Source: the human T2T-CHM13v2.0 reference genome, Homo sapiens. Taken from it: a stretch of DNA of 64,000 bases. The position numbers were made by a program, and so were the translations under genes. The notes below the pieces were generated by a model. The model did not search any database. It was not told the origin of the DNA and worked only from the letters and a program-made list of their open reading frames with translations. Location of the stretch: the NCBI RefSeq assembly GCF_009914755.1, contig NC_060925.1, one strand, 5' to 3'. This document shows positions 1 through 64,000 of this stretch, piece after piece (the stretch's first letter is position 1; the number at the start of each line of letters is the position of its first letter).

Positions 1-659
1 AAACAGCTGCCCGCTTTGATTAATAGCCAGAACATCACTGAATCCGTGCCCAGCAGCCATTCCGGCAGGAGCCTGTGGACTCAGGAAAGCTTTCTCCTCC
101 GGGCCGGGCCAGGCACTGGGCACTCATTCCATCGACCTGGATGGCGGGCAAGAGAGGGCTCTCTTGTCACATAGGTTGAGGGAACACCAAACTGAATGAA
201 ATCACAAAATCAAAATTCAGTTGGTGCCTCAGAGCCGGGGCCAAGCTCCTGTTAGCTGTGACTCTCCCAGAGAAGCAGGAAGGCCGCAGTGATTAATCAC
301 AGAACCCTTCCTAGGTGGGGATGGGGAGTGTTGAAAGGGAAAGGCAAGAGAAGGAACCTGGAAGGAAGTGTCCTGTCCCCTGGAGACACAGCCCTCGCTG
401 ATCCTCACACTTTCCCTTTTCCCCCTTCACCATTAGGAGGGTGGGCACAAGACATGCCCAGCCTTGTTCTTGACTTTCAACAGCACCAGGTCCCAGTTTC
501 TGAGGCTACAGTAAATGTTGATAATAGCTTGTAAGCAGCAGGGTAGGCAACTGGAATGGATCCAGAGCAGGCTTGGGAACGAGATACAGTTGAGGAACTG
601 TGTTTAGATGGCAGGAGGAAAGACAGAGGGGAAACCATTATTACTTAAACCCTACAAGA

Positions 660-1116
660 GACTGTCATTAGAGTTGTTCCTAACATCTAGAGTCTCTCCT
701 TCTGAGTAGAAGATCAACTTCTCCCACCTTTCCTGGAGTTAGGTATGGTCATGTGACTTGCTTTGGCCAGTGGAACAGGTGTAGAAATTGAGTGTGGTCA
801 TGTGACTTGCTTTGGCCATTGAAACAGATGTAGAAGTTGAGTGTGGTCATGTGACTTGCTTTGGCCAATGGAACAGGAGTAGAGGTTGGGCAGGGTCATG
901 TGACTTGCTTTGGTCAATGGCAGACGTGTGTAAGCTCCCATACTCCCTTGACTCTGCCATGGTGCCCAAGGGTCACTCTAGATGGTGAAGGCTGCAGATG
1001 GGGAAGCCTAAATCTCAGGCAAGGACAGTGTACTTCAGAGCTGTGTTTTTTAAGCCACTGAAATCAGGGTGCTAATTGTCACCTCCTCAAAATCAAGCCT
1101 GGTTTAACTAATACAG
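660..1116 (+). mobile_element. MLT1-type MaLR LTR containing an internal 49-bp tandem amplification
   Basis: MLT1-like GGTCATGTGACTTGCTTTGGCCAATGG motif; 3' end TTTTAAGCCACTGAAAT...ACTAATACA; left boundary approximate. Confidence 0.7.
737..921. repeat. 49-bp minisatellite, ~4 copies
   Basis: GGTCATGTGACTTGCTTTGG starts at 747, 796, 845, 894. Confidence 0.95.
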
Positions 1117-1300
1117 AGGCTTATCCCAGGAGTGAGTTGCTGTAGCAGAAACCCAAATATGTGGCTTTGGCTTTGAGATCAGGCAACAGGAGTTTAGAAA
1201 ACTGATACCAAAGGCTGGAAAGATGGTGGTCATGCCATGCAGTGGCCAGATTTTTGTAGAACTGTTGCCTGAGGTGCCTTGAGAAGTCGATCAGCCATGT
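1117..1300 (+). mobile_element. MLT1 internal (MaLR-int) fragment
   Basis: Directly follows the LTR; GTTGCTGTAGCAGAAACCCAAATATGTGGCTTTGG resembles the MaLR-int 5' region. Confidence 0.5.
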
Positions 1301-2845
1301 GGTGAAGAAACGAATCAAGGGAGTGGGTGCTACACCCAGAGAAAAACCAAATGGATTGGGGGCGTCTCAGGATAGCAGCTCAGACAAAGGTGTGGTATCC
1401 AGAGTAGCCCAGATAGAGGCCGGACAGAGCAGCCCAGGGAAAAGAGCCTTCCTGTGTGACGCTCTCGCTGAAGCTGGACATCTCGAGGGCCTTGAGAGTA
1501 CGTCTGACAGGTCACATGACCACACCCAACTTCTTCTTCTGTTTCACCAGCCAAAGCAAATCACATGACAAGGCAGTCACATGACTAGGAAAACAGAGGG
1601 AAACATAAGGATGAGACAACAAAGAAATTTAGAAATGAGGATTACACCTCCCAAGGAAGGGTGGCGTGGCAATTGGAACATGGAGCTGAAGAGATGAAGC
1701 CCTCACCACATTTTCAGAGCATTTCAAGGCCACAAGGCCCCCCGCCCAGCATGCACAGCAGAGCACAGAAACACATTAGGCAAAATGAGCCTGGGCCTGG
1801 CCCAATTGTCTACAGCCAGGAGTGGGCTGGGAAGACTGCTCTATCCCCAGGAAGAGCTGTCCCCATGCCTACTTCACATGTGGCTAAGAAGAGAACGGAG
1901 AAAGCAAACCCCCCAGAGAATGGAGCCAAGGGCTGCAGAGGACCAAGGGAGCTGCTGCCGGGGCGTAGAATCAGCACTAGATTAAAGAACATTCCCCACC
2001 CAGCAGGAGAGTCAGGCCTGGAAATGTTTACCTAGCCGACTGGTGAGTGCTGTGGGCCCCTGCTCTCCCCCTTTCTGAATGGGGTGGCCACCCTGTCCCT
2101 TTTCTGTACTTCTGGGGGCCGGGAGTGCAGGTAATTTGTCTTTTCAGCTCCTGGATACCTGAGAAGGAGGTGCCATGTCCAGACCCAATGCAGAGGCCAC
2201 TGTGCCTCACTAGAGATCCCGGAGCAGACCCAGCCAGCAAGCAGGAGGCTCCTGGGTTCTTCCCCAAGTGGGCTAGTAGCTGGCACAGCCTCTTTATATT
2301 TATATTTGGAAATATAGCATTTGCTGATTAAAAATAGAACTAATGATATCTTTGTTCAACATAAGAAGACAACGGGTTAGAGAAATTATAGTTTCCCTCC
2401 CTTTCAAATTTTCTGCAATCTATGGCATTTTCAAGTATTATAGAATTTTTTAGAATATCTCTAAGAATAGCTTCTCCCAGGACCCACACAGAGGGCATGA
2501 GATTTACCCTTTTCAATAGAAGGAAAACTATTCCCAAGCCTTTAAAAGCATCTCCCTGTGTCTGAAGCCACATGAAGTCACCAGAACAATCGTTCCTGAA
2601 AAATGTCTTTTTGTCACCCTGCAGTGGGAAGAGTGTCCTTTTAGAATCCAGATCCAACAGGGAGCTCCAGATCCCCACTGCCCTTCCCTCCCCTTGCCGG
2701 CCTTACCACCCCGTTTCCCCTAGCCTGTTGTGAGAGGGGGTGTCGCCACAGATGCCCTAACCTGTACAGGCCACGGCCAGCCCCCATGGTGAGGGGCGGG
2801 GGGGCTCCTGCAGGCTCCAGCAGCCAAGACACCCATGGAGGCCTG

Positions 2846-2848
<3 letters not shown>

Positions 2849-2885
<37 letters not shown>

Positions 2886-2904
2886 GAGAGAGAGAGAGAG
2901 AGAG
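2849..2904. repeat. compound microsatellite (TG)16(AG)n
   Basis: read directly. Confidence 0.98.
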
Positions 2905-4970
2905 CCAGCACGTTCCTCAGAAACGATTCGCAGTCACCAGTAATAGAAACACATCCAGAATAAGGCAGTGAAAAATAAAGGGAAAAAGAGAGAATTGTAC
3001 AGTGAAAGCACATGAAACTAGAATAAAAAAAGAAACAACAGACTCGGGGAAATAACAGCATGGAACATGACAAAGAGTCAATATCCGGATGCGATAAAGA
3101 TCTCGGCCTCGCCTTGTCGTCTCCCAGACAGTCATAAACCGTGGAGAGGGCCCAGCAGAGCACCTGCCTACGCGAGCGTGGGCGTCCATGTACAGGCACG
3201 AGTGTGTGTGTGAGTGTATGTGAAGGCATGTGTGTTCCCATGAGTGTGAGAATGTGTGTGTGCACATGTGAGTGTGAGTGTGTGAACATGTGTGTGCACG
3301 TGCACCCAAAGTCAACTGACAGTACCGAAGCAATGACCTGAGACCAACACTGTCCCCAAAGGTGACCCAGTGTGGAGAGGCAGCATGGGAGGAGGCAGAG
3401 ACTGCTGAGCTCTGACCCCGCCCCACACTGGCTCACCGTGGGGCCTTCTGCACAGTGACGTGGCATCTCCAGCTTTGTTTCCTCGTCTAGAATGGGAAGA
3501 ATCCCACTGTTGCTGCACAGTTAAAGGAGGGAATGCGTGTGGTGCCCAGCACACCTCGGGGCTCAGTGCACTTTCACTGTCATCCTTCCACATGGAAACT
3601 CACTCTGTTGGAGAATTCACCTTCTGGAGAGAGGTGGCCAGACGGGCCCTTGGAGTGCCCAGGCTATCAGGGTTTTCTCTCTGCAGATGCAAATGCTCTA
3701 GAGATCTGCAGACCCCAACCTGTGGTGCACCAGGGAATGGCACCAGGGAAGGTCCAGGCCAGGACAGGCAGTGTCTTGGTGAGGGATGGGACCCTCCAAA
3801 GACAGATGCTCTCAGTGCCAAAAGAGCGTCCCTCCACCGCCTCCTTTGTAGACACCTCCCACACACATAGGGAGGCAGGAGGGCTCCAGGGTCCAACAGC
3901 CAAGGCCCAGACCCCAGCACTGATAGGCCCTAACGCATCCTGTTGGCCAAGTTACTCCTGGCTCCAGTATGAGGTGCCAGTGAGATGGTGCCTGCACACC
4001 ACGCTCTGGTACTCAGTAAGCTGTGTTGTCATCCCATGAAGAGGAGCCCTTCCAAAGGCATGGGCACCTCCACCAGGCAGGGCAGGCACCCATCCAGTGC
4101 TGCTTTTAATTTGCCTATACTCTCCCTCTCCAATCTTGGAAGGATGGTCCCGCTTCACAGCAAACTCCCTGGGTCCTTGGGAACATCCCCGAGACCCCTG
4201 GCGGAAGGGATGATGCGGTGGAGCACTAGAGATGTGAGCCCTCCCCAATAAAGAGCTGCAAAGTCTAGGACTGATGAAGGGTCGCTTTCACTCAGCAGAC
4301 AAACATTTGTATAATAATTAGGTTGAAGGAGGCCAACATTTTAGAAGACCGTGAATATTTTTACAATCATTCAAACGTCCAATCCTGGGTCAGTGGTTAA
4401 ATAAATAACTATTCGAGGGAATTCCAGGTAGCAATGAGTGATTGTTGTCACATCCCTACATGACTATGAGTGATTTTTGTCTTATTAGTTCTACTTTTTG
4501 GTGTTTTCTGAATCATCTGTCTCATACAATGAGTATGCATCACTTTACTGAGAGTAAACAAATTAATTTTTTAACATATGCCTAGGGTGAAGAGGTACAA
4601 CATGTTTGGAAAACAGTTGTATAAAGTTATTAAGGACATAATGGGTGCATTTGGGCCTTTGGAGAATTTCCTCTAATACTTAGGCTATCATTTTAACAAC
4701 AAAGAGAAACGGAGGTTGAAACTCTTCTGAGGCTGCAGGGGAGATCATTTTCCCGGGACTCTTAAGTGGACCCCATTGGGCCCAGGGGACCCAGGCCCCA
4801 CCCCAGCCAATTCCATCACCAAGTTCTTTGACCTCCACTCCTGACATTGAACCAGATCCCTGCTCTTCCTCCTGCTATCCCCATTGTCCCCTGTCCCAGC
4901 CACTCTCAGCACATACCTGGGTCATTAGACAGATCCTGTCTCCCGCCTCTCCTGCCTCCCCTGCTGGCCT

Positions 4971-5320
4971 TGTTACAGGAGGAATTGCCTCTCCCAGAAA
5001 AAGGCATGTTAGAGTCTGAACCCCCCAGGACCTGTGAATGTGGCCTTATTTGGAGGCAGGGTCTTTACAGAGATAATGAAGCTAAATGAGGTCCCTAGGG
5101 TGGGCCCTAGTGCAAACGCTGGTGTCCTCACCAAAGGGGAACTTTGGCCACAGGGAGAGGGAAGATGCATCTGCGAGCCAGGGAACACCTGAGGCTCCCG
5201 GAGGCTGAGAGAGGGGTCTGGGCAGGTCCTCACAGCCTCAGAAGGAGCCACCAGAATTAATTTTTGTTTTTAAAGTCCCCAGTGTGTGGCACCTTGTGAT
5301 GCCAGCCTCAGGAAGCTTGT
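4971..5320 (+). mobile_element. MLT1B/C-type MaLR LTR
   Basis: ACCTGTGAATGTGGCCTTATTTGGA...GGGTCTTTACAGA and CAGCCTCAGAAGGAGCCA hallmarks. Confidence 0.8.
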
Positions 5321-5677
5321 GTAAACCCTTCCTCCACAAGGCAGACAAGGTGATTTAAAAAAAAAAAAAATCTGAGCACATCATAGCAGGGCTTAAACCC
5401 AGCTAGCCACTTCCAAATGGGCGTAGACTTTGAAATGTCAGCATAGCTGGCAGGCAGGCCGGTCCCCACCTGGCTTCTTCCTCCCTCTAACTGCAAAGCA
5501 GTTCAGCGCCCTGGGCTCCTCCCGATGCTGCACCCACCTCGAAGCTCCGCCACTCTCACACACGACCCGAGACACTCCTGTCTGTCTCCCTCCTCTCTCC
5601 TCCGCACAGGCACTCACGAAGCCACACCGCCTCCCTCCCAATTTCTCCAGCTCCCTTGTAGGGTGTCGGTTTAAATA

Positions 5678-5958
5678 AGACCACTTATTCTAAGTGAAGT
5701 AACTCAGGAATGGAAAAACAAACATCGCATGTTCTCACTTGTAGTTGGAAGCTAAGCTATGAGGACACAAAGGCATCAGAATGATACAATAGACTTCGGG
5801 GACTTGGGGTGGGAGAGGGGTGAGGGATGAAAAACTACACATTGGGTACAGTGTACACTGATCAGGTGATGGGTGCACCAAAATCTCAGAAATCACCACT
5901 ACAGAACTTATCCATGTCACCAAACACCACCTGTTCCCAAAAACTGTCGAAATAAACA
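5678..5958 (+). mobile_element. L1PB-type 3' end fragment
   Basis: CTAAGTGAAGTAACTCAGGAATGGAAAA...GATGGGTGCACCAAAATCTCAGAAATCACCACT. Confidence 0.9.
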
Positions 5959-6104
5959 ATATATCTATAATGTATCTCAGCAAACGGGGCACATCTCAGC
6001 ACCCAGCTGAGAGTGGCTGGGACAGGAGACAATGGGGACAGCCCCTGTTTTTTCCCAGTGCCTCCCTCCTCTTCCTCCTGCTCAGAGTGACTCCTTCCTT
6101 CAGT

Positions 6105-6291
6105 CCGGGGTTGATCCAGTTCAACGCTGTTGACATTTGGGGCCAGATCAGCCTTTCTTATGGGGGGCTCCCCTGGGAATCTTAGGGTGCTTAGCAGGAT
6201 CCCTGGCAGAGCCCCTCCCCAACCAAAGTGATGCATTGCCAAGCATCCCCTGGGGACAAAATTGCAAAACCGCCCTTGGTTGAGAGCTGCT
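6105..6291 (-). mobile_element. MER20 (hAT-Charlie)
   Basis: TGTTGACATTTGGGGCCAGAT...CCCCTGGGGACAAAAT...GGTTGAGAGCTGCTG. Confidence 0.75.
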
Positions 6292-7124
6292 GCTCTAGCG
6301 GTAAAGGCCTTGAAGGGGTGGACAGTGCCCACCTCACTCCCCACTGCACCTCCTCCACTTCAATCCCCACCGCATCTCCCCACCTCACTCCCCACCACGT
6401 CATGTGATGGTCAAAAGGATGGATGGGTGAATAGGAGAACCCACAGACACATTTCAGTTGCCGGTGGCTCGGCTGCAGCCAGACCCTCGCTCTTGCCCCT
6501 GGTGTTGGAATAAGCCCTGCATGACTCACAGATGGCCTGGGGGCCGGGGGTGGGGATGGCCTCGTGAAACGCAGCCCCCATAGTGGCCGTCTCCCATCTC
6601 CTGTTCCCCTCCTTTGGCATATTTCAAATGCACCAGGGCTTTGTATAAACCTGTTATCCATCAAGGTGAAAGCCAGATAAATAAAAATGAACCGACAGAA
6701 GTGTGAATAGCATCAGATCCCTCCTGGGCAGAGAGATAATACGCTGATACTCTAATGGTTGTATTAACAATTTAATAGAGCCCGAGTGCCCAGGGCCAGG
6801 CAGGTCTCCCAGCAGCCGGCAGCATAGCAGATGTCTGCTCCCACGCTGGGAGTGAGGGCCAGGCCCCGGACTCCCAGGTGTCCCTGAACGGGTCAGGGTG
6901 GAGGTCTGGAGGTCTGACTGAGCCTTGGTTTCCTCCAGTTCCCTGGGCAGAGTGAGCCTTGCGGTCGTTGCAGCTTTGGGAGAGGAGCTGGGCACTGTGC
7001 CTATTCCTGCAGTTCAGGGGTTCCCCCACCAAGAACAGCTGACATTGACTTTGACCAGGGGCACAGAGCCCAGGGCCCCTGAGGGCTGGACCACGCACAG
7101 TTGCTTCCCCTCTTTAAGACCCTG

Positions 7125-7420
7125 CCAGCACAGAACTTGGCATGCAGTTAGTGCTCAATAAATGTTTGTTCAATGGAGGCAACACGGGTGGGAGGGGTTG
7201 GGGAGAGCTACTACGTCTGTGGCTGGAAAAGACCAGTGGTGGCTGCAGGAGGAGGCTTAGAGCCTGAGAACCCAGCTGCCACTCCCTAGCAGTAGCCCCG
7301 TGGCCCGCCCTGTAATCTCACTGAGCCTCACTCCTACAGAGGAGTTCACGGTGCTCCCTCATGATGTTGACCTTGAAACCAGGTGAGAGAGCGGGTCTGT
7401 GAGCACCTTAGAAAATGAAA
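7125..7420. mobile_element. L2 3' end followed by MIR-like fragment
   Basis: GTGCTCAATAAATGTTTGTT (L2 tail); CTCACTGAGCCTCA (MIR core-like). Confidence 0.5.
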
Positions 7421-8906
7421 CAGTGTGTGATTCAGCCTTGTTCCTCTGCTCACTTGAGCTCCCAGATGGGGGATTTGCCATAAACTCAGCTCCAGCTTCT
7501 GAGGGGGTAGGGCTGAGCCACTGGCTGGCCCTGGCAGCGTTTCCCAGGAGCTGAGAAAGCTCCCCTGCCTTACCTTGCATGGAGCTCGGCTGTCTTCCCT
7601 ATCCAGAGCGCCTGCCTCCTGAGCATAAATGGGTTTTTGGTGCCTTGCTGTTTCCTTTATCTTTCTCTTCTACAACAGGCTTTGAAGGGATCCATGATTA
7701 CTTTTCTGTAAACATCCAGGACTGGGCCCAAGACTTTCCAAAATATTTTCTGAAGTTATCAAAAACTGCACACACGCGCACGCCCATACACACACACACT
7801 CACGCATACGTGCACGTACACACCCAGGGGCCTGGGATCATGTTAATAGCATTCAGCTTTTCTGCTCTTCTGGGAAATGCTTTAAGAAAAGTCAAAAGCC
7901 TCGTATCTCAAAAATCAAATCAATGGGCACTTTTGAAAAACAGACACATATAGAAAAAAGGAAGAAAGAAAAAAAAGGCTTCTTTCAGATGCCTCACCCA
8001 GAGTTCGCTGCATTTCCGCTCAACTTTCTTTATGTCAGAGCTGCTGCGCATTCTGCTGCCTTCGCTTGCTGGTTAGAAATCATAGTCCGTATTTTTAAAC
8101 TAAAGGAAGAAAGTCCTCATGTAATTTAGTGGTGGTTATTTGTCACCTATTCCCGAAAACAAATGCCCGTGGCAGTGAAGGCCAGCAGATTTACCGGGAG
8201 GGAAAAGATCTATATTCCCTGGAGCAAAGTGACGTTACCAGATTGGGTAATTGCTGCATAAGCAATAAATTACACGTTGATTAATTGTGCTTCTAGGGCT
8301 TTCTGGAGTATTTTTCATGGGGACAGTTGTGTACATGCTCACAGTGAATTGGAAAAGGCAAGGCCTGGCCTGGGGACCCACTCCAAACGGGAAGAAACAA
8401 AGACCATCAACAAGATTTCAGAACTTCCTACCTATTTCACGAAGGCGTCCCTCAGCAATGAGGGATTCCTGTGCACATCAGATACACGCGTATTCTCCAC
8501 CTATAAAAATAGACTTGAAAGTAACTTCCATGAGATACCACTACACACTTTTAGAACGGCTAAAGTCTTAGAAGAATGCTGACAAGGACACAGAGCAACA
8601 GCCACCCTCCTTCATTGCTGGTGGGAATGCAGAATGGAACTGCCACTATGGAAGGCAGCTTTGCAGTTTCTTACAAAGCTAAACATAGTCTTACCATACA
8701 AACCGCAATTGCACTCCTCTGCACTTACCCAAATGAGTTGAAAACTTATGTCCACACAGAAACCTGCACAGGAATATTCCCAGCAGCTTTATTCATAATT
8801 TCTGAAAACGAAAAGCAACCAAAATATCCTTCAAAAGGTAAATGAATAAGCAAAGGGTGGCACATCCATCTAATGGAATACTATTCAATAATTTAAAAAG
8901 AAATGA

Positions 8907-9207
8907 GGCTGGTGTCATGGCTCACACCTGTAGTCCCAACAGTTTGGGAGGCCAAGGCAGACAGATTGCTTGAGCCCAGGAGTTTGAGACCAGCCTGGGC
9001 AACATGGCGAAACCCCTTCTCTACTAAAAACACAAAAATTAGCCAGATGTGATTGCATGTGCCTGTGCTCCCAGCTACTTGGGAGGCTGAGGCAGGAGGA
9101 TCACTTGAGACAGGGAGGTTGGGGCTGAAGTGAACTAAAATCACATCACCGCACTTCAGCCTGGGCAACAGAGCGAGACTGTCTCAAATTTTAAAAAAAG
9201 AAAAATG
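8907..9207 (+). mobile_element. AluJ
   Basis: Dimeric Alu with GCTTGAGCCCAGGAG and GGATCACTTGAG J-type positions. Confidence 0.9.
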
Positions 9208-9789
<582 letters not shown>

Positions 9790-10425
9790 CTAAATGAAAG
9801 CAGTCAACCTTAAAAGGCTACTTACTGTACGATTCCAATGGAAAACGCAAAAGAATAGAGATGGTAAACAGATCAGTGGTTGTCAGGGATTTGAAGATGG
9901 GAGAGACTGAACTGGTGACGTGAGATTTTTTAGGGCAGTGAACTAATTCTGCATGATACTGGTAGATACATGACATTATGCATTTGTCAAAACCCATAGA
10001 ATTCTACAACACAAAGAGAGAACTTTATATGTGAAATGTTTTCAAAAAATCAGTTAGGAGGTCAGGGGATCCCAGGATGGGATGGAGATGATGATAAAAG
10101 GATCTGTACTACAAATGCATGACATTGCCTTACTGAAGGAGGTAAGAGGTAAAGGTACTGACCTCAGTAACTGTGGAAGTGAATAGAGACTGTTAGACTA
10201 GAAATGGATCTTCACATAGCACTGGGCTCTAGTTGGTAAAGTTGCTTCCTATGGGCATTCAGGTTAACGATTCTATACTTATACACAGAGATCACATAAA
10301 TAAGTAAATGGATGGAGAGTAGTGAGAAGCAGGTTACGGATAAGCAAAGGAGGAAGCTAGAGTGAACCTTGTGGAATAGGGTTAGAATTGGAGACATCAA
10401 TATGAACGCATAGTTTGCTTAATTT

Positions 10426-10447
10426 AGATACAGATGGAGAGATAGAT

Positions 10448-10494
<47 letters not shown>

Positions 10495-10507
10495 GATAGA
10501 TAGATAA
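10426..10507. repeat. (AGAT)n tetranucleotide STR
   Basis: read directly. Confidence 0.97.
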
Positions 10508-11865
10508 TGCATATACATGGTTCACTCTACATACATATACTTCCTAGCTCTACCCACTGAGACAGCCCTGTAGCAATGAGCACACACAGCACCGGACCTT
10601 GGTTTCCAAATACCATTCTCCAATTAAAAAGGAACCAAGGCTCTATAGAGAAATTGCTGTTTCTAGTGCTGAGACATGACATGTATGAGATGAGCCCAGA
10701 GCATCCTGCAGTGACAGAAAGTAAGGAAGTGCTCAAAAAACAAAATAATGGGGAAAATCTCAAAATTGTTCCAGCGTTGGCCGTGGGAGCTCTTCCAGTT
10801 GACTGCAGTGAACTGGAGAGCACCCCAGCTCCCATGGGCAGAGATGGAACAATTTAAGCAAAACAGTAAGTATAACCCAAAGTCTTTTTTTAAATCCATG
10901 ATTCTATACTGATATAAATCAATGATGATTGAATAAATCAATGCATAAGTAAATAAATGCACTGCACTTCAGCCTGGGCAACAGAGTGAGACCCTGTCTC
11001 AATTTTTAAAAACAGAAAAGATATTTTATTATAGCAGCACAGGCAAACAAAGACAGTCCCCCAACATACCACAGACTAGTATATGAGAATAGACTAGTCT
11101 CCAATACAGAAAAATTCCAAATAATTTATGTAAATAACTACCCTCTCAAGGAGGTGAGGTACAACTCCCCACTCCTTCCACATGGACTGTGTTTGGTGAC
11201 TTCGTTCCAAAGAGTACAGTGTGGAAAGAGGGGAAAAATCACTAACTTTCTCATGGAGAAATCTGACAGACTCAGCCAGTTGATCAAGGTCAACATTAAC
11301 ACTGGTAAGTCATGTCGATAGTATGTGCCCTTGAGCTGATGGGATCAAAATGGCACTTCACGTCTGTGGTCTTCTTCCCAAGAACACATACCCCAGTCTA
11401 ACTATGAGAAAAACATCAAAGTTCCCTCTGACAAACATTTTTAACTACCTGACAAGTACCCCCCAAAACAAAGTCATCAAAAACAAAGTATAAGAATCTT
11501 TCACAGCCAAAAAGATCCTAAGGAGAGATAACAAGTTAACATGATATGGTTTCCTGGGTGGGATCCTGGAAGGGAAAACAATATTAGGAAAAAGCCAGTG
11601 AAATCTAAAGAAAGTGCAGCGTCTAGTCAATAATAACGCATCAATATTGGCTCATTAATTCTAACAAATGTACCATACTAACGTAAGATGTTAAAATAGG
11701 GGAAACTGAGTAAGAGGCTTATGGGAACTCTCTGTACTATCATTGCAAATTTTCTGTAAATCTAAGATGATTCTGAAATAAAGAGTTTATTTAAATATCT
11801 GTGGTGTGTGTGTCTACATTTTCACAAACAAACCTGGGCACCAAGACAAAGCCCTCTTCTGTCCC

Positions 11866-12722
<857 letters not shown>

Positions 12723-14164
12723 TCTACAGGGCAGAATTCTGACAACTTCCACCAAGCGGAACAGACCAAGCCTGGAGGCTCAAAAAGAGAGCCCTCAAAA
12801 ACCTGAGCAGCAAAGCACTTTAATCTCCCAGGCCTCTGGCTCAGCTGTTTCTGAGCAGAGAACTCCACACATCCTGAGGAAGGCCAAGTCCAGGGCAGGA
12901 AGGAAGATCAGCAGATGGGGGGAAGCCCTGCAGACTCTGCCCTCACTACCACAGCCAGCAATCCCACTCTTGGGACATCTCCACCCACAGCACAGTGGGC
13001 TTTGAGGGTCGAGGCAGCAGACAAGGCCACTGTATTCATCACTCTTTGCTCCCTAAGGCTGGAGCCATCTGATGTATTTCAGAAATTTTCCATCAACAGC
13101 TAGAAATTTTCTTAATGCTTTGTTCTTAAAGAGATAAACTTTTATTTTCTGAATGTTGTAATTATGTTAAAACAAAATTTACTTCTGCAAGAAAAGGAAT
13201 TACATTTGGTTGTACCTACTGTGAGATACTTTGCATGTACTGTTTCAACTGACCCCACACCAAGGCCGTAAGTATTCTCATGGTTCCCATGCTGTAGGTG
13301 AAAAACCAGACTTGAATAGATTAGAGACATGCCCAGTTTCCAGTGCTGATCAACAGAAAAACTCAGGAATCCGGTTCTTCTTCCACCTTTCACTATGCTG
13401 GCAATGGTGGATAAAGCAGGGTTTGCTTTCCTGTAGCACTGGAACAGCCAGCTTGCCCTGCTGTGAGCCTTGCACAGCATGGTCCCTCTCCCTTCCATTC
13501 CTACACAAAGCACTGGAGGCTGCTCTCAGCAGAAGGGATCTGAGGCCCAGGAGCCTCCAGTCCAGCTCTAAGTGACTGAGACCAAAGCTGCAGGTTCCCA
13601 CCCACAGCTCCAGACACCACACCTGGCACCCACAGCCTTGAGCACAGAGAAGCCTGTAGAGTCAGCTGCTGTACCCCCCCACACCACTACATAATAGAGG
13701 GGTGGCCCCCAGGCAGGCAGAGCTGCCTCCAGCCTGGCACCCCCACCAGGTACGGCATAGCAGATGGAAGCACAACAATTAAACCGAGAGGCCCTCCAAG
13801 GGGTAAGGAGATGAGAGTGAGTGGGAAGGAAAAATGGTAGAGATTCAGTTCCACCCATCAGGAGACAGGAACATGGTGCTCTTTGGAAACACAAGTGGTT
13901 TGCCTAATCTCACTTTGGGTTTTATTTTATTTCACTTTTTAATATGTGAAAAGTCCTAGAGGCCACCCACAGAGCTTGCCAAGTCGGTTCCTCCATCTCC
14001 AAAACACATTCCACAGTGGCCTCTTATTGCCATGGCAACTGTCTGGTCCAAGCCTCCTCTCCCTCTCTCCCTGGGAAAAGTAATCCACCATATTAACAGG
14101 CTAAAGGAAAAATATGACACAATCATATTCATCAAATCAGAAAAAGCACATCTCAAAATCTATA

Positions 14165-14410
14165 CAGTCGTCCCTTGGTACACATGGGGTATTGGTTCCA
14201 GGACCTCCCACCCACCTGCATATACCCAAATCCACACATACTCAGGTCCTGTAGTGGGCTCCATGGGATGTATACATTTAAAAAGTCAGACTGCTGTATA
14301 CCTGGATGTCAAATCCCAGGAATCCTGTGTTTTCCATCAGCTTTGGCTGAAAAAAGCCACGTATACGTGCACCCACACAGTTCAATCCTGTGTTCTTCAA
14401 GGGTCAACTA
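14165..14410 (+). mobile_element. MER2-type (TcMar-Tigger) non-autonomous element
   Basis: CAGTCGTCCCTTGG...TCAAGGGTCAACTA termini with TA on both flanks. Confidence 0.85.
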
Positions 14411-14849
14411 TACTCATTCATGATAAAACTCTCAGAAAAATAACAGTGGGGGAAGGATTCCCTCAATTTGATAAAGGGCACCTACAAAAAGCCCACATCC
14501 AACATTTAACTAAATGGTCTAAGACCGAATGCTTTCCCAAGAGACTGGTAACAGGGCAAGAAAACCCACTCTCACCACTTCTGCTCTGGTAGTGCTAGCA
14601 GCTCTAGCCAGTGCAATCAGGCAAGAAAAGTTTTTTAAAAGCATCCCGATCAAAAGGAAGGGAAGAACTCATCCCTATTTGCAAATGACATGATTGTCTA
14701 TGCAGAAAATCACAAAGAACCAGCAAAAACGCCTGTAGAATTAACCAGTAAGTTCAGCAACGTCAGAGGATACAAGATTCAAAAATCAATCTTACTTCTA
14801 CATTCTAGTAATGACCATGTGGATAATGAAATTAAAAACACAATCACTG

Positions 14850-15385
<536 letters not shown>

Positions 15386-15647
15386 TACCGTTTACAATCA
15401 CTAAAACAAATTAAATCATTATAAATCTAAAAAACGTATAGGGTTTCTATGCTAAACAGTACACCACACTGATGAAAGAAATCAATAAAGATCTAAATAA
15501 ATTGAGAGACATATCATGTTCATGGATTGGAAGACTCAAAATAGTAAAGATGCCATTTCTCCCTAAGTGGATTTACATACAGGCTTAACACAATTCCCAT
15601 CAAAAGCCCAGTGAGACTTTTTATAGATATAGATAAGATTATTCCAA

Positions 15648-15820
15648 ATTTAGCCGGGCATGGCTGTGTGTGCCTGTAATCCCATCTACTCAGGAGGCTT
15701 AGGCAGGAGAATCGCTTGAATCCGGGAGGCAGAAGTTGCAGTGAGCCAAGATCACGCCATTGCACTTCAGCCCGGGTGACAAGGTAAGACCCAGTCTCAA
15801 AAATAAATAAATAAAATAAA
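15648..15820 (+). mobile_element. Alu right arm only (5'-truncated)
   Basis: TTAGCCGGGCATGG...GTCTCAAAAATAAATAA. Confidence 0.9.
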
Positions 15821-15880
15821 ATTGATGTGAAAAGACAAAGGTACTAGAGTAGCCAAAACAATTGCGAAAAAGGAAAATAA

Positions 15881-16175
<295 letters not shown>

Positions 16176-16180
<5 letters not shown>

Positions 16181-16398
16181 AGAGAGAGAGGGAAAAAAAG
16201 AAAGAAAGAAAGAGAGAGAGAGAAAGAAAGAAAGAAAGAAAGAAAGGAGAGAAAGAAAGAGAAAGAGAGAGAGAAAGAGATAAAGAGAGAAAGAGAGGAA
16301 GGAAGGGAGGAAGGAAGGAAGGAAGGAAAGAAGGGAGGGAGGAAGGAAGGAAGGAAGGAAGGAAGGAAGGAAGGAAGGAAGGAAGGAAAGTAGGAAGA
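16176..16398. repeat. polypurine (GAAA)n/(GA)n/(GGAA)n tract grown from an Alu tail
   Basis: read directly. Confidence 0.95.
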
Positions 16399-17134
16399 AT
16401 TCATCTACCCAATTTCAAGACTTGTATAGTCACAGTCGCTAAGAGTGTGGGATTGCGGGGAGACAGACCTATAGGCCAATGGAACAAAATAGAGAACCCA
16501 GAAACAGACCCACACGAATAGGCCCAGCTGGCTTTTGACAAGGGCACCAGAGTCATCACATGGAGCAAGGAAAGCATTTTCAACAAATGCTCTAACGGAG
16601 CAATTGGATGTCCATAGGCTAAAAAAAAAAGAAGAAAAGAAACTCGTCTTTTTAATTAAAACATCAACTCAAAATGGATCAAATACATAAAATAAAACAT
16701 AGAACTCTAAAACTTTTAGAAACAATTGGAGAAAAACTTCAGCATCTACAGCTAGGCAAAGGGTTCTAACACTTGATACCAAAAGCACAATCTGTAAAAG
16801 TAAGAAATTAACTGGCTTTCCTCAAAATTTAATATGTGTGCTCTGCGAAAGATCCTTCAAGAGGATTAAAAGACAAGCTACCAAATGAGAGAAAATATTT
16901 GCAAACTATATATCTGAGAATGAACTCTGAAAACTTAGTAAACAAGCAAACGATTTCTCAATCATGTTCTGTATTTTTGGGGTGGGCTACAGTTTTCACA
17001 TCGTGATTCTCTCCTTTCTCTCAGAAAACCCTCCTGTCAGCCTTGATTTGTATAACGTCCTTGCTTTCTGGATGAGGAAATGGAGGCTTCAAGCCTTCCC
17101 TAAGCTTACAGTTCCTAGGAGATAGACCTGGATT

Positions 17135-17840
<706 letters not shown>

Positions 17841-17956
17841 GGACCTGGGTTTGAACTGTCACCCCAAAAGGCAGTCTGGGCTGGGCAGTGGCACTAACCT
17901 CTAAGAAGCTGTCCTGTCCCTGGGCATTCCCCTGCATCCTTTGTCCTGAGCCTTCA

Positions 17957-18395
<439 letters not shown>

Positions 18396-18428
18396 AAATT
18401 GAAGTCGGTTTTAGAAAATGCACGTGGA

Positions 18429-18740
18429 GGCTGGATGCAGTGGCTCACGCCTGTAATCCTAACACTCTGGGAGGCCGAGGTGGGTGGATCACGAGGTCAG
18501 GAGATCGAGACCATCCTGGCTAATATGGTGAAACCCCGTCTCTGCTAAAAATACAAAAAATTAGCCGGGCGTGGTGGCGGGCACCTGTAGTCCCAGCTAC
18601 TCAGGAGGCTGAGGCAGGAGAATGGCGTGAACCCGGGAGGCGGAGCTTGCAGTGAGCTGAGATCGCGCCGCTGCACTGCAGCCTAGGCAACAGAGCAAGA
18701 CTCTGTCTCAAAAAAAAAAAAAAAGAGAGAAAGGAAAAAA
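18429..18740 (+). mobile_element. AluY
   Basis: GAGATCGAGACCATCCTGGCTAA, GAATGGCGTGAACCC, GGAGCTTGCAGTG diagnostics; AGAAAATGCAC on both flanks. Confidence 0.93.
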
Positions 18741-19439
18741 GAAAATGCACACGGTTATGGGATGCCATGTGCAGGCCAGGCAGAGCTAGGTCTAAGGCCC
18801 TCCGGGGACCTGCTGGAGCACAGGTGGCTGGATCCAGAGGGCGGAAAGGAGGCTGCAGAGGGAGGTGGGTGGGGAAGAGAGGACCGGACGCCCAGGCTTG
18901 CGTTCCTCTCACCGCCAGGTTTAAGGCGGTACAGCCATGCAAACACCGCTGGGATTGTCCAAGAACTAAGGAGGGGTTAAATATTTTATACAAAAACTCT
19001 TTTCATCTAATTTATGTTGTGCTTTTGAAGATGAAGAGGCGGCGGGCTTCGGTTATCAGCAAGAAGAAGGGAGAGAGGGACTACAAACATCTTAGAATAG
19101 TGGAAGACGGGAGGAGGCTCTCGCCGTCCTTGAGAATATCAATTCCAAAACGATTCTATTCCACCACATAAAGGAGCCAGGCCTTTCAAAGAAAATCAGC
19201 CTTTCATAAAATTTCTTGGAAATCTAGTCAAGAAAGTGTGCGTGTCTCTCTCAGATAACACTGCTGTATTATAGGCATTTAACTAGATCCGCAGGCTATG
19301 ACAAAATAAAACAGCCATTTAAGTGGAGTGTCTGGAAAGGCAGCCGAGACGGGCTGAGAAAGGTCTTGGGCCTGTGGGCTCCAAGAAAAACAGGATGGGG
19401 GTTGCCATGGTGACTGTGTATTGCATTCCACCCCTAAGG

Positions 19440-19605
19440 ACAACCAAAAGTCCCTGCAGGACCCCCAGCATCAGCATCAGCTGGGGTATGGGGTCAATGC
19501 AGGTCCCCTGGCCCCATAACAAACCAGCTGAACCCAGTCTCTGGAGGTTGTCCCCAGGAACCTGCATTTTAACAAATTGCTCCGGTGATTCTTAGAACAT
19601 CACAA
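19440..19605. mobile_element. MER5A-like hAT fragment
   Basis: CAGCATCAGCATCAGCTGG...CCCAGGAACCTGCATTTTAACAA...GGTGATTCT. Confidence 0.7.
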
Positions 19606-20989
19606 TGGGGCTCCTGACTCAGTCTCTGCTGGAGGCCAAAGTCGAATGATGCCAGCAGCGACTCTACAGTCTGCAGCAGGTGCACCTGCACGTGCATGGC
19701 CCCCGTGTGCCAGCCCTCAGCCTCACCCACCTCGAGGGCTGAAGAAGCCAAGAGGGCAGCTGGAGATTGTCAAGCTGGTTTCTTCTTTAGAAAGAGGCTG
19801 TGAGGCCCCTGTATTCCTCCCCTCCAGGGAATGGGTGGAGGCCCTTACTCTCACCTCATGGAAGGGAGAGGAGCTTGAAGGAGCTCCCTGTGGGGGTGGG
19901 CAGAGGGACTGTTGTCTGTCCCCAGGAGTGCACAGGACACAGCCTGCAGGGACTCGCTCCCAAAGGCCAGTCTGCACCCAGGCTGTGGCTAGCCCTGGCT
20001 CCCAGCGGAAGAAGGAGGAGAGGGCTGAAGGGAGATGCCTCCCCACCAACCACAGGGGCCAATCTGTGGGTCTCCTGGTAAGGATAATGGCCTGGGGTCC
20101 CTTTAAAGAGGACCCTCCTGGGAGGAGTAGATGGATCAGAGCCCTCAGCACCTGTGGGAAGTGCATGGCCAGGTGCCCTGGGGCCAGCCAGGAAGCCCCA
20201 GCAGTGCAAGGAGAGGGCTGGCCTCCGTCGAGACAGCAGCATTCCAGGGACTGGATAGGAATCATTCTCCAAGAAGCCCCCCAAATTCTTGGTGCCGAAT
20301 TCCCCTCCCTGTCCCCTTCCTCATACCCTCCCCCTCCAACCTGGAAAGGACCATGCGCCTTGGGACCCAGCAGGAAGTAGAGGTCCAGACCCGTGGGACT
20401 AAAGACAGCAGAAGGCCCTCACCCCACTCCCCACTGCAGGCTGCCAGCCTTGACCGGGCCGGGCTGGAGGGCCAGACACACAGGCGTTGAACAAAGATCT
20501 GGGTTTTGATGATTTTGCTCAACCAGACACGTTAAAGAAAAGGAAGATGACGTGTAACTAAAAACAATAATAGGACTTTTCCTTTCCTAAGAAGGACCAG
20601 AGCTATGACAGGGCCTGGGGGAGACTTTATCCCAGGGTGATCCAGTGACTGCACAGAAGACAGACTGTCCCGTGTGCCTTCTTCATTCACCCGAAGTGCT
20701 AAGCAGCCTTGAGGTGAAGAACCATGGACTGTTGGAGTGCGGGGGTCAGAAACCGCTCTCCTGACCCCTGGAAACCTCTTGAAAGCTGAGTTGACCATTT
20801 GGGGAACTCAAGCCCCTCACATAACTAAAATAAATCCTTTAAGACAGCCCACTCCAAGGACAGCAATGTGGAACATGGTGCTGTGGTTCCGTGCCTTTTC
20901 CTGCCTGTCCCCAACACTGTGCTCCCTGAATCCACTCGGCCTGCCACCCGGAGAGGTGGTCAGACAAGACTGTTGGCAAATGTGGAGAC

Positions 20990-21425
20990 TCCCAATTGCC
21001 TGATCAACATCCATTCTTGCTATCTTCCTTAGAACCCAATTTCTAGCTGGACAACAATGTGCTCAATTATTACCACAATTACTTTTGCACCAACCTAATA
21101 CAAAACTATGTATCCCAGCCTCCTTTACACTAGATGTGATCATGTGATTCCGTTCTAACCAATGAGATATCAGCAAAGTGTTGGATGGTACTTCCAGGAA
21201 GTCTCCCTAAGAGGGGACACCTGCTTGGGACATGGATGAGATGGCTGGAGTTCTAGCACCCATCTTGGACCATGAGGATGAGGACAGACTAAGTATTGAT
21301 CCCTAACAGCTTCCTACAGCCACCCACCTCCAAACTACTGTTACACAAAAAGAGACATGAAGGACCCATCCTGTTTTGACACTGTCACTGGGAAGAGTTC
21401 TGTTAAATGCTGCTGAACCTACACT
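20990..21425 (+). mobile_element. old ERVL LTR (LTR16/LTR33-like) with a MADE1 half inserted at 21072-21100
   Basis: CATGTGA...ACCAATGAGATAT; GATGGCTGGAG...CCATCTTGGACCATGAGG; ACAATTACTTTTGCACCAACCTAATA is the Hsmar1/MADE1 TIR. Confidence 0.65.
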
Positions 21426-21802
21426 TGGCTGGTGGATGTATGCAATGATCCTCTCACATTCTTCATCCCACTAAATGTGCTGCCAGCTCAGGGTACGGTG
21501 GGCACTGCAGCAAAGGTTAGCTCTCCTTGCTGTATGCTTCTGGTGGGAAAAGCATGCTTGGGAGTTTTGACCTTAACTGTCTATACCAAGCCAAGGTGAT
21601 CCATTGGGTTGACTGGAACCTCCTCCTAATGGGTCTTGGAGGCAGGTGACAGCTGGCATTTGCTGGCTGAAGTGATCAGGTTCCAGGCCAGGCATGAAGC
21701 TGGAGCTCTGACTGGACCTGACTCTCCCGGTTGCAAGTTGCTCTTCAGCACAGGCCTGGGAATGGTCCAACGTGCTCTCTGGGGGAGATGAAACACAGCT
21801 GG

Positions 21803-22224
21803 TATTACAGGTCGAAACGTATCCCCCGATCTCCACATGCTGCAGTCTAACCCCCAGGACCTCAGAATGTGATCTTACTTGGAAATGGTGGCATTGTAGA
21901 TGTAATTAGTTAAGAAGAGTGAGCCCCTAATCCAAAATGACTAGCATCCTTATCAAAAGGGGAAATGTGAATCAGAGACACACACACAGAGGGGACACTG
22001 TGGCCATGTAATGATTGGAGTGATGCCGCCACAAACCAAGAACTACCAGCAGCAGGAGAGGGGCCTGGCACAGACACTTCCCTATCACCTTTGGAGGGAA
22101 CACAGCCCTGCCTGCACCTCAATCTCAGACTCCTGGCCTCCAGAACTGTGAGGTGATCAATTTTGGTTGTGTGACTCACTCAGTTTGCAGTCCTTTGTCA
22201 CGGCAGCCCGAGCAGGCTGATACA
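21803..22224 (+). mobile_element. MLT1B-type LTR
   Basis: ACCTCAGAATGTGA...TTGGAAAT; GGCCTCCAGAACTGTGAG; ends CTGATACA. Confidence 0.85.
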
Positions 22225-25113
22225 AGCTCCACCCACACCGCCCCACCCTCCAGGAGCGTACATTCTAAGCACCACAGGGAACCAGCTGCCTGGTACTCAG
22301 CAAATGGTCCTGAGGAAGAAGGACAGGTGGGTGGGTGGATGGATGGACCAATGTTAATATGAGTGCATAGACGGGTGTGTGGGTAGGCAGATGAATACAT
22401 GAATGCGGGAATGAATGAATCTGGTGACACACACAGGAACCACCAGATGCCAGAAGGGTTCTGCAAAATGCATCACTCGCCACAAGGACACACATCAATC
22501 CAGCATCTGCAACCAGAAGAATGAATGTGTCACGCCCCATGGAGTCCACAGAGATCAATGCAACCTCAATACCAGGAAAAAAACAGGTCATAATTTTCTA
22601 TAAAACTAGTACACACTGCCCCGATTGATGAATACAGCCATCTGTTTTACTTTTCACACTGTCTATTTGTAATCCTCATGAATAACAAAGGGGTTCCAAA
22701 GGAAACCAGAAGTAGGGGTTTGCCGCAGTGGGCAGGGGTGCCTATCTACCAGGGAGATGACGGATGGGCCCTTCCATCAAGGATGACCTCCCGCAGAATC
22801 TCTTTGCCAGCTGGGCCAGATGAACAAAGAGGTGGCAGTAACAAGAAGAGAGGCCTGCGCCTAGGTATCGGCCGCCTCCAGAGTTTCAATATGGACCTCC
22901 GAAGGAGGCACCTCCACCTCCATGCCAGTGCTGGTCTCCTGACAAGAGAGGGTTCGCCTACTAACTGGCATTAGGTGGAACTGTGGCACAGAGGACACGG
23001 CCTTCTGACAAGGTTCAAAGCTGGACGTGAGAGAGAGAGTGGCAGATACACCCTCACTGACGTGAGCCCCTGGCAGGCAAACGTTTTCCAAAGGCTCGGC
23101 TTGGGGAAGCTCCCTTCCTATTGGCCTTGGCCCTGAGTCTGAGAGAATGGATGCCCAGTGGCTCAAGAAGGGGCATACAGAGGCAAGGCCTAGGAGGAGA
23201 GCAGCCTGCCCTCCCATTTCAGAGCGAGGCCCCTGCGTCTTGCCAGCCCTCCTAAGCCCTGGGTGTGGCGGGATTGAGTGCGAGAGCTGCCAGATGAAAC
23301 ACGTCAGCCCGGCCGGTGTCAGGTACCTCCGAGGCACCAAAAACTTAACTGTACCCGTCCCTAGTGCAGAGACCACTGGGTTTCTCCCCTCCAAAAATAA
23401 TAACTACTGGAGAGAACCCTATGGGCGATGAGAAATCTCTGGAAGCGGCTGCCAGAAGAAGCCGTCAGTTAATCTTCTCTCCGAAGCTCTGGACTCATCT
23501 GGCTGTGCTTCTGGGGCGCTGGTTGCCAGCGCAGCCTCGGCTAATAAGTAATTAGAAGATAATTAGCATTCGTAACATACATTGGGAAACATCTGGACCT
23601 ACTGACTTATTAAAACCTAAAAACCTCATTCATCAATTGTGTAGTGAGATAGAGAACAGGCTCAGGTTGGGGCAGGTGGGCTTGGTTCAAAGTCAGCCCC
23701 CACTCAAATGTGGATTCTGTCCACCCTGGGCAGCCGCCCCACCACACCTCTCCGTGCTTCCTGCCTGCCCCACCATCTCCAAAGAGGAGAGGAAAGCAAA
23801 GGGCCCAGCCCTCTCGCACCGGCCAATTTCTCCTGGAAGAAATAGAACAGCCAAGGATATGGATGTGGTGGCAGCTGGGTCCTCACCCCCACCCCCTTCT
23901 CTTGCTGCTTCTTGCCCTTCCCAGGTGAGAAACCTGGAGCTCAGAGAGGGAAGGGGCACTGGATATGTCCCCCAGCTGAGATTCACTGCAGCTCAACCTG
24001 GAAGGGCCCGTGACTCCCAGCACCTCACCCATCCCACACTCACAGAGAGGGAAGGACCATAAACAAGAGCAAGATCCCTGCAGCCGCTGTCAGCTCCAGA
24101 GCTGAAGTTGTGCCTGGATGTAGCAGTGCCCAGGCTGTGTGGTCAGCCCTGGGCTTCTGTCTCTCTGCTGTTTCCCCTCCCACCTCCCATCTTCCCTGTC
24201 ATCAGTGGGCACAGGATGGGTGGGAGCATGTGTTCTGCAGGAGCTGGACGCGCTCCCCAAGTGCCTTGGTTTCCAGCCAAAACATTAGGATGTGGCTCTA
24301 CCAGCTAATCATCCTCCCTCAGACAGGAGGACACTGAAATAGAAAACCCGGTGCTCCTGGGAGTGTGGGAAAGCCAGTTAAGGCTGCGGCCATTCTCTCC
24401 AGGGAAGCTGGGAAGAGTGAAAATTCTGAGGTGGCCACTTGTGCAGCCATTTCCTGGGGGATGCTTTTGGAGAAATCCAGGACCAAGGCCCCCTCTGTGT
24501 CCCCTTTTCAGCCAGAAGGAGAAATACTTCAGAAGATGCAAATAGAGAGGTTCCTGGCCTTTCTGGGTTCCCCCCACTCCTCCCACTTCCTTCCTCTTTC
24601 CTTTGGGGCACCTGCTCTGCACAGGGTCCAATTACACAAGGCAGTGGTGCTGTCAGTCATGGCATCTGAACCCTCGGGCCACAATGATTGGTTCTAAGGG
24701 TGGGAAAATGATGTGAGCAGAGCCAATGAGAGGCCTGCCCTGGGATTTTTCTTCCTCGAGCCAAGGGAGGAGGTCTTTCTCGTCTCTGGCTGAGAGACTG
24801 GAAAGAAGGAGGCCAGTGGCCATTTGCAGCCCTGGAAAGGCAGCCTGCATAAAGGACAAAGCCAATGGGCAGGGAGGTGGGACTGGGAGTGGTGGACGGG
24901 GCTGCAGGAGCTGGCAGACAGAAGTCAGGCCCCTGTTCCCTGGGCCAAGCTCCACGTGGATCCTTCTCCAGGTTCAATTTAGGAAGCCAATGGATTTTTT
25001 GGTTTTTATGTAAGGCATTTTGAGCTGTGTTCCTACTATTTTGAACCACAGTATTGACTAATGCAAATATACTTGGTTGTTTCTGGGGAAGGGCAGTCAC
25101 TCAGCTGGAGAGA

Positions 25114-25365
25114 TGAAAAGAAAAGAAAAGAAAAAAGAAAAGAAGAAGGCAGGCAGGCAGGAAGGAAGGAGAAGGAAGGGGAAGGTTGGAAGGAAAGGAA
25201 GGGAAGAAAAGGGAAGGAAGGGAAGGAAGGGAAGGAGGGAAGAGGGAAGGAAGGAGGGAAGGAGAAGGAAGTGGAAGGGAGGAAGGAAGGGAGGAAGGAA
25301 GAAGGGAGGGAGGGAGGGAAGGAAAAAGATAGAAAGATAGAGAAAGGAAAGAAAGAAAAGGAAGC
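25114..25365. repeat. polypurine GA-rich tract
   Basis: read directly. Confidence 0.95.
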
Positions 25366-26469
25366 AGACCTGAAAAAGCCTGAAAGTTCATATGACCAAC
25401 AAATTAGTAGGGAAAGTTTAGTCTATTTCTCAAAACAAGCCATTATAAGTACTTTTTAAACGCCTATGGCTCCCCTCCTTAGCATAGAGCCCATAAGTAT
25501 TTTAAGCAGAAACCCTGTGGCTTGGTTGGAGTGTGTAAAGCAGAGGATATAGACAGGTCTCCAGAAAAGATGGAGACTTCAGTGGAGGAGAGAGAAGGTG
25601 CTCAGTGCAGAACCTCCAATAACACAAACGTCGGCCCCAGGACTTAGGGAGAAGGGAGAGCTCCTCCACTTTGAGGGCTGACACTGCCTCCACCCCAGGC
25701 CTAGAGTCCAGAGACCCTGGGCATGATGAGTCGTCAGACAAGGGACCCACGGTGTCCAAGCCCTGTGGCCCGCCCTTCCCCTTGTAGTTTCCACAACTGC
25801 CTGTAAGCGTGGGAATCACCAACCCTACCACAGATGGAGTCTGAAATCACTGCTGGGGAGTGGTGGACCTGGATTCGAACCCAAGCCCACCTGGCTCTCA
25901 AACCTGTGATCTTTCTGTGACCTGCTCTGGGTCACAACCCCCAGCCCTGACCTCCCTCATCAGAGTCCCATCCCCTTATTTTCAATCAAAACAGAGTAGG
26001 CTGTAGGTCCCTCTCCCAGGGCCCTCACACCATGGCAGTTCATTCAGACTGACAAGAACAATCTTGGAGGGTCTCAGCCAACCCTTTGAGGGAAACTGGC
26101 CAGGAGAGAAAACTCAGTCACTTAGGGCCACGAAACTACTAGGCAACCAATTTGCAAAGAACTTGTCCTTAACTTGTGCCACCGGCAAGGTCTGCATGGG
26201 CAATTTGGGTCTATCAGCCTTTAAATTATAGATGGCCACATCACTCGTCAGGCCTGCCGCAGAGCCAAGATGGAGAAGCCAGGGGTGACTGACAGCTTCA
26301 ATAAATGCATTCCTGCCAGGAAAATAGCATTACCACACGGAGGTGCTTTGGAAAGTATTGAACTTCAGGAAGAAATAAAATAAAAGTAAAATGGCTCCGG
26401 CACTCCTGGGCGCTCCATCATTATTGCCGGACACAGTGGGGAGAAAAGGAACCCATCATCAGATAAATA

Positions 26470-26907
26470 CCGCACTGTCCCCCACCGGGGAAGGCACCGT
26501 CACAGCTCCCGCACAGCCGGTCACCGCACCGTCCCCCGCCGGGGAAGGCACCGTGTCACAGCTCCCGCACAGCCGGTCACCGCACCATCCCCCGCCGGGG
26601 AAGGGACTGTCACAGCTCCTGCACAGCCGGTCACCGCACTGTCCCCCGCCGGGGAAGGCACCGTCACAGCTCCCGCACAGCCGGTCACCGCACTGTCCTC
26701 CGCCAGGAAAGGCACCATCACAGCTCCTGCACAGCTGGTCACCGCACTGTCCTCCGCCGGGGAAGGCACCGTGTCACAGCTCCCGCACAGCCGGTCCCCG
26801 CACTGTCCTCCACCGGGGAAGGCACCGTGTCACAGCTCCCGCACAGCCGGTCACCGCACTGTCCTCCGCCGGGGAAGGCACCGTCACAGCTTCCGCACAG
26901 CCGGTCA
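26470..26907. repeat. GC-rich VNTR, 54/56-bp unit x 8
   Basis: unit CCGCACTGTCCCCCGCCGGGGAAGGCACCG(TG)TCACAGCTCCCGCACAGCCGGTCA. Confidence 0.97.
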
Positions 26908-27997
26908 TAAAGCGGGTGTCTGGCACGAGTGGGGAATCATTGTCCAGCAAGGAGAGCCCTCGGGGGGCATGTAGGGCAGCCTTCTCCTTCACAGATGGGG
27001 AAACCAAGGCCAAGGCCATGCTGTAGATCAAGGTGATGGACCAGAAGGTGTTCAAATGGGCAAGCAGGCAGCAGCATCCCAGGCAAGTCAGGCACAAGAC
27101 GGCCCCCTAGGTTCACTCTGAGTGGCGGCACTCAGCGGTGAGAACCCTCCAAGCTGCCAGGCAGCCTGTGTAGGACACTGTCTATGCCCTCAAGGAGTCA
27201 TAAAGGGCAGGTTAAAACCAGAGCAGTCCCTCGTATCCCCAGCCTGCTTCTTACTTCCTGCTGTGGCTGATGTCCAGAAGCCTCCAGTAACGGGCTTTGA
27301 CTCTGAAGGCAGTGGTCTGTCCTTCTGGTCTACCTGCTGTCCTCCCCACAGTGTGCCCTTGCCCTTCCTGGCAACTGAGAACTGTCCAGGCCCTCACCCT
27401 GCTCCTTGTCTCTGAACCAGGCTGCTGGGAAGACCACAGGGTGAGCTCAGCAAAGGCAGGACATGGTCTCACCCACAGCTCCTTCCCCAGCCCCTACAAC
27501 AGCACCTGTGATGTAGCGGGTGCAGACTGGGCCAGGGATCCAAGAATAGACCAGACTCAGACAAGAATAAAGGCTGCTTCCCAAATCTTTATCTTTGTGC
27601 TGGCTGTACCTTCCCCAGGGACATCCTTGTTGCCCCCCACAAGGAAGACCTAAGATCAGGCAACCGGCCCTCCATGTGATCACCAGGCCAGCACCTGGGG
27701 GCCTGGTTCTGTCCCAGACACTGCCATCCTTCACACTCTCGTCCTACCGCACTCCCAGAGGACATGGGCCGCCTGGGAACCCCTCCTATCTGTGTATTTC
27801 CTTCTTTGAAAATCAGAATGGAACCAGAGAAGGGCTAAGGCTCAAGAGGGCTGGGGTGACTCCATGCATGTCCCCAGAGTCACATGGGGTGTGACTGGGC
27901 AAGTCGCTTTGCTCCTTGAGTCCTGGCTGCAGCTGCACAGTGGAGGTAACAGCCCGACCTTGAAGGAGTCAAGTGTGGGAGGAGGAAGGAAATGTGC

Positions 27998-28186
27998 TTC
28001 TGCGGGGACCCGGAAATCGCCCGCGGGGGGCTTAGCGCTCCGTTACCGCTGAGGGTTGGATTCTGCGGGGACCCGGAAATCGCCCGCGGGGGGCTTAGCG
28101 CTCCGTTACCGCTGAGGGTTGGATTCTGCGGGGACCCGGAAATCGCCCGCGGGGGGCTTAGCGCTCCATTATCACTGAGGGCTGGA
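27998..28186. repeat. CpG-rich VNTR, 63-bp unit x 3
   Basis: units start at 27998, 28061, 28124. Confidence 0.97.
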
Positions 28187-29075
28187 GCTCCTCCCGGATG
28201 GTCTGACACCCCATCCAGACTCCCGGGGATGCCAATCCGAAGCTGCAAGCGTCTGTCTGGTTTAGATTTCTGAAAATGTGCTTTTTGCACTTGGCCTCTC
28301 ATAACGCTTCCTCCCTTGATTTATCTCCCCACGCTTAACATGCAAGACTCCTCTCCGGCGATGTTTTACAGCTCCCTTTTAGAGTTAAACAACTGAAAGT
28401 GATACTTGAGGCCTCAAGAGTGTGGGCCCAGATCAATGCAACAAAGAATTTCTAAGATGAACTGTAGACTTCTTGGGTAGGGAATGTTTCTGAAAAAGCA
28501 TTTTTAACTCACTTCCCTGACTCTGGGTAGGCCACGGTTCACACCAATCCAACTCATGGTAGCAATATCATGGCTCAATGTCACGGGAAAGCCATGTTAA
28601 TTTGAGGAACAGACTTGCTCATCTGTCTTAGGTGGGAGGGTGCTGGCCAGCCAGGGGCAGGAGGTGACACAGCGGAGGTGAGAAGTAGGAGCTGGGCTCT
28701 AACAGACAAGCATCTCAGGCCTCCGAGAGCCATGTCACTAACCCCACAGCTGTCTGAAGATGGCTGTCCCCCTTCAGTCACATGCACAGTAGCATCTAGA
28801 GGCAGCCTAGTGTCTCCAGACACCACCACCACCCTGGGACTTGGCGGTGGAGCTGACTGACTTTAACCTGCTGGGCTATCCTGGAAGCTCCAGCTCTGGC
28901 CTTGGCTCCCTATCTGTCACCTGAGGACTATGGACTAGATCTGCCACCTCCCTCCATCCTCCAATAAGAATTTATCCACAACATTTTCATGGAGACCCTG
29001 TGTCCTGAGCAGGGAAAAGACCAGGCCTTTGGTTCTAGGTCTCTATCTAAATGTAGATAATAGTAATATTTATAT

Positions 29076-29905
29076 ACAGACACATTTCCAGAGAAGACAC
29101 ACATGCAGCCAATAATTATATGGGAAAAAAAGCTCAACATCACTAATCATTAGAGAAATGCAAATCAAAACACAATGAGATACCATCTCACTCAATGAGA
29201 TACCAATCAGAATGGCCATTATTAAAAAAGTTAGAAAGCAACAGATGCTGGCAAGGTTGTGGAAAAAAAGGAACACTTTTACACTGTTAGTGAGAGTGTA
29301 TATTCGTTCAACAATTGTGAACGACAGTGTGGTGATTCCTCAAAGATCTAGAACCAGAAATACCATTTGACACAGCAATCCCATTACTGGATATATACCC
29401 AAAGGAATATAAATCATTCTGTTGTAAAGATACATGCACACATATGTTCACTGCAGCACTATTGACAATAGCAAAGTCATGGAATCAACTTAAATGCTCA
29501 TCAATGATAGACTGGATAAAGAAAATGTGGCACATATACACCATGGAATACTATGCAGCCATAAAAAGGAACAAGATCATGTCCTTTGCAGGGACATGAA
29601 TGGAGTTGGAAGCCGTTATCCTCAGCAAACTAATGCAGGAACAGAAAACCAAACACCACATATTCTCACTTATAAGTGGGAGCTGATGGATGAGAACACA
29701 TGGACACATGGAGGGGAACAACACACACTGTTGCCTGTTGGGTTGTGGGGAGGGAAGGCATCAGGAAGAATAGCTAATAGATGTTGGGCTTAATACCTGT
29801 GTGATGGGATGATTTGTGCAATAAACCACCATGGCACACATTTACCTATGTAACAAACCAGCACATCATGCACATGTACCCCTGAACTTAAAAGCTGAAA
29901 GAAAA
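29076..29905 (+). mobile_element. 5'-truncated L1PA (approx. L1PA11-13) ORF2 end and 3' UTR
   Basis: AGAGAAATGCAAATCAAAAC; GGAAGAATAGCTAAT...GGGCTTAATACCT; CCCTGAACTTAAAAG. Confidence 0.92.
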
Positions 29906-29929
29906 GCATTCTAAACTAAGGCATTCAAC

Positions 29930-30115
29930 AAGTTCTCCACACGTGTCAGACATAACATTAACAATGACATGAGCTGGGATGTATTCTCATCCCCACCTTA
30001 CAGATGGGAAAACCAAGGCACGGATAGGTTAGGTAATATCCCCAAGGTCACACAGACTAAGACTCTCATCCAAGGCTATTGGTCCTCAGAATTAGAGCTT
30101 GTACCAGCTATTCTG
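29930..30115 (-). mobile_element. MIR
   Basis: CCCCACCTTACAGATGGGAAAACCAAGGCAC...CCCAAGGTCACACAG. Confidence 0.75.
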
Positions 30116-30140
30116 CACTCAGAACAACAACCAATAGCCT

Positions 30141-30597
30141 GAATTAGTTTTCTGTTTCTGCTGCAACGAGTTATCATAAACCTAGTGGCTTGAGACAACA
30201 CATATTTATTCTCTTACATTTCTAGAGATCAGAAGTCTGAAATCAGTGGTATGGAGCTAAAATCAAGACATCAGCAGAGTTAGAGATTCTGGGGGCTCTA
30301 GGAGTGGGGAGAATCTGTTCCTGTTTCTTCCAGCTTCTGGAGACCGCCTGCATTCCTTGGCTTGTGGCCACATCACTCCAATCTCTGCTTCCATGATCAC
30401 TTAGGCAAAGGAGGTGTCTCCTCTATCTGTCCTTTCTTCATCTCTGTCACATGGATCATTGTGATGACATCAGTCCCACCTGGATAGTCCAGGATAATCC
30501 CCCATCATGGGATCACATCTGCAAATTCCCTTTTGCCTGATAACATAGCTCTCATAGGTACTAGGGATTAGGATATGGACAGTTTTGGGGGTCATCC
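30141..30597 (-). mobile_element. MLT1D-type LTR
   Basis: CTAGTGGCTTGAGACAACAC; CCCACCTGGATAGTCCAGGATAATC; CACATCTGCAAA. Confidence 0.85.
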
Positions 30598-30989
30598 CAA
30601 TAGAAGCATGCCTTGTGCATTCATGGATTACTCCCCATGGGTCTATGGAGGAGAGTTTGTCCCCAGTTTTCCAGCTGGAAAACCAAGGGTCAGCAAGCTT
30701 CCTCGGCTGGCCCAACATCTCCCACCTGCTGAGTGCAGCCAGGATTAAAGTCCAGGTCTGGCTGAGTCCTGGGGATCCCAGGAGCCCCTGTTCATCCCCC
30801 CTCACTTATCCCCACCCCACTCTTCTCCGGAAGCACACGGCCCCCTGCCTCCTGTGGGATACACTTCGGCCCAGAATTGACTCATCCTCAGAACGCCCTG
30901 GCAGAGCCTGCCTTGGGCTGGCCCTGAACTGGAGGGTGGATTTGCAGAAGGTAATATCTCGGGTGCTCTTCCCCAGACAGCCTCTCTGG

Positions 30990-31480
30990 CCACATGTTTT
31001 AAAGGTCCCCAGGATGTGTTTTCCCCAGGTATGGTAAGACACATGTGTAAATGAGCTATTATGTTACCAGTTCCCTAGATACAGAAGGCAGGGCACCCTA
31101 CACAGGGCCACACGGGGAAGCACCAGGGCTGGTCAGGAGGCAAGTGGGGAGGAAAGGTGGGCAAACCACATTGATTGTGGTTTCTGCAAGAAGGAACGGA
31201 TTGGCTAGCTTGAATCATTACAGCAGACTCTGGCGTGCCTGTCCCATGCCCGGCCCTGGGATGATTAAGGCAGATAGCCGGTAGCTCAGAGTGTCAGAGC
31301 CTAGTAAAGGAGATGCTTGGGGGCTCTGGATTGGTTGGTTTGCACTTGAAAGGCTCTCTCCAGAGCTGTTTGCGATCTCTAGAAGTTGGCTCACCCTGGG
31401 AAGGGCAGCTTTTCCAGGGTCAGCATAGTGTCTGAGATATGAAAGCATCAGAATACAGAAACAAAAGACACAGTTAATAC
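30990..31480 (-). mobile_element. ERVL LTR, MER74/MER73/MER54-like
   Basis: GGCTCTGGATTGGTTGGTTTGCA; AAAGCATCAGAATACAGAAA...TTAATACA terminus. Confidence 0.65.
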
Positions 31481-32857
31481 ACATTTCCTTTGAAATCAGC
31501 CCAGGCAGATCCCAGGACCACCGCTGAACTATACAGACGCTTTTGTGCAAAGAAGAAAGTGCCCCTTCCTCAAGGCAGGCACAGGCCTGAGCCAGGCATG
31601 AGTCTGGGAGAGCAGATGCAGGCTGGATTTCAGCACCTGCTCAGCTGTTAGGCCAGGTGCCCTTGAGCAGTGCACAACCCACACAACCTTTCTGAGACCC
31701 TAGGGGGCCCTGCCTTCCCTCTATGCCAGGGGCCTGATCCAAGCCAGGGCCAGCCCAACCATGTCCCTTGGGGACAAACGGCTCCACAGCTCTGAGGGTG
31801 CCCACTGGACCAGAACATCCCGGACTGGCCGGTGTCTTATTGGCTCGTACTCTGTACACAAATCTGAAGCCCCTAAGCGAGGCTAAGTTCTGCTCTAAAA
31901 CCCCATGGGGGTAAACATCCTGCTCACAAAATAGCAGCAGGATGGAAACCTCCAGAGAGGAGCAAACGGTCTCTCAAGAGAAGTGCGTTCCTGGCTCTGC
32001 TCAAAGCCCGGGTCTGCCCCTCCCCAGCACTGCAGGGCCAGGGCTCCCATGGGGGACCCCGCTTTGAGCCTTCTTTCCCTAGTCAAGGGGGAGACTTCCT
32101 TGGAGAAACAGCAGCCCTCCTTGGACAGTAGAGAATAAACCTTCCTCCCTTCTGGAAAGAGGAGAATAAACCTTTTTCCCTTGGATTTTCCTCTGGAAAG
32201 ATCAGGATGAATATTCTGTGAGCATGGCCGCTGGGTTGTGGCCGAGTCGTCAGGGTGCAGACCCTGCTATTGAGGAAGTTTGGGTTTGGTTTATTTCCCC
32301 AGCAAAGAATGAAGTGAAGCAATGTCCTAACCTCGGGGTGTGACGTGCTCTGTGGTGGGCAATTTCAAAGCGGAAAGGTCAGCTAAAAGGAGAATCACAG
32401 AAAAGCAACGCCAGGAGGCGGCTCGGGCAGCATTCCCTGAATTCCAAGGAGGCCAGGAGCAGGAGCAGGTCATCTTCGATGGGGATGTGGAAATGTGCCT
32501 CCAGCCGTATTTTAGTTCTGGAAGTCATATTCATCAGTGCCAACCTCTTAGGGTCCAGTCAAGGGGGCCTCTCTCTACCCACCCAACGCCAGCCTTCGGA
32601 AGACCCAGGCGCAATGGCCCTGACTCCAAAGCTTCTCACTTCCTGCAGCCACGATGATTCCCAATGCTGGCCCCGGGTGCCACATCTGGAGACAGGATCA
32701 CAGCTGGCAAAGAGGACAGGCCCAGCCCCGGGAGGACCTGGGACCTCACCTTTCAATGTAGGAGACACTGCCGGCAGCTCTCCTTCCAGAAGGGGCGAGC
32801 ACCCCCTGGCCAGAGTCCCAGCCCAGGTCCAGTGTGAATGTCTTAAAAACAGTCCCC

Positions 32858-33182
<325 letters not shown>

Positions 33183-33319
33183 TCAAATACACATTCAGAA
33201 GAAGTAAAGAGGTAGCGGCAGGAGCTGATTAGGAAACTCAGCTTTGAACAGAACCAGAGAAGTCCCCTAGTCCCACAACCCATTTCTGTGATGGGGAGAG
33301 GCACAGACAAGAAACAGTT

Positions 33320-33890
33320 CTCTCCATGGTCACCATGGTGACAGGGGGACGCAGGGCTGGGACCGCCGCCCTGTCCTGCCCCTAGTCCTGACGTGTGACT
33401 CCCAGAAGGACCCGCCACCACTGCGTGAACACACATCCATCTCCGAAACTGCTGGGTTCCCAGAGCCGGCAGAGCGGCCGGCCTTTCAAACCCTGTGTTT
33501 TAAATTGCCCAATTAGCCAACCAGAATTGCCCTGGTGACACACACTGTCCCCAGCCTCCTTGGCCAAGAAATAATTCTGCGATCGTTAATACTGACTCTG
33601 CTTCTGCCGCCCGCCTCGCCCAGAGACTGACCAATCGCTCCCAGGAGGCTGACCGGCCCCTCAAGTGGAAGGAAAACTAAGGGCAGAGTCAGAGGTCGCC
33701 TCTGTGCCGCAGCGGTCCCTGAGGAGCCGGGTGCATGGGTGGGAGTGAGCGTGTGGAGAAGCCAGGCCATTGGGAAGACAAAGGGGCCATTGGAGCCCCC
33801 GCTGCTGCCACAAGACACCGCCTCCGCATCCATGGAATCTTCCACTGGGCGCCGCTGCCGCTCCTGCCACGGTGGCTACTGTCACCACCA
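33320..33890. promoter_or_regulatory. CpG-enriched unique segment, candidate enhancer or promoter
   Basis: Raised CpG density by eye, CCAAT motifs, palindromic X-box at 33329-33342; no functional data. Confidence 0.3.
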
Positions 33891-36389
33891 GGGCACAAAC
33901 CAAAGCCAATACAGGTTCAAAAAAGAACAACACATAAGCACATCAGCCTCGGAGCCCCAGCTCTAGAAGGAGACAGGCACAATCGGACCCCACCTGTGGC
34001 TTCATGGTCCCCAAAGCCTGGGCTATGCTCAGGGCTGGAGGAGGAGCGAGACCTAGACCCCAAAGACAGCTCAATGCTCCGGGGATGCTCCGAACTAAGA
34101 GAGGCAGAAATATGCCTGGAAAGGCAGCTGTTTCATTTGGGGCATTAAAAACGCCTTTGGTTGGTAGGTGGAAGGCCGACTTCTTGGTCAGGGGTTTCAG
34201 GAGGATGAGAGGTAAATAGGAGACACTCAACGAGCTTCAGGGGAAGTGTCGGCTAGGCAGTGGGCAGGAGGAAGCCTCCCTAAAAATCCACCAGGTGCTG
34301 GTCCCCGGAAAGGCATCTTTCTTGGATTATCTCACAAGGATCCTAAGAAATAGGTGCAACTCTTCCCACTTTAAAGAGATCAAACGGAGGTCCACAAAGG
34401 CTAGGAGCAGTGCCCAGGGTTGGCCAAGATGCAATCCCAGATCTGTCTCCCTCAGAAACCCAAAAAGAGGCAGCAGTGGTGTTGCTTCTGGCAATGACCT
34501 CAAGTGGTCTCACAACCTTCTCTACACTTGGCCTGGGGTCAGAGCCCAGCCCCCCGACTTGTTTGTTCCCAGACTCCCCTAGCACATCCTCTCTCTCCGT
34601 TCCCTGAGGTAGGAGCCCTCCTTCCCCTGATGCCATGGAGGTGCAGGCCCCACATCTCTGTCAGTTCACGGGCCAAACCCCTGCTCCCCAGGGACCCTAC
34701 GTGACTGAGTTCCCACTGCAGGGGGACCACAAAGTCAGTAGGAGGCATGGCTGCTCCGGGAGATGGGGCCACAGCTGGAGGGTGTCCCACGCTCCTGAAC
34801 CCATGATGATTTCACACAACCCGGAGATGAAACAGGCTCAGTCTGCAGCCTAAAGAGCTCCAGCCCCCGATCCCAATGGGAACAGGGGAGAGGTGGCTTC
34901 TCATGGCAGAAGAGACATTCATCAGCACCTCCTCCAGGAAGCCTCCCCTGACTTCCCTCCACCAAGAGATTCAGCCCGTCTCAGTGCTCTCACAGCACCT
35001 GGGCTCATCACAGTCCAAGCCCTTGACACAGCGGAAGGTATGTCAAGATAAAATGGACCGCCTTAATCCCATTTGAAGCAAGACAGCTGCAAAAGCTAAC
35101 ATCACCCTGAATCGTAATTGTCTATTCACTTGTCTCCCCACAGGCAGAGACAGCGTGTTTGTCTTTGCATGCACAGAACTTGGCGAGGTGCCTGCCCGTC
35201 GTTAGTACTGAAATAATAAATGTTGCAGATCTAATAATAACAATAATAATATCTAACATAGATGTGGGCACTGGGCCAGCTCTGTGCAGACAACACCTCT
35301 CCTGCCCTAGCCCAGTCCTCCCAAAGGGCCCCTGTGACTGCCAGTTCTATACCCACACTGTATGTGATGATGCACCATTTAGAGGGGTGAAAACTCTTGT
35401 CCAAAGTCACCTAGCTACTCAGGGTCAGAGGCTGTTGGATCCCAACACCCAACACCACAACACTTCAGTGACAGCGCAGCCCAGGATAGGAGCACTGGAA
35501 GAAAAGGGGATTTCAGTGGTACAACATTGAAAGATGGTGGACAGAGCCTGGGGTCAGGAGGCCTGAAAACCGGCCTGACTAGAGAGAAGTCACATCCTCA
35601 CTCCGCCCCAGGATCTGAGCTCACCATCCATCAAAGGGTAGAACATGAGCAGACATGATGAGAATCACAAGATTCTCTTTGGAAGCCCCGGAAACTCTCC
35701 CAAGCTTGGGAAGGAGGAGGTAGGGGCCAAGGGCTCAGCTCAGTGGCCAGAGGACACAGTGAAAATGTGGCAATGTTCCTTTCAAATCTAGGAACCCCAA
35801 AGGTGGGAGGAGGTAGAGGGTCATGAAAAATCACACACAGGGGTTCTCTGAAGGTGAGAACAAGCCCATCAGCCTTTCCCCACCCGTCCCCTCCCAATCT
35901 GCATCTGTGCCTTGCCCTGGCAGGCACCCAGAGTTGTCTGACTGCGGTGTCAACAAATTGCTCCTGGCCTGTGGCTTGTGTAGATGAACTGATTAAGTCT
36001 CATTAGGTGTTTTTAAACAATTAATACCTGCAAGACCACAGGAAATCATGATAATTAAGTCTAAATTAAATGCCGCTTTGAAATTTCACTTCCAGGACTA
36101 AACTAGCTATAGTCAATTCTACCAGATTGGACTGAACTGGTATTTAAATCTGAATTGTACCCAGGGATGGGGTCTGAAAACTCAGGTGGGTGGGGTGTGG
36201 AGAATGACCCACAGGTTCAGAAGCACAGTGGGGTGTGTCTGTCTGGGGGACTTGGGTCTTTCTTGGTTGGTGGTACTGCCTTGGGTGCTCACTGCATCTT
36301 CCGGCTGCTTTGTTCTCGCCCCTGCCTTTTGATAAGTGTTCTCTGATTTCTCCTGGGAATGCCCCTCGCCACCACTAGACATTTAGTTT

Positions 36390-36720
36390 GGGTGGTGTCC
36401 TCTCCCACCTTGATCCCAAGAAGGGACATGTGATTCAAAACTGACCAATCAGAGCACTGCATTTCTCTGGCCATAGTGATTGGTCCAGCAATGGGCATGT
36501 GATCCAAGCTGAGCAAATAAATGCCATGGGACTTTTGCAGGGGCTGCTGGGAGAGAGGCTTGGAGGAAAGTGTTGCCAGAACTGAGGCAGCATATTGCCA
36601 CCATGAAGGCACAGCCCATAAGAAAACCAGGCCAATACAAAGGAGCAGAGATGAAGCATGAAAAAGAGAAAGTGGGCCTGGAGGACACTGTCTGAACCCC
36701 CGGATGAAGGGACTAGCGGC
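36390..36720 (+). mobile_element. old MLT1 (K/L-like) LTR fragment
   Basis: ACCAATCAGAGCAC...GGCCATAGTGATTGGTCCAGCAATGGGCATGTGA. Confidence 0.6.
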
Positions 36721-36743
36721 AAAGATGTGTCTCATGTATACAT

Positions 36744-36873
36744 GTTTTTTAAATAGAGATGAGGTCTCACTATGTTGCCCAGGCTGGTCACACACTCCTG
36801 AGCTGAAGTGATCCTCCCGCCCCAGCCTCCCAGAGTGCTGTGATTTACTGATGTGAGCCACTGTGCCTAGCCT
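36744..36873 (-). mobile_element. FLAM / Alu left monomer
   Basis: TAGAGATGAGGTCTCACTATGTTGCCCAGGCTGG...GAGCCACTGTGCCTAGCC. Confidence 0.85.
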
Positions 36874-36877
36874 GTAT

Positions 36878-36878
36878 C

Positions 36879-36936
<58 letters not shown>

Positions 36937-37137
36937 CTTTTTTTTTTAAAAGACAGAGTCTCGTTCTGTTGCCCAGGCTGGAGTGCAGTGGTCTGAGGCT
37001 AATTTTTGTAATTTTTCAATAGAGATGGAGTTTCACCATGTTGGCCAGGCTGGTTTTGAACTCCTGACCTTAGGTGATCCACCCGCCTCAGCCTCCCAAA
37101 GTGCTGAGATTACAGGTGTGAGCCACCGCTCCTGGCC
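36878..37137 (-). mobile_element. AluS with ~100-bp right-arm deletion and (TA)n tail
   Basis: (TA)n to 36933; GAGTGCAGTGGT joined almost directly to GGCTAATTTTTG. Confidence 0.88.
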
Positions 37138-37534
37138 GTTCTCGCGTATTTTTAAAGGAGATTTACAGTGAGTTGCGTTGAGATTTGTTTTGATGTATTT
37201 CATGATATGCGTAGACTCTAGGCAGTGCCAGCACCCCAGGCCAAGTCCTGTTTCACCAAGGGGGAATTTGGAGTGCCTGGGGGCTGACTGAGCAACCCCC
37301 AGCTTGCATCTTCCTTCACTTGCACAGACCAGAGTCGGGAATAGAGTGGGGCGAGGCAGGCCCTTGCAGGGCCCTGAGAGTAATTCCTCTTTAAATGTTA
37401 CCCCCTTCGGTGCCCCATCTACCTCACTGTGGTGCCAGCCCTGGTGTGGACTGTAGCCCGCCAGCTCAGAGCTGGGCAGCCAGCCATAAGCACACACTGG
37501 AAACTGTGACTCCTGAGTTGTTGTTGTTTTGACC

Positions 37535-38865
37535 AAAAAGATTGTATATATTTATCCTGTACAACATGTTGTTTTAAAATATGCAGACACTGTGAAATGG
37601 CTAAATCGAGCTAATTAACACGTGTATCACCTCACATACTTATCATTATTTTCTGGTGAAAACACTTAACATCTGCTGTCAGCACATCTTCAAGACTGCA
37701 ATACGTTGTTATTAACTATAATCACCATGTTATGTCATAGATCTCTTGAACTCATTCCTCTCTTCTAACTGAAATTCTATGTCCTTTGACCAAATTCTCC
37801 CCAAACATCTCTCCTCCTCCCAGGCCCTGGTAACCACCATTCTACTCTGCTTCTGTGAGTTCAACTGTTTTAGATTCCACATATAAGTAAGGTCATAAGG
37901 TATTTGTCTCTCTGTGGTATTTGTCTCCTGCTTCACTTCACATAATGTCCTCCAGGTCCATCCATGTTGTTGAAAATGACAGGATTTCCCTCTTTCTTGT
38001 TGTTTGTTTGTTTGTTTTGAGACAGGGTCTCTCACTCCCATAGCCCAGGATGGAGTGCAGTGGCATAAACTTGGCTCAACTTCTGTGATGGTTAATACTG
38101 AGTGTCAACTTGATTGGATTGAAGGTTGCAAAGCATTGTTCCTGGTTTGGCTGTGTCCCCACCCAAATCTCACCTTGAATTGTAATAATCCCATGTCAAG
38201 GGCAGAGCCAGGTGGAGATAATTGAATCATGGGTGCAGTTCCCCCATACTGTTCTTGTGGTAGTGAATAAGTCTCATGAGATCTGATGTTTTATAAAGGG
38301 CAGTTCCCCCGCACACACTCTCTTGCCTGTTGCCATGTAAGATGTGCCTTTGCTTCTCCCTTGCCTTCTGCCGTCGTTGCAAGGCCTCCTCAGCTCTGTG
38401 GAACTGTGAGTCCATTAAAACTCTTTCCTTTATAAATGACCCAGTCTCAGGTATGTCTTTATTAGCAGCATGAGAACCAACTAATACAACTTCCCAGGCT
38501 CAGGTAATCCTTCCCACCTCAGCCTCCCAAGTAGCTGGGACTACAGGAATGCACCACCACACCTGGCTAATTTTTGTATTTTTAGTAGAGAGGGGGTTTC
38601 ACTGTGTTGCTTAGGCTGGTCTTGAACTTCTGGGCTCAAGTGATCCACCTGCCTTGGCCTCCCTCTTTTTTATGGCTGAATAATACTCCATTGTGTATCT
38701 CTACCCCATTTTCTTTATCCACTCATCTGTTGATGACACTTAGGTTGCTTCCATATCTTGTCTATTGTGAACAGTGTGGCAACGAACATGAGAGTGCACC
38801 TATCTCTTGGACATACTGGCTTCATTTCCCTTGGATTTACATCCAGAAGTGGGGTTGCTGGGTCC
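37535..38865 (-). mobile_element. L1MA 3' region interrupted by an AluJ (38001-38660) that itself contains an LTR
   Basis: GGCTAAATCGAGCTAATTAACA; TTAGATTCCACATATAAGT; L1 resumes TTTTTATGGCTGAATAATACTCCATTGTGTAT. Confidence 0.88.
38084..38488 (+). mobile_element. chimeric solo LTR: MLT2A (HERV-L) 5' 62 bp fused to THE1 (THE1C-like)
   Basis: TGTGATGGTTAATACTGAGTGTCAACTTGATTGGATTGAAGG start; TGGTTTGGCTGTGTCCCCACCCAAATCTC...CTAATACA; ACTTC TSD on both sides. Confidence 0.9.
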
Positions 38866-40792
38866 TGTGAATCCTGATCTCTAATCTCAAGTTTCCCACC
38901 TACTGTTGGCCCTGGGCAGCCCTTCTGCCTTCTTAGGACCTTGCTTTTCTCATCTGTGCAATGGGAGAGTTGGATCACTTTCCTTGGGCCTGATCAGCCC
39001 TAAATTGTAGAATTCTTCTAGCGCTTTTGCACAAAGAAGACCCAAAGGCCCTCGCACGCCTGTGCCTGGTCAGCCCACATTAGCCCAAACCTTCCTGGCT
39101 AAGTAAAGCTGTGAGCTGTAGAAGGAGAGTGGGCCAGAAGCTGATGCTGGCTCACCTGTGACCCCAGCAAGATGGAACATGCTGTTACTCTGTGGCTCCT
39201 CGTGTTGGCTGTGCTGGGAAGAACATCCCAAACAGAGGGGAAAATCATTTCTGGCACTGAATAAAAGGAACATCCTCTACTGAGGCACCTGGGGACACAG
39301 CAGCCCCTTAGGTCTGTGGCTCCCAGTCTGAGAGAGAGCACTGTTCTTGTCCAGCCTGTTCAGATAGGGACATTTCTTCCCATCCCAACCTCTGGGTCAC
39401 GTAGCTGTCCTCCTTTGCCCCTGGGGCTGGGCGCCACAGTTCCCAGGCCACATTAGCATGGAATCGAGCCCATCTCCCAGCCTAAGTGCTCACTGAGCAG
39501 CAGCCAATTAATCCCTGAGCAGTGCGTCCGACACACGCTGTAAAACAGAGACGACTCAAAGCCCAGAATATGAGCCACGGTCAGTACATTTTGAGTTGCT
39601 CAGCCATGAGCAGCACAGATGGTGGCACAGTGGCTCAGCCCCCGGCAGGCAAGGGAGGTGTCCACCTCTGGGAGACAGAGAAACATGTGCACTCTCTGTC
39701 CCCTCCACCCTGCTGCCAACTTTGCAACGTAGAAAGTGTCCCAACATGAAGAGGAGAAAGAACAGAGACCCTTGAGAAATTCGAGCAACATTTTCCTGGA
39801 CCTCGCACGATTGCCACCTGCCTGGGTCACGGGGTACCCCCTTAGCTCTGGTCATATCAGCATCATCGCACATGGCCAAGTCTTCTTTGAGTGCCCACCG
39901 CATGCCCACAGCTGTTCCCGGGATGCACGCCAGACGAGGTACCCCTTTGTACTGCACGATCGGTAGCAGTGTCTTCTCCTCACCAAGCCTCTGCTTCTCA
40001 TATGGAAATCAGTCAAGATGACAGCATCGTCACTCATGAGACTGTTGTGACCACACAGGCAGAGCACTTGGCAGGGGACCTGGCGTGCAGAGCGTCCTCA
40101 ACACATTATACTCACTGCACGTGTGAGTCTCTGGGAGGGGCACGTGGCTCTGCCATCCTGCAGCTTGCAGCTGGTTAAGGAGGCAGTGCTTCCAGAGAGA
40201 GGTCATCTGAAGACCGAACCTTGCAATGCGCCCCATTAGTGCCACAGGATGGCAAGGGAGATTGAGCATGGGCTGGGGGTGGGAGGGCTCTGGAGGGAGC
40301 TTGAAGCACAGATAGGACTTGGGGTGGCGTTATCTGGGAGAGGGGGGCAGAGAAGTCCAGCGGTGGAGACAGTATGTGTGGTGCATCCAGGCAGTGGCTG
40401 GAGCATCCAGCGGCAGGATGGGGGGTGTTCCACCCTCCCTCCCTTCCCTGGTTCCTGCTCCACAAGGCCGTGTGGTCCTCAGAGCTGAGGGAGAGCAAGG
40501 CCTGAGAGTTGGGGAGACTTAGGGAGTGCACAAACCCTGCCCTGAGTGTGGCCACCCTGGACTTGATCATCTGTGCTGGGCAACAACCAAAAGAGCGTAA
40601 GCAGAGTGGGACTTGAACGCTTTGCCCTGCAGATTACCCTGCCCTCCCCTACTCCTAGGGCCTCAGGCCAGGCTGCATCCTGGAAATGTGAGAGAAAAAG
40701 GAGCAGGCTGCTTTCTGAGGCCAAGCGCTGAATTCTCAGCGCCCAGGATGGGGTCCCTAGCCAGCCAGGCATGGCGGGGCCTCCCTGCAGTC

Positions 40793-41467
40793 TGTCAGCA
40801 TCTGGGGTGTCAGGGCTATCAGGAAAAAACCCAGCAGAGGCAGCTGCAGGAGCAAGGGGCAGGGGAACACAGAGACTGTCTGCTGGGGGCTCCTGAGCCT
40901 GGCCGTGGCTGCGTGCCGGCCTCCTGGCCTGCAGCAAGGCTCCAGGTGAGCAGAAAATTGAGATTGGCTGCCACTGCGCAGCTGCCCACCACGGGTCCAG
41001 CCCAAAGCCTTTGACACCCCAAGCAGCATTGGTGCAGCATCCTCAGCCTCGTCACTATTGATATCTCAGGCGGGACAAATCTCTTTCGTGTCAGGTGGCC
41101 GGGGTGGGCCACCTGTGCATGGTAGAATGTTTAACAACATCTCTCACCCCTAACCCCGAAGCCTACCCCTTGTAACAACCAAAATGTCTCCAAGTATTGC
41201 CAGATGTCCCCCGGGGTGATGGGGCAAAATATGGTGCTTAGGGTGTGAGAGGCTTTGGGCTGGACCTGTGGTGGGCAGCTGCGCAGTGGCAGTCAATCTC
41301 ACTTTTCTGCTCACCTGCAGCCTTGCTGCAGGCCAGGAGGCCGGCACGCAGCCATGGCCAGGCTCAGGAGCCCCCAGCAGACAGTCTCTGTGTTCCCCTG
41401 CCCCTTGCTCCTGCAGCTGCCTCTGCTGAGTTTTTTCCTGGTAGCTACGACACCCCAGATGCTGACA
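40793..41467. repeat. long inverted repeat, 237-bp arms, 201-bp spacer
   Basis: 40793-41029 vs reverse complement of 41231-41467; 14 mismatches by manual alignment (~94%). Confidence 0.97.
41035..41230 (-). mobile_element. MER20, with its terminal AGAACCACTG displaced to 41722-41731
   Basis: CTCAGCCTCGTCACTATTGA...ACAACCAAAATGTCTCC...TTGCCAGATGTCCCC...GGGGCAAAAT. Confidence 0.85.
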
Positions 41468-41722
41468 CCGCATATTCTCACTCATAGGTGGAATTGAACA
41501 ATGCGAACACATGGACACAGGAAGGGGAACATCACACTCTGGGGACTGTTGTGGGGTGGGGGGAGGGGGGAGGGATAGCTTTAGGAGATATACCTAATGC
41601 TAAATGACGAGTTAATGGGTGCAGCACACCAGCATGGCACATGTATACATATGTAACTAATCTGCACATTGTGCACATATACCCTAAAACTTAAAGTATA
41701 ATAATAATAAAATTAAAAAAAA
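41465..41722 (+). mobile_element. L1PA3-like 3' UTR, heavily 5'-truncated
   Basis: ACACCGCATATTCTCACTCATAGGTG...GCTAAATGACGAGTTAATGGGTGCAGCACACC...TAAAGTATAATAAT + A tail. Confidence 0.93.
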
Positions 41723-44700
41723 GAACCACTGGATTCAGGAGAGGAGAGTTAAAGTCTTCTTTTCAAAGTAGAAAATAATTAATGGTCTTTCACTCATTCC
41801 ACAAATATTTATTAGGCAATTGTGTTTTGCTAGGCACTGAGGACACAGTGTTCACAGTCTGGTGTTCATGTACAGCAGACAAGGTACTCACATGTACCTA
41901 GATGTTTACTTCCTTTCATTCTTGCTCCAAATATATTCATTATCTTCCTAAATAGGAAGTATGGCCCTTAGGAAGCAGCATGCCATCTCCTCCTGGAAGT
42001 CTTCCCAAGCCCCAAGGTGGGGGGCCAAATGCCTCTCTGTGTACCCCAGAAGCTGTTTCTAGCTGCCCTCTCTCTGCAAGACCCTGAATCTTCATTCTAA
42101 CTCCCCCTCCCAAACTGTCTCCTCCTGCAGGGCACTTAAACCTATGCTAACTCTCCCCGCTCTCTCCTTAACTTTGCTGCCTGGATAAGCCATTAGCCTT
42201 ATATGGAAATGTAACTTCTAAGAACTCAACTGCATAGGATCGGGGCTGCAGAGTGGGGAAAATAATAGCAATCTCTGTATTAGCTTCCCTCACAGCCGTG
42301 ACTCCTGTCCAAACTAGACGTTGTCCAGTGTGAAGGACACTTCAGCAGGGAAGCCACAGCTGGAATACACAGAGGAATGAAAGAGGAGATCCTCAGGCCC
42401 TGCACTTCCAAGGGCCCACATCGAGATCTGGCAGCAAGTTCAGAGTGATTTTTAGTATGCAATTTTTTTTTAACCTATGTAGACCTTAGAAGCTAAACCC
42501 ACCCACGTCTTGCCACGAGGCTCTTCAGATCCCAGGCACTCGGCAAGGTGCCCAGCACATCATAGGTGCTCTGCAAAGGTTCATGGAGCTGAAATGAGCT
42601 GAAGCTGATACTATTGCTTTGTTACTTCTATGTTCATTCTAATTTCATAGAGAAAGCGCAGGCACCATGATCTGCACTGAATGGCTCCCTGCCTAAGGGA
42701 AGCTATTGTTTGCACAATGTCCTCAGCCAGGAAGCACAGCTCAGGTGGCAGCAGTTCCCCAGACTGCAAGTGTGGCACCAGAAGGCTGACAAAATGCTCC
42801 TGGCATTGCCGGCCTGCAACCCCAGCCCCTAAGGACACGGACCCGATCACCAAGAACGCACAAACTCTGATGAGGACAAGTGTCTCTCCGAGTCCCTACC
42901 TGGCAGCAGCGCCTGCAAAGCAACCCCTGTCACCCTCCAGAGGAGGCTCGTGGGAGCCCATCAGCCGTGTCGGGACCTTGGGACCCTCCACTCAGACACC
43001 TGTTCTAAGAGCTTCCCCCGAGAGGGGCCGAGGGAGGGTACTACACGCAAGGCCAATATGTCAATGAAGTACCCTGTGCTGTTCATTAAAACCTGAAAAT
43101 GAAGCTTGGGAATTTCATTAACAATCCAAGTGCAAAGAAGAGAGGTTTTTGGGGATATTTTTAACACATCTATAATCTTTCATTAACAGCTAGAAATTTA
43201 GATTGCTGTACATAAGTGATAGACAATGAAACAGAAAAGGGATTTCTGAGAGTCTCTCGGCTGTCAGCATTGTGAGCAGCTGGGAGGGTCACTCCGTAGT
43301 CATCTGTCACACCTCCCTGGAGAAGGCCTTGTGAGCCAGGGGCACCTCAGGAGGCCAGGGTGCAGCACCAGAAGCAGGGGCCCTGGCTCACCAGGGCTAG
43401 AAGGAGCAGCCAGCCCCAAACAAGCAGCAGGGTTTACAAAAGGACAATAAATTGATGGAATCGCCCAAGTCTGCAAAGCCCTGCTCCTCCCCCCGCCTCC
43501 CCATCCCCACCCCTGGATGGGCAAGGGGGTGGGGCAGGGACTAGAGGGGGTAATGGAGGAGGTAATGGAGTGGCCTTCTGGGGTGGACACCACTATTGTG
43601 TCCCCTCCTACAGACAAAGGAAGAAGCTCAGCAGGGCTGAGTCACTTGCTCCTGAGACACAGTCTTCTGGGTCTCTGGTGGTTCTGCTCATCTTGGATAT
43701 AGCCATCTATAGTGTTTGCTCCGGACTATCTTTCCAGGAATGTTTGAATAGTGAACAACCTTGGAAGATAGAGGCTCTCTCCCTCCAGGGCAGAGGCAGG
43801 CTTGTTTGGACTCCAGTGTAATAAAGATAATGTCCCCCTCAAGGGCAAAGGCCAGGCAGGTGTGCTTGTAGTCCACTCAGCAAGACAGGGTTCCCTCAGA
43901 TGGGGTCCTTGGCTGGGACACAGACCCCCTACATATGCAGCATCCACCTGGGCCTCTCAGTATCACAGCCATGGGGTTTAGAGGCAGAGGGGATCCATGA
44001 GGACCATGAAACTTGGGCTGCCTGCTGGGTGGCAAGTAACAACAACAGCTGTCTCTGCCCCAGGAATTTCATGTCTTCTGCCAGCATCAAGGGAAGGGTG
44101 GCAGGCTCACCTGTTAGCTTGAAAATAGGGTGAAATCACAGACAGTCCACAATTATTGGTGCTTGCCCAAGCCCACACAGTCACAATGGCAGGCTAGGAT
44201 TCAATCTCAATGGACTCCAGCACCACATGTTTCCCAGGCTGTGATCAGGGGACCATCTGCATCAGAAGGAACTGCTGGGCTCCTCCACTGACCTACAGAG
44301 TCACATCTTCAGAGAGAGACATGGGGTCTACGCTCCCATCAAGTCCCCATCTCAGTCCAGAAGCATCCCCAAGTCTGAAAGGCTCACCCTCCACGGCAAT
44401 GCCCCATTCTCTAGTGTGCACAAGTCACAGACATCTGGGCTTGAAGAGCTCCTGGCCAGCCTGGGGGTTGGTGAAGCATGCAGGACAGACAAGAGAGCCA
44501 AGAAAAGATGGCAGATCAAGGCAGGCCCACACTGCTTAAAGTGTGGAGTTTCCTGGGCCCAGACTCTAGGAACTGCTACATGGGGTCCTGGGCCGCCCAA
44601 TCCCGGGTCCCCTCCTGGTAGCAGGGACAGTGGGGACTTGACTGCTTTGTTTGCTGCTAAGCCACCCCTCGCCCCCGTGCCTAGAATAGCACCTGGCACA

Positions 44701-44968
44701 TAGGAGGGATTCAAAAGTTACTGAAGAAAGGGACAGGAGGAGAAGGCAGATATGGGAGCAGGGAGAGAGGGAGCAAGGAGAAGAAAGGGGATCAAGGCAA
44801 GGTGCCCTTGAGGGCTGAAACTGGGATACTGCTTCCAAGTCCCAGAGTCCGGAAAGCTCAGCAACAAGTGTGCCGCCTGCAGCCTGCCGGCCAGAGACTC
44901 ACTCAGAAGCCCCAATGCCAGATCGGGCCTGTACCACACACCTACCCAGCAAAAACATGTTGAAGGAA

Positions 44969-45028
44969 TGAGTGAGTGAGTGAGTGAGTGAGTGAGTGAG
45001 TCAGTCAGTCAGTCAGTCAGTCAGTCAG
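44969..45028. repeat. compound STR (TGAG)8(TCAG)7
   Basis: read directly. Confidence 0.97.
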
Positions 45029-45924
45029 TGAACACCTCACAGTGACATCCTGTACCTGGACTTGCAGGTGCAGGCGCCAGACAGTGCGGAGGCTGGAGAC
45101 GGCTGCTGTCCCCAGGACTGTGGGTGTCACTGTGCAGAAAGGACACCCATATAAAAAGTGCGTAGCTCTTAACTACACCCGATGAGCGAGGAAACAGGCT
45201 CAGGACCCCAAGGAATCTCACCCCAGAGCAAACTGCTGGAAAGTAGGGGAGGCAGGAAGCTGCCAGGAGCTCTCCAGACTCCAAATCCAGTGCTCTTTTT
45301 CCCTGAGGCTGACGGCAAGGGCACAACCCACCCCACAGTGCCCCTCAAAGAGCCAGGGCCCCCAGATGCCTGCAATCTACGGCATCCCAGTGGCCCACCC
45401 CGACCAGAAGAGGCTCCGGACGGTTGGCCTGCCTGCTGCCAAACAAATGGGGTCTCCAGCAGCCACCTCGAGGTGCACCATTAAGCTACAGAGGCTGCAG
45501 CTCAGGCTGAATGTCACTTTATTAAGCTTTTCTGCTGGCATTAAAGGTTAGCCACATCCAATCTCACTCATGCCACCTGCACCCCACTCAGCACGCGTGC
45601 TGAATCATTAAAGGGAGAACAAGGTTTCTGAGAAGAACTGCTGTAGCCTTCTCCAGGAAAACAGCCTCTCAGAAGCCGGGGCTGGGGGCAAAGCCTCTGA
45701 CAGAGAGGCCAATGGGACCCAAGGGTCCAGGTCCCCACCTCTCCTTGCCCAGTGGCCTTTTCTGAGCAGCCTGGGGCTGGCCGTGGGTGTGGAAGGCAAC
45801 CAGCTCTGTGTCTCCCAGGCTGGCATCTGCTCTGCTGAAAACATAGCTGTTTGTCTAGGGATTGTGTTTTCCTTGGAAAGTTTTTTGACGGGTTTGCTTT
45901 GGGGTTTTGGAAAGAGAAAGACTG

Positions 45925-46972
45925 GGTTTTTGTTTGGATTCAGGGGGCACACATGCAGGTTTGTTACGTGAGTATATTGCGTGATGCTGAGGTTTGGCCT
46001 TCTAATGATTCCGCCCCCCTAGGTGGCGAACATAGAACCTGATAGGTAGGTTTTCAGCCCTTGCCCCCTTCCCTCCCCTGTCTAGAAACGCCCAGTGTCT
46101 GTACTTCCCATTTTTGTGTCTGCGCATACCCAGTGTTTAGCTCTCCCTTACGGTTGGGAACATGTGCTGTTTGGTTTTCTGTTTCTGCATTAATTAGCTT
46201 AGGATAATGGATTCCAGCTGCATTCATGTTGCTGCAAAGGCCATAATTTCATTTTTTATGGCAGTGTAGTATTCCATGGTGTACATGTACCCCATTTTCT
46301 TTATCCAATACACCCTGATGGGCACCTGGATTGATTCCGTGTCTTTGCTATTGTGAATAGTGCTTCAATAAACATTTCAGTGCAGGTGTCTTTTTGGTAG
46401 GACCATTTATTTTCTTTTGGGTATATACCCAGTGATGAGATTGCTGGGTCGAATGATAATTCTGTTTTTTGTTCTTTGAGAAATCTCCAAACTGCTTTCC
46501 ACAGGGGCTGATCTCATTTGCATTCCCACTAACAATGGATAAGCATTCTCTTTTCTCCAAAGCCTCACCAACATCTGTTATTTTTTTACTTTTTAATAAT
46601 TGCCATTCTGACTGGCGTGAGATGCTGTCTCACTGTGGTTTTGATTTGCACGTCTCTAATGATTAGTGATGTTGAGAATTTTCTCATGTGTTTGTTGGCA
46701 AACTTTATGTCTTCTTTTGAGAAGTGTCTGTTCATGTCCTTTGCCCACTTTTCAATGGGATTATTTGGTTTTTTTGCTTGCTGATTTGTTTAAGTTCCTT
46801 ATAGATTCTGGAAATCAGACCTTTGTCAGATGCACAGTTTGCAAATATTTTCTCCCCTTCTGTAGGCTGTCTGTTTACTCTGTTGATATTTTAATAGTTT
46901 CTTTTGCTGTGCGGAGGTCCCATTTGTCTATTTTTTATTTTGTTGCATTTGCTTTTGGGTTCTTCATCACGA
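45925..46972 (-). mobile_element. L1PA15/16-like 3' fragment
   Basis: CATGCAGGTTTGTTAC...ATTGCGTGATGCTGAGGTTTGG; antisense ORF2 end. Confidence 0.88.
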
Positions 46973-46992
46973 ATTCTGAAAGACATTCTTTT

Positions 46993-47867
46993 ATTATTTT
47001 TTTTTTTGCAGTGGGATACATATTTTTATTATTATTACTATTATTATTATTTTTTTTAAATTATACTTTAAGTTTTAGGTACATGTGCACATTGTGCAGG
47101 TTAGTTACATATGTATACATGTGCCATGCTGGTGCGCTGCACCCACTAACTCGTCATCTAGCATTAGGTATATCTCCCAATGCTATCCCTCCCCCCTCCC
47201 CCCTCCCCACCACAGTCCCCAGAGTGTGATATTCCCCTTCCTGTGTCCATGTGATCTCATTGTTCAATTCCCACCTATGAGTGAGAATATGCGGTGTTTG
47301 GTTTTTTGTTCTTGCGATAGTTTACTGAGAATGATGGTTTCCAATTTCATCCATGTCCCTACAAAGGACACGAACTCATCATTTTTTATGGCTGCATAGT
47401 ATTCCATGGTGTATATGTGCCACATTTTCTTAATCCAGTCTATCATTGTTGGACATTTGGGTTGGTTCCAAGTCTTTGCTATTGTGAATAATGCCATGAA
47501 CAGACACTTCTCAAAAGAAGACATTTATGCAGCCAAAAAACACATGAAAAAGTGCTCGTCATCACTGGCCATCAGAGAAATGCAAATCAAAACCACTATG
47601 AGATATCATCTCACACCAGTAAGAATGGCAATCATTAAAAAGTCAGGAAACAACAGGTGCTGGAGAGGATGTGGAGAAACAGGAACACTTTTACACTGTT
47701 GGTGGGACTGTAAACTAGTTCAACCATTGTGGAAGTCAGTGTGGCGATTCCTCAGGGATCTAGAACTAGAAATACCATTTGACCCAGCCATCCCATTACT
47801 GGGTATATACCCAAATGACTATAAATCATGCTGCTATAAAGACACATGCACACGTATGTTTATTGCC
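46993..47867 (-). mobile_element. young L1 (L1PA2-like) with 5' inversion and short 3' transduction
   Basis: 3' part 47060-47495 (minus), inverted part 47496-47866 (plus) with open ORF2 CCHC region; GAG (non-Ta) diagnostic; TSD ACATTCTTTT. Confidence 0.95.
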
Positions 47868-47936
47868 ACATTCTTTTAAAAACAAACTCTCAGGCATGCC
47901 AGTGGCAACTGTGCCCCTGAAGGGGTGGTGGCCCAT

Positions 47937-48186
47937 GCACAGCTTCCGTCTCCCATCAGTCCACACACAGCTTCCGTCCCCCATCAGTCCACGCACAGCT
48001 TCCGTCCCCCATCAGTCCACGCACAGCTTCCGTCCCCCATCAGTCCACGCACAGCTTCCGTCCCCCATCAGTCCACGCACAGCTTCCGTCCCCCATCAGT
48101 CCACGCACAGCTTCTGTCTCCCATCAGTCCACGCACAGCTTCCGTCTCCCATCAGTCCACGCACAGCTTCTGTCTCCCGTCAGTCC
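47937..48186. repeat. VNTR, 28-bp unit x ~9
   Basis: unit GCACAGCTTCCGTCCCCCATCAGTCCAC. Confidence 0.97.
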
Positions 48187-50324
48187 GGTACTCCAGCAGC
48201 GGTGAAAATCTCCTCAGTTCTTGTCTGTTCCATAAGGCCAGCCCACCATCTGAGCCCCAAACTCGAGTGCTCACCCTGCAGCCCGGGTTGGGATGTCTGT
48301 GCTCCAGGCTGGAGACCACAGTGAACCTCCGCACAGATGTGCCTCCACCACCAGCTGTGTGCCTGCTGCTCTGTAGCCCCTGGGATTCACAGGTAAGCCA
48401 GGTGCAAGGTTTGGTAAAAATGAATTCCAGCACCCTCGCTTGTGCCTGTGGGGTGCCCTGTGGCTTCCCCACGATTTCTGCAAGCCCTGGGGCCTCTGCC
48501 ATCCTACTTCCATCTGCTCCAGGTTTGGCATCCGCTGAGCTCTCTTGACTCACTGTCTCTCACTCAGCTGTCTCTTCTCTTGTCTCTGCGATGAAGCTTC
48601 TAGCATTCTCAGCCCTGACTCCCAACACCTCCCCACATACTCTGCCTGCATCAGACCTGACAAAGGTTTCTTCAGGGGGATTTTATAGTCAGAATGGCAG
48701 AGTAGAGGAAGGCAGGTGGGAATATTGGCAGCCCTTTGGCCATCCAGCCACTTCTCAAAGGCTGTGCTTTCTGGAAGGTTCTCCAATTAGAAGCACCCAC
48801 CAATCGGAAAAATTAAATCAAGGAAGTTCCTGGAACAAAGAAGGACTCAGTGCTTTAGTTCTGGATGCTCGAGTAGCAGGCATTGTGGAAGGATCTTCAC
48901 ACCAGCTCCTGAGCCTGCATTCCTGTGTCAGCAAAACACCATCATAGTATCAGCATCAAATCCTGTAACCGGCTGTGAGAGGCTCTGGGCCGGGTTCTGT
49001 ACACACAGGACCCCTGAGACGTCACTCCACCTTTGGATGTGAAATGTCCAGGGTTCAGCCCTCTGCGAACTGGAGGGGGACCCCAGGCACCCACCCTGCC
49101 TTCTCTAATGAGTCCATGGCCCCCTATCTCTTGCACCTTAAGGGACCTGGAACCTTAACGGTCCCCACGCACCCTCCCCTGTCTCTGTGAACCTGCCACT
49201 GAAGCCCTCTGCCGGAGCTGCTTCCTCTCACAGGCCAGAGCAATTTACCTGAATCATTTATGGTGGCATAAAGGTGGGGGAACGTTTGGAATCCCGAGTG
49301 GCCCCTTGGGAACCACTGCCACTCTGCAGCATTCCCAGGGAGCCCCCAGCCCTTACCCAGGCTCAGGGGGCGGGGGGAACCATCTCCCTGCAGCCAAATC
49401 CCACTTCCCATGGCTCTCCACTGGATTTTATTCTAAAGCACATTTACTCCTGGAAACTAATTCAACATGCCTCAGAATGGTTGAAATCATCACATAAGCA
49501 GCTGACCTTTAAAGACGGGGCCAGAGGTGGCAAGACACAGTTGCATCGGCTCGGGGTAAGGAGCTGCTGCAGGGGACAGGCCTGTGCCCGCTGCAGGGGC
49601 TTTGAGTAGAAACATCAGGAGGCAGAGCCTCCAACTCACAGCACAGGCAAAGCCGGAGTGGGGCACACAGGGACCCCACCTGGCCCCCGCCACCCACCTG
49701 CAACGTGGGAGACCAGCAATAGAGGTGTCAGTGAACTGAGATGCAGGATAGGATGCACACATTGATAAATCAGACTTGGCCCTATGCCTGCCAGCCCGGC
49801 AGAAGCTGCTGACCAGGCACTGGGCATCCTGAGCTCCCTTTACTCTGAGCTGCCCTTCCCTGCCTTCACTGGCCCAATCCCCTCCACCATTTGTAAATCT
49901 GCTTTTCACCCAGCAGTGAACCTCCACCCCAGCACCTTTCCATCCCATATGGGAATTTCCTTCCCAGCACTTTGCACACCTGAAACTTGAGCAGAACACT
50001 GATTTCTTCCGGGTAGAGCTAAACTGAAGAGACTGCATCTTACTCACTGTTCGGTGTTTCCAGCACATAGTAGGCACACAGCAAAATGATAAAAATGAAG
50101 AGCAAATGTCTATCACACATACGTTCAACCTCCCTACTAATCAAAGAAATGGAAATTAAAATGAGATTCCCTTTCACCTTCAAACTGATTTTTTTTTAAA
50201 TTCATAAATGAAAAGATACAATTCCAGGCAGGTAAGGTTAGAGGAAGACAGACCTTCCCAAACACTGAGGACAGGGGATATAAATGGGCATAGGCATCTA
50301 GAAAACAACCTGTCACTTTATGTC

Positions 50325-50650
50325 TATCAGCTAGACTAGGCCAAGTTATGCTATAGAAACAACAATGGAAAATCTACCAGGGCACAGCAAAGTTCTGACC
50401 CTTCCTCACACCACATGTTGGGAGCAGTGGGTGTTAGGCTGCGGGGAGTGCTCTGGGCGTCATAGTGTTCCTCACTCTTGGACCCAAGCTGATGAAGCAG
50501 AAAACATCTAGAATGTTGTTGCAGAATATGGAGGAGGAAAAGAAATGTGGCATAACAAGAAGTGGCTCTTAAACTTTTGCCCACTGATGGCACATCACTT
50601 CTGCTCATATTTCATTGGCCAAAACAGTCACATGGTCATGTGCTTTGACT
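50325..50650 (-). mobile_element. old MLT1 LTR fragment
   Basis: TTATGCTATAGAAACAAC; CACATCACTTCTGCTCATATTTCATTGGCCAAAACAGTCACATGG. Confidence 0.6.
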
Positions 50651-50669
50651 TCAAGCACAACTATGTGAT

Positions 50670-50820
50670 GAAGGAAGGAAGGAAGGAAAGAGGGAAGGAA
50701 GGAAGGAAAGAAGGAAGGAAGGAAGGAAGAAAAAGAAAAGAGAGAAAGAGAAAGAAAAAGAGAGAGAGAGATGGGTGGGTGGATGGATGGGATGGATGGA
50801 TGGATGATGGATGGACAGAT

Positions 50821-50860
<40 letters not shown>

Positions 50861-52622
50861 CATACATACATACATACATACATACATACATACATACATA
50901 GATGAATAGGTGGATAGATGAATGGATAGATAGATAGACAAAGGCATAGCTAGGTGCATAGATAGATGGACAGGTGGATGGATCAATGGATAGGTAAATA
51001 AACAGATGATAGGTAGATGCATAGAGAGATAAATAGATAGGTAGATGAATGGATGGATAGGTGGATGGATGGATGAATTAGATAGATAGAGTAGGGGGGA
51101 AAGAATGGATAAACAAATGTATGCTCCATGAGAGCATAAATTTTTTTTTTTTTTTTTGAGACAGAGTCTCGCACTGTGGCCCGGGCTGGGGTGCTGAGGT
51201 GCAATGGCACAATTTCAGCTCACTGCAACCTCCTCAGCTGGGATTACAGGCTCACACTAACACACCCAGCTATTTCTATGTATTTTTAATAGAGACAGGG
51301 TTTCGCTATGTTGGTCAGATGGGTCTCAAACTCCTGACCTCATGATCCGCCTGCCTTGGCCTCCGAAAGTGCTGGGATTACAGGCGTGAGCCACTGCACC
51401 CGGCCGACTTTTGTTGTTTTTAATGGCAATGATTTTTATCTGTTTTGAACAGCACTTCGCACATACTACCTTTTTGTTAGCTGGATGGATGATGGATAGA
51501 TGGATGGATGGATGGATGGATGGGTGATGGGTGGATGATGAACGGATGATGGATGGATGGTGGATAGAATGATGGGTGGATGATAGTTGGAAGGATAATG
51601 GATGGTTGGATGATGGATGAATGATGGATGGATGGTGGACGGATAATAGATAGATGGATGAGGGATGAATGATGGATGGATGGATGATAGAGGGATGAAT
51701 GATGGATGGATGGTGGATGGATAATGAACGGATAATGGATAATGGATGATGGATGAAGGACGGATGGATGGATGAATGGTTGACAGATGGATGATGGATG
51801 GATGAATGATGGATGGATGAATGGATGATGGGTAGATAATGGATGAATGGATGATGGATGATGAACAGATGGACAGATGGATGGATGATGAATGGATGAT
51901 AGTTGGATGGATGGATGATGAATGGATGATGGGTGGATGGATGAATGAATTAAATAGATAGAGTCGGGGAAAAGAATGGATAAATAAACATGTGCTCCAT
52001 AAGGGGATAGACTTTTGTTGTTTTTAATGGCAATGATTTTTATCTGTTTTGAACAGCTCTTCACACATAGCACCTCTTTGTTAGCTGGATGGAGGATGGA
52101 TGGATGGATGGATGGATGGATGGATGGATGGATGGATGGATGATGGGTGGCTGATTGTTGGATGATATATGAATGGATGGTGGATGGGTGATGGATAGAT
52201 GGATGGATAATGGATAATGGTTACATGGGTGATGGATGGATAATGGATGAATGGATGATGGATGAATGGATAATGGATGATGAATGGATGGACAGATGGA
52301 TGGATGAGATTGGATGATAGTTGGATGGATGGATGATGGGTGGATTGATGAATGAATTAGATAGATAGAGTCGGGGGAAGAATGGATAAACATATGCTCC
52401 ATGAGGGCATACACTTTTGTTGTTTTTAATGGCAATGATTTTTATCTGTTTTGAACAGCACTTCACGCATAGCACCTTTTTGTTAGCTGGATGGATGACA
52501 GATGATGGATGGATGGATGGATGGATGGACGGTGGATGGGTGGCTGATAGATGGATGATGGATGGATCATGAGTGGATGACGAATGGATGATGGAGACAG
52601 ATGGATAATGGATGGATGGATG
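50670..52622. repeat. compound simple-repeat field (GGAA, AGAT, ACAT, GGAT) with three copies of a ~135-bp core
   Basis: core copies near 51081-51485, 51954-52090, 52360-52492. Confidence 0.93.
51141..51405 (-). mobile_element. AluS with internal deletion
   Basis: poly-T, GAGACAGAGTCTCGC...GCGTGAGCCACTGCACCCGGCC. Confidence 0.9.
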
Positions 52623-52984
52623 AGAAGTGAAAGGGCACTAGCAAGAGCAAGAGTGAAGGCGGAACTAAGAGCAAGCCCATACATGGAAAAAATCAACCTA
52701 CATGGCCCATAAGGAAAGGATCTAATCTCTCCATGGCTGAATGGTGTTGGAAGAGAAGTCTTATTTTTAATATAAATTCAGTTGTGTCCCAAAAGTATAC
52801 ATTTGGGGCATTTGGGGTGTTATGATCTTTGTTTTGTTACTGTAATTTCAGAGAAATGCTCAAAGACTCTGAGGAGTTTTCTCTCTTCTCTCTCTGTCTC
52901 TTTCTCCCTCTAGCTCTCTCTCCCTCCCTTCCTCCCTCCCCCACCCTTCTCCATAGCCTTCCTTCCTCCCCTCCCGCTTCACAA

Positions 52985-53670
52985 GAGCACATTGAACACC
53001 ACCTCTGTCATGTCCCAAGCCAGGCACCAAGGTCACAAGCATCTTCCACTGGAAGAGAAACAAGTAAACAGGTCTTCAGGACACAAGAGACACAGCACAA
53101 TGACAGAGGTAAATCCAGGGAATGGGGAACCAAGATAACTGGCATCTGATGATTCAGGAGGATCAGGGAAAGTAACCCAGAAAATGTGGCACCTGAACTA
53201 TCTCCTGAAAGATGAGGAAGAGTTGGTCAGGTCAACGCTGGGCAGCAGCTTACAGGACAGGAACAGTGCAGACACAAATGAGACTTAGAAAGTGTATTCA
53301 TCAGCTCAGACCAACTGCCATAACAAACAATCCCAACACCTTAGTGACTTCATAAAATCCAAGTTACATCTCACCACCAGGCAGCCATCCAAAACTTGTG
53401 TTCCTGGACAGATGGTGCTCCTGGCTGGCTCCCTCCCAAGCAGACCAAGGTCCTTCCATCCTCTAGGTCCTTGGAGTCACTCTCCCTCCATCCAGAGTCA
53501 CACTGTGAGGGTGTCATGGGCCAGAACCAGAAGGGGTGCACTTTGCCTGTTCCTCCCACTATCCGTGGCCAGAAAGTAGTCACCTGGCTGCCCCTAACTG
53601 CAAGGAGGTCCAGGAAATGTCATCTGGCTGAGTACCAGGAGGATAAAGGAAATGTCTATCCAGTTTGGAA
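52985..53670 (-). mobile_element. L2 fragment (to ~53280) followed by old MLT1 LTR
   Basis: L2-like AGGAGGATCAGGGAAAGT...CCTGAAAGATGAGGAAGAGTT; MLT1-like GGCCAGAAAGTAGTCACCTGGC...AACTGCAAGGAGG. Confidence 0.55.
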
Positions 53671-55819
53671 ATAATCGTACTGACTCCCTCCCCATCACCC
53701 CCACCCAGGCCTGTGCATTCTGGGCGATTCCCGTGGCCATCCGCACAGATCTGCAGCCACCGGTGCCCACTGCACTGTCCTCACAGGGGTACCGTGGCTC
53801 CCTCCTGAGAGCCAAGGCACAGATTCTGGAAAGGACTTTACTCCCTGCTCCTGGCTTCTAAGCAACAATAATGCAAATGAACAATCCAGAAGACTTCATT
53901 CTGGGTGTTTTCATATCAACTCGCTAGCCCACATCACAGAAGTAAAAGACATGAGGCAGAGTGAAAGGGACAGAAGATGAAACAGGAAGATGAGATTTCC
54001 ATCCTCAGCTTTCCTGGAAGTTCATCCATTTGTCCATTCAACACACAGACAGTGTGCGCGTCCTCTGTGCCCAGCTCTGCCAGCAGCTGGGGATGTTTCG
54101 TGAAGATGGGAGGATTCAGTCCTGTTGGGGAAACAGCAGTGAAAACCCAGTGTGATGGGCAACAGTGGTGGAGCTGAGGGTGGGGAGTCCAGGGAGGCTG
54201 CTGCCTCGAGTGGGATGGGGTCTGGGATGGGAAAGGCCAGGGCCATTCGCCAGCTAATAGGAGAGGGAGAGCATCCCTGCCAGAGCCTACAGCCTGAGAC
54301 AGACCCCAGGGCAGACAGAAGCCAGGCCTGAGAGTGGCCTCCATGCAGCAAAGCAGGGGGATAAGGACAGAGAGGAGGGAGAGAGATGGCTTGGGACCAG
54401 GAGCCCCTGAGGACTAGGAGGCCCCATAGGTAGGAGCAGCTTTGAGGGGCAGGAGGCTGAGCTTCCAGTGTCTCTGAAGGAGGGGGAGAAGCATCATGAG
54501 TCTTGCACAGTGGAATGACTAGCGTTTCTTGCCCTACCAGTTAAATAGGAGGGCAAGAGAATAATTCTGTCCAAGCATAGGAATGGGTGTGGTATCCTGG
54601 TGAGGAAAAGACCTGAGACAAAAAACCAAAATGATTACAGAAGCCAAGCTAAAGCAGTTAAGTCTCCCTAAATCTTTGTGTCCAGAGACAAAAGGTGTGT
54701 GGCCAAAGAATGGAAATTTAACTAGACAGAAAGCAGTTACCCTTCAAAGGCACACCAGTGACCACAAGACTTCCTTGAGGCTCAGAGGAGATGGTTTTAA
54801 AACAAACCACAGAATACTTGATGTTCCGCCCATGAGAAAGGGAATACCAATGGGAACCCAAAAAGATTCCAGAGATGCTAAGATTTCTGGATGGGGGGAA
54901 GGGAAGTCCGTGATACAGACATTTGGGTAAATCCCTAATTTTCCAGGGTCAACATCTTGGAAGACAATTTCCACAGGCTTCTCAACCAGGTTTCTCATCT
55001 GGACTGCTGACACAAAAATGATGTAAGTGACTATTTTCTCAATTGTCCCAAATAGCTAGAACCATTCTGGATGCAAAGGAGAGAAGTTGATTCATCGCAA
55101 CAACAGATGCTGTCGGCCCTTCGGGCTGAATTCCCGGGACCCACATCTCATCCTGCTTGTCAAACCTCTTGATTCAGTGAATCCCTGGTTCATTCAGAAA
55201 ACAAAACTCATCACTTTCAAAGCCAAAGAATCATCATGAGGAAGCTTCATGTAAATTTCCAAAATGTAAAAGAAAATATTCCAAGAGCACTGGTCTTCGA
55301 AACAGACCGCGGAGGGTTAAAAGCCAAGGCCTCCTCCCACAAATAAAAGAAACCCAAAATGTTCTACCTGTTTTATCTAAACAACGACGCAATAAACAGC
55401 TTGAAAACTTATCAGGTATTGAGAAATACGTGGTTTATCAAGGAAACCCAAGATAAGAGGAAGGCAGAGAAACAACCGCGGTCAACAAGCAGGGGCTGTG
55501 GCGCCCTGGGGGCTCCGCAGTGGGTTCCTCGGGCTGAGCACTGAACGTCAGCACTGCCTGGGGGAAGCTCGTTGACTACAGCATCTTAGGCCCCACCGAA
55601 GAGAGGTTGGAGATGCAGCCAAGGATGGCATAATTGTAACAAGTTCCCCAGCTGATCCTTATAAAGAGGCAGATTTGGGAACCGCCACTGCCACCCAGCA
55701 CAAATTCAGTCCTGACTCCCTTCCTGGGGCTTCAGAAGGCAGGAGCTCTTCCCAAGGACGCTGCCCAGCTCCACCTGGAGCCAGGTGAGGGTCCAGAGGC
55801 ACAGCGCCCAGCCCTTGTC

Positions 55820-56035
55820 TCACAAATGTACTACATACACATGTGCACACACACACATTAATGTACATATGCATACATGTGTATTCATGTGTATGCACAC
55901 ATGTGCACACATACACATACGTACACACGTGTGCACACATGCATGTACAAATGTACTTCCACACACACGTGCATGTCAGCACACATATGCACACATACAA
56001 ATGCACACGCACACATGCCAGCACACACCATGCAT
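55820..56035. repeat. CA/TA-rich low-complexity tract
   Basis: read directly. Confidence 0.9.
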
Positions 56036-56943
56036 GCCCAGGCACAATCCTCCATTCCTGAGGTGAGGAGGAAGTTGGGGAGTTCTGGCAAAACCATCCG
56101 CCTCCTCACCGGCTTCCTGCCAGGCCAGGGGAAGGGCTCTCTGGTTCTGCGCTCCTTTGGTGATGAGCAACCAGCCCCTTCCCCAGATGAGCCCATGCCT
56201 CACATAAGCCTGGGAGCTCAGGTGGGCTTGCACAGGTGCCCAGGATCAACTTCAACTGCTGCTCTGAGCTGTGCAGGGCCTGATGAGGTCATAGGAGGAT
56301 TGACTGGGGACTGGGGGAAGTGGGCAGCAGGGGCAGTGGGGTCAATGCCCCTCAGAATATCTCTGGCTCCGTCCACAGCAGTGTGGGCCCCACTGATGTG
56401 CCCACCTCTTGCCTGGGCAGGGGGGTGCTTCTGGCTCATGGACACCTTGGAGAACCTCAAGAGTCACCCCATCTCTGTCCCTTTGGTTTCCTGGATGAGG
56501 CAGACAGCATGCCCCTGCACATACCTGTCTGCCCTGAGCCCACTCCTCACCTTCCCACCTGGCCCTGACGGAGGAACAAGCTGAGCTGGAAGCTGCACCT
56601 CAGGCTTTGGAGTCCCTCAAGAGACCTCACCCCTGCTGCAGGTCCCTAGTCCAGGGAAGAGGGATGAGCCCATGGGGCCAACCCAGGCCCCCGCCCCACC
56701 CTACCACCCACTTCCTGATGTGCCCGGTGCTGTTTGGGCCCCAGGGAGGAGGAGGAGCTCCTTGAAAACAGTGGTTACGGCTCCCGTCACCCACGACGTG
56801 GGACTTTGGACAAGTTATGTATGCCTGGCGCCTCACCTGTCTGCTGGGCGCCTCACACCTGCCCACAGGGCCTCCATGAGGATAATGTGAGGAGCTCCAT
56901 GCGCTGCCTGGCACAGGGGGAGCCTCATAATGGGTGAGGTCAT

Positions 56944-57194
56944 TGTAAGAATTAAATAATGGAAACACACACACAACTCTCCCTCTCAAATAAGCACAGC
57001 AAAAAAACACAAAAGCAGTCCAAGCTTCTAATAAACTCTCCCACCCTAAATCCTTAAAAACTCTCAGTCCATAAAAGAGTGCGCTCTGACCTAACTCAGC
57101 CAGCCGCCCCTCTCAGGTTTGTTTAAAATAAACCTGTCCCTGTTGACTGTACAGCCACCCTTCGTGTTTCTCTCCTCTTTCTTTAATTATTACA
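56944..57194 (+). mobile_element. short solo LTR (possibly LTR47-like ERVL) inserted in a MIR-like sequence
   Basis: TG...CA ends, internal AATAAA, TSD GTCAT at 56939-56943 and 57195-57199; family name tentative. Confidence 0.75.
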
Positions 57195-58524
57195 GTCATA
57201 GTCTCTTGCCGGGCAAGACAGGCATGTGTCTTCAGGAAACAACATGTGTGCTGGGTAGTGTGACTTCCCCGAGTGCAGGAGCAGTGACCCAGTCCCCTTC
57301 TCCCCACAGCGCCACCTCAGTCCCTCAGTCACATCTAGGTGGCTTATCTTCAGCAAGGTGTAAACTGGCCACAACCACCAGCCGCTGAGGACCCCTCTCC
57401 CCTCTTGAGAGATGTCAGGGTCCCTTTCCCAGCGCCCCTGGCTGTGCAGCCCTGACGTCCCCGCTCACAGCAGGATGCCCACCACGGCCCCATCAGCCAG
57501 GCTCCTGGCCTTCACCAACCACCCAGCCGGGCTGGCTCTGTGACGTCAGCAGCGAAGAAGACACAGTCCCTGAACGTGGAATCACAACTGAGAGGGAGGG
57601 ACCACTGGCCACGTGGGCTGCCTGTGGCCCCTCAGAGCCCTCAGCACCCGCGGCATTTCCAAGCAAGTCTGGCTATAGCAGTTGGAAGCTATGCTCTGCC
57701 TAGCCCATCGCATGACCCCTGGAGGGGCTGCCCCCTCCTCAGCCAACTCAAGGCAGGCTGGCACCTCCCTCCAAGGCTCCTGCCCTCCAAATCCAAGGAC
57801 ACTGCTTCCTGGGAAGGACAGGACCTGCTCATCCCCTCCCCATGGAGGGGGCTTGAGGAGCCAGGTGTCTAGAAGGGGCTGAGGCTTCTCAAAGCTGGCA
57901 CTGACTCCTCCAGATGAGCTCCCCTCTCTTGCTGCCTCCCCTCAGTGCAGAGGTGCAGGGGTGGTGAGGAGATCACAGGCTCACAGAGAGCCCAGCCGAC
58001 AGCCCCTTCGTCAGCCCCTGCACATTGCGGATCACATCACGGGTGCAGAACATGAAGCTCTGTTCAGGGAGGCATTCCTCGCCTAGCAGCAAAGGCAAGC
58101 CCGTCCCCCAGGTGTGGATGCAGGGTCCTGGGGCAGCCTCCCCGTCTCCCTGCCCATGTGGTCCTAGGCACTGTGCATCCATTTTTGCTACCCACCCTAG
58201 CCCTGGGGAAAGGAGACCTGGACCCAGCCAACGACCACCGTCCCCAAGCCCTGAGGTGGCCCAGGCCTGGGTGCTGGACCCCAGCAAGGCTGGTCCCACC
58301 CTTCCATGAGATCTGCTGTGTCCACACTACCAGCAAGAAGCTCTGCCCCTTTACAGAAGACATCCAGCTCCAGCCCAGCCACAGGGCTCCAAACACTTTT
58401 CTGGAGAAAGTCGGGCCTGCCACGCTCACAGAGCCCAGATCCAGCTCTGAGTGAAGCTGGCTGGGCCTCGACCCTGGGTAACTGGGCCCCAGCGCAGAGT
58501 CTCCATGTGCACCTGGGGGGGTGT

Positions 58525-58716
58525 TCTTTTTTTCTTTCTTTTTCTTTCTTTATTCTTCCCTCCCTCCCTCCCTTCCTCCCTCCCTCCCTTCCTTCTTCCC
58601 TCCCTCCCTCCCTTCCTCCCTCCCTCCCTCCCTTCCTCCCTCCCTCCCTTCCTTCTTCCCTCCCTCCCTTCCTTCCTTCCTCCCTCCCTTCCTTCCTTTC
58701 TCTCTTTCTTTCTTCC
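58525..58716. repeat. polypyrimidine (CCCT/CCTT)n tract
   Basis: read directly. Confidence 0.95.
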
Positions 58717-59007
58717 ATGTATTTATTTAATTTTACTCACGCTACTTTGACCCTTTCAACTGAAAAAAGTCCCAGCCAATCCCCACATCCAAGAGCCGGC
58801 CCTCCTTCCAGGAGCTCCCAGTGCTGACACGGGGGTAGGCCTGATGCTGACTGCATCTGGAATTCAGAGAAGCCAGAGGTCAGAGTGAGCCCCCAGCTCT
58901 GCTTCCAGCTCAGCCCCTCCCTGGACCTCAATTAACCCCAGGCCTGAGCTGAGTTTAGAATCCTGTAGCCTGTCTGAGATTCAGCTTTGATGACCAACTC
59001 AAGCCCC

Positions 59008-59292
59008 CAACACACACGCACGCTCACAGATACAGAGTCACTGGCACAGAGACACACACACGTACACACAAAGAGACACACAGACACACACAGGAAAAGA
59101 CACACAAACTGAGAAAGCGACACAGATACACACAAACACACAGACACACACAGAAATACACACAGACACACACAAGCACGACACATACACAGATACACAG
59201 AAAAAGACATACAGACACACAGACAGACACACAGGAACACAGAGAGACACACACACAGATACACACAGAGACAACACACAGGCACACACACA
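59008..59292. repeat. CA-rich low-complexity tract
   Basis: read directly. Confidence 0.9.
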
Positions 59293-59669
59293 TCTGTGAC
59301 GCTCTGAAGACTCAGGCAGGGCTGTCCGTCACCCAGCACAGCCTCATCCTGCCAACCAGGCTGGACAGGGCCCCTGAGGCCATTGCGGGGGCAGAGCAAG
59401 TTTGCACGGGGAAACCCACGTTCGTTCCCTCATAACGCTGGCTGCAGCATCCCAGGCAAAGGCTTCCCAGGCTGAAGGGGGCTCCGTGCAGGAGGAGGGG
59501 CCCCCACATGCCACCCCACGCCCCACTTTCCTCCCTCTCTCTTCCCACCTGCCACCTCCGGCTCCGCGGCAGGGAGTTCTGGTAACAGCTAGACACACGG
59601 GCAGAAACCCACAAAAAGACTCACACACGTGTGTGTGTATTCCAAGGAAGAAGTGAAAGCTCTGCTCCC

Positions 59670-59683
59670 GTTGCCATGGCAAC
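59670..59683. promoter_or_regulatory. perfect palindromic RFX X-box GTTGCCATGGCAAC
   Basis: Exact match to the RFX consensus, in non-repeat sequence. Confidence 0.6.
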
Positions 59684-59849
59684 CCCACCCGGAGCTACAG
59701 CAAGAGCTTTAATTGGCAGTACTTATTTGGCTGAAACCCCAAGAATAATCAACAGGAGATTAGAAACATTAAAAACCAGCAGGAGCATCCTGGAGAAGAC
59801 GATGACAGACAGGACGATCCCCCTGAAAACTCTATTGATGACAGTAATG

Positions 59850-60050
59850 ACAATTGTACGGTTTATTGCGTGACCGTGTCACGCCAGCCTGTGCTAAGTT
59901 CTTTGCATGTGTTATTTCGTTGGATCCTTCCAACAGCCCTTTGATCATTTCTCCCATTTTGCAGATGGAAAGTTCTCTGAGGCTCAGAGAGGTAAAGGAA
60001 GTGGCCCAAGGCCACACAGGATTTAAAGACTGCTTGGAATGACTCCGAAC
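59850..60050 (-). mobile_element. MIR
   Basis: CCCATTTTGCAGATGGAAA...TGAGGCTCAGAGAGGTAAAG...GCCCAAGGCCACACAG. Confidence 0.85.
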
Positions 60051-61879
60051 GCCACCTTGGTCATGACGGTCATGAGCACTGAGCTTTGCCTGGGGTCCCC
60101 CAGAAGGCACCAGCGTCAGCAACTGGGACCCCTGTAGCTCTTCCAAGGCAGCTGACACCCCCTATGCCCCCAGTGGCTAAAGACCACAGCTCAGCCAGCC
60201 AGAGGGCCTGGCCAGGGTTGACCTCCAAGACACCAGCCAATGCCTGCGTCCAGGTTGCTGCCAGCTTTACCCCTCAGAACTCCCGTCCCTGCCGCTCCTC
60301 CGGCCACAGCATCCACCCTGCAACCCGCCATGGGCCTGCTGACCCCTGGTGGCAGCCATGGGGCATGGCACCAAGACGTGGACTTAACTCCCAGACCCTA
60401 AGGAGGAGGGCGCTGGTCCAGGAGCTCCCCATGCTTGGGAGAGCCCCTGCGAAGGGTTCTGGGGGGGGCCAGAGCCAGGCAGGCAGGGCAGCGTGGCCAG
60501 CACCCAGCACCTTTTGCAGGCGCTCAGAAGGGAAGAGGGGGCTCCGGGAAAGGCTGCCCTGTAGTTGCTCCCTTTTCTGCTCAGGCAGCAGCTGACAGGG
60601 GAGGCCAGTTAGCACCAGGGATCCTCTGGCCATGACAGTCCTGCCACCAACGACAAGCAAGTGAATGAGGACTGTCCTGCCCAGAGCCCAGCCAATCGGC
60701 ACTGCAGACAAGGGACGCTGACCTGGACTGGGTCCCTGGCCAGGTCCTAGACCTGGAAGGGCTCTGCCATCCCATTCACAGCCCCCAGGCCACTGATGGC
60801 AGCACCTGGACCTTGGACCCTGGACCCTGAGCCCTGGTCTCAATCATGACGTCTGTGCCGGTGCTGTCTGAGCGTGGCTCCCCGGGGAGCCAACATCGCA
60901 CCAAGTGCCAGGACCTCCGGCTTTGTCTGTTGCATGATTTCTGGGAGCAAACAGCCTGCAGCCGCTGATCAGCAGCCATTGGACAGGCACGGAGCAGACC
61001 CCACCACGACGGCAGCAGCAAGTGGGCTTCCCAGGCTTCCCAGGCTTCCCAAACGTGTATCCACTAAACAATTTAAATTGCCTTTTTTTTTAAGCAACTG
61101 GCATTTACTCTGTTGGCATCTTATTAAACTTCCCCCTCTTGAGCTCCTCAAATATGCAAGTCACTGTCATTCCAAATAAGGGGACTAACAGTTGAAATGG
61201 TGAGGCAGCGGTGTGCACTGTGACCCGCCTTCCCGGGAAAGTCAGAGCACAGAAGCGGGGTGAGGACCGCACCTGCCAAGCTGCCGGTCAGGAGCACACC
61301 AGGTGCAGCAGCCGGCTTGCTCCTCTGCCTCCCTGAGCGGCAGCCCAGACCTGAGCCAGCAGAGGAGCTCGGGGTGGATCTGTGCAGGGCTCAGCAGGAC
61401 CACGCTGCCCACCTGGTGCTGGGGCTGAGTAGTTCCAGTGTGGGGCCAAGGCCCCTGCTGGAGGAAGCCATGGGCCATGATCTTCCACAGGGTTCTAAGA
61501 CCACATGGGGTAACATCAGCAGGGAACTCTGAGGAGACCAGAGACATCTGAGGAGGCCACTCCCTTACCCAGATGTGAGGAGCCAGGGCCACCTCTGCCA
61601 CGGGCCTGCCTTTAGGAAGCAGCACTCAGTGACCCAGTGAATTGGATGGGGACCAAGGGCTCCCTCTGCCCCTTCTCACATCCCTAACAGAGAAGTCAGG
61701 TAACCTGACACAGCCTGTCCCCTCTCACTGGCCTGTGTGCAATCCAGGGGGCACAGAGAAAGAAGAACCAAAGGCTCTGGGGCTCAGAAAGCTTCAAGCC
61801 CCTATGCAGGCCTGGAAGTGCCAAGGCAGAGCCTCTTCTCCAAGCAAGTGCAGAGAAGGCTGTGCAATAGACTGACAGC

Positions 61880-62292
61880 AGGAAGGGAGGAAGGAGGGGG
61901 GAGGAGGGAGGAGGGCAGAAAGGGAGGGAGGAAGAACGGTAGGAGGGAAAGAGGACAAAAGGGAGGGAGGGAGGAGGAGAGGAAGGGAGGAGCAGAGGGA
62001 GGGAGGAAGAGAGGGAGGGAGGAGAGGGAGGGAGGAGGAGAGGGAGGAAGGAGAGGGAGAGAGAGGGAGAAAGAGAGGAGGAAGAAGGAGATGGAGGAGG
62101 GAGAAAGGAAGGGAGGGAGAAAGGGAGGAGGGAGGGAGGGAAGGAAGGAGGGAGGGAGAGAGAAAGGAGAAAGAGGGAGGAAGGGAGGGAGGAATGGAGG
62201 GAGGGAGGAGGGAGGGAGGAGGGAGAAGGGAAAGGGGAGGGAGGCAGGAGGGAGAAAGGAAGGGAGGGAGAAAGGGAGAGGGAGGAGGGAAG
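61880..62292. repeat. long polypurine G/A tract
   Basis: read directly. Confidence 0.95.
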
Positions 62293-62299
62293 CAAATGG

Positions 62300-62510
62300 G
62301 CGTTGGAGTCAGAAGAGCCTGGAGTAAACCTAGCCCTGCTGTCTACAAGTCGTACCACTTTGGGCAGGTTCCTTACCTCTGGCCTCCCTTTCCCCACATG
62401 TAAAATGGGCTCGGTAGCAGCTCTTCCCTGGCAGGGCTGTTGGGGAACGAAGCGGGGCTGTGTGACATCAAGTGCTCAGCACAGCGCCTAGCACAGCGCT
62501 CAACAGTTAC
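62300..62510 (+). mobile_element. MIR
   Basis: TTGGAGTCAGA...TTGGGCAGGTTCCTTACCTCT...TTCCCCACATGTAAAATGGG. Confidence 0.8.
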
Positions 62511-63724
62511 TCCCTTCCTGCTCGGTGTCCATTCAGGGCCCCCCTTTCCCCTCCAGGTGATGCGTGCTCAGCGGGTGAGGCCTGTGAACCCCTGGGGACC
62601 TAGAGAGGCCAGACAGTGTTCACAGGACCCCGGAATACTGAGCGAGAGGCTACAGTGTCCTGGAGAGCCAAGGGCCAGGGCCAGAATCACTCGTGCTGGG
62701 GAGAGCTCCCTGTGCACGCTGAAGACAAGGGAGCGTGCAGTTGGCCCTGGGCTCACATGCTAGTCCCCAAGTGGCAAGTCTTCCAAATGCAGCAAAGTCC
62801 CCTATGTGGCCAGAAAGTCCCCAACAGCACAGCACTAAGGAGCTCAGAACCTGAACCCGAGGACCGTTCGCCCCTCGAGGTGGATGAATGACTCCCATGG
62901 GCAGAAGACCAAGTGGGAGCCTCTGGGAGTCTGTCCGTGGAGTCCTGGGCTGATCCGCAGGGCCGTCGATTCTGTCTGATGCCTGCAGAGAGGGGCCTGG
63001 GCAAGATCCATGTTCTTGAGCAATGGACATTGTCCTCTCTGGCTCCAGCAGTGCCCTCGCCCAGCCCCAGCAAGACTCACAACTGCAGTGTGGACAGAGA
63101 TAATAGCTGCGGTTCACGGAGGGCTGCAGCCACCTCACTTCATCCTCCATGAAGCCCACGTGAGCCGGCAGCACTGGGGTTCATATTGGCCCTTTCTTAC
63201 AGATGAGAACATGATCGCCACTGGGAATTCAAACAACTGCCCAGCCCTGCACCTTCAGGAGCAACTGCCCCATGGTGCAAACTCAGACCCTCCTCAGCCC
63301 AGCGTCTCTGGCCTTTGCCTGGGAGAAGGGCCTCGGGTACTCCCAGTCCTGCAGGCTGGGGCTGTCCTCCAGCAAAACCAATTACTGGGAGACGTCTCTG
63401 GACCTGGGATGGGCACTGCCAGGAGGGAAGGCGGGGGCCGCCAGCAGGAACACGGAGCTGCCAATGCACCAGGATTGGGACAGGGTGCCAGGGGCCAGTC
63501 CCTCCCTCCCATGGTGTCCTGGGCCCCTGCCACAGCAACCAATGTCCATCAAGCCGAGCACAAACACCACGTGGGTGGGGACGTCACAGGCCCAAAAGCT
63601 CCCGAATCCACGGGAGGAAGGAGTGGACCCCACACAGCCCATCAATGTGCCGGCCCCTCAGGGCACAGCCTCATGGCTCAGTCACTCAGCCCAAGGTACG
63701 GCAGCTGGGCACCTAACAACACTC

Positions 63725-63850
63725 CATGGGCATTTATTGAGCACCTGTGGTATGCCAGGTGCATGCGTCAGAGGGAGCCATGAATAGCACAGACTAGATC
63801 CCTGCCTTCCAGGGGCTCCTGGCCCTGGAGGAGATGCACAGTGAAGAGAA
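63725..63850 (-). mobile_element. L2 3' fragment
   Basis: CATTTATTGAGCACCTGTGGTATGCCAGG...TCCCTGCCTTC. Confidence 0.7.
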
Positions 63851-64000
63851 GAGGAAGAGATGAGGAGAGCAACGACCCACAGAAAGGGTAGGGCAACAAC
63901 CCCAGAGAGAGGGCAGTGCCGCTCTCAGTACGTGGAGAGACAAAGAGATGGGAGACAGAGAGACAGACAGACAGAGAGAGATGGAGAGACACAAAGAGAC

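What the first reader, a model, noticed from the sequence alone, without database searches (positions are those of the whole stretch)
38079..38493. HERV-L (MLT2A) x THE1 chimeric LTR integrated as one unit
Seen: 38084-38145 reads as the first ~62 nt of an MLT2A LTR and runs through a shared TGG (38143-38145) into a THE1 LTR lacking only its first ~5 nt, ending CTAATACA at 38488. One 5-bp TSD, ACTTC (38079-83 and 38489-93), flanks the whole fusion inside an AluJ. Established: ERVL/MaLR integrations make 5-bp TSDs, and MaLRs lack pol and are presumed to depend on ERVL. Inference: this is not nested insertion but a recombinant made during reverse transcription, with minus-strand synthesis switching from THE1 U3 to a co-packaged HERV-L RNA. 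That would be a fossil of the helper-parasite relationship and possibly one member of an unannotated chimeric LTR family.
Basis: partly seen in the sequence, partly recalled or inferred. Interest (0 to 1): 0.8.

Follow-up and report, generated by a model that had tools for sequence, protein, structure and literature searches.

The report
One-off HERV-L/THE1 recombinant solo LTR
A 405-base remnant of an ancient retrovirus-like element carries the first 62 bases of one family's end-repeat fused to the rest of another family's, and it entered the genome as a single piece; it is a lone curiosity rather than a new repeat family.

Summary
Window 38084-38488 is one 405-nt LTR. Its nt 1-62 match the 5' ends of many MLT2A-type (HERV-L) LTRs. 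From the shared TGG (38143-38145) onward it matches THE1-type (ERVL-MaLR) LTRs to their last base, lacking only THE1's first 5 nt. An identical ACTTC flanks the whole, inside one Alu.

The junction occurs nowhere else in the open parts of T2T-CHM13, so the "unannotated chimeric family" idea is not supported.

A 5-bp duplication is the family signature: 12 of 31 THE1 copies have it perfectly, against 0 of 930 mismatched controls. The unit therefore integrated once.

The best explanation is a template switch at a 3-nt microhomology, 5 nt from the U3 start, between a THE1 and a HERV-L template during reverse transcription. LTR-LTR recombination later left a solo LTR. This step is inferred, not shown.

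The body is neither THE1A nor THE1D. It is B/C-like, probably THE1C. Age is roughly 40-55 Myr. It is a neat but single fossil of a known process.

The parts
38079..38083 (.). left copy of the 5-bp target-site duplication (ACTTC)
   Evidence: identical to 38489-38493. A 5-bp duplication is the family rule: 12 of 31 THE1-type copies 5/5, 6 of 31 4/5; control 0 of 930 5/5
38084..38145 (+). MLT2A-type (HERV-L LTR) nt 1-62, i.e. the 5' end of U3, including the shared TGG
   Evidence: 34 of 40 scored loci match only this part; 2-5 mismatches to each of 22 copies; those copies start at the same base next to unrelated flanks. ERV-L nature of such LTRs: RVT_1, rve and a weak dUTPase signal upstream of two 3' LTRs
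38143..38145 (+). crossover: TGG shared by MLT2A-type nt 60-62 and THE1-type nt 6-8, inside a patch of partial similarity that runs to 38155
   Evidence: alignments; MLT2A-type matches extend to query nt 72 with one gap
38143..38488 (+). THE1-type (ERVL-MaLR) LTR nt 6 to last base: rest of U3, R and U5
   Evidence: 86-89% to 39 scored copies, 82% to the THE1B upstream of CRH; the 3' terminus has the THE1-type spacing
38292..38297 (+). TATA-like motif of the THE1 part; by alignment to two promoter-active THE1A LTRs the start of R falls at about 38312-38326
   Evidence: motif scan, and mapping of the RefSeq gene starts of SQOR and AFAP1-AS1 onto the window; inference by homology
38414..38419 (+). 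ATTAAA, a candidate polyadenylation signal of the THE1 part
   Evidence: its role is inferred
38489..38493 (.). right copy of the target-site duplication (ACTTC)
38000..38083 (-). host Alu, piece left of the insertion (T-rich tail, then body)
   Evidence: alignments to other Alus end at 38078
38489..38663 (-). host Alu, piece right of the insertion
   Evidence: Metazoa_SRP E 3.8e-6, mir-1268 E 3.6e-7, both below gathering score

Best explanation
This is a solo LTR of a recombinant ERVL/MaLR element that integrated once, about 40-55 million years ago, into an Alu. Its U3 begins with the first 62 nt of a HERV-L (MLT2A-type) LTR. From a shared TGG onward it is a THE1 LTR (B/C-like, probably THE1C) to the last base. 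Shown: both homologies, the position of the junction, the single 5-bp duplication, and uniqueness in this genome. Inferred: minus-strand DNA synthesis was copying the U3 of a THE1 RNA towards its 5' end. Five nt before the end, it moved to a HERV-L RNA in the same particle, pairing through TGG and a neighbouring patch of partial similarity. It then ran on through HERV-L U3 nt 62-1 into the HERV-L polypurine tract. Plus-strand synthesis gave both LTRs of the new provirus the chimeric U3. Integrase made the 5-bp duplication. Later LTR-LTR recombination left one LTR. No function today is indicated.
For: Head and body homologies with a sharp switch in TGG. THE1's own first 5 nt are absent and there is no inner duplication, so the junction was not made by integrase. 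ACTTC flanks the whole unit, and both flanks are adjoining parts of one Alu. The 5-bp duplication is the family signature, with a control of 0 of 930. The HERV-L part starts exactly at LTR nt 1, next to the duplication; a switch in U3 followed by priming at the polypurine tract gives this automatically (one search shows where such LTRs start). The junction lies in U3. The 3' terminus is THE1-type. The copy is unique, as expected for the direct product of a rare event. Divergence of the THE1 part is ordinary for its group: star branch 0.067 against a mean of 0.064. [quoted passage not shown] A contrast case, L077, is a THE1/MLT2A junction without matching flanks.
Against: There is only one locus, and a solo LTR at that. 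No internal region, polypurine tract or second LTR survives to show which template followed the switch. The RNA-level step cannot be observed. The Alu lacks 11 nt beside the left ACTTC and carries a near-repeat of this motif there, so the duplication reading, though far the more economical, is not beyond doubt. MLT2A-type copies in my sample look somewhat more diverged than the THE1 group (star branches 0.085-0.10 against 0.064), so overlap in time rests mainly on print. Orthologous and empty sites were not available. Matches in closed regions of the reference are not shown.
Confidence: 0.6

Rival explanations
1. The chimera was made one or more generations earlier, in a parent element whose 3' LTR carried this U3. 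The window's copy is a progeny copy, and the parent has since been lost or lies in a closed region.
For: It has the same anatomy as the main explanation and the same single duplication. Closed regions are not searched (notes).
Against: No second copy of the junction appears in the open genome at up to 3 mismatches in 30 nt, or with two anchored patterns. A chimera able to copy itself would be expected to leave more than one copy.
Confidence: 0.15
2. An ordinary THE1 solo LTR integrated here. Later a break near its 5' end was repaired by copying about 60 nt from an MLT2A LTR elsewhere (ectopic gene conversion or templated repair).
For: Both ends of the foreign tract lie in short similarities: the two families share 8 of their first 10 nt, plus the TGG. 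It would also leave the duplication intact and produce a unique locus.
Against: The tract would have to end by chance within the first 2 nt of the LTR, without bringing in any MLT2A flank. The reverse-transcription model needs no such coincidence. Homology between the families here is short and poor for conversion.
Confidence: 0.12
3. Two separate insertions at this site, one nested in or abutting the other, were later trimmed by deletions to the present form.
For: Such joins exist: L077 on chr17 joins a THE1 5' part to an MLT2A 3' part.
Against: It needs at least two deletions with base-exact ends, so that MLT2A nt 1 abuts the left ACTTC and THE1's last base abuts the right one. No remnant of a second duplication or of the missing LTR parts is present. 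L077, the likely deletion product, has flanks matching at 1 of 5 positions.
Confidence: 0.05
4. Non-allelic recombination or end-joining occurred between an MLT2A LTR and a distant THE1 LTR on the same chromosome, deleting what lay between them.
For: It would give a chimeric LTR in one step.
Against: The flanks would come from two different sites. Here they are adjoining parts of one Alu and carry the same 5-mer.
Confidence: 0.02

Closest known systems
THE1 LTRs of the ERVL-MaLR group (THE1A-D)
   Same: nt 6 to the end matches at 86-89% to 39 scored genomic copies and 82% to the 366-nt THE1B upstream of CRH. The 3' terminus is the same, as are the 5-bp duplication and the TATA and ATTAAA layout.
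   Different: THE1's first 5 nt are replaced by 62 nt of another family. It lacks the two gaps that mark both THE1A exemplars and is only 74% like the IL2RB LTR. The sub-variant it belongs to gave 2,155 hits of a 26-mer at up to 3 mismatches. I could not tie this variant to a printed subfamily name; THE1C is my reading by elimination.
MLT2A1/MLT2A2, the LTRs of HERV-L
   Same: The first 62 nt start at the same base as genomic copies, with 2-5 mismatches to each of 22 copies. Such LTRs flank pol remnants with RT, integrase and a weak dUTPase signal. This matches the printed description of HERVL/MLT2 with a dUTPase at the end of pol.
   Different: Only 62 of about 445-570 nt are present. A1 versus A2 cannot be told from this stretch. 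The name MLT2A is recalled and supported by print, not by a repeat library.
Recombinant (mosaic) endogenous retroviruses and LTR retrotransposons made by template switching
   Same: Two parental families are joined at a short microhomology, and the product integrated as one unit. Printed examples: mosaic HERVs are common (Vargiu 2016, PMC4724089, passages). Also seen, as search listing and start of abstract only: template switching creating complex insertions in Triticeae (PMC1950507), high-frequency recombination within an LTR retrotransposon family (PMC5668417), and a review of recombination linked to reverse transcription (PMC6894440).
   Different: Here the partners are a presumed helper (HERV-L) and its non-autonomous dependant (THE1). 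The switch is at the very start of U3, and only one copy exists. My searches found no printed ERVL x MaLR chimeric LTR. Zuo 2023 says recombination and mosaic forms among MaLRs 'still await further evidence'.
L077 (chr17:51,095,054-51,095,579), a THE1/MLT2A join of the opposite polarity
   Same: The same two families lie in the same orientation, with one LTR-like unit running from a TG start to a CA end.
   Different: THE1 supplies the 5' 278 nt and MLT2A the 3' 270 nt. The flanking 5-mers match at 1 of 5, and the adjacent flanks are unique DNA. It is most simply a deletion between neighbours, not a single integration.

Membership tests
ERVL-MaLR THE1 LTR | Sequence homology over the LTR to genomic THE1 copies and to a copy named in print | tested here: met
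   nt 59-63 to 405 at 86-89% to 39 of 39 other scored loci; 82% to the 366-nt THE1B upstream of CRH
ERVL-MaLR THE1 LTR | Own 5' terminus (copies start TGATATGG) | tested here: not met
   The first 5 nt are absent and replaced by 62 nt of MLT2A type
ERVL-MaLR THE1 LTR | 3' terminus ...CTAATACA with THE1 spacing, and a 5-bp target duplication | tested here: met
THE1A subfamily | Structural differences from THE1B listed by Zuo 2023 (a 10-nt deletion and a deletion-insertion further 3') | tested here: not met
   Both gaps are present in the SQOR and AFAP1-AS1 LTRs and absent from the window copy; identity to them is 70%
THE1D subfamily | Closeness to the IL2RB promoter LTR (the name THE1D for it is recalled; I saw only the paper's title) | tested here: not met
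   74% identity; that LTR has extra segments that the window copy lacks
THE1B / THE1C subfamily | Best match to the subfamily model of a repeat library | not testable with these tools
   No Dfam/Repbase library is at hand. The window's group is distinct from the CRH THE1B (82-85% against 88-90% within the group). It is slightly nearer the IL2RB LTR than THE1B is (75% against 73.5%), as expected for a form between D and B. A 26-mer of this group gave 2,155 hits against 5,375 for a handicapped B-type 26-mer. THE1C is therefore probable, not shown.
MLT2A (HERV-L LTR) | Homology to the LTR from its first base | tested here: met
   nt 1-62 only: 34 of 40 scored loci; copies start at the same base next to unrelated flanks
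MLT2A (HERV-L LTR) | Remainder of the LTR (about 380-510 nt more) | tested here: not met
   No MLT2A-type similarity beyond window 38155
MLT2A (HERV-L LTR) | LTRs of this type flank an ERV-L pol (RT, integrase, dUTPase after integrase) | tested here: met
   Tested on relatives, not on the window. Separate ORF pieces upstream of two 3' LTRs (L006, L028) gave RVT_1 at E 9.7e-8, rve at E 3.6e-7, and dUTPase only weakly (Pfam E 0.018, below cut-off; PDB dUTPases E 0.005-0.01).
Recombinant LTR made during reverse transcription | Junction at a microhomology, not at an element terminus | tested here: met
   Shared TGG, with partial similarity over the next 10 nt
Recombinant LTR made during reverse transcription | One target duplication around the whole chimera, with flanks contiguous in the host | tested here: met
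   Caveat: 11 nt of the Alu are missing beside the site.
Recombinant LTR made during reverse transcription | Both LTRs of the provirus carry the same chimera, and the internal region shows the acceptor template | not testable with these tools
   Only a solo LTR remains
Recombinant LTR made during reverse transcription | Parents active at the same time in the same cells | tested here: inconclusive
   Print gives overlapping windows and shared DUX4/8-cell expression. My divergence figures are 0.064 for the THE1 group and 0.085-0.10 for a mixed MLT2A sample.
Chimeric LTR family (several copies) | Further loci with the same junction and independent flanks | tested here: not met
   Only the window's locus was found. 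Closed regions were not seen.
Nested insertion | Inner element with intact termini and its own duplication inside the outer element | tested here: not met

The most novel reading that the evidence does not exclude
This locus is the direct integration product of a particle that held both a THE1 RNA and a HERV-L RNA. That would make it the first sequence-level record that primate MaLRs were packaged and reverse-transcribed together with HERV-L, the helper long presumed but never shown. A bolder extension is that the insertion predates the split of Old and New World monkeys and that the chimeric LTR founded a small lineage in some other primate.
Probability: 0.5. Interest if true: 0.6.

Novelty: new member of a known kind. 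Interest (0 to 1): 0.4.

Why it matters
MaLRs make up about 4% of the human genome and have only a gag-like ORF, so they must have borrowed enzymes. ERV-L is the presumed donor, on grounds of relatedness. A LTR whose U3 passes from THE1 into HERV-L at a microhomology, and which integrated as one unit, is the kind of trace that co-packaging would leave. It would turn a presumption into something that can be checked across primate genomes.

It also shows that recombination between MaLR and ERV-L templates did occur. The current succession model of MaLR evolution leaves this out explicitly.

The limits are plain. It is one locus, a solo LTR, with no sign of present function, and the process itself (retroviral template switching) is textbook.

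Tried and rejected
Chimeric family: the 30-nt junction at up to 3 mismatches gave 4 places, the window plus 3 THE1 copies. Those 3 carry no MLT2A head within 1.5 kb (best head match 10 nt or less). A head anchor plus THE1 5' anchor, and a head anchor plus THE1 3' anchor, each gave only the window. These anchored patterns need exact matches, so their sensitivity for 7-9% diverged copies is low.

Reciprocal chimeras: one anchored pattern gave one locus, L077, which has no matching flanks.

3' end possibly from MLT2A (a double crossover): rejected. The last 20 nt have THE1 spacing, and MLT2A-type ends are 2 nt longer there.

Rfam at gathering score found nothing in 37000-39500.

Subfamily naming: no repeat library was available. 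Smit 1993 and Cohen 2011 are not held. No THE1C copy tied to a gene could be found in print. The first exons of IL23R and the 5' end of THOC5 gave no usable THE1A LTR in the pieces fetched.

Head variants do not separate short from long MLT2A-type LTRs.

Soft-masking: window.fa carries no case. The annotation table lists only masked stretches of 100 nt or more.

Less biased dating sample: not obtained. I used only that call's identity table. Another group member has top-40 identities of 88-90%, against 86-89% for the window copy.

Rows dropped: one search used 31 of 32 THE1-type loci (L023 is cut at its 3' end). One search used 22 of 26 MLT2A-type loci (L004 and L005 lack 1-2 first bases; L009 and L019 are truncated). 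Both samples were chosen by similarity to the window, which biases the window's branch downward. The 62-nt head's branch (0.016) is therefore not informative.

Substitution rates used for ages (1.2-2.2e-9 per site per year) are recalled, not taken from a call.
Full report
WHAT IS THERE. Window 38084-38488 is a 405-nt unit that begins TGTGATGG and ends CTAATACA. ACTTC lies directly before it (38079-38083) and directly after it (38489-38493). I searched the window's own genome with 38084-38200 (40 scored of 225 first-look candidates). Thirty-four loci matched only query nt 1-3 to 61-72, at 90-97% identity. Five matched only nt 59-62 to 113-117. Only the window's own locus spanned both parts. I then searched with all 405 nt (40 scored of 7,687 candidates). 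Thirty-nine loci started at nt 59-63 and ran to nt 402-405 at 86-89%. Again only the window covered nt 1-405.

Alignments of copies as they stand show where the switch lies. The first group reads on after ...TTCCTGG with its own sequence. The second group begins TGATATGG and then reads as the window does. The two parents therefore meet in a shared TGG (38143-38145), and the second parent lacks its first 5 nt. The first group's similarity can be carried, with one gap, to 38155. The crossover thus sits in a small patch of partial similarity.

NAMES OF THE TWO PARENTS. No repeat library was available, so names rest on print and on a core gene. For the body I located LTRs that papers name:
- The 366-nt THE1B within 2 kb of the CRH promoter (Dunn-Fletcher 2018, PMC6166974, passages). 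It was the only THE1-type hit in the 10 kb I fetched.
- The THE1A that starts AFAP1-AS1 (Babaian and Mager 2016, PMC5134097, passages).
- The THE1A at the SQOR start (Zuo 2023, PMC10735291, Introduction and Results sections and passages).
- The LTR at the most upstream IL2RB start, which I recall as THE1D (Cohen 2011; I saw only the title).

Identity of the window's body to these is 82%, 70%, 70% and 74% respectively, against 88-90% to its best genomic relatives. Both THE1A exemplars carry the 10-nt gap and the second gap that Zuo lists as THE1A characters; the window copy carries neither. The body is therefore THE1, not A and not D.

Its group is distinct from the CRH-type THE1B. It is slightly nearer the IL2RB LTR than THE1B is (75% against 73.5%). 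That fits a form between D and B in Zuo's order D, C, B, A. A 26-mer typical of the group has 2,155 genomic matches at up to 3 mismatches. A B-type 26-mer that carries a private change and a CpG has 5,375. I read the body as probably THE1C, but this is by elimination.

For the head, 24 of 26 fetched copies start at the same base next to unrelated flanks, and two lack 1-2 first bases. Twenty-three of the other 25 align with one another far beyond nt 72. The copies end ...CTGACTAATACA. Two of them are 3' LTRs whose upstream DNA is homologous. Separate ORF pieces there match RVT_1 (E 9.7e-8) and rve (E 3.6e-7). They match dUTPase only weakly: Pfam E 0.018, below cut-off, and PDB dUTPases at E 0.005-0.01. 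This agrees with the printed picture of HERVL/MLT2 with a dUTPase at the end of pol (Vargiu 2016, PMC4724089, passages). The label MLT2A itself is recalled. A1 versus A2 cannot be told from 62 nt.

ONE INTEGRATION OR SEVERAL EVENTS. Of 31 THE1-type copies, 12 have identical 5-nt flanks and 6 match at 4 of 5. Pairing the left flank of one locus with the right flank of another gives 0 of 930 identical. The window's unit has 5 of 5 when its ends are taken as MLT2A nt 1 and the last THE1 base. The flanks are adjoining parts of one Alu on the minus strand.

This excludes a deletion between two distant LTRs. It also makes nested insertions trimmed by base-exact deletions very unlikely. The junction itself was not made by integrase, because THE1's terminal 5 nt and any inner duplication are missing. 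The 3' end is THE1-type, not MLT2A-type, so there is a single crossover.

One detail remains unexplained. Compared with five other Alus of the window, this Alu lacks 11 nt directly left of the left ACTTC, and Alus carry a near-repeat of the motif at that place. Reading both ACTTC copies as native Alu bases would need two deletions, the same substitution twice, and an integration without any duplication. I therefore keep the duplication reading but flag the caveat.

HOW IT AROSE. By alignment to the two promoter-active THE1A LTRs, the start of R falls near 38312-38326, about 20-30 nt after a TATA-like motif at 38292-38297. An ATTAAA lies at 38414-38419. The junction is thus at the very start of U3.

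In retroviral replication U3 is copied from the 3' part of the RNA, towards the polypurine tract. A switch of the growing minus strand from a THE1 RNA to a HERV-L RNA at TGG, 5 nt short of the THE1 U3 start, would copy HERV-L U3 nt 62-1 and then the HERV-L polypurine tract. The new LTR then begins exactly at HERV-L nt 1. That is what is seen, with no further coincidence needed.

A post-integration repair patch copied from an MLT2A elsewhere would have to stop by chance within the first 2 nt of the LTR. Both models leave a unique locus.

Print gives the setting. MaLRs have only a gag-like ORF and cannot replicate alone. [quoted passage not shown] MLT2A1/2 entered simian ancestors about 65-45 Mya, and HERV-L died out about 40-30 Mya. 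HERV-L and MaLR are both expressed at the 8-cell stage (review PMC11359688, passages). DUX4 binds both THE1 and MLT2A1 LTRs (Young 2013, PMC3836709, passages). The template switch and the co-packaging are inference.

NOT A FAMILY. The 30-nt junction at up to 3 mismatches occurs 4 times. Three of these are ordinary THE1 copies without any MLT2A head nearby. Two anchored patterns find only the window. Matches in closed regions are not shown, and the anchored patterns are insensitive. Even so, a family of even a few dozen copies would have topped the scored lists.

A pattern for the opposite polarity found one locus, L077 on chr17. There, about 278 nt of a THE1 5' part abut about 270 nt of an MLT2A 3' part. 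Its flanks match at 1 of 5 and are unique DNA. It looks like two neighbours joined by a deletion, and it shows what such a product looks like.

AGE. I made no consensus. From pairwise Kimura distances I took the least-squares branch of each copy on a star tree. The window's THE1 part has a branch of 0.067 (0.055 with CpG-prone columns masked). The mean for 31 relatives is 0.064 (0.050), and the window ranks 10th longest of 32. Another member of the group has top-40 identities of 88-90%, against 86-89% for the window. The copy is therefore of ordinary age for its group.

With recalled rates of 1.2-2.2e-9 per site per year this gives about 25-56 Myr. The sample is biased towards little-diverged copies, so this is on the low side.

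Print bounds the age further. THE1 is simian-specific: it arose after the tarsier split, within the last 70 Myr, and is more than 40 Myr old. THE1B is dated at about 50 Myr. THE1B occurs in Old and New World primates. The insertion is younger than its host Alu. I put it at roughly 40-55 Myr.

MLT2A-type copies in my mixed sample have branches of 0.085-0.10. The HERV-L partner would then have been among the later active members of that family.

VERDICT. The reverse-transcription origin is the best explanation but rests on inference. The family idea fails. My searches found no printed ERVL x MaLR chimeric LTR, and Zuo 2023 notes that recombination among MaLRs awaits evidence. This is a new member of a known kind, a recombinant LTR. 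It has modest general interest and real, though anecdotal, interest for the helper-dependant question.

Noticed in passing
L077 1490-2015 (chr17:51,095,054-51,095,579): A THE1-type LTR 5' part (about 278 nt) directly abuts an MLT2A-type LTR 3' part (about 270 nt) in the same orientation. This is the opposite polarity to the window's chimera. The flanking 5-mers match at 1 of 5 and the adjacent flanks are unique DNA, so it is probably two neighbouring insertions joined by a deletion.
   Followed up: partly
window 38073-38083 and 38489-38500: The host Alu lacks 11 nt, relative to five other Alus of the window, directly left of the left ACTTC. Alus carry a near-repeat of this motif there. It is unexplained whether the gap predates, accompanies or follows the insertion.
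   Followed up: partly
window 38219-38229: TAATTGAATCA in the THE1 part fits a DUX4-type double-homeobox motif. The motif is recalled from memory, not taken from a tool. Print says DUX4 binds THE1 and MLT2A1 LTRs.
   Followed up: no
window 37937-38779 (chr1.tsv masked_repeat rows): The annotation table lists masked stretches at 37937-38071, 38141-38361 and 38485-38779. It lists nothing of 100 nt or more over the MLT2A-type head (38084-38140) or over 38362-38484. The public masking may therefore treat the head as unassigned or as a short separate hit.
   Followed up: no
L032 (chr6:100,810,524-100,813,873): The best relative of the THE1 part (89%) is one LTR of a two-LTR element. The group's 26-mer recurs 2,182 nt away on the same strand, and the LTR is followed by non-flank internal sequence shared with L024 and L037.
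   Followed up: no
L033 1496-1851 and 2671-2743: A THE1-type LTR has an MLT2A-type head in the opposite orientation about 820 nt downstream. This looks like ordinary neighbourhood, not a chimera.
   Followed up: no
window 37600-37999 and 38664-38800: The Alu itself sits in an older repeat that I recognise from memory as the 3' part of an L1. It is bounded by a short direct repeat around the Alu, and the Alu lacks its first few dozen bases. A 12-nt tandem duplication lies at 37899-37927.
   Followed up: no
L068 3115-3468 and L075 267-619: The two LTRs that print calls THE1A (SQOR, AFAP1-AS1) are only 72-73% identical to the CRH THE1B and 85% to each other. That is far more distant than 'fifteen substitutions and four structural changes' between the subfamily models would suggest.
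   Followed up: no
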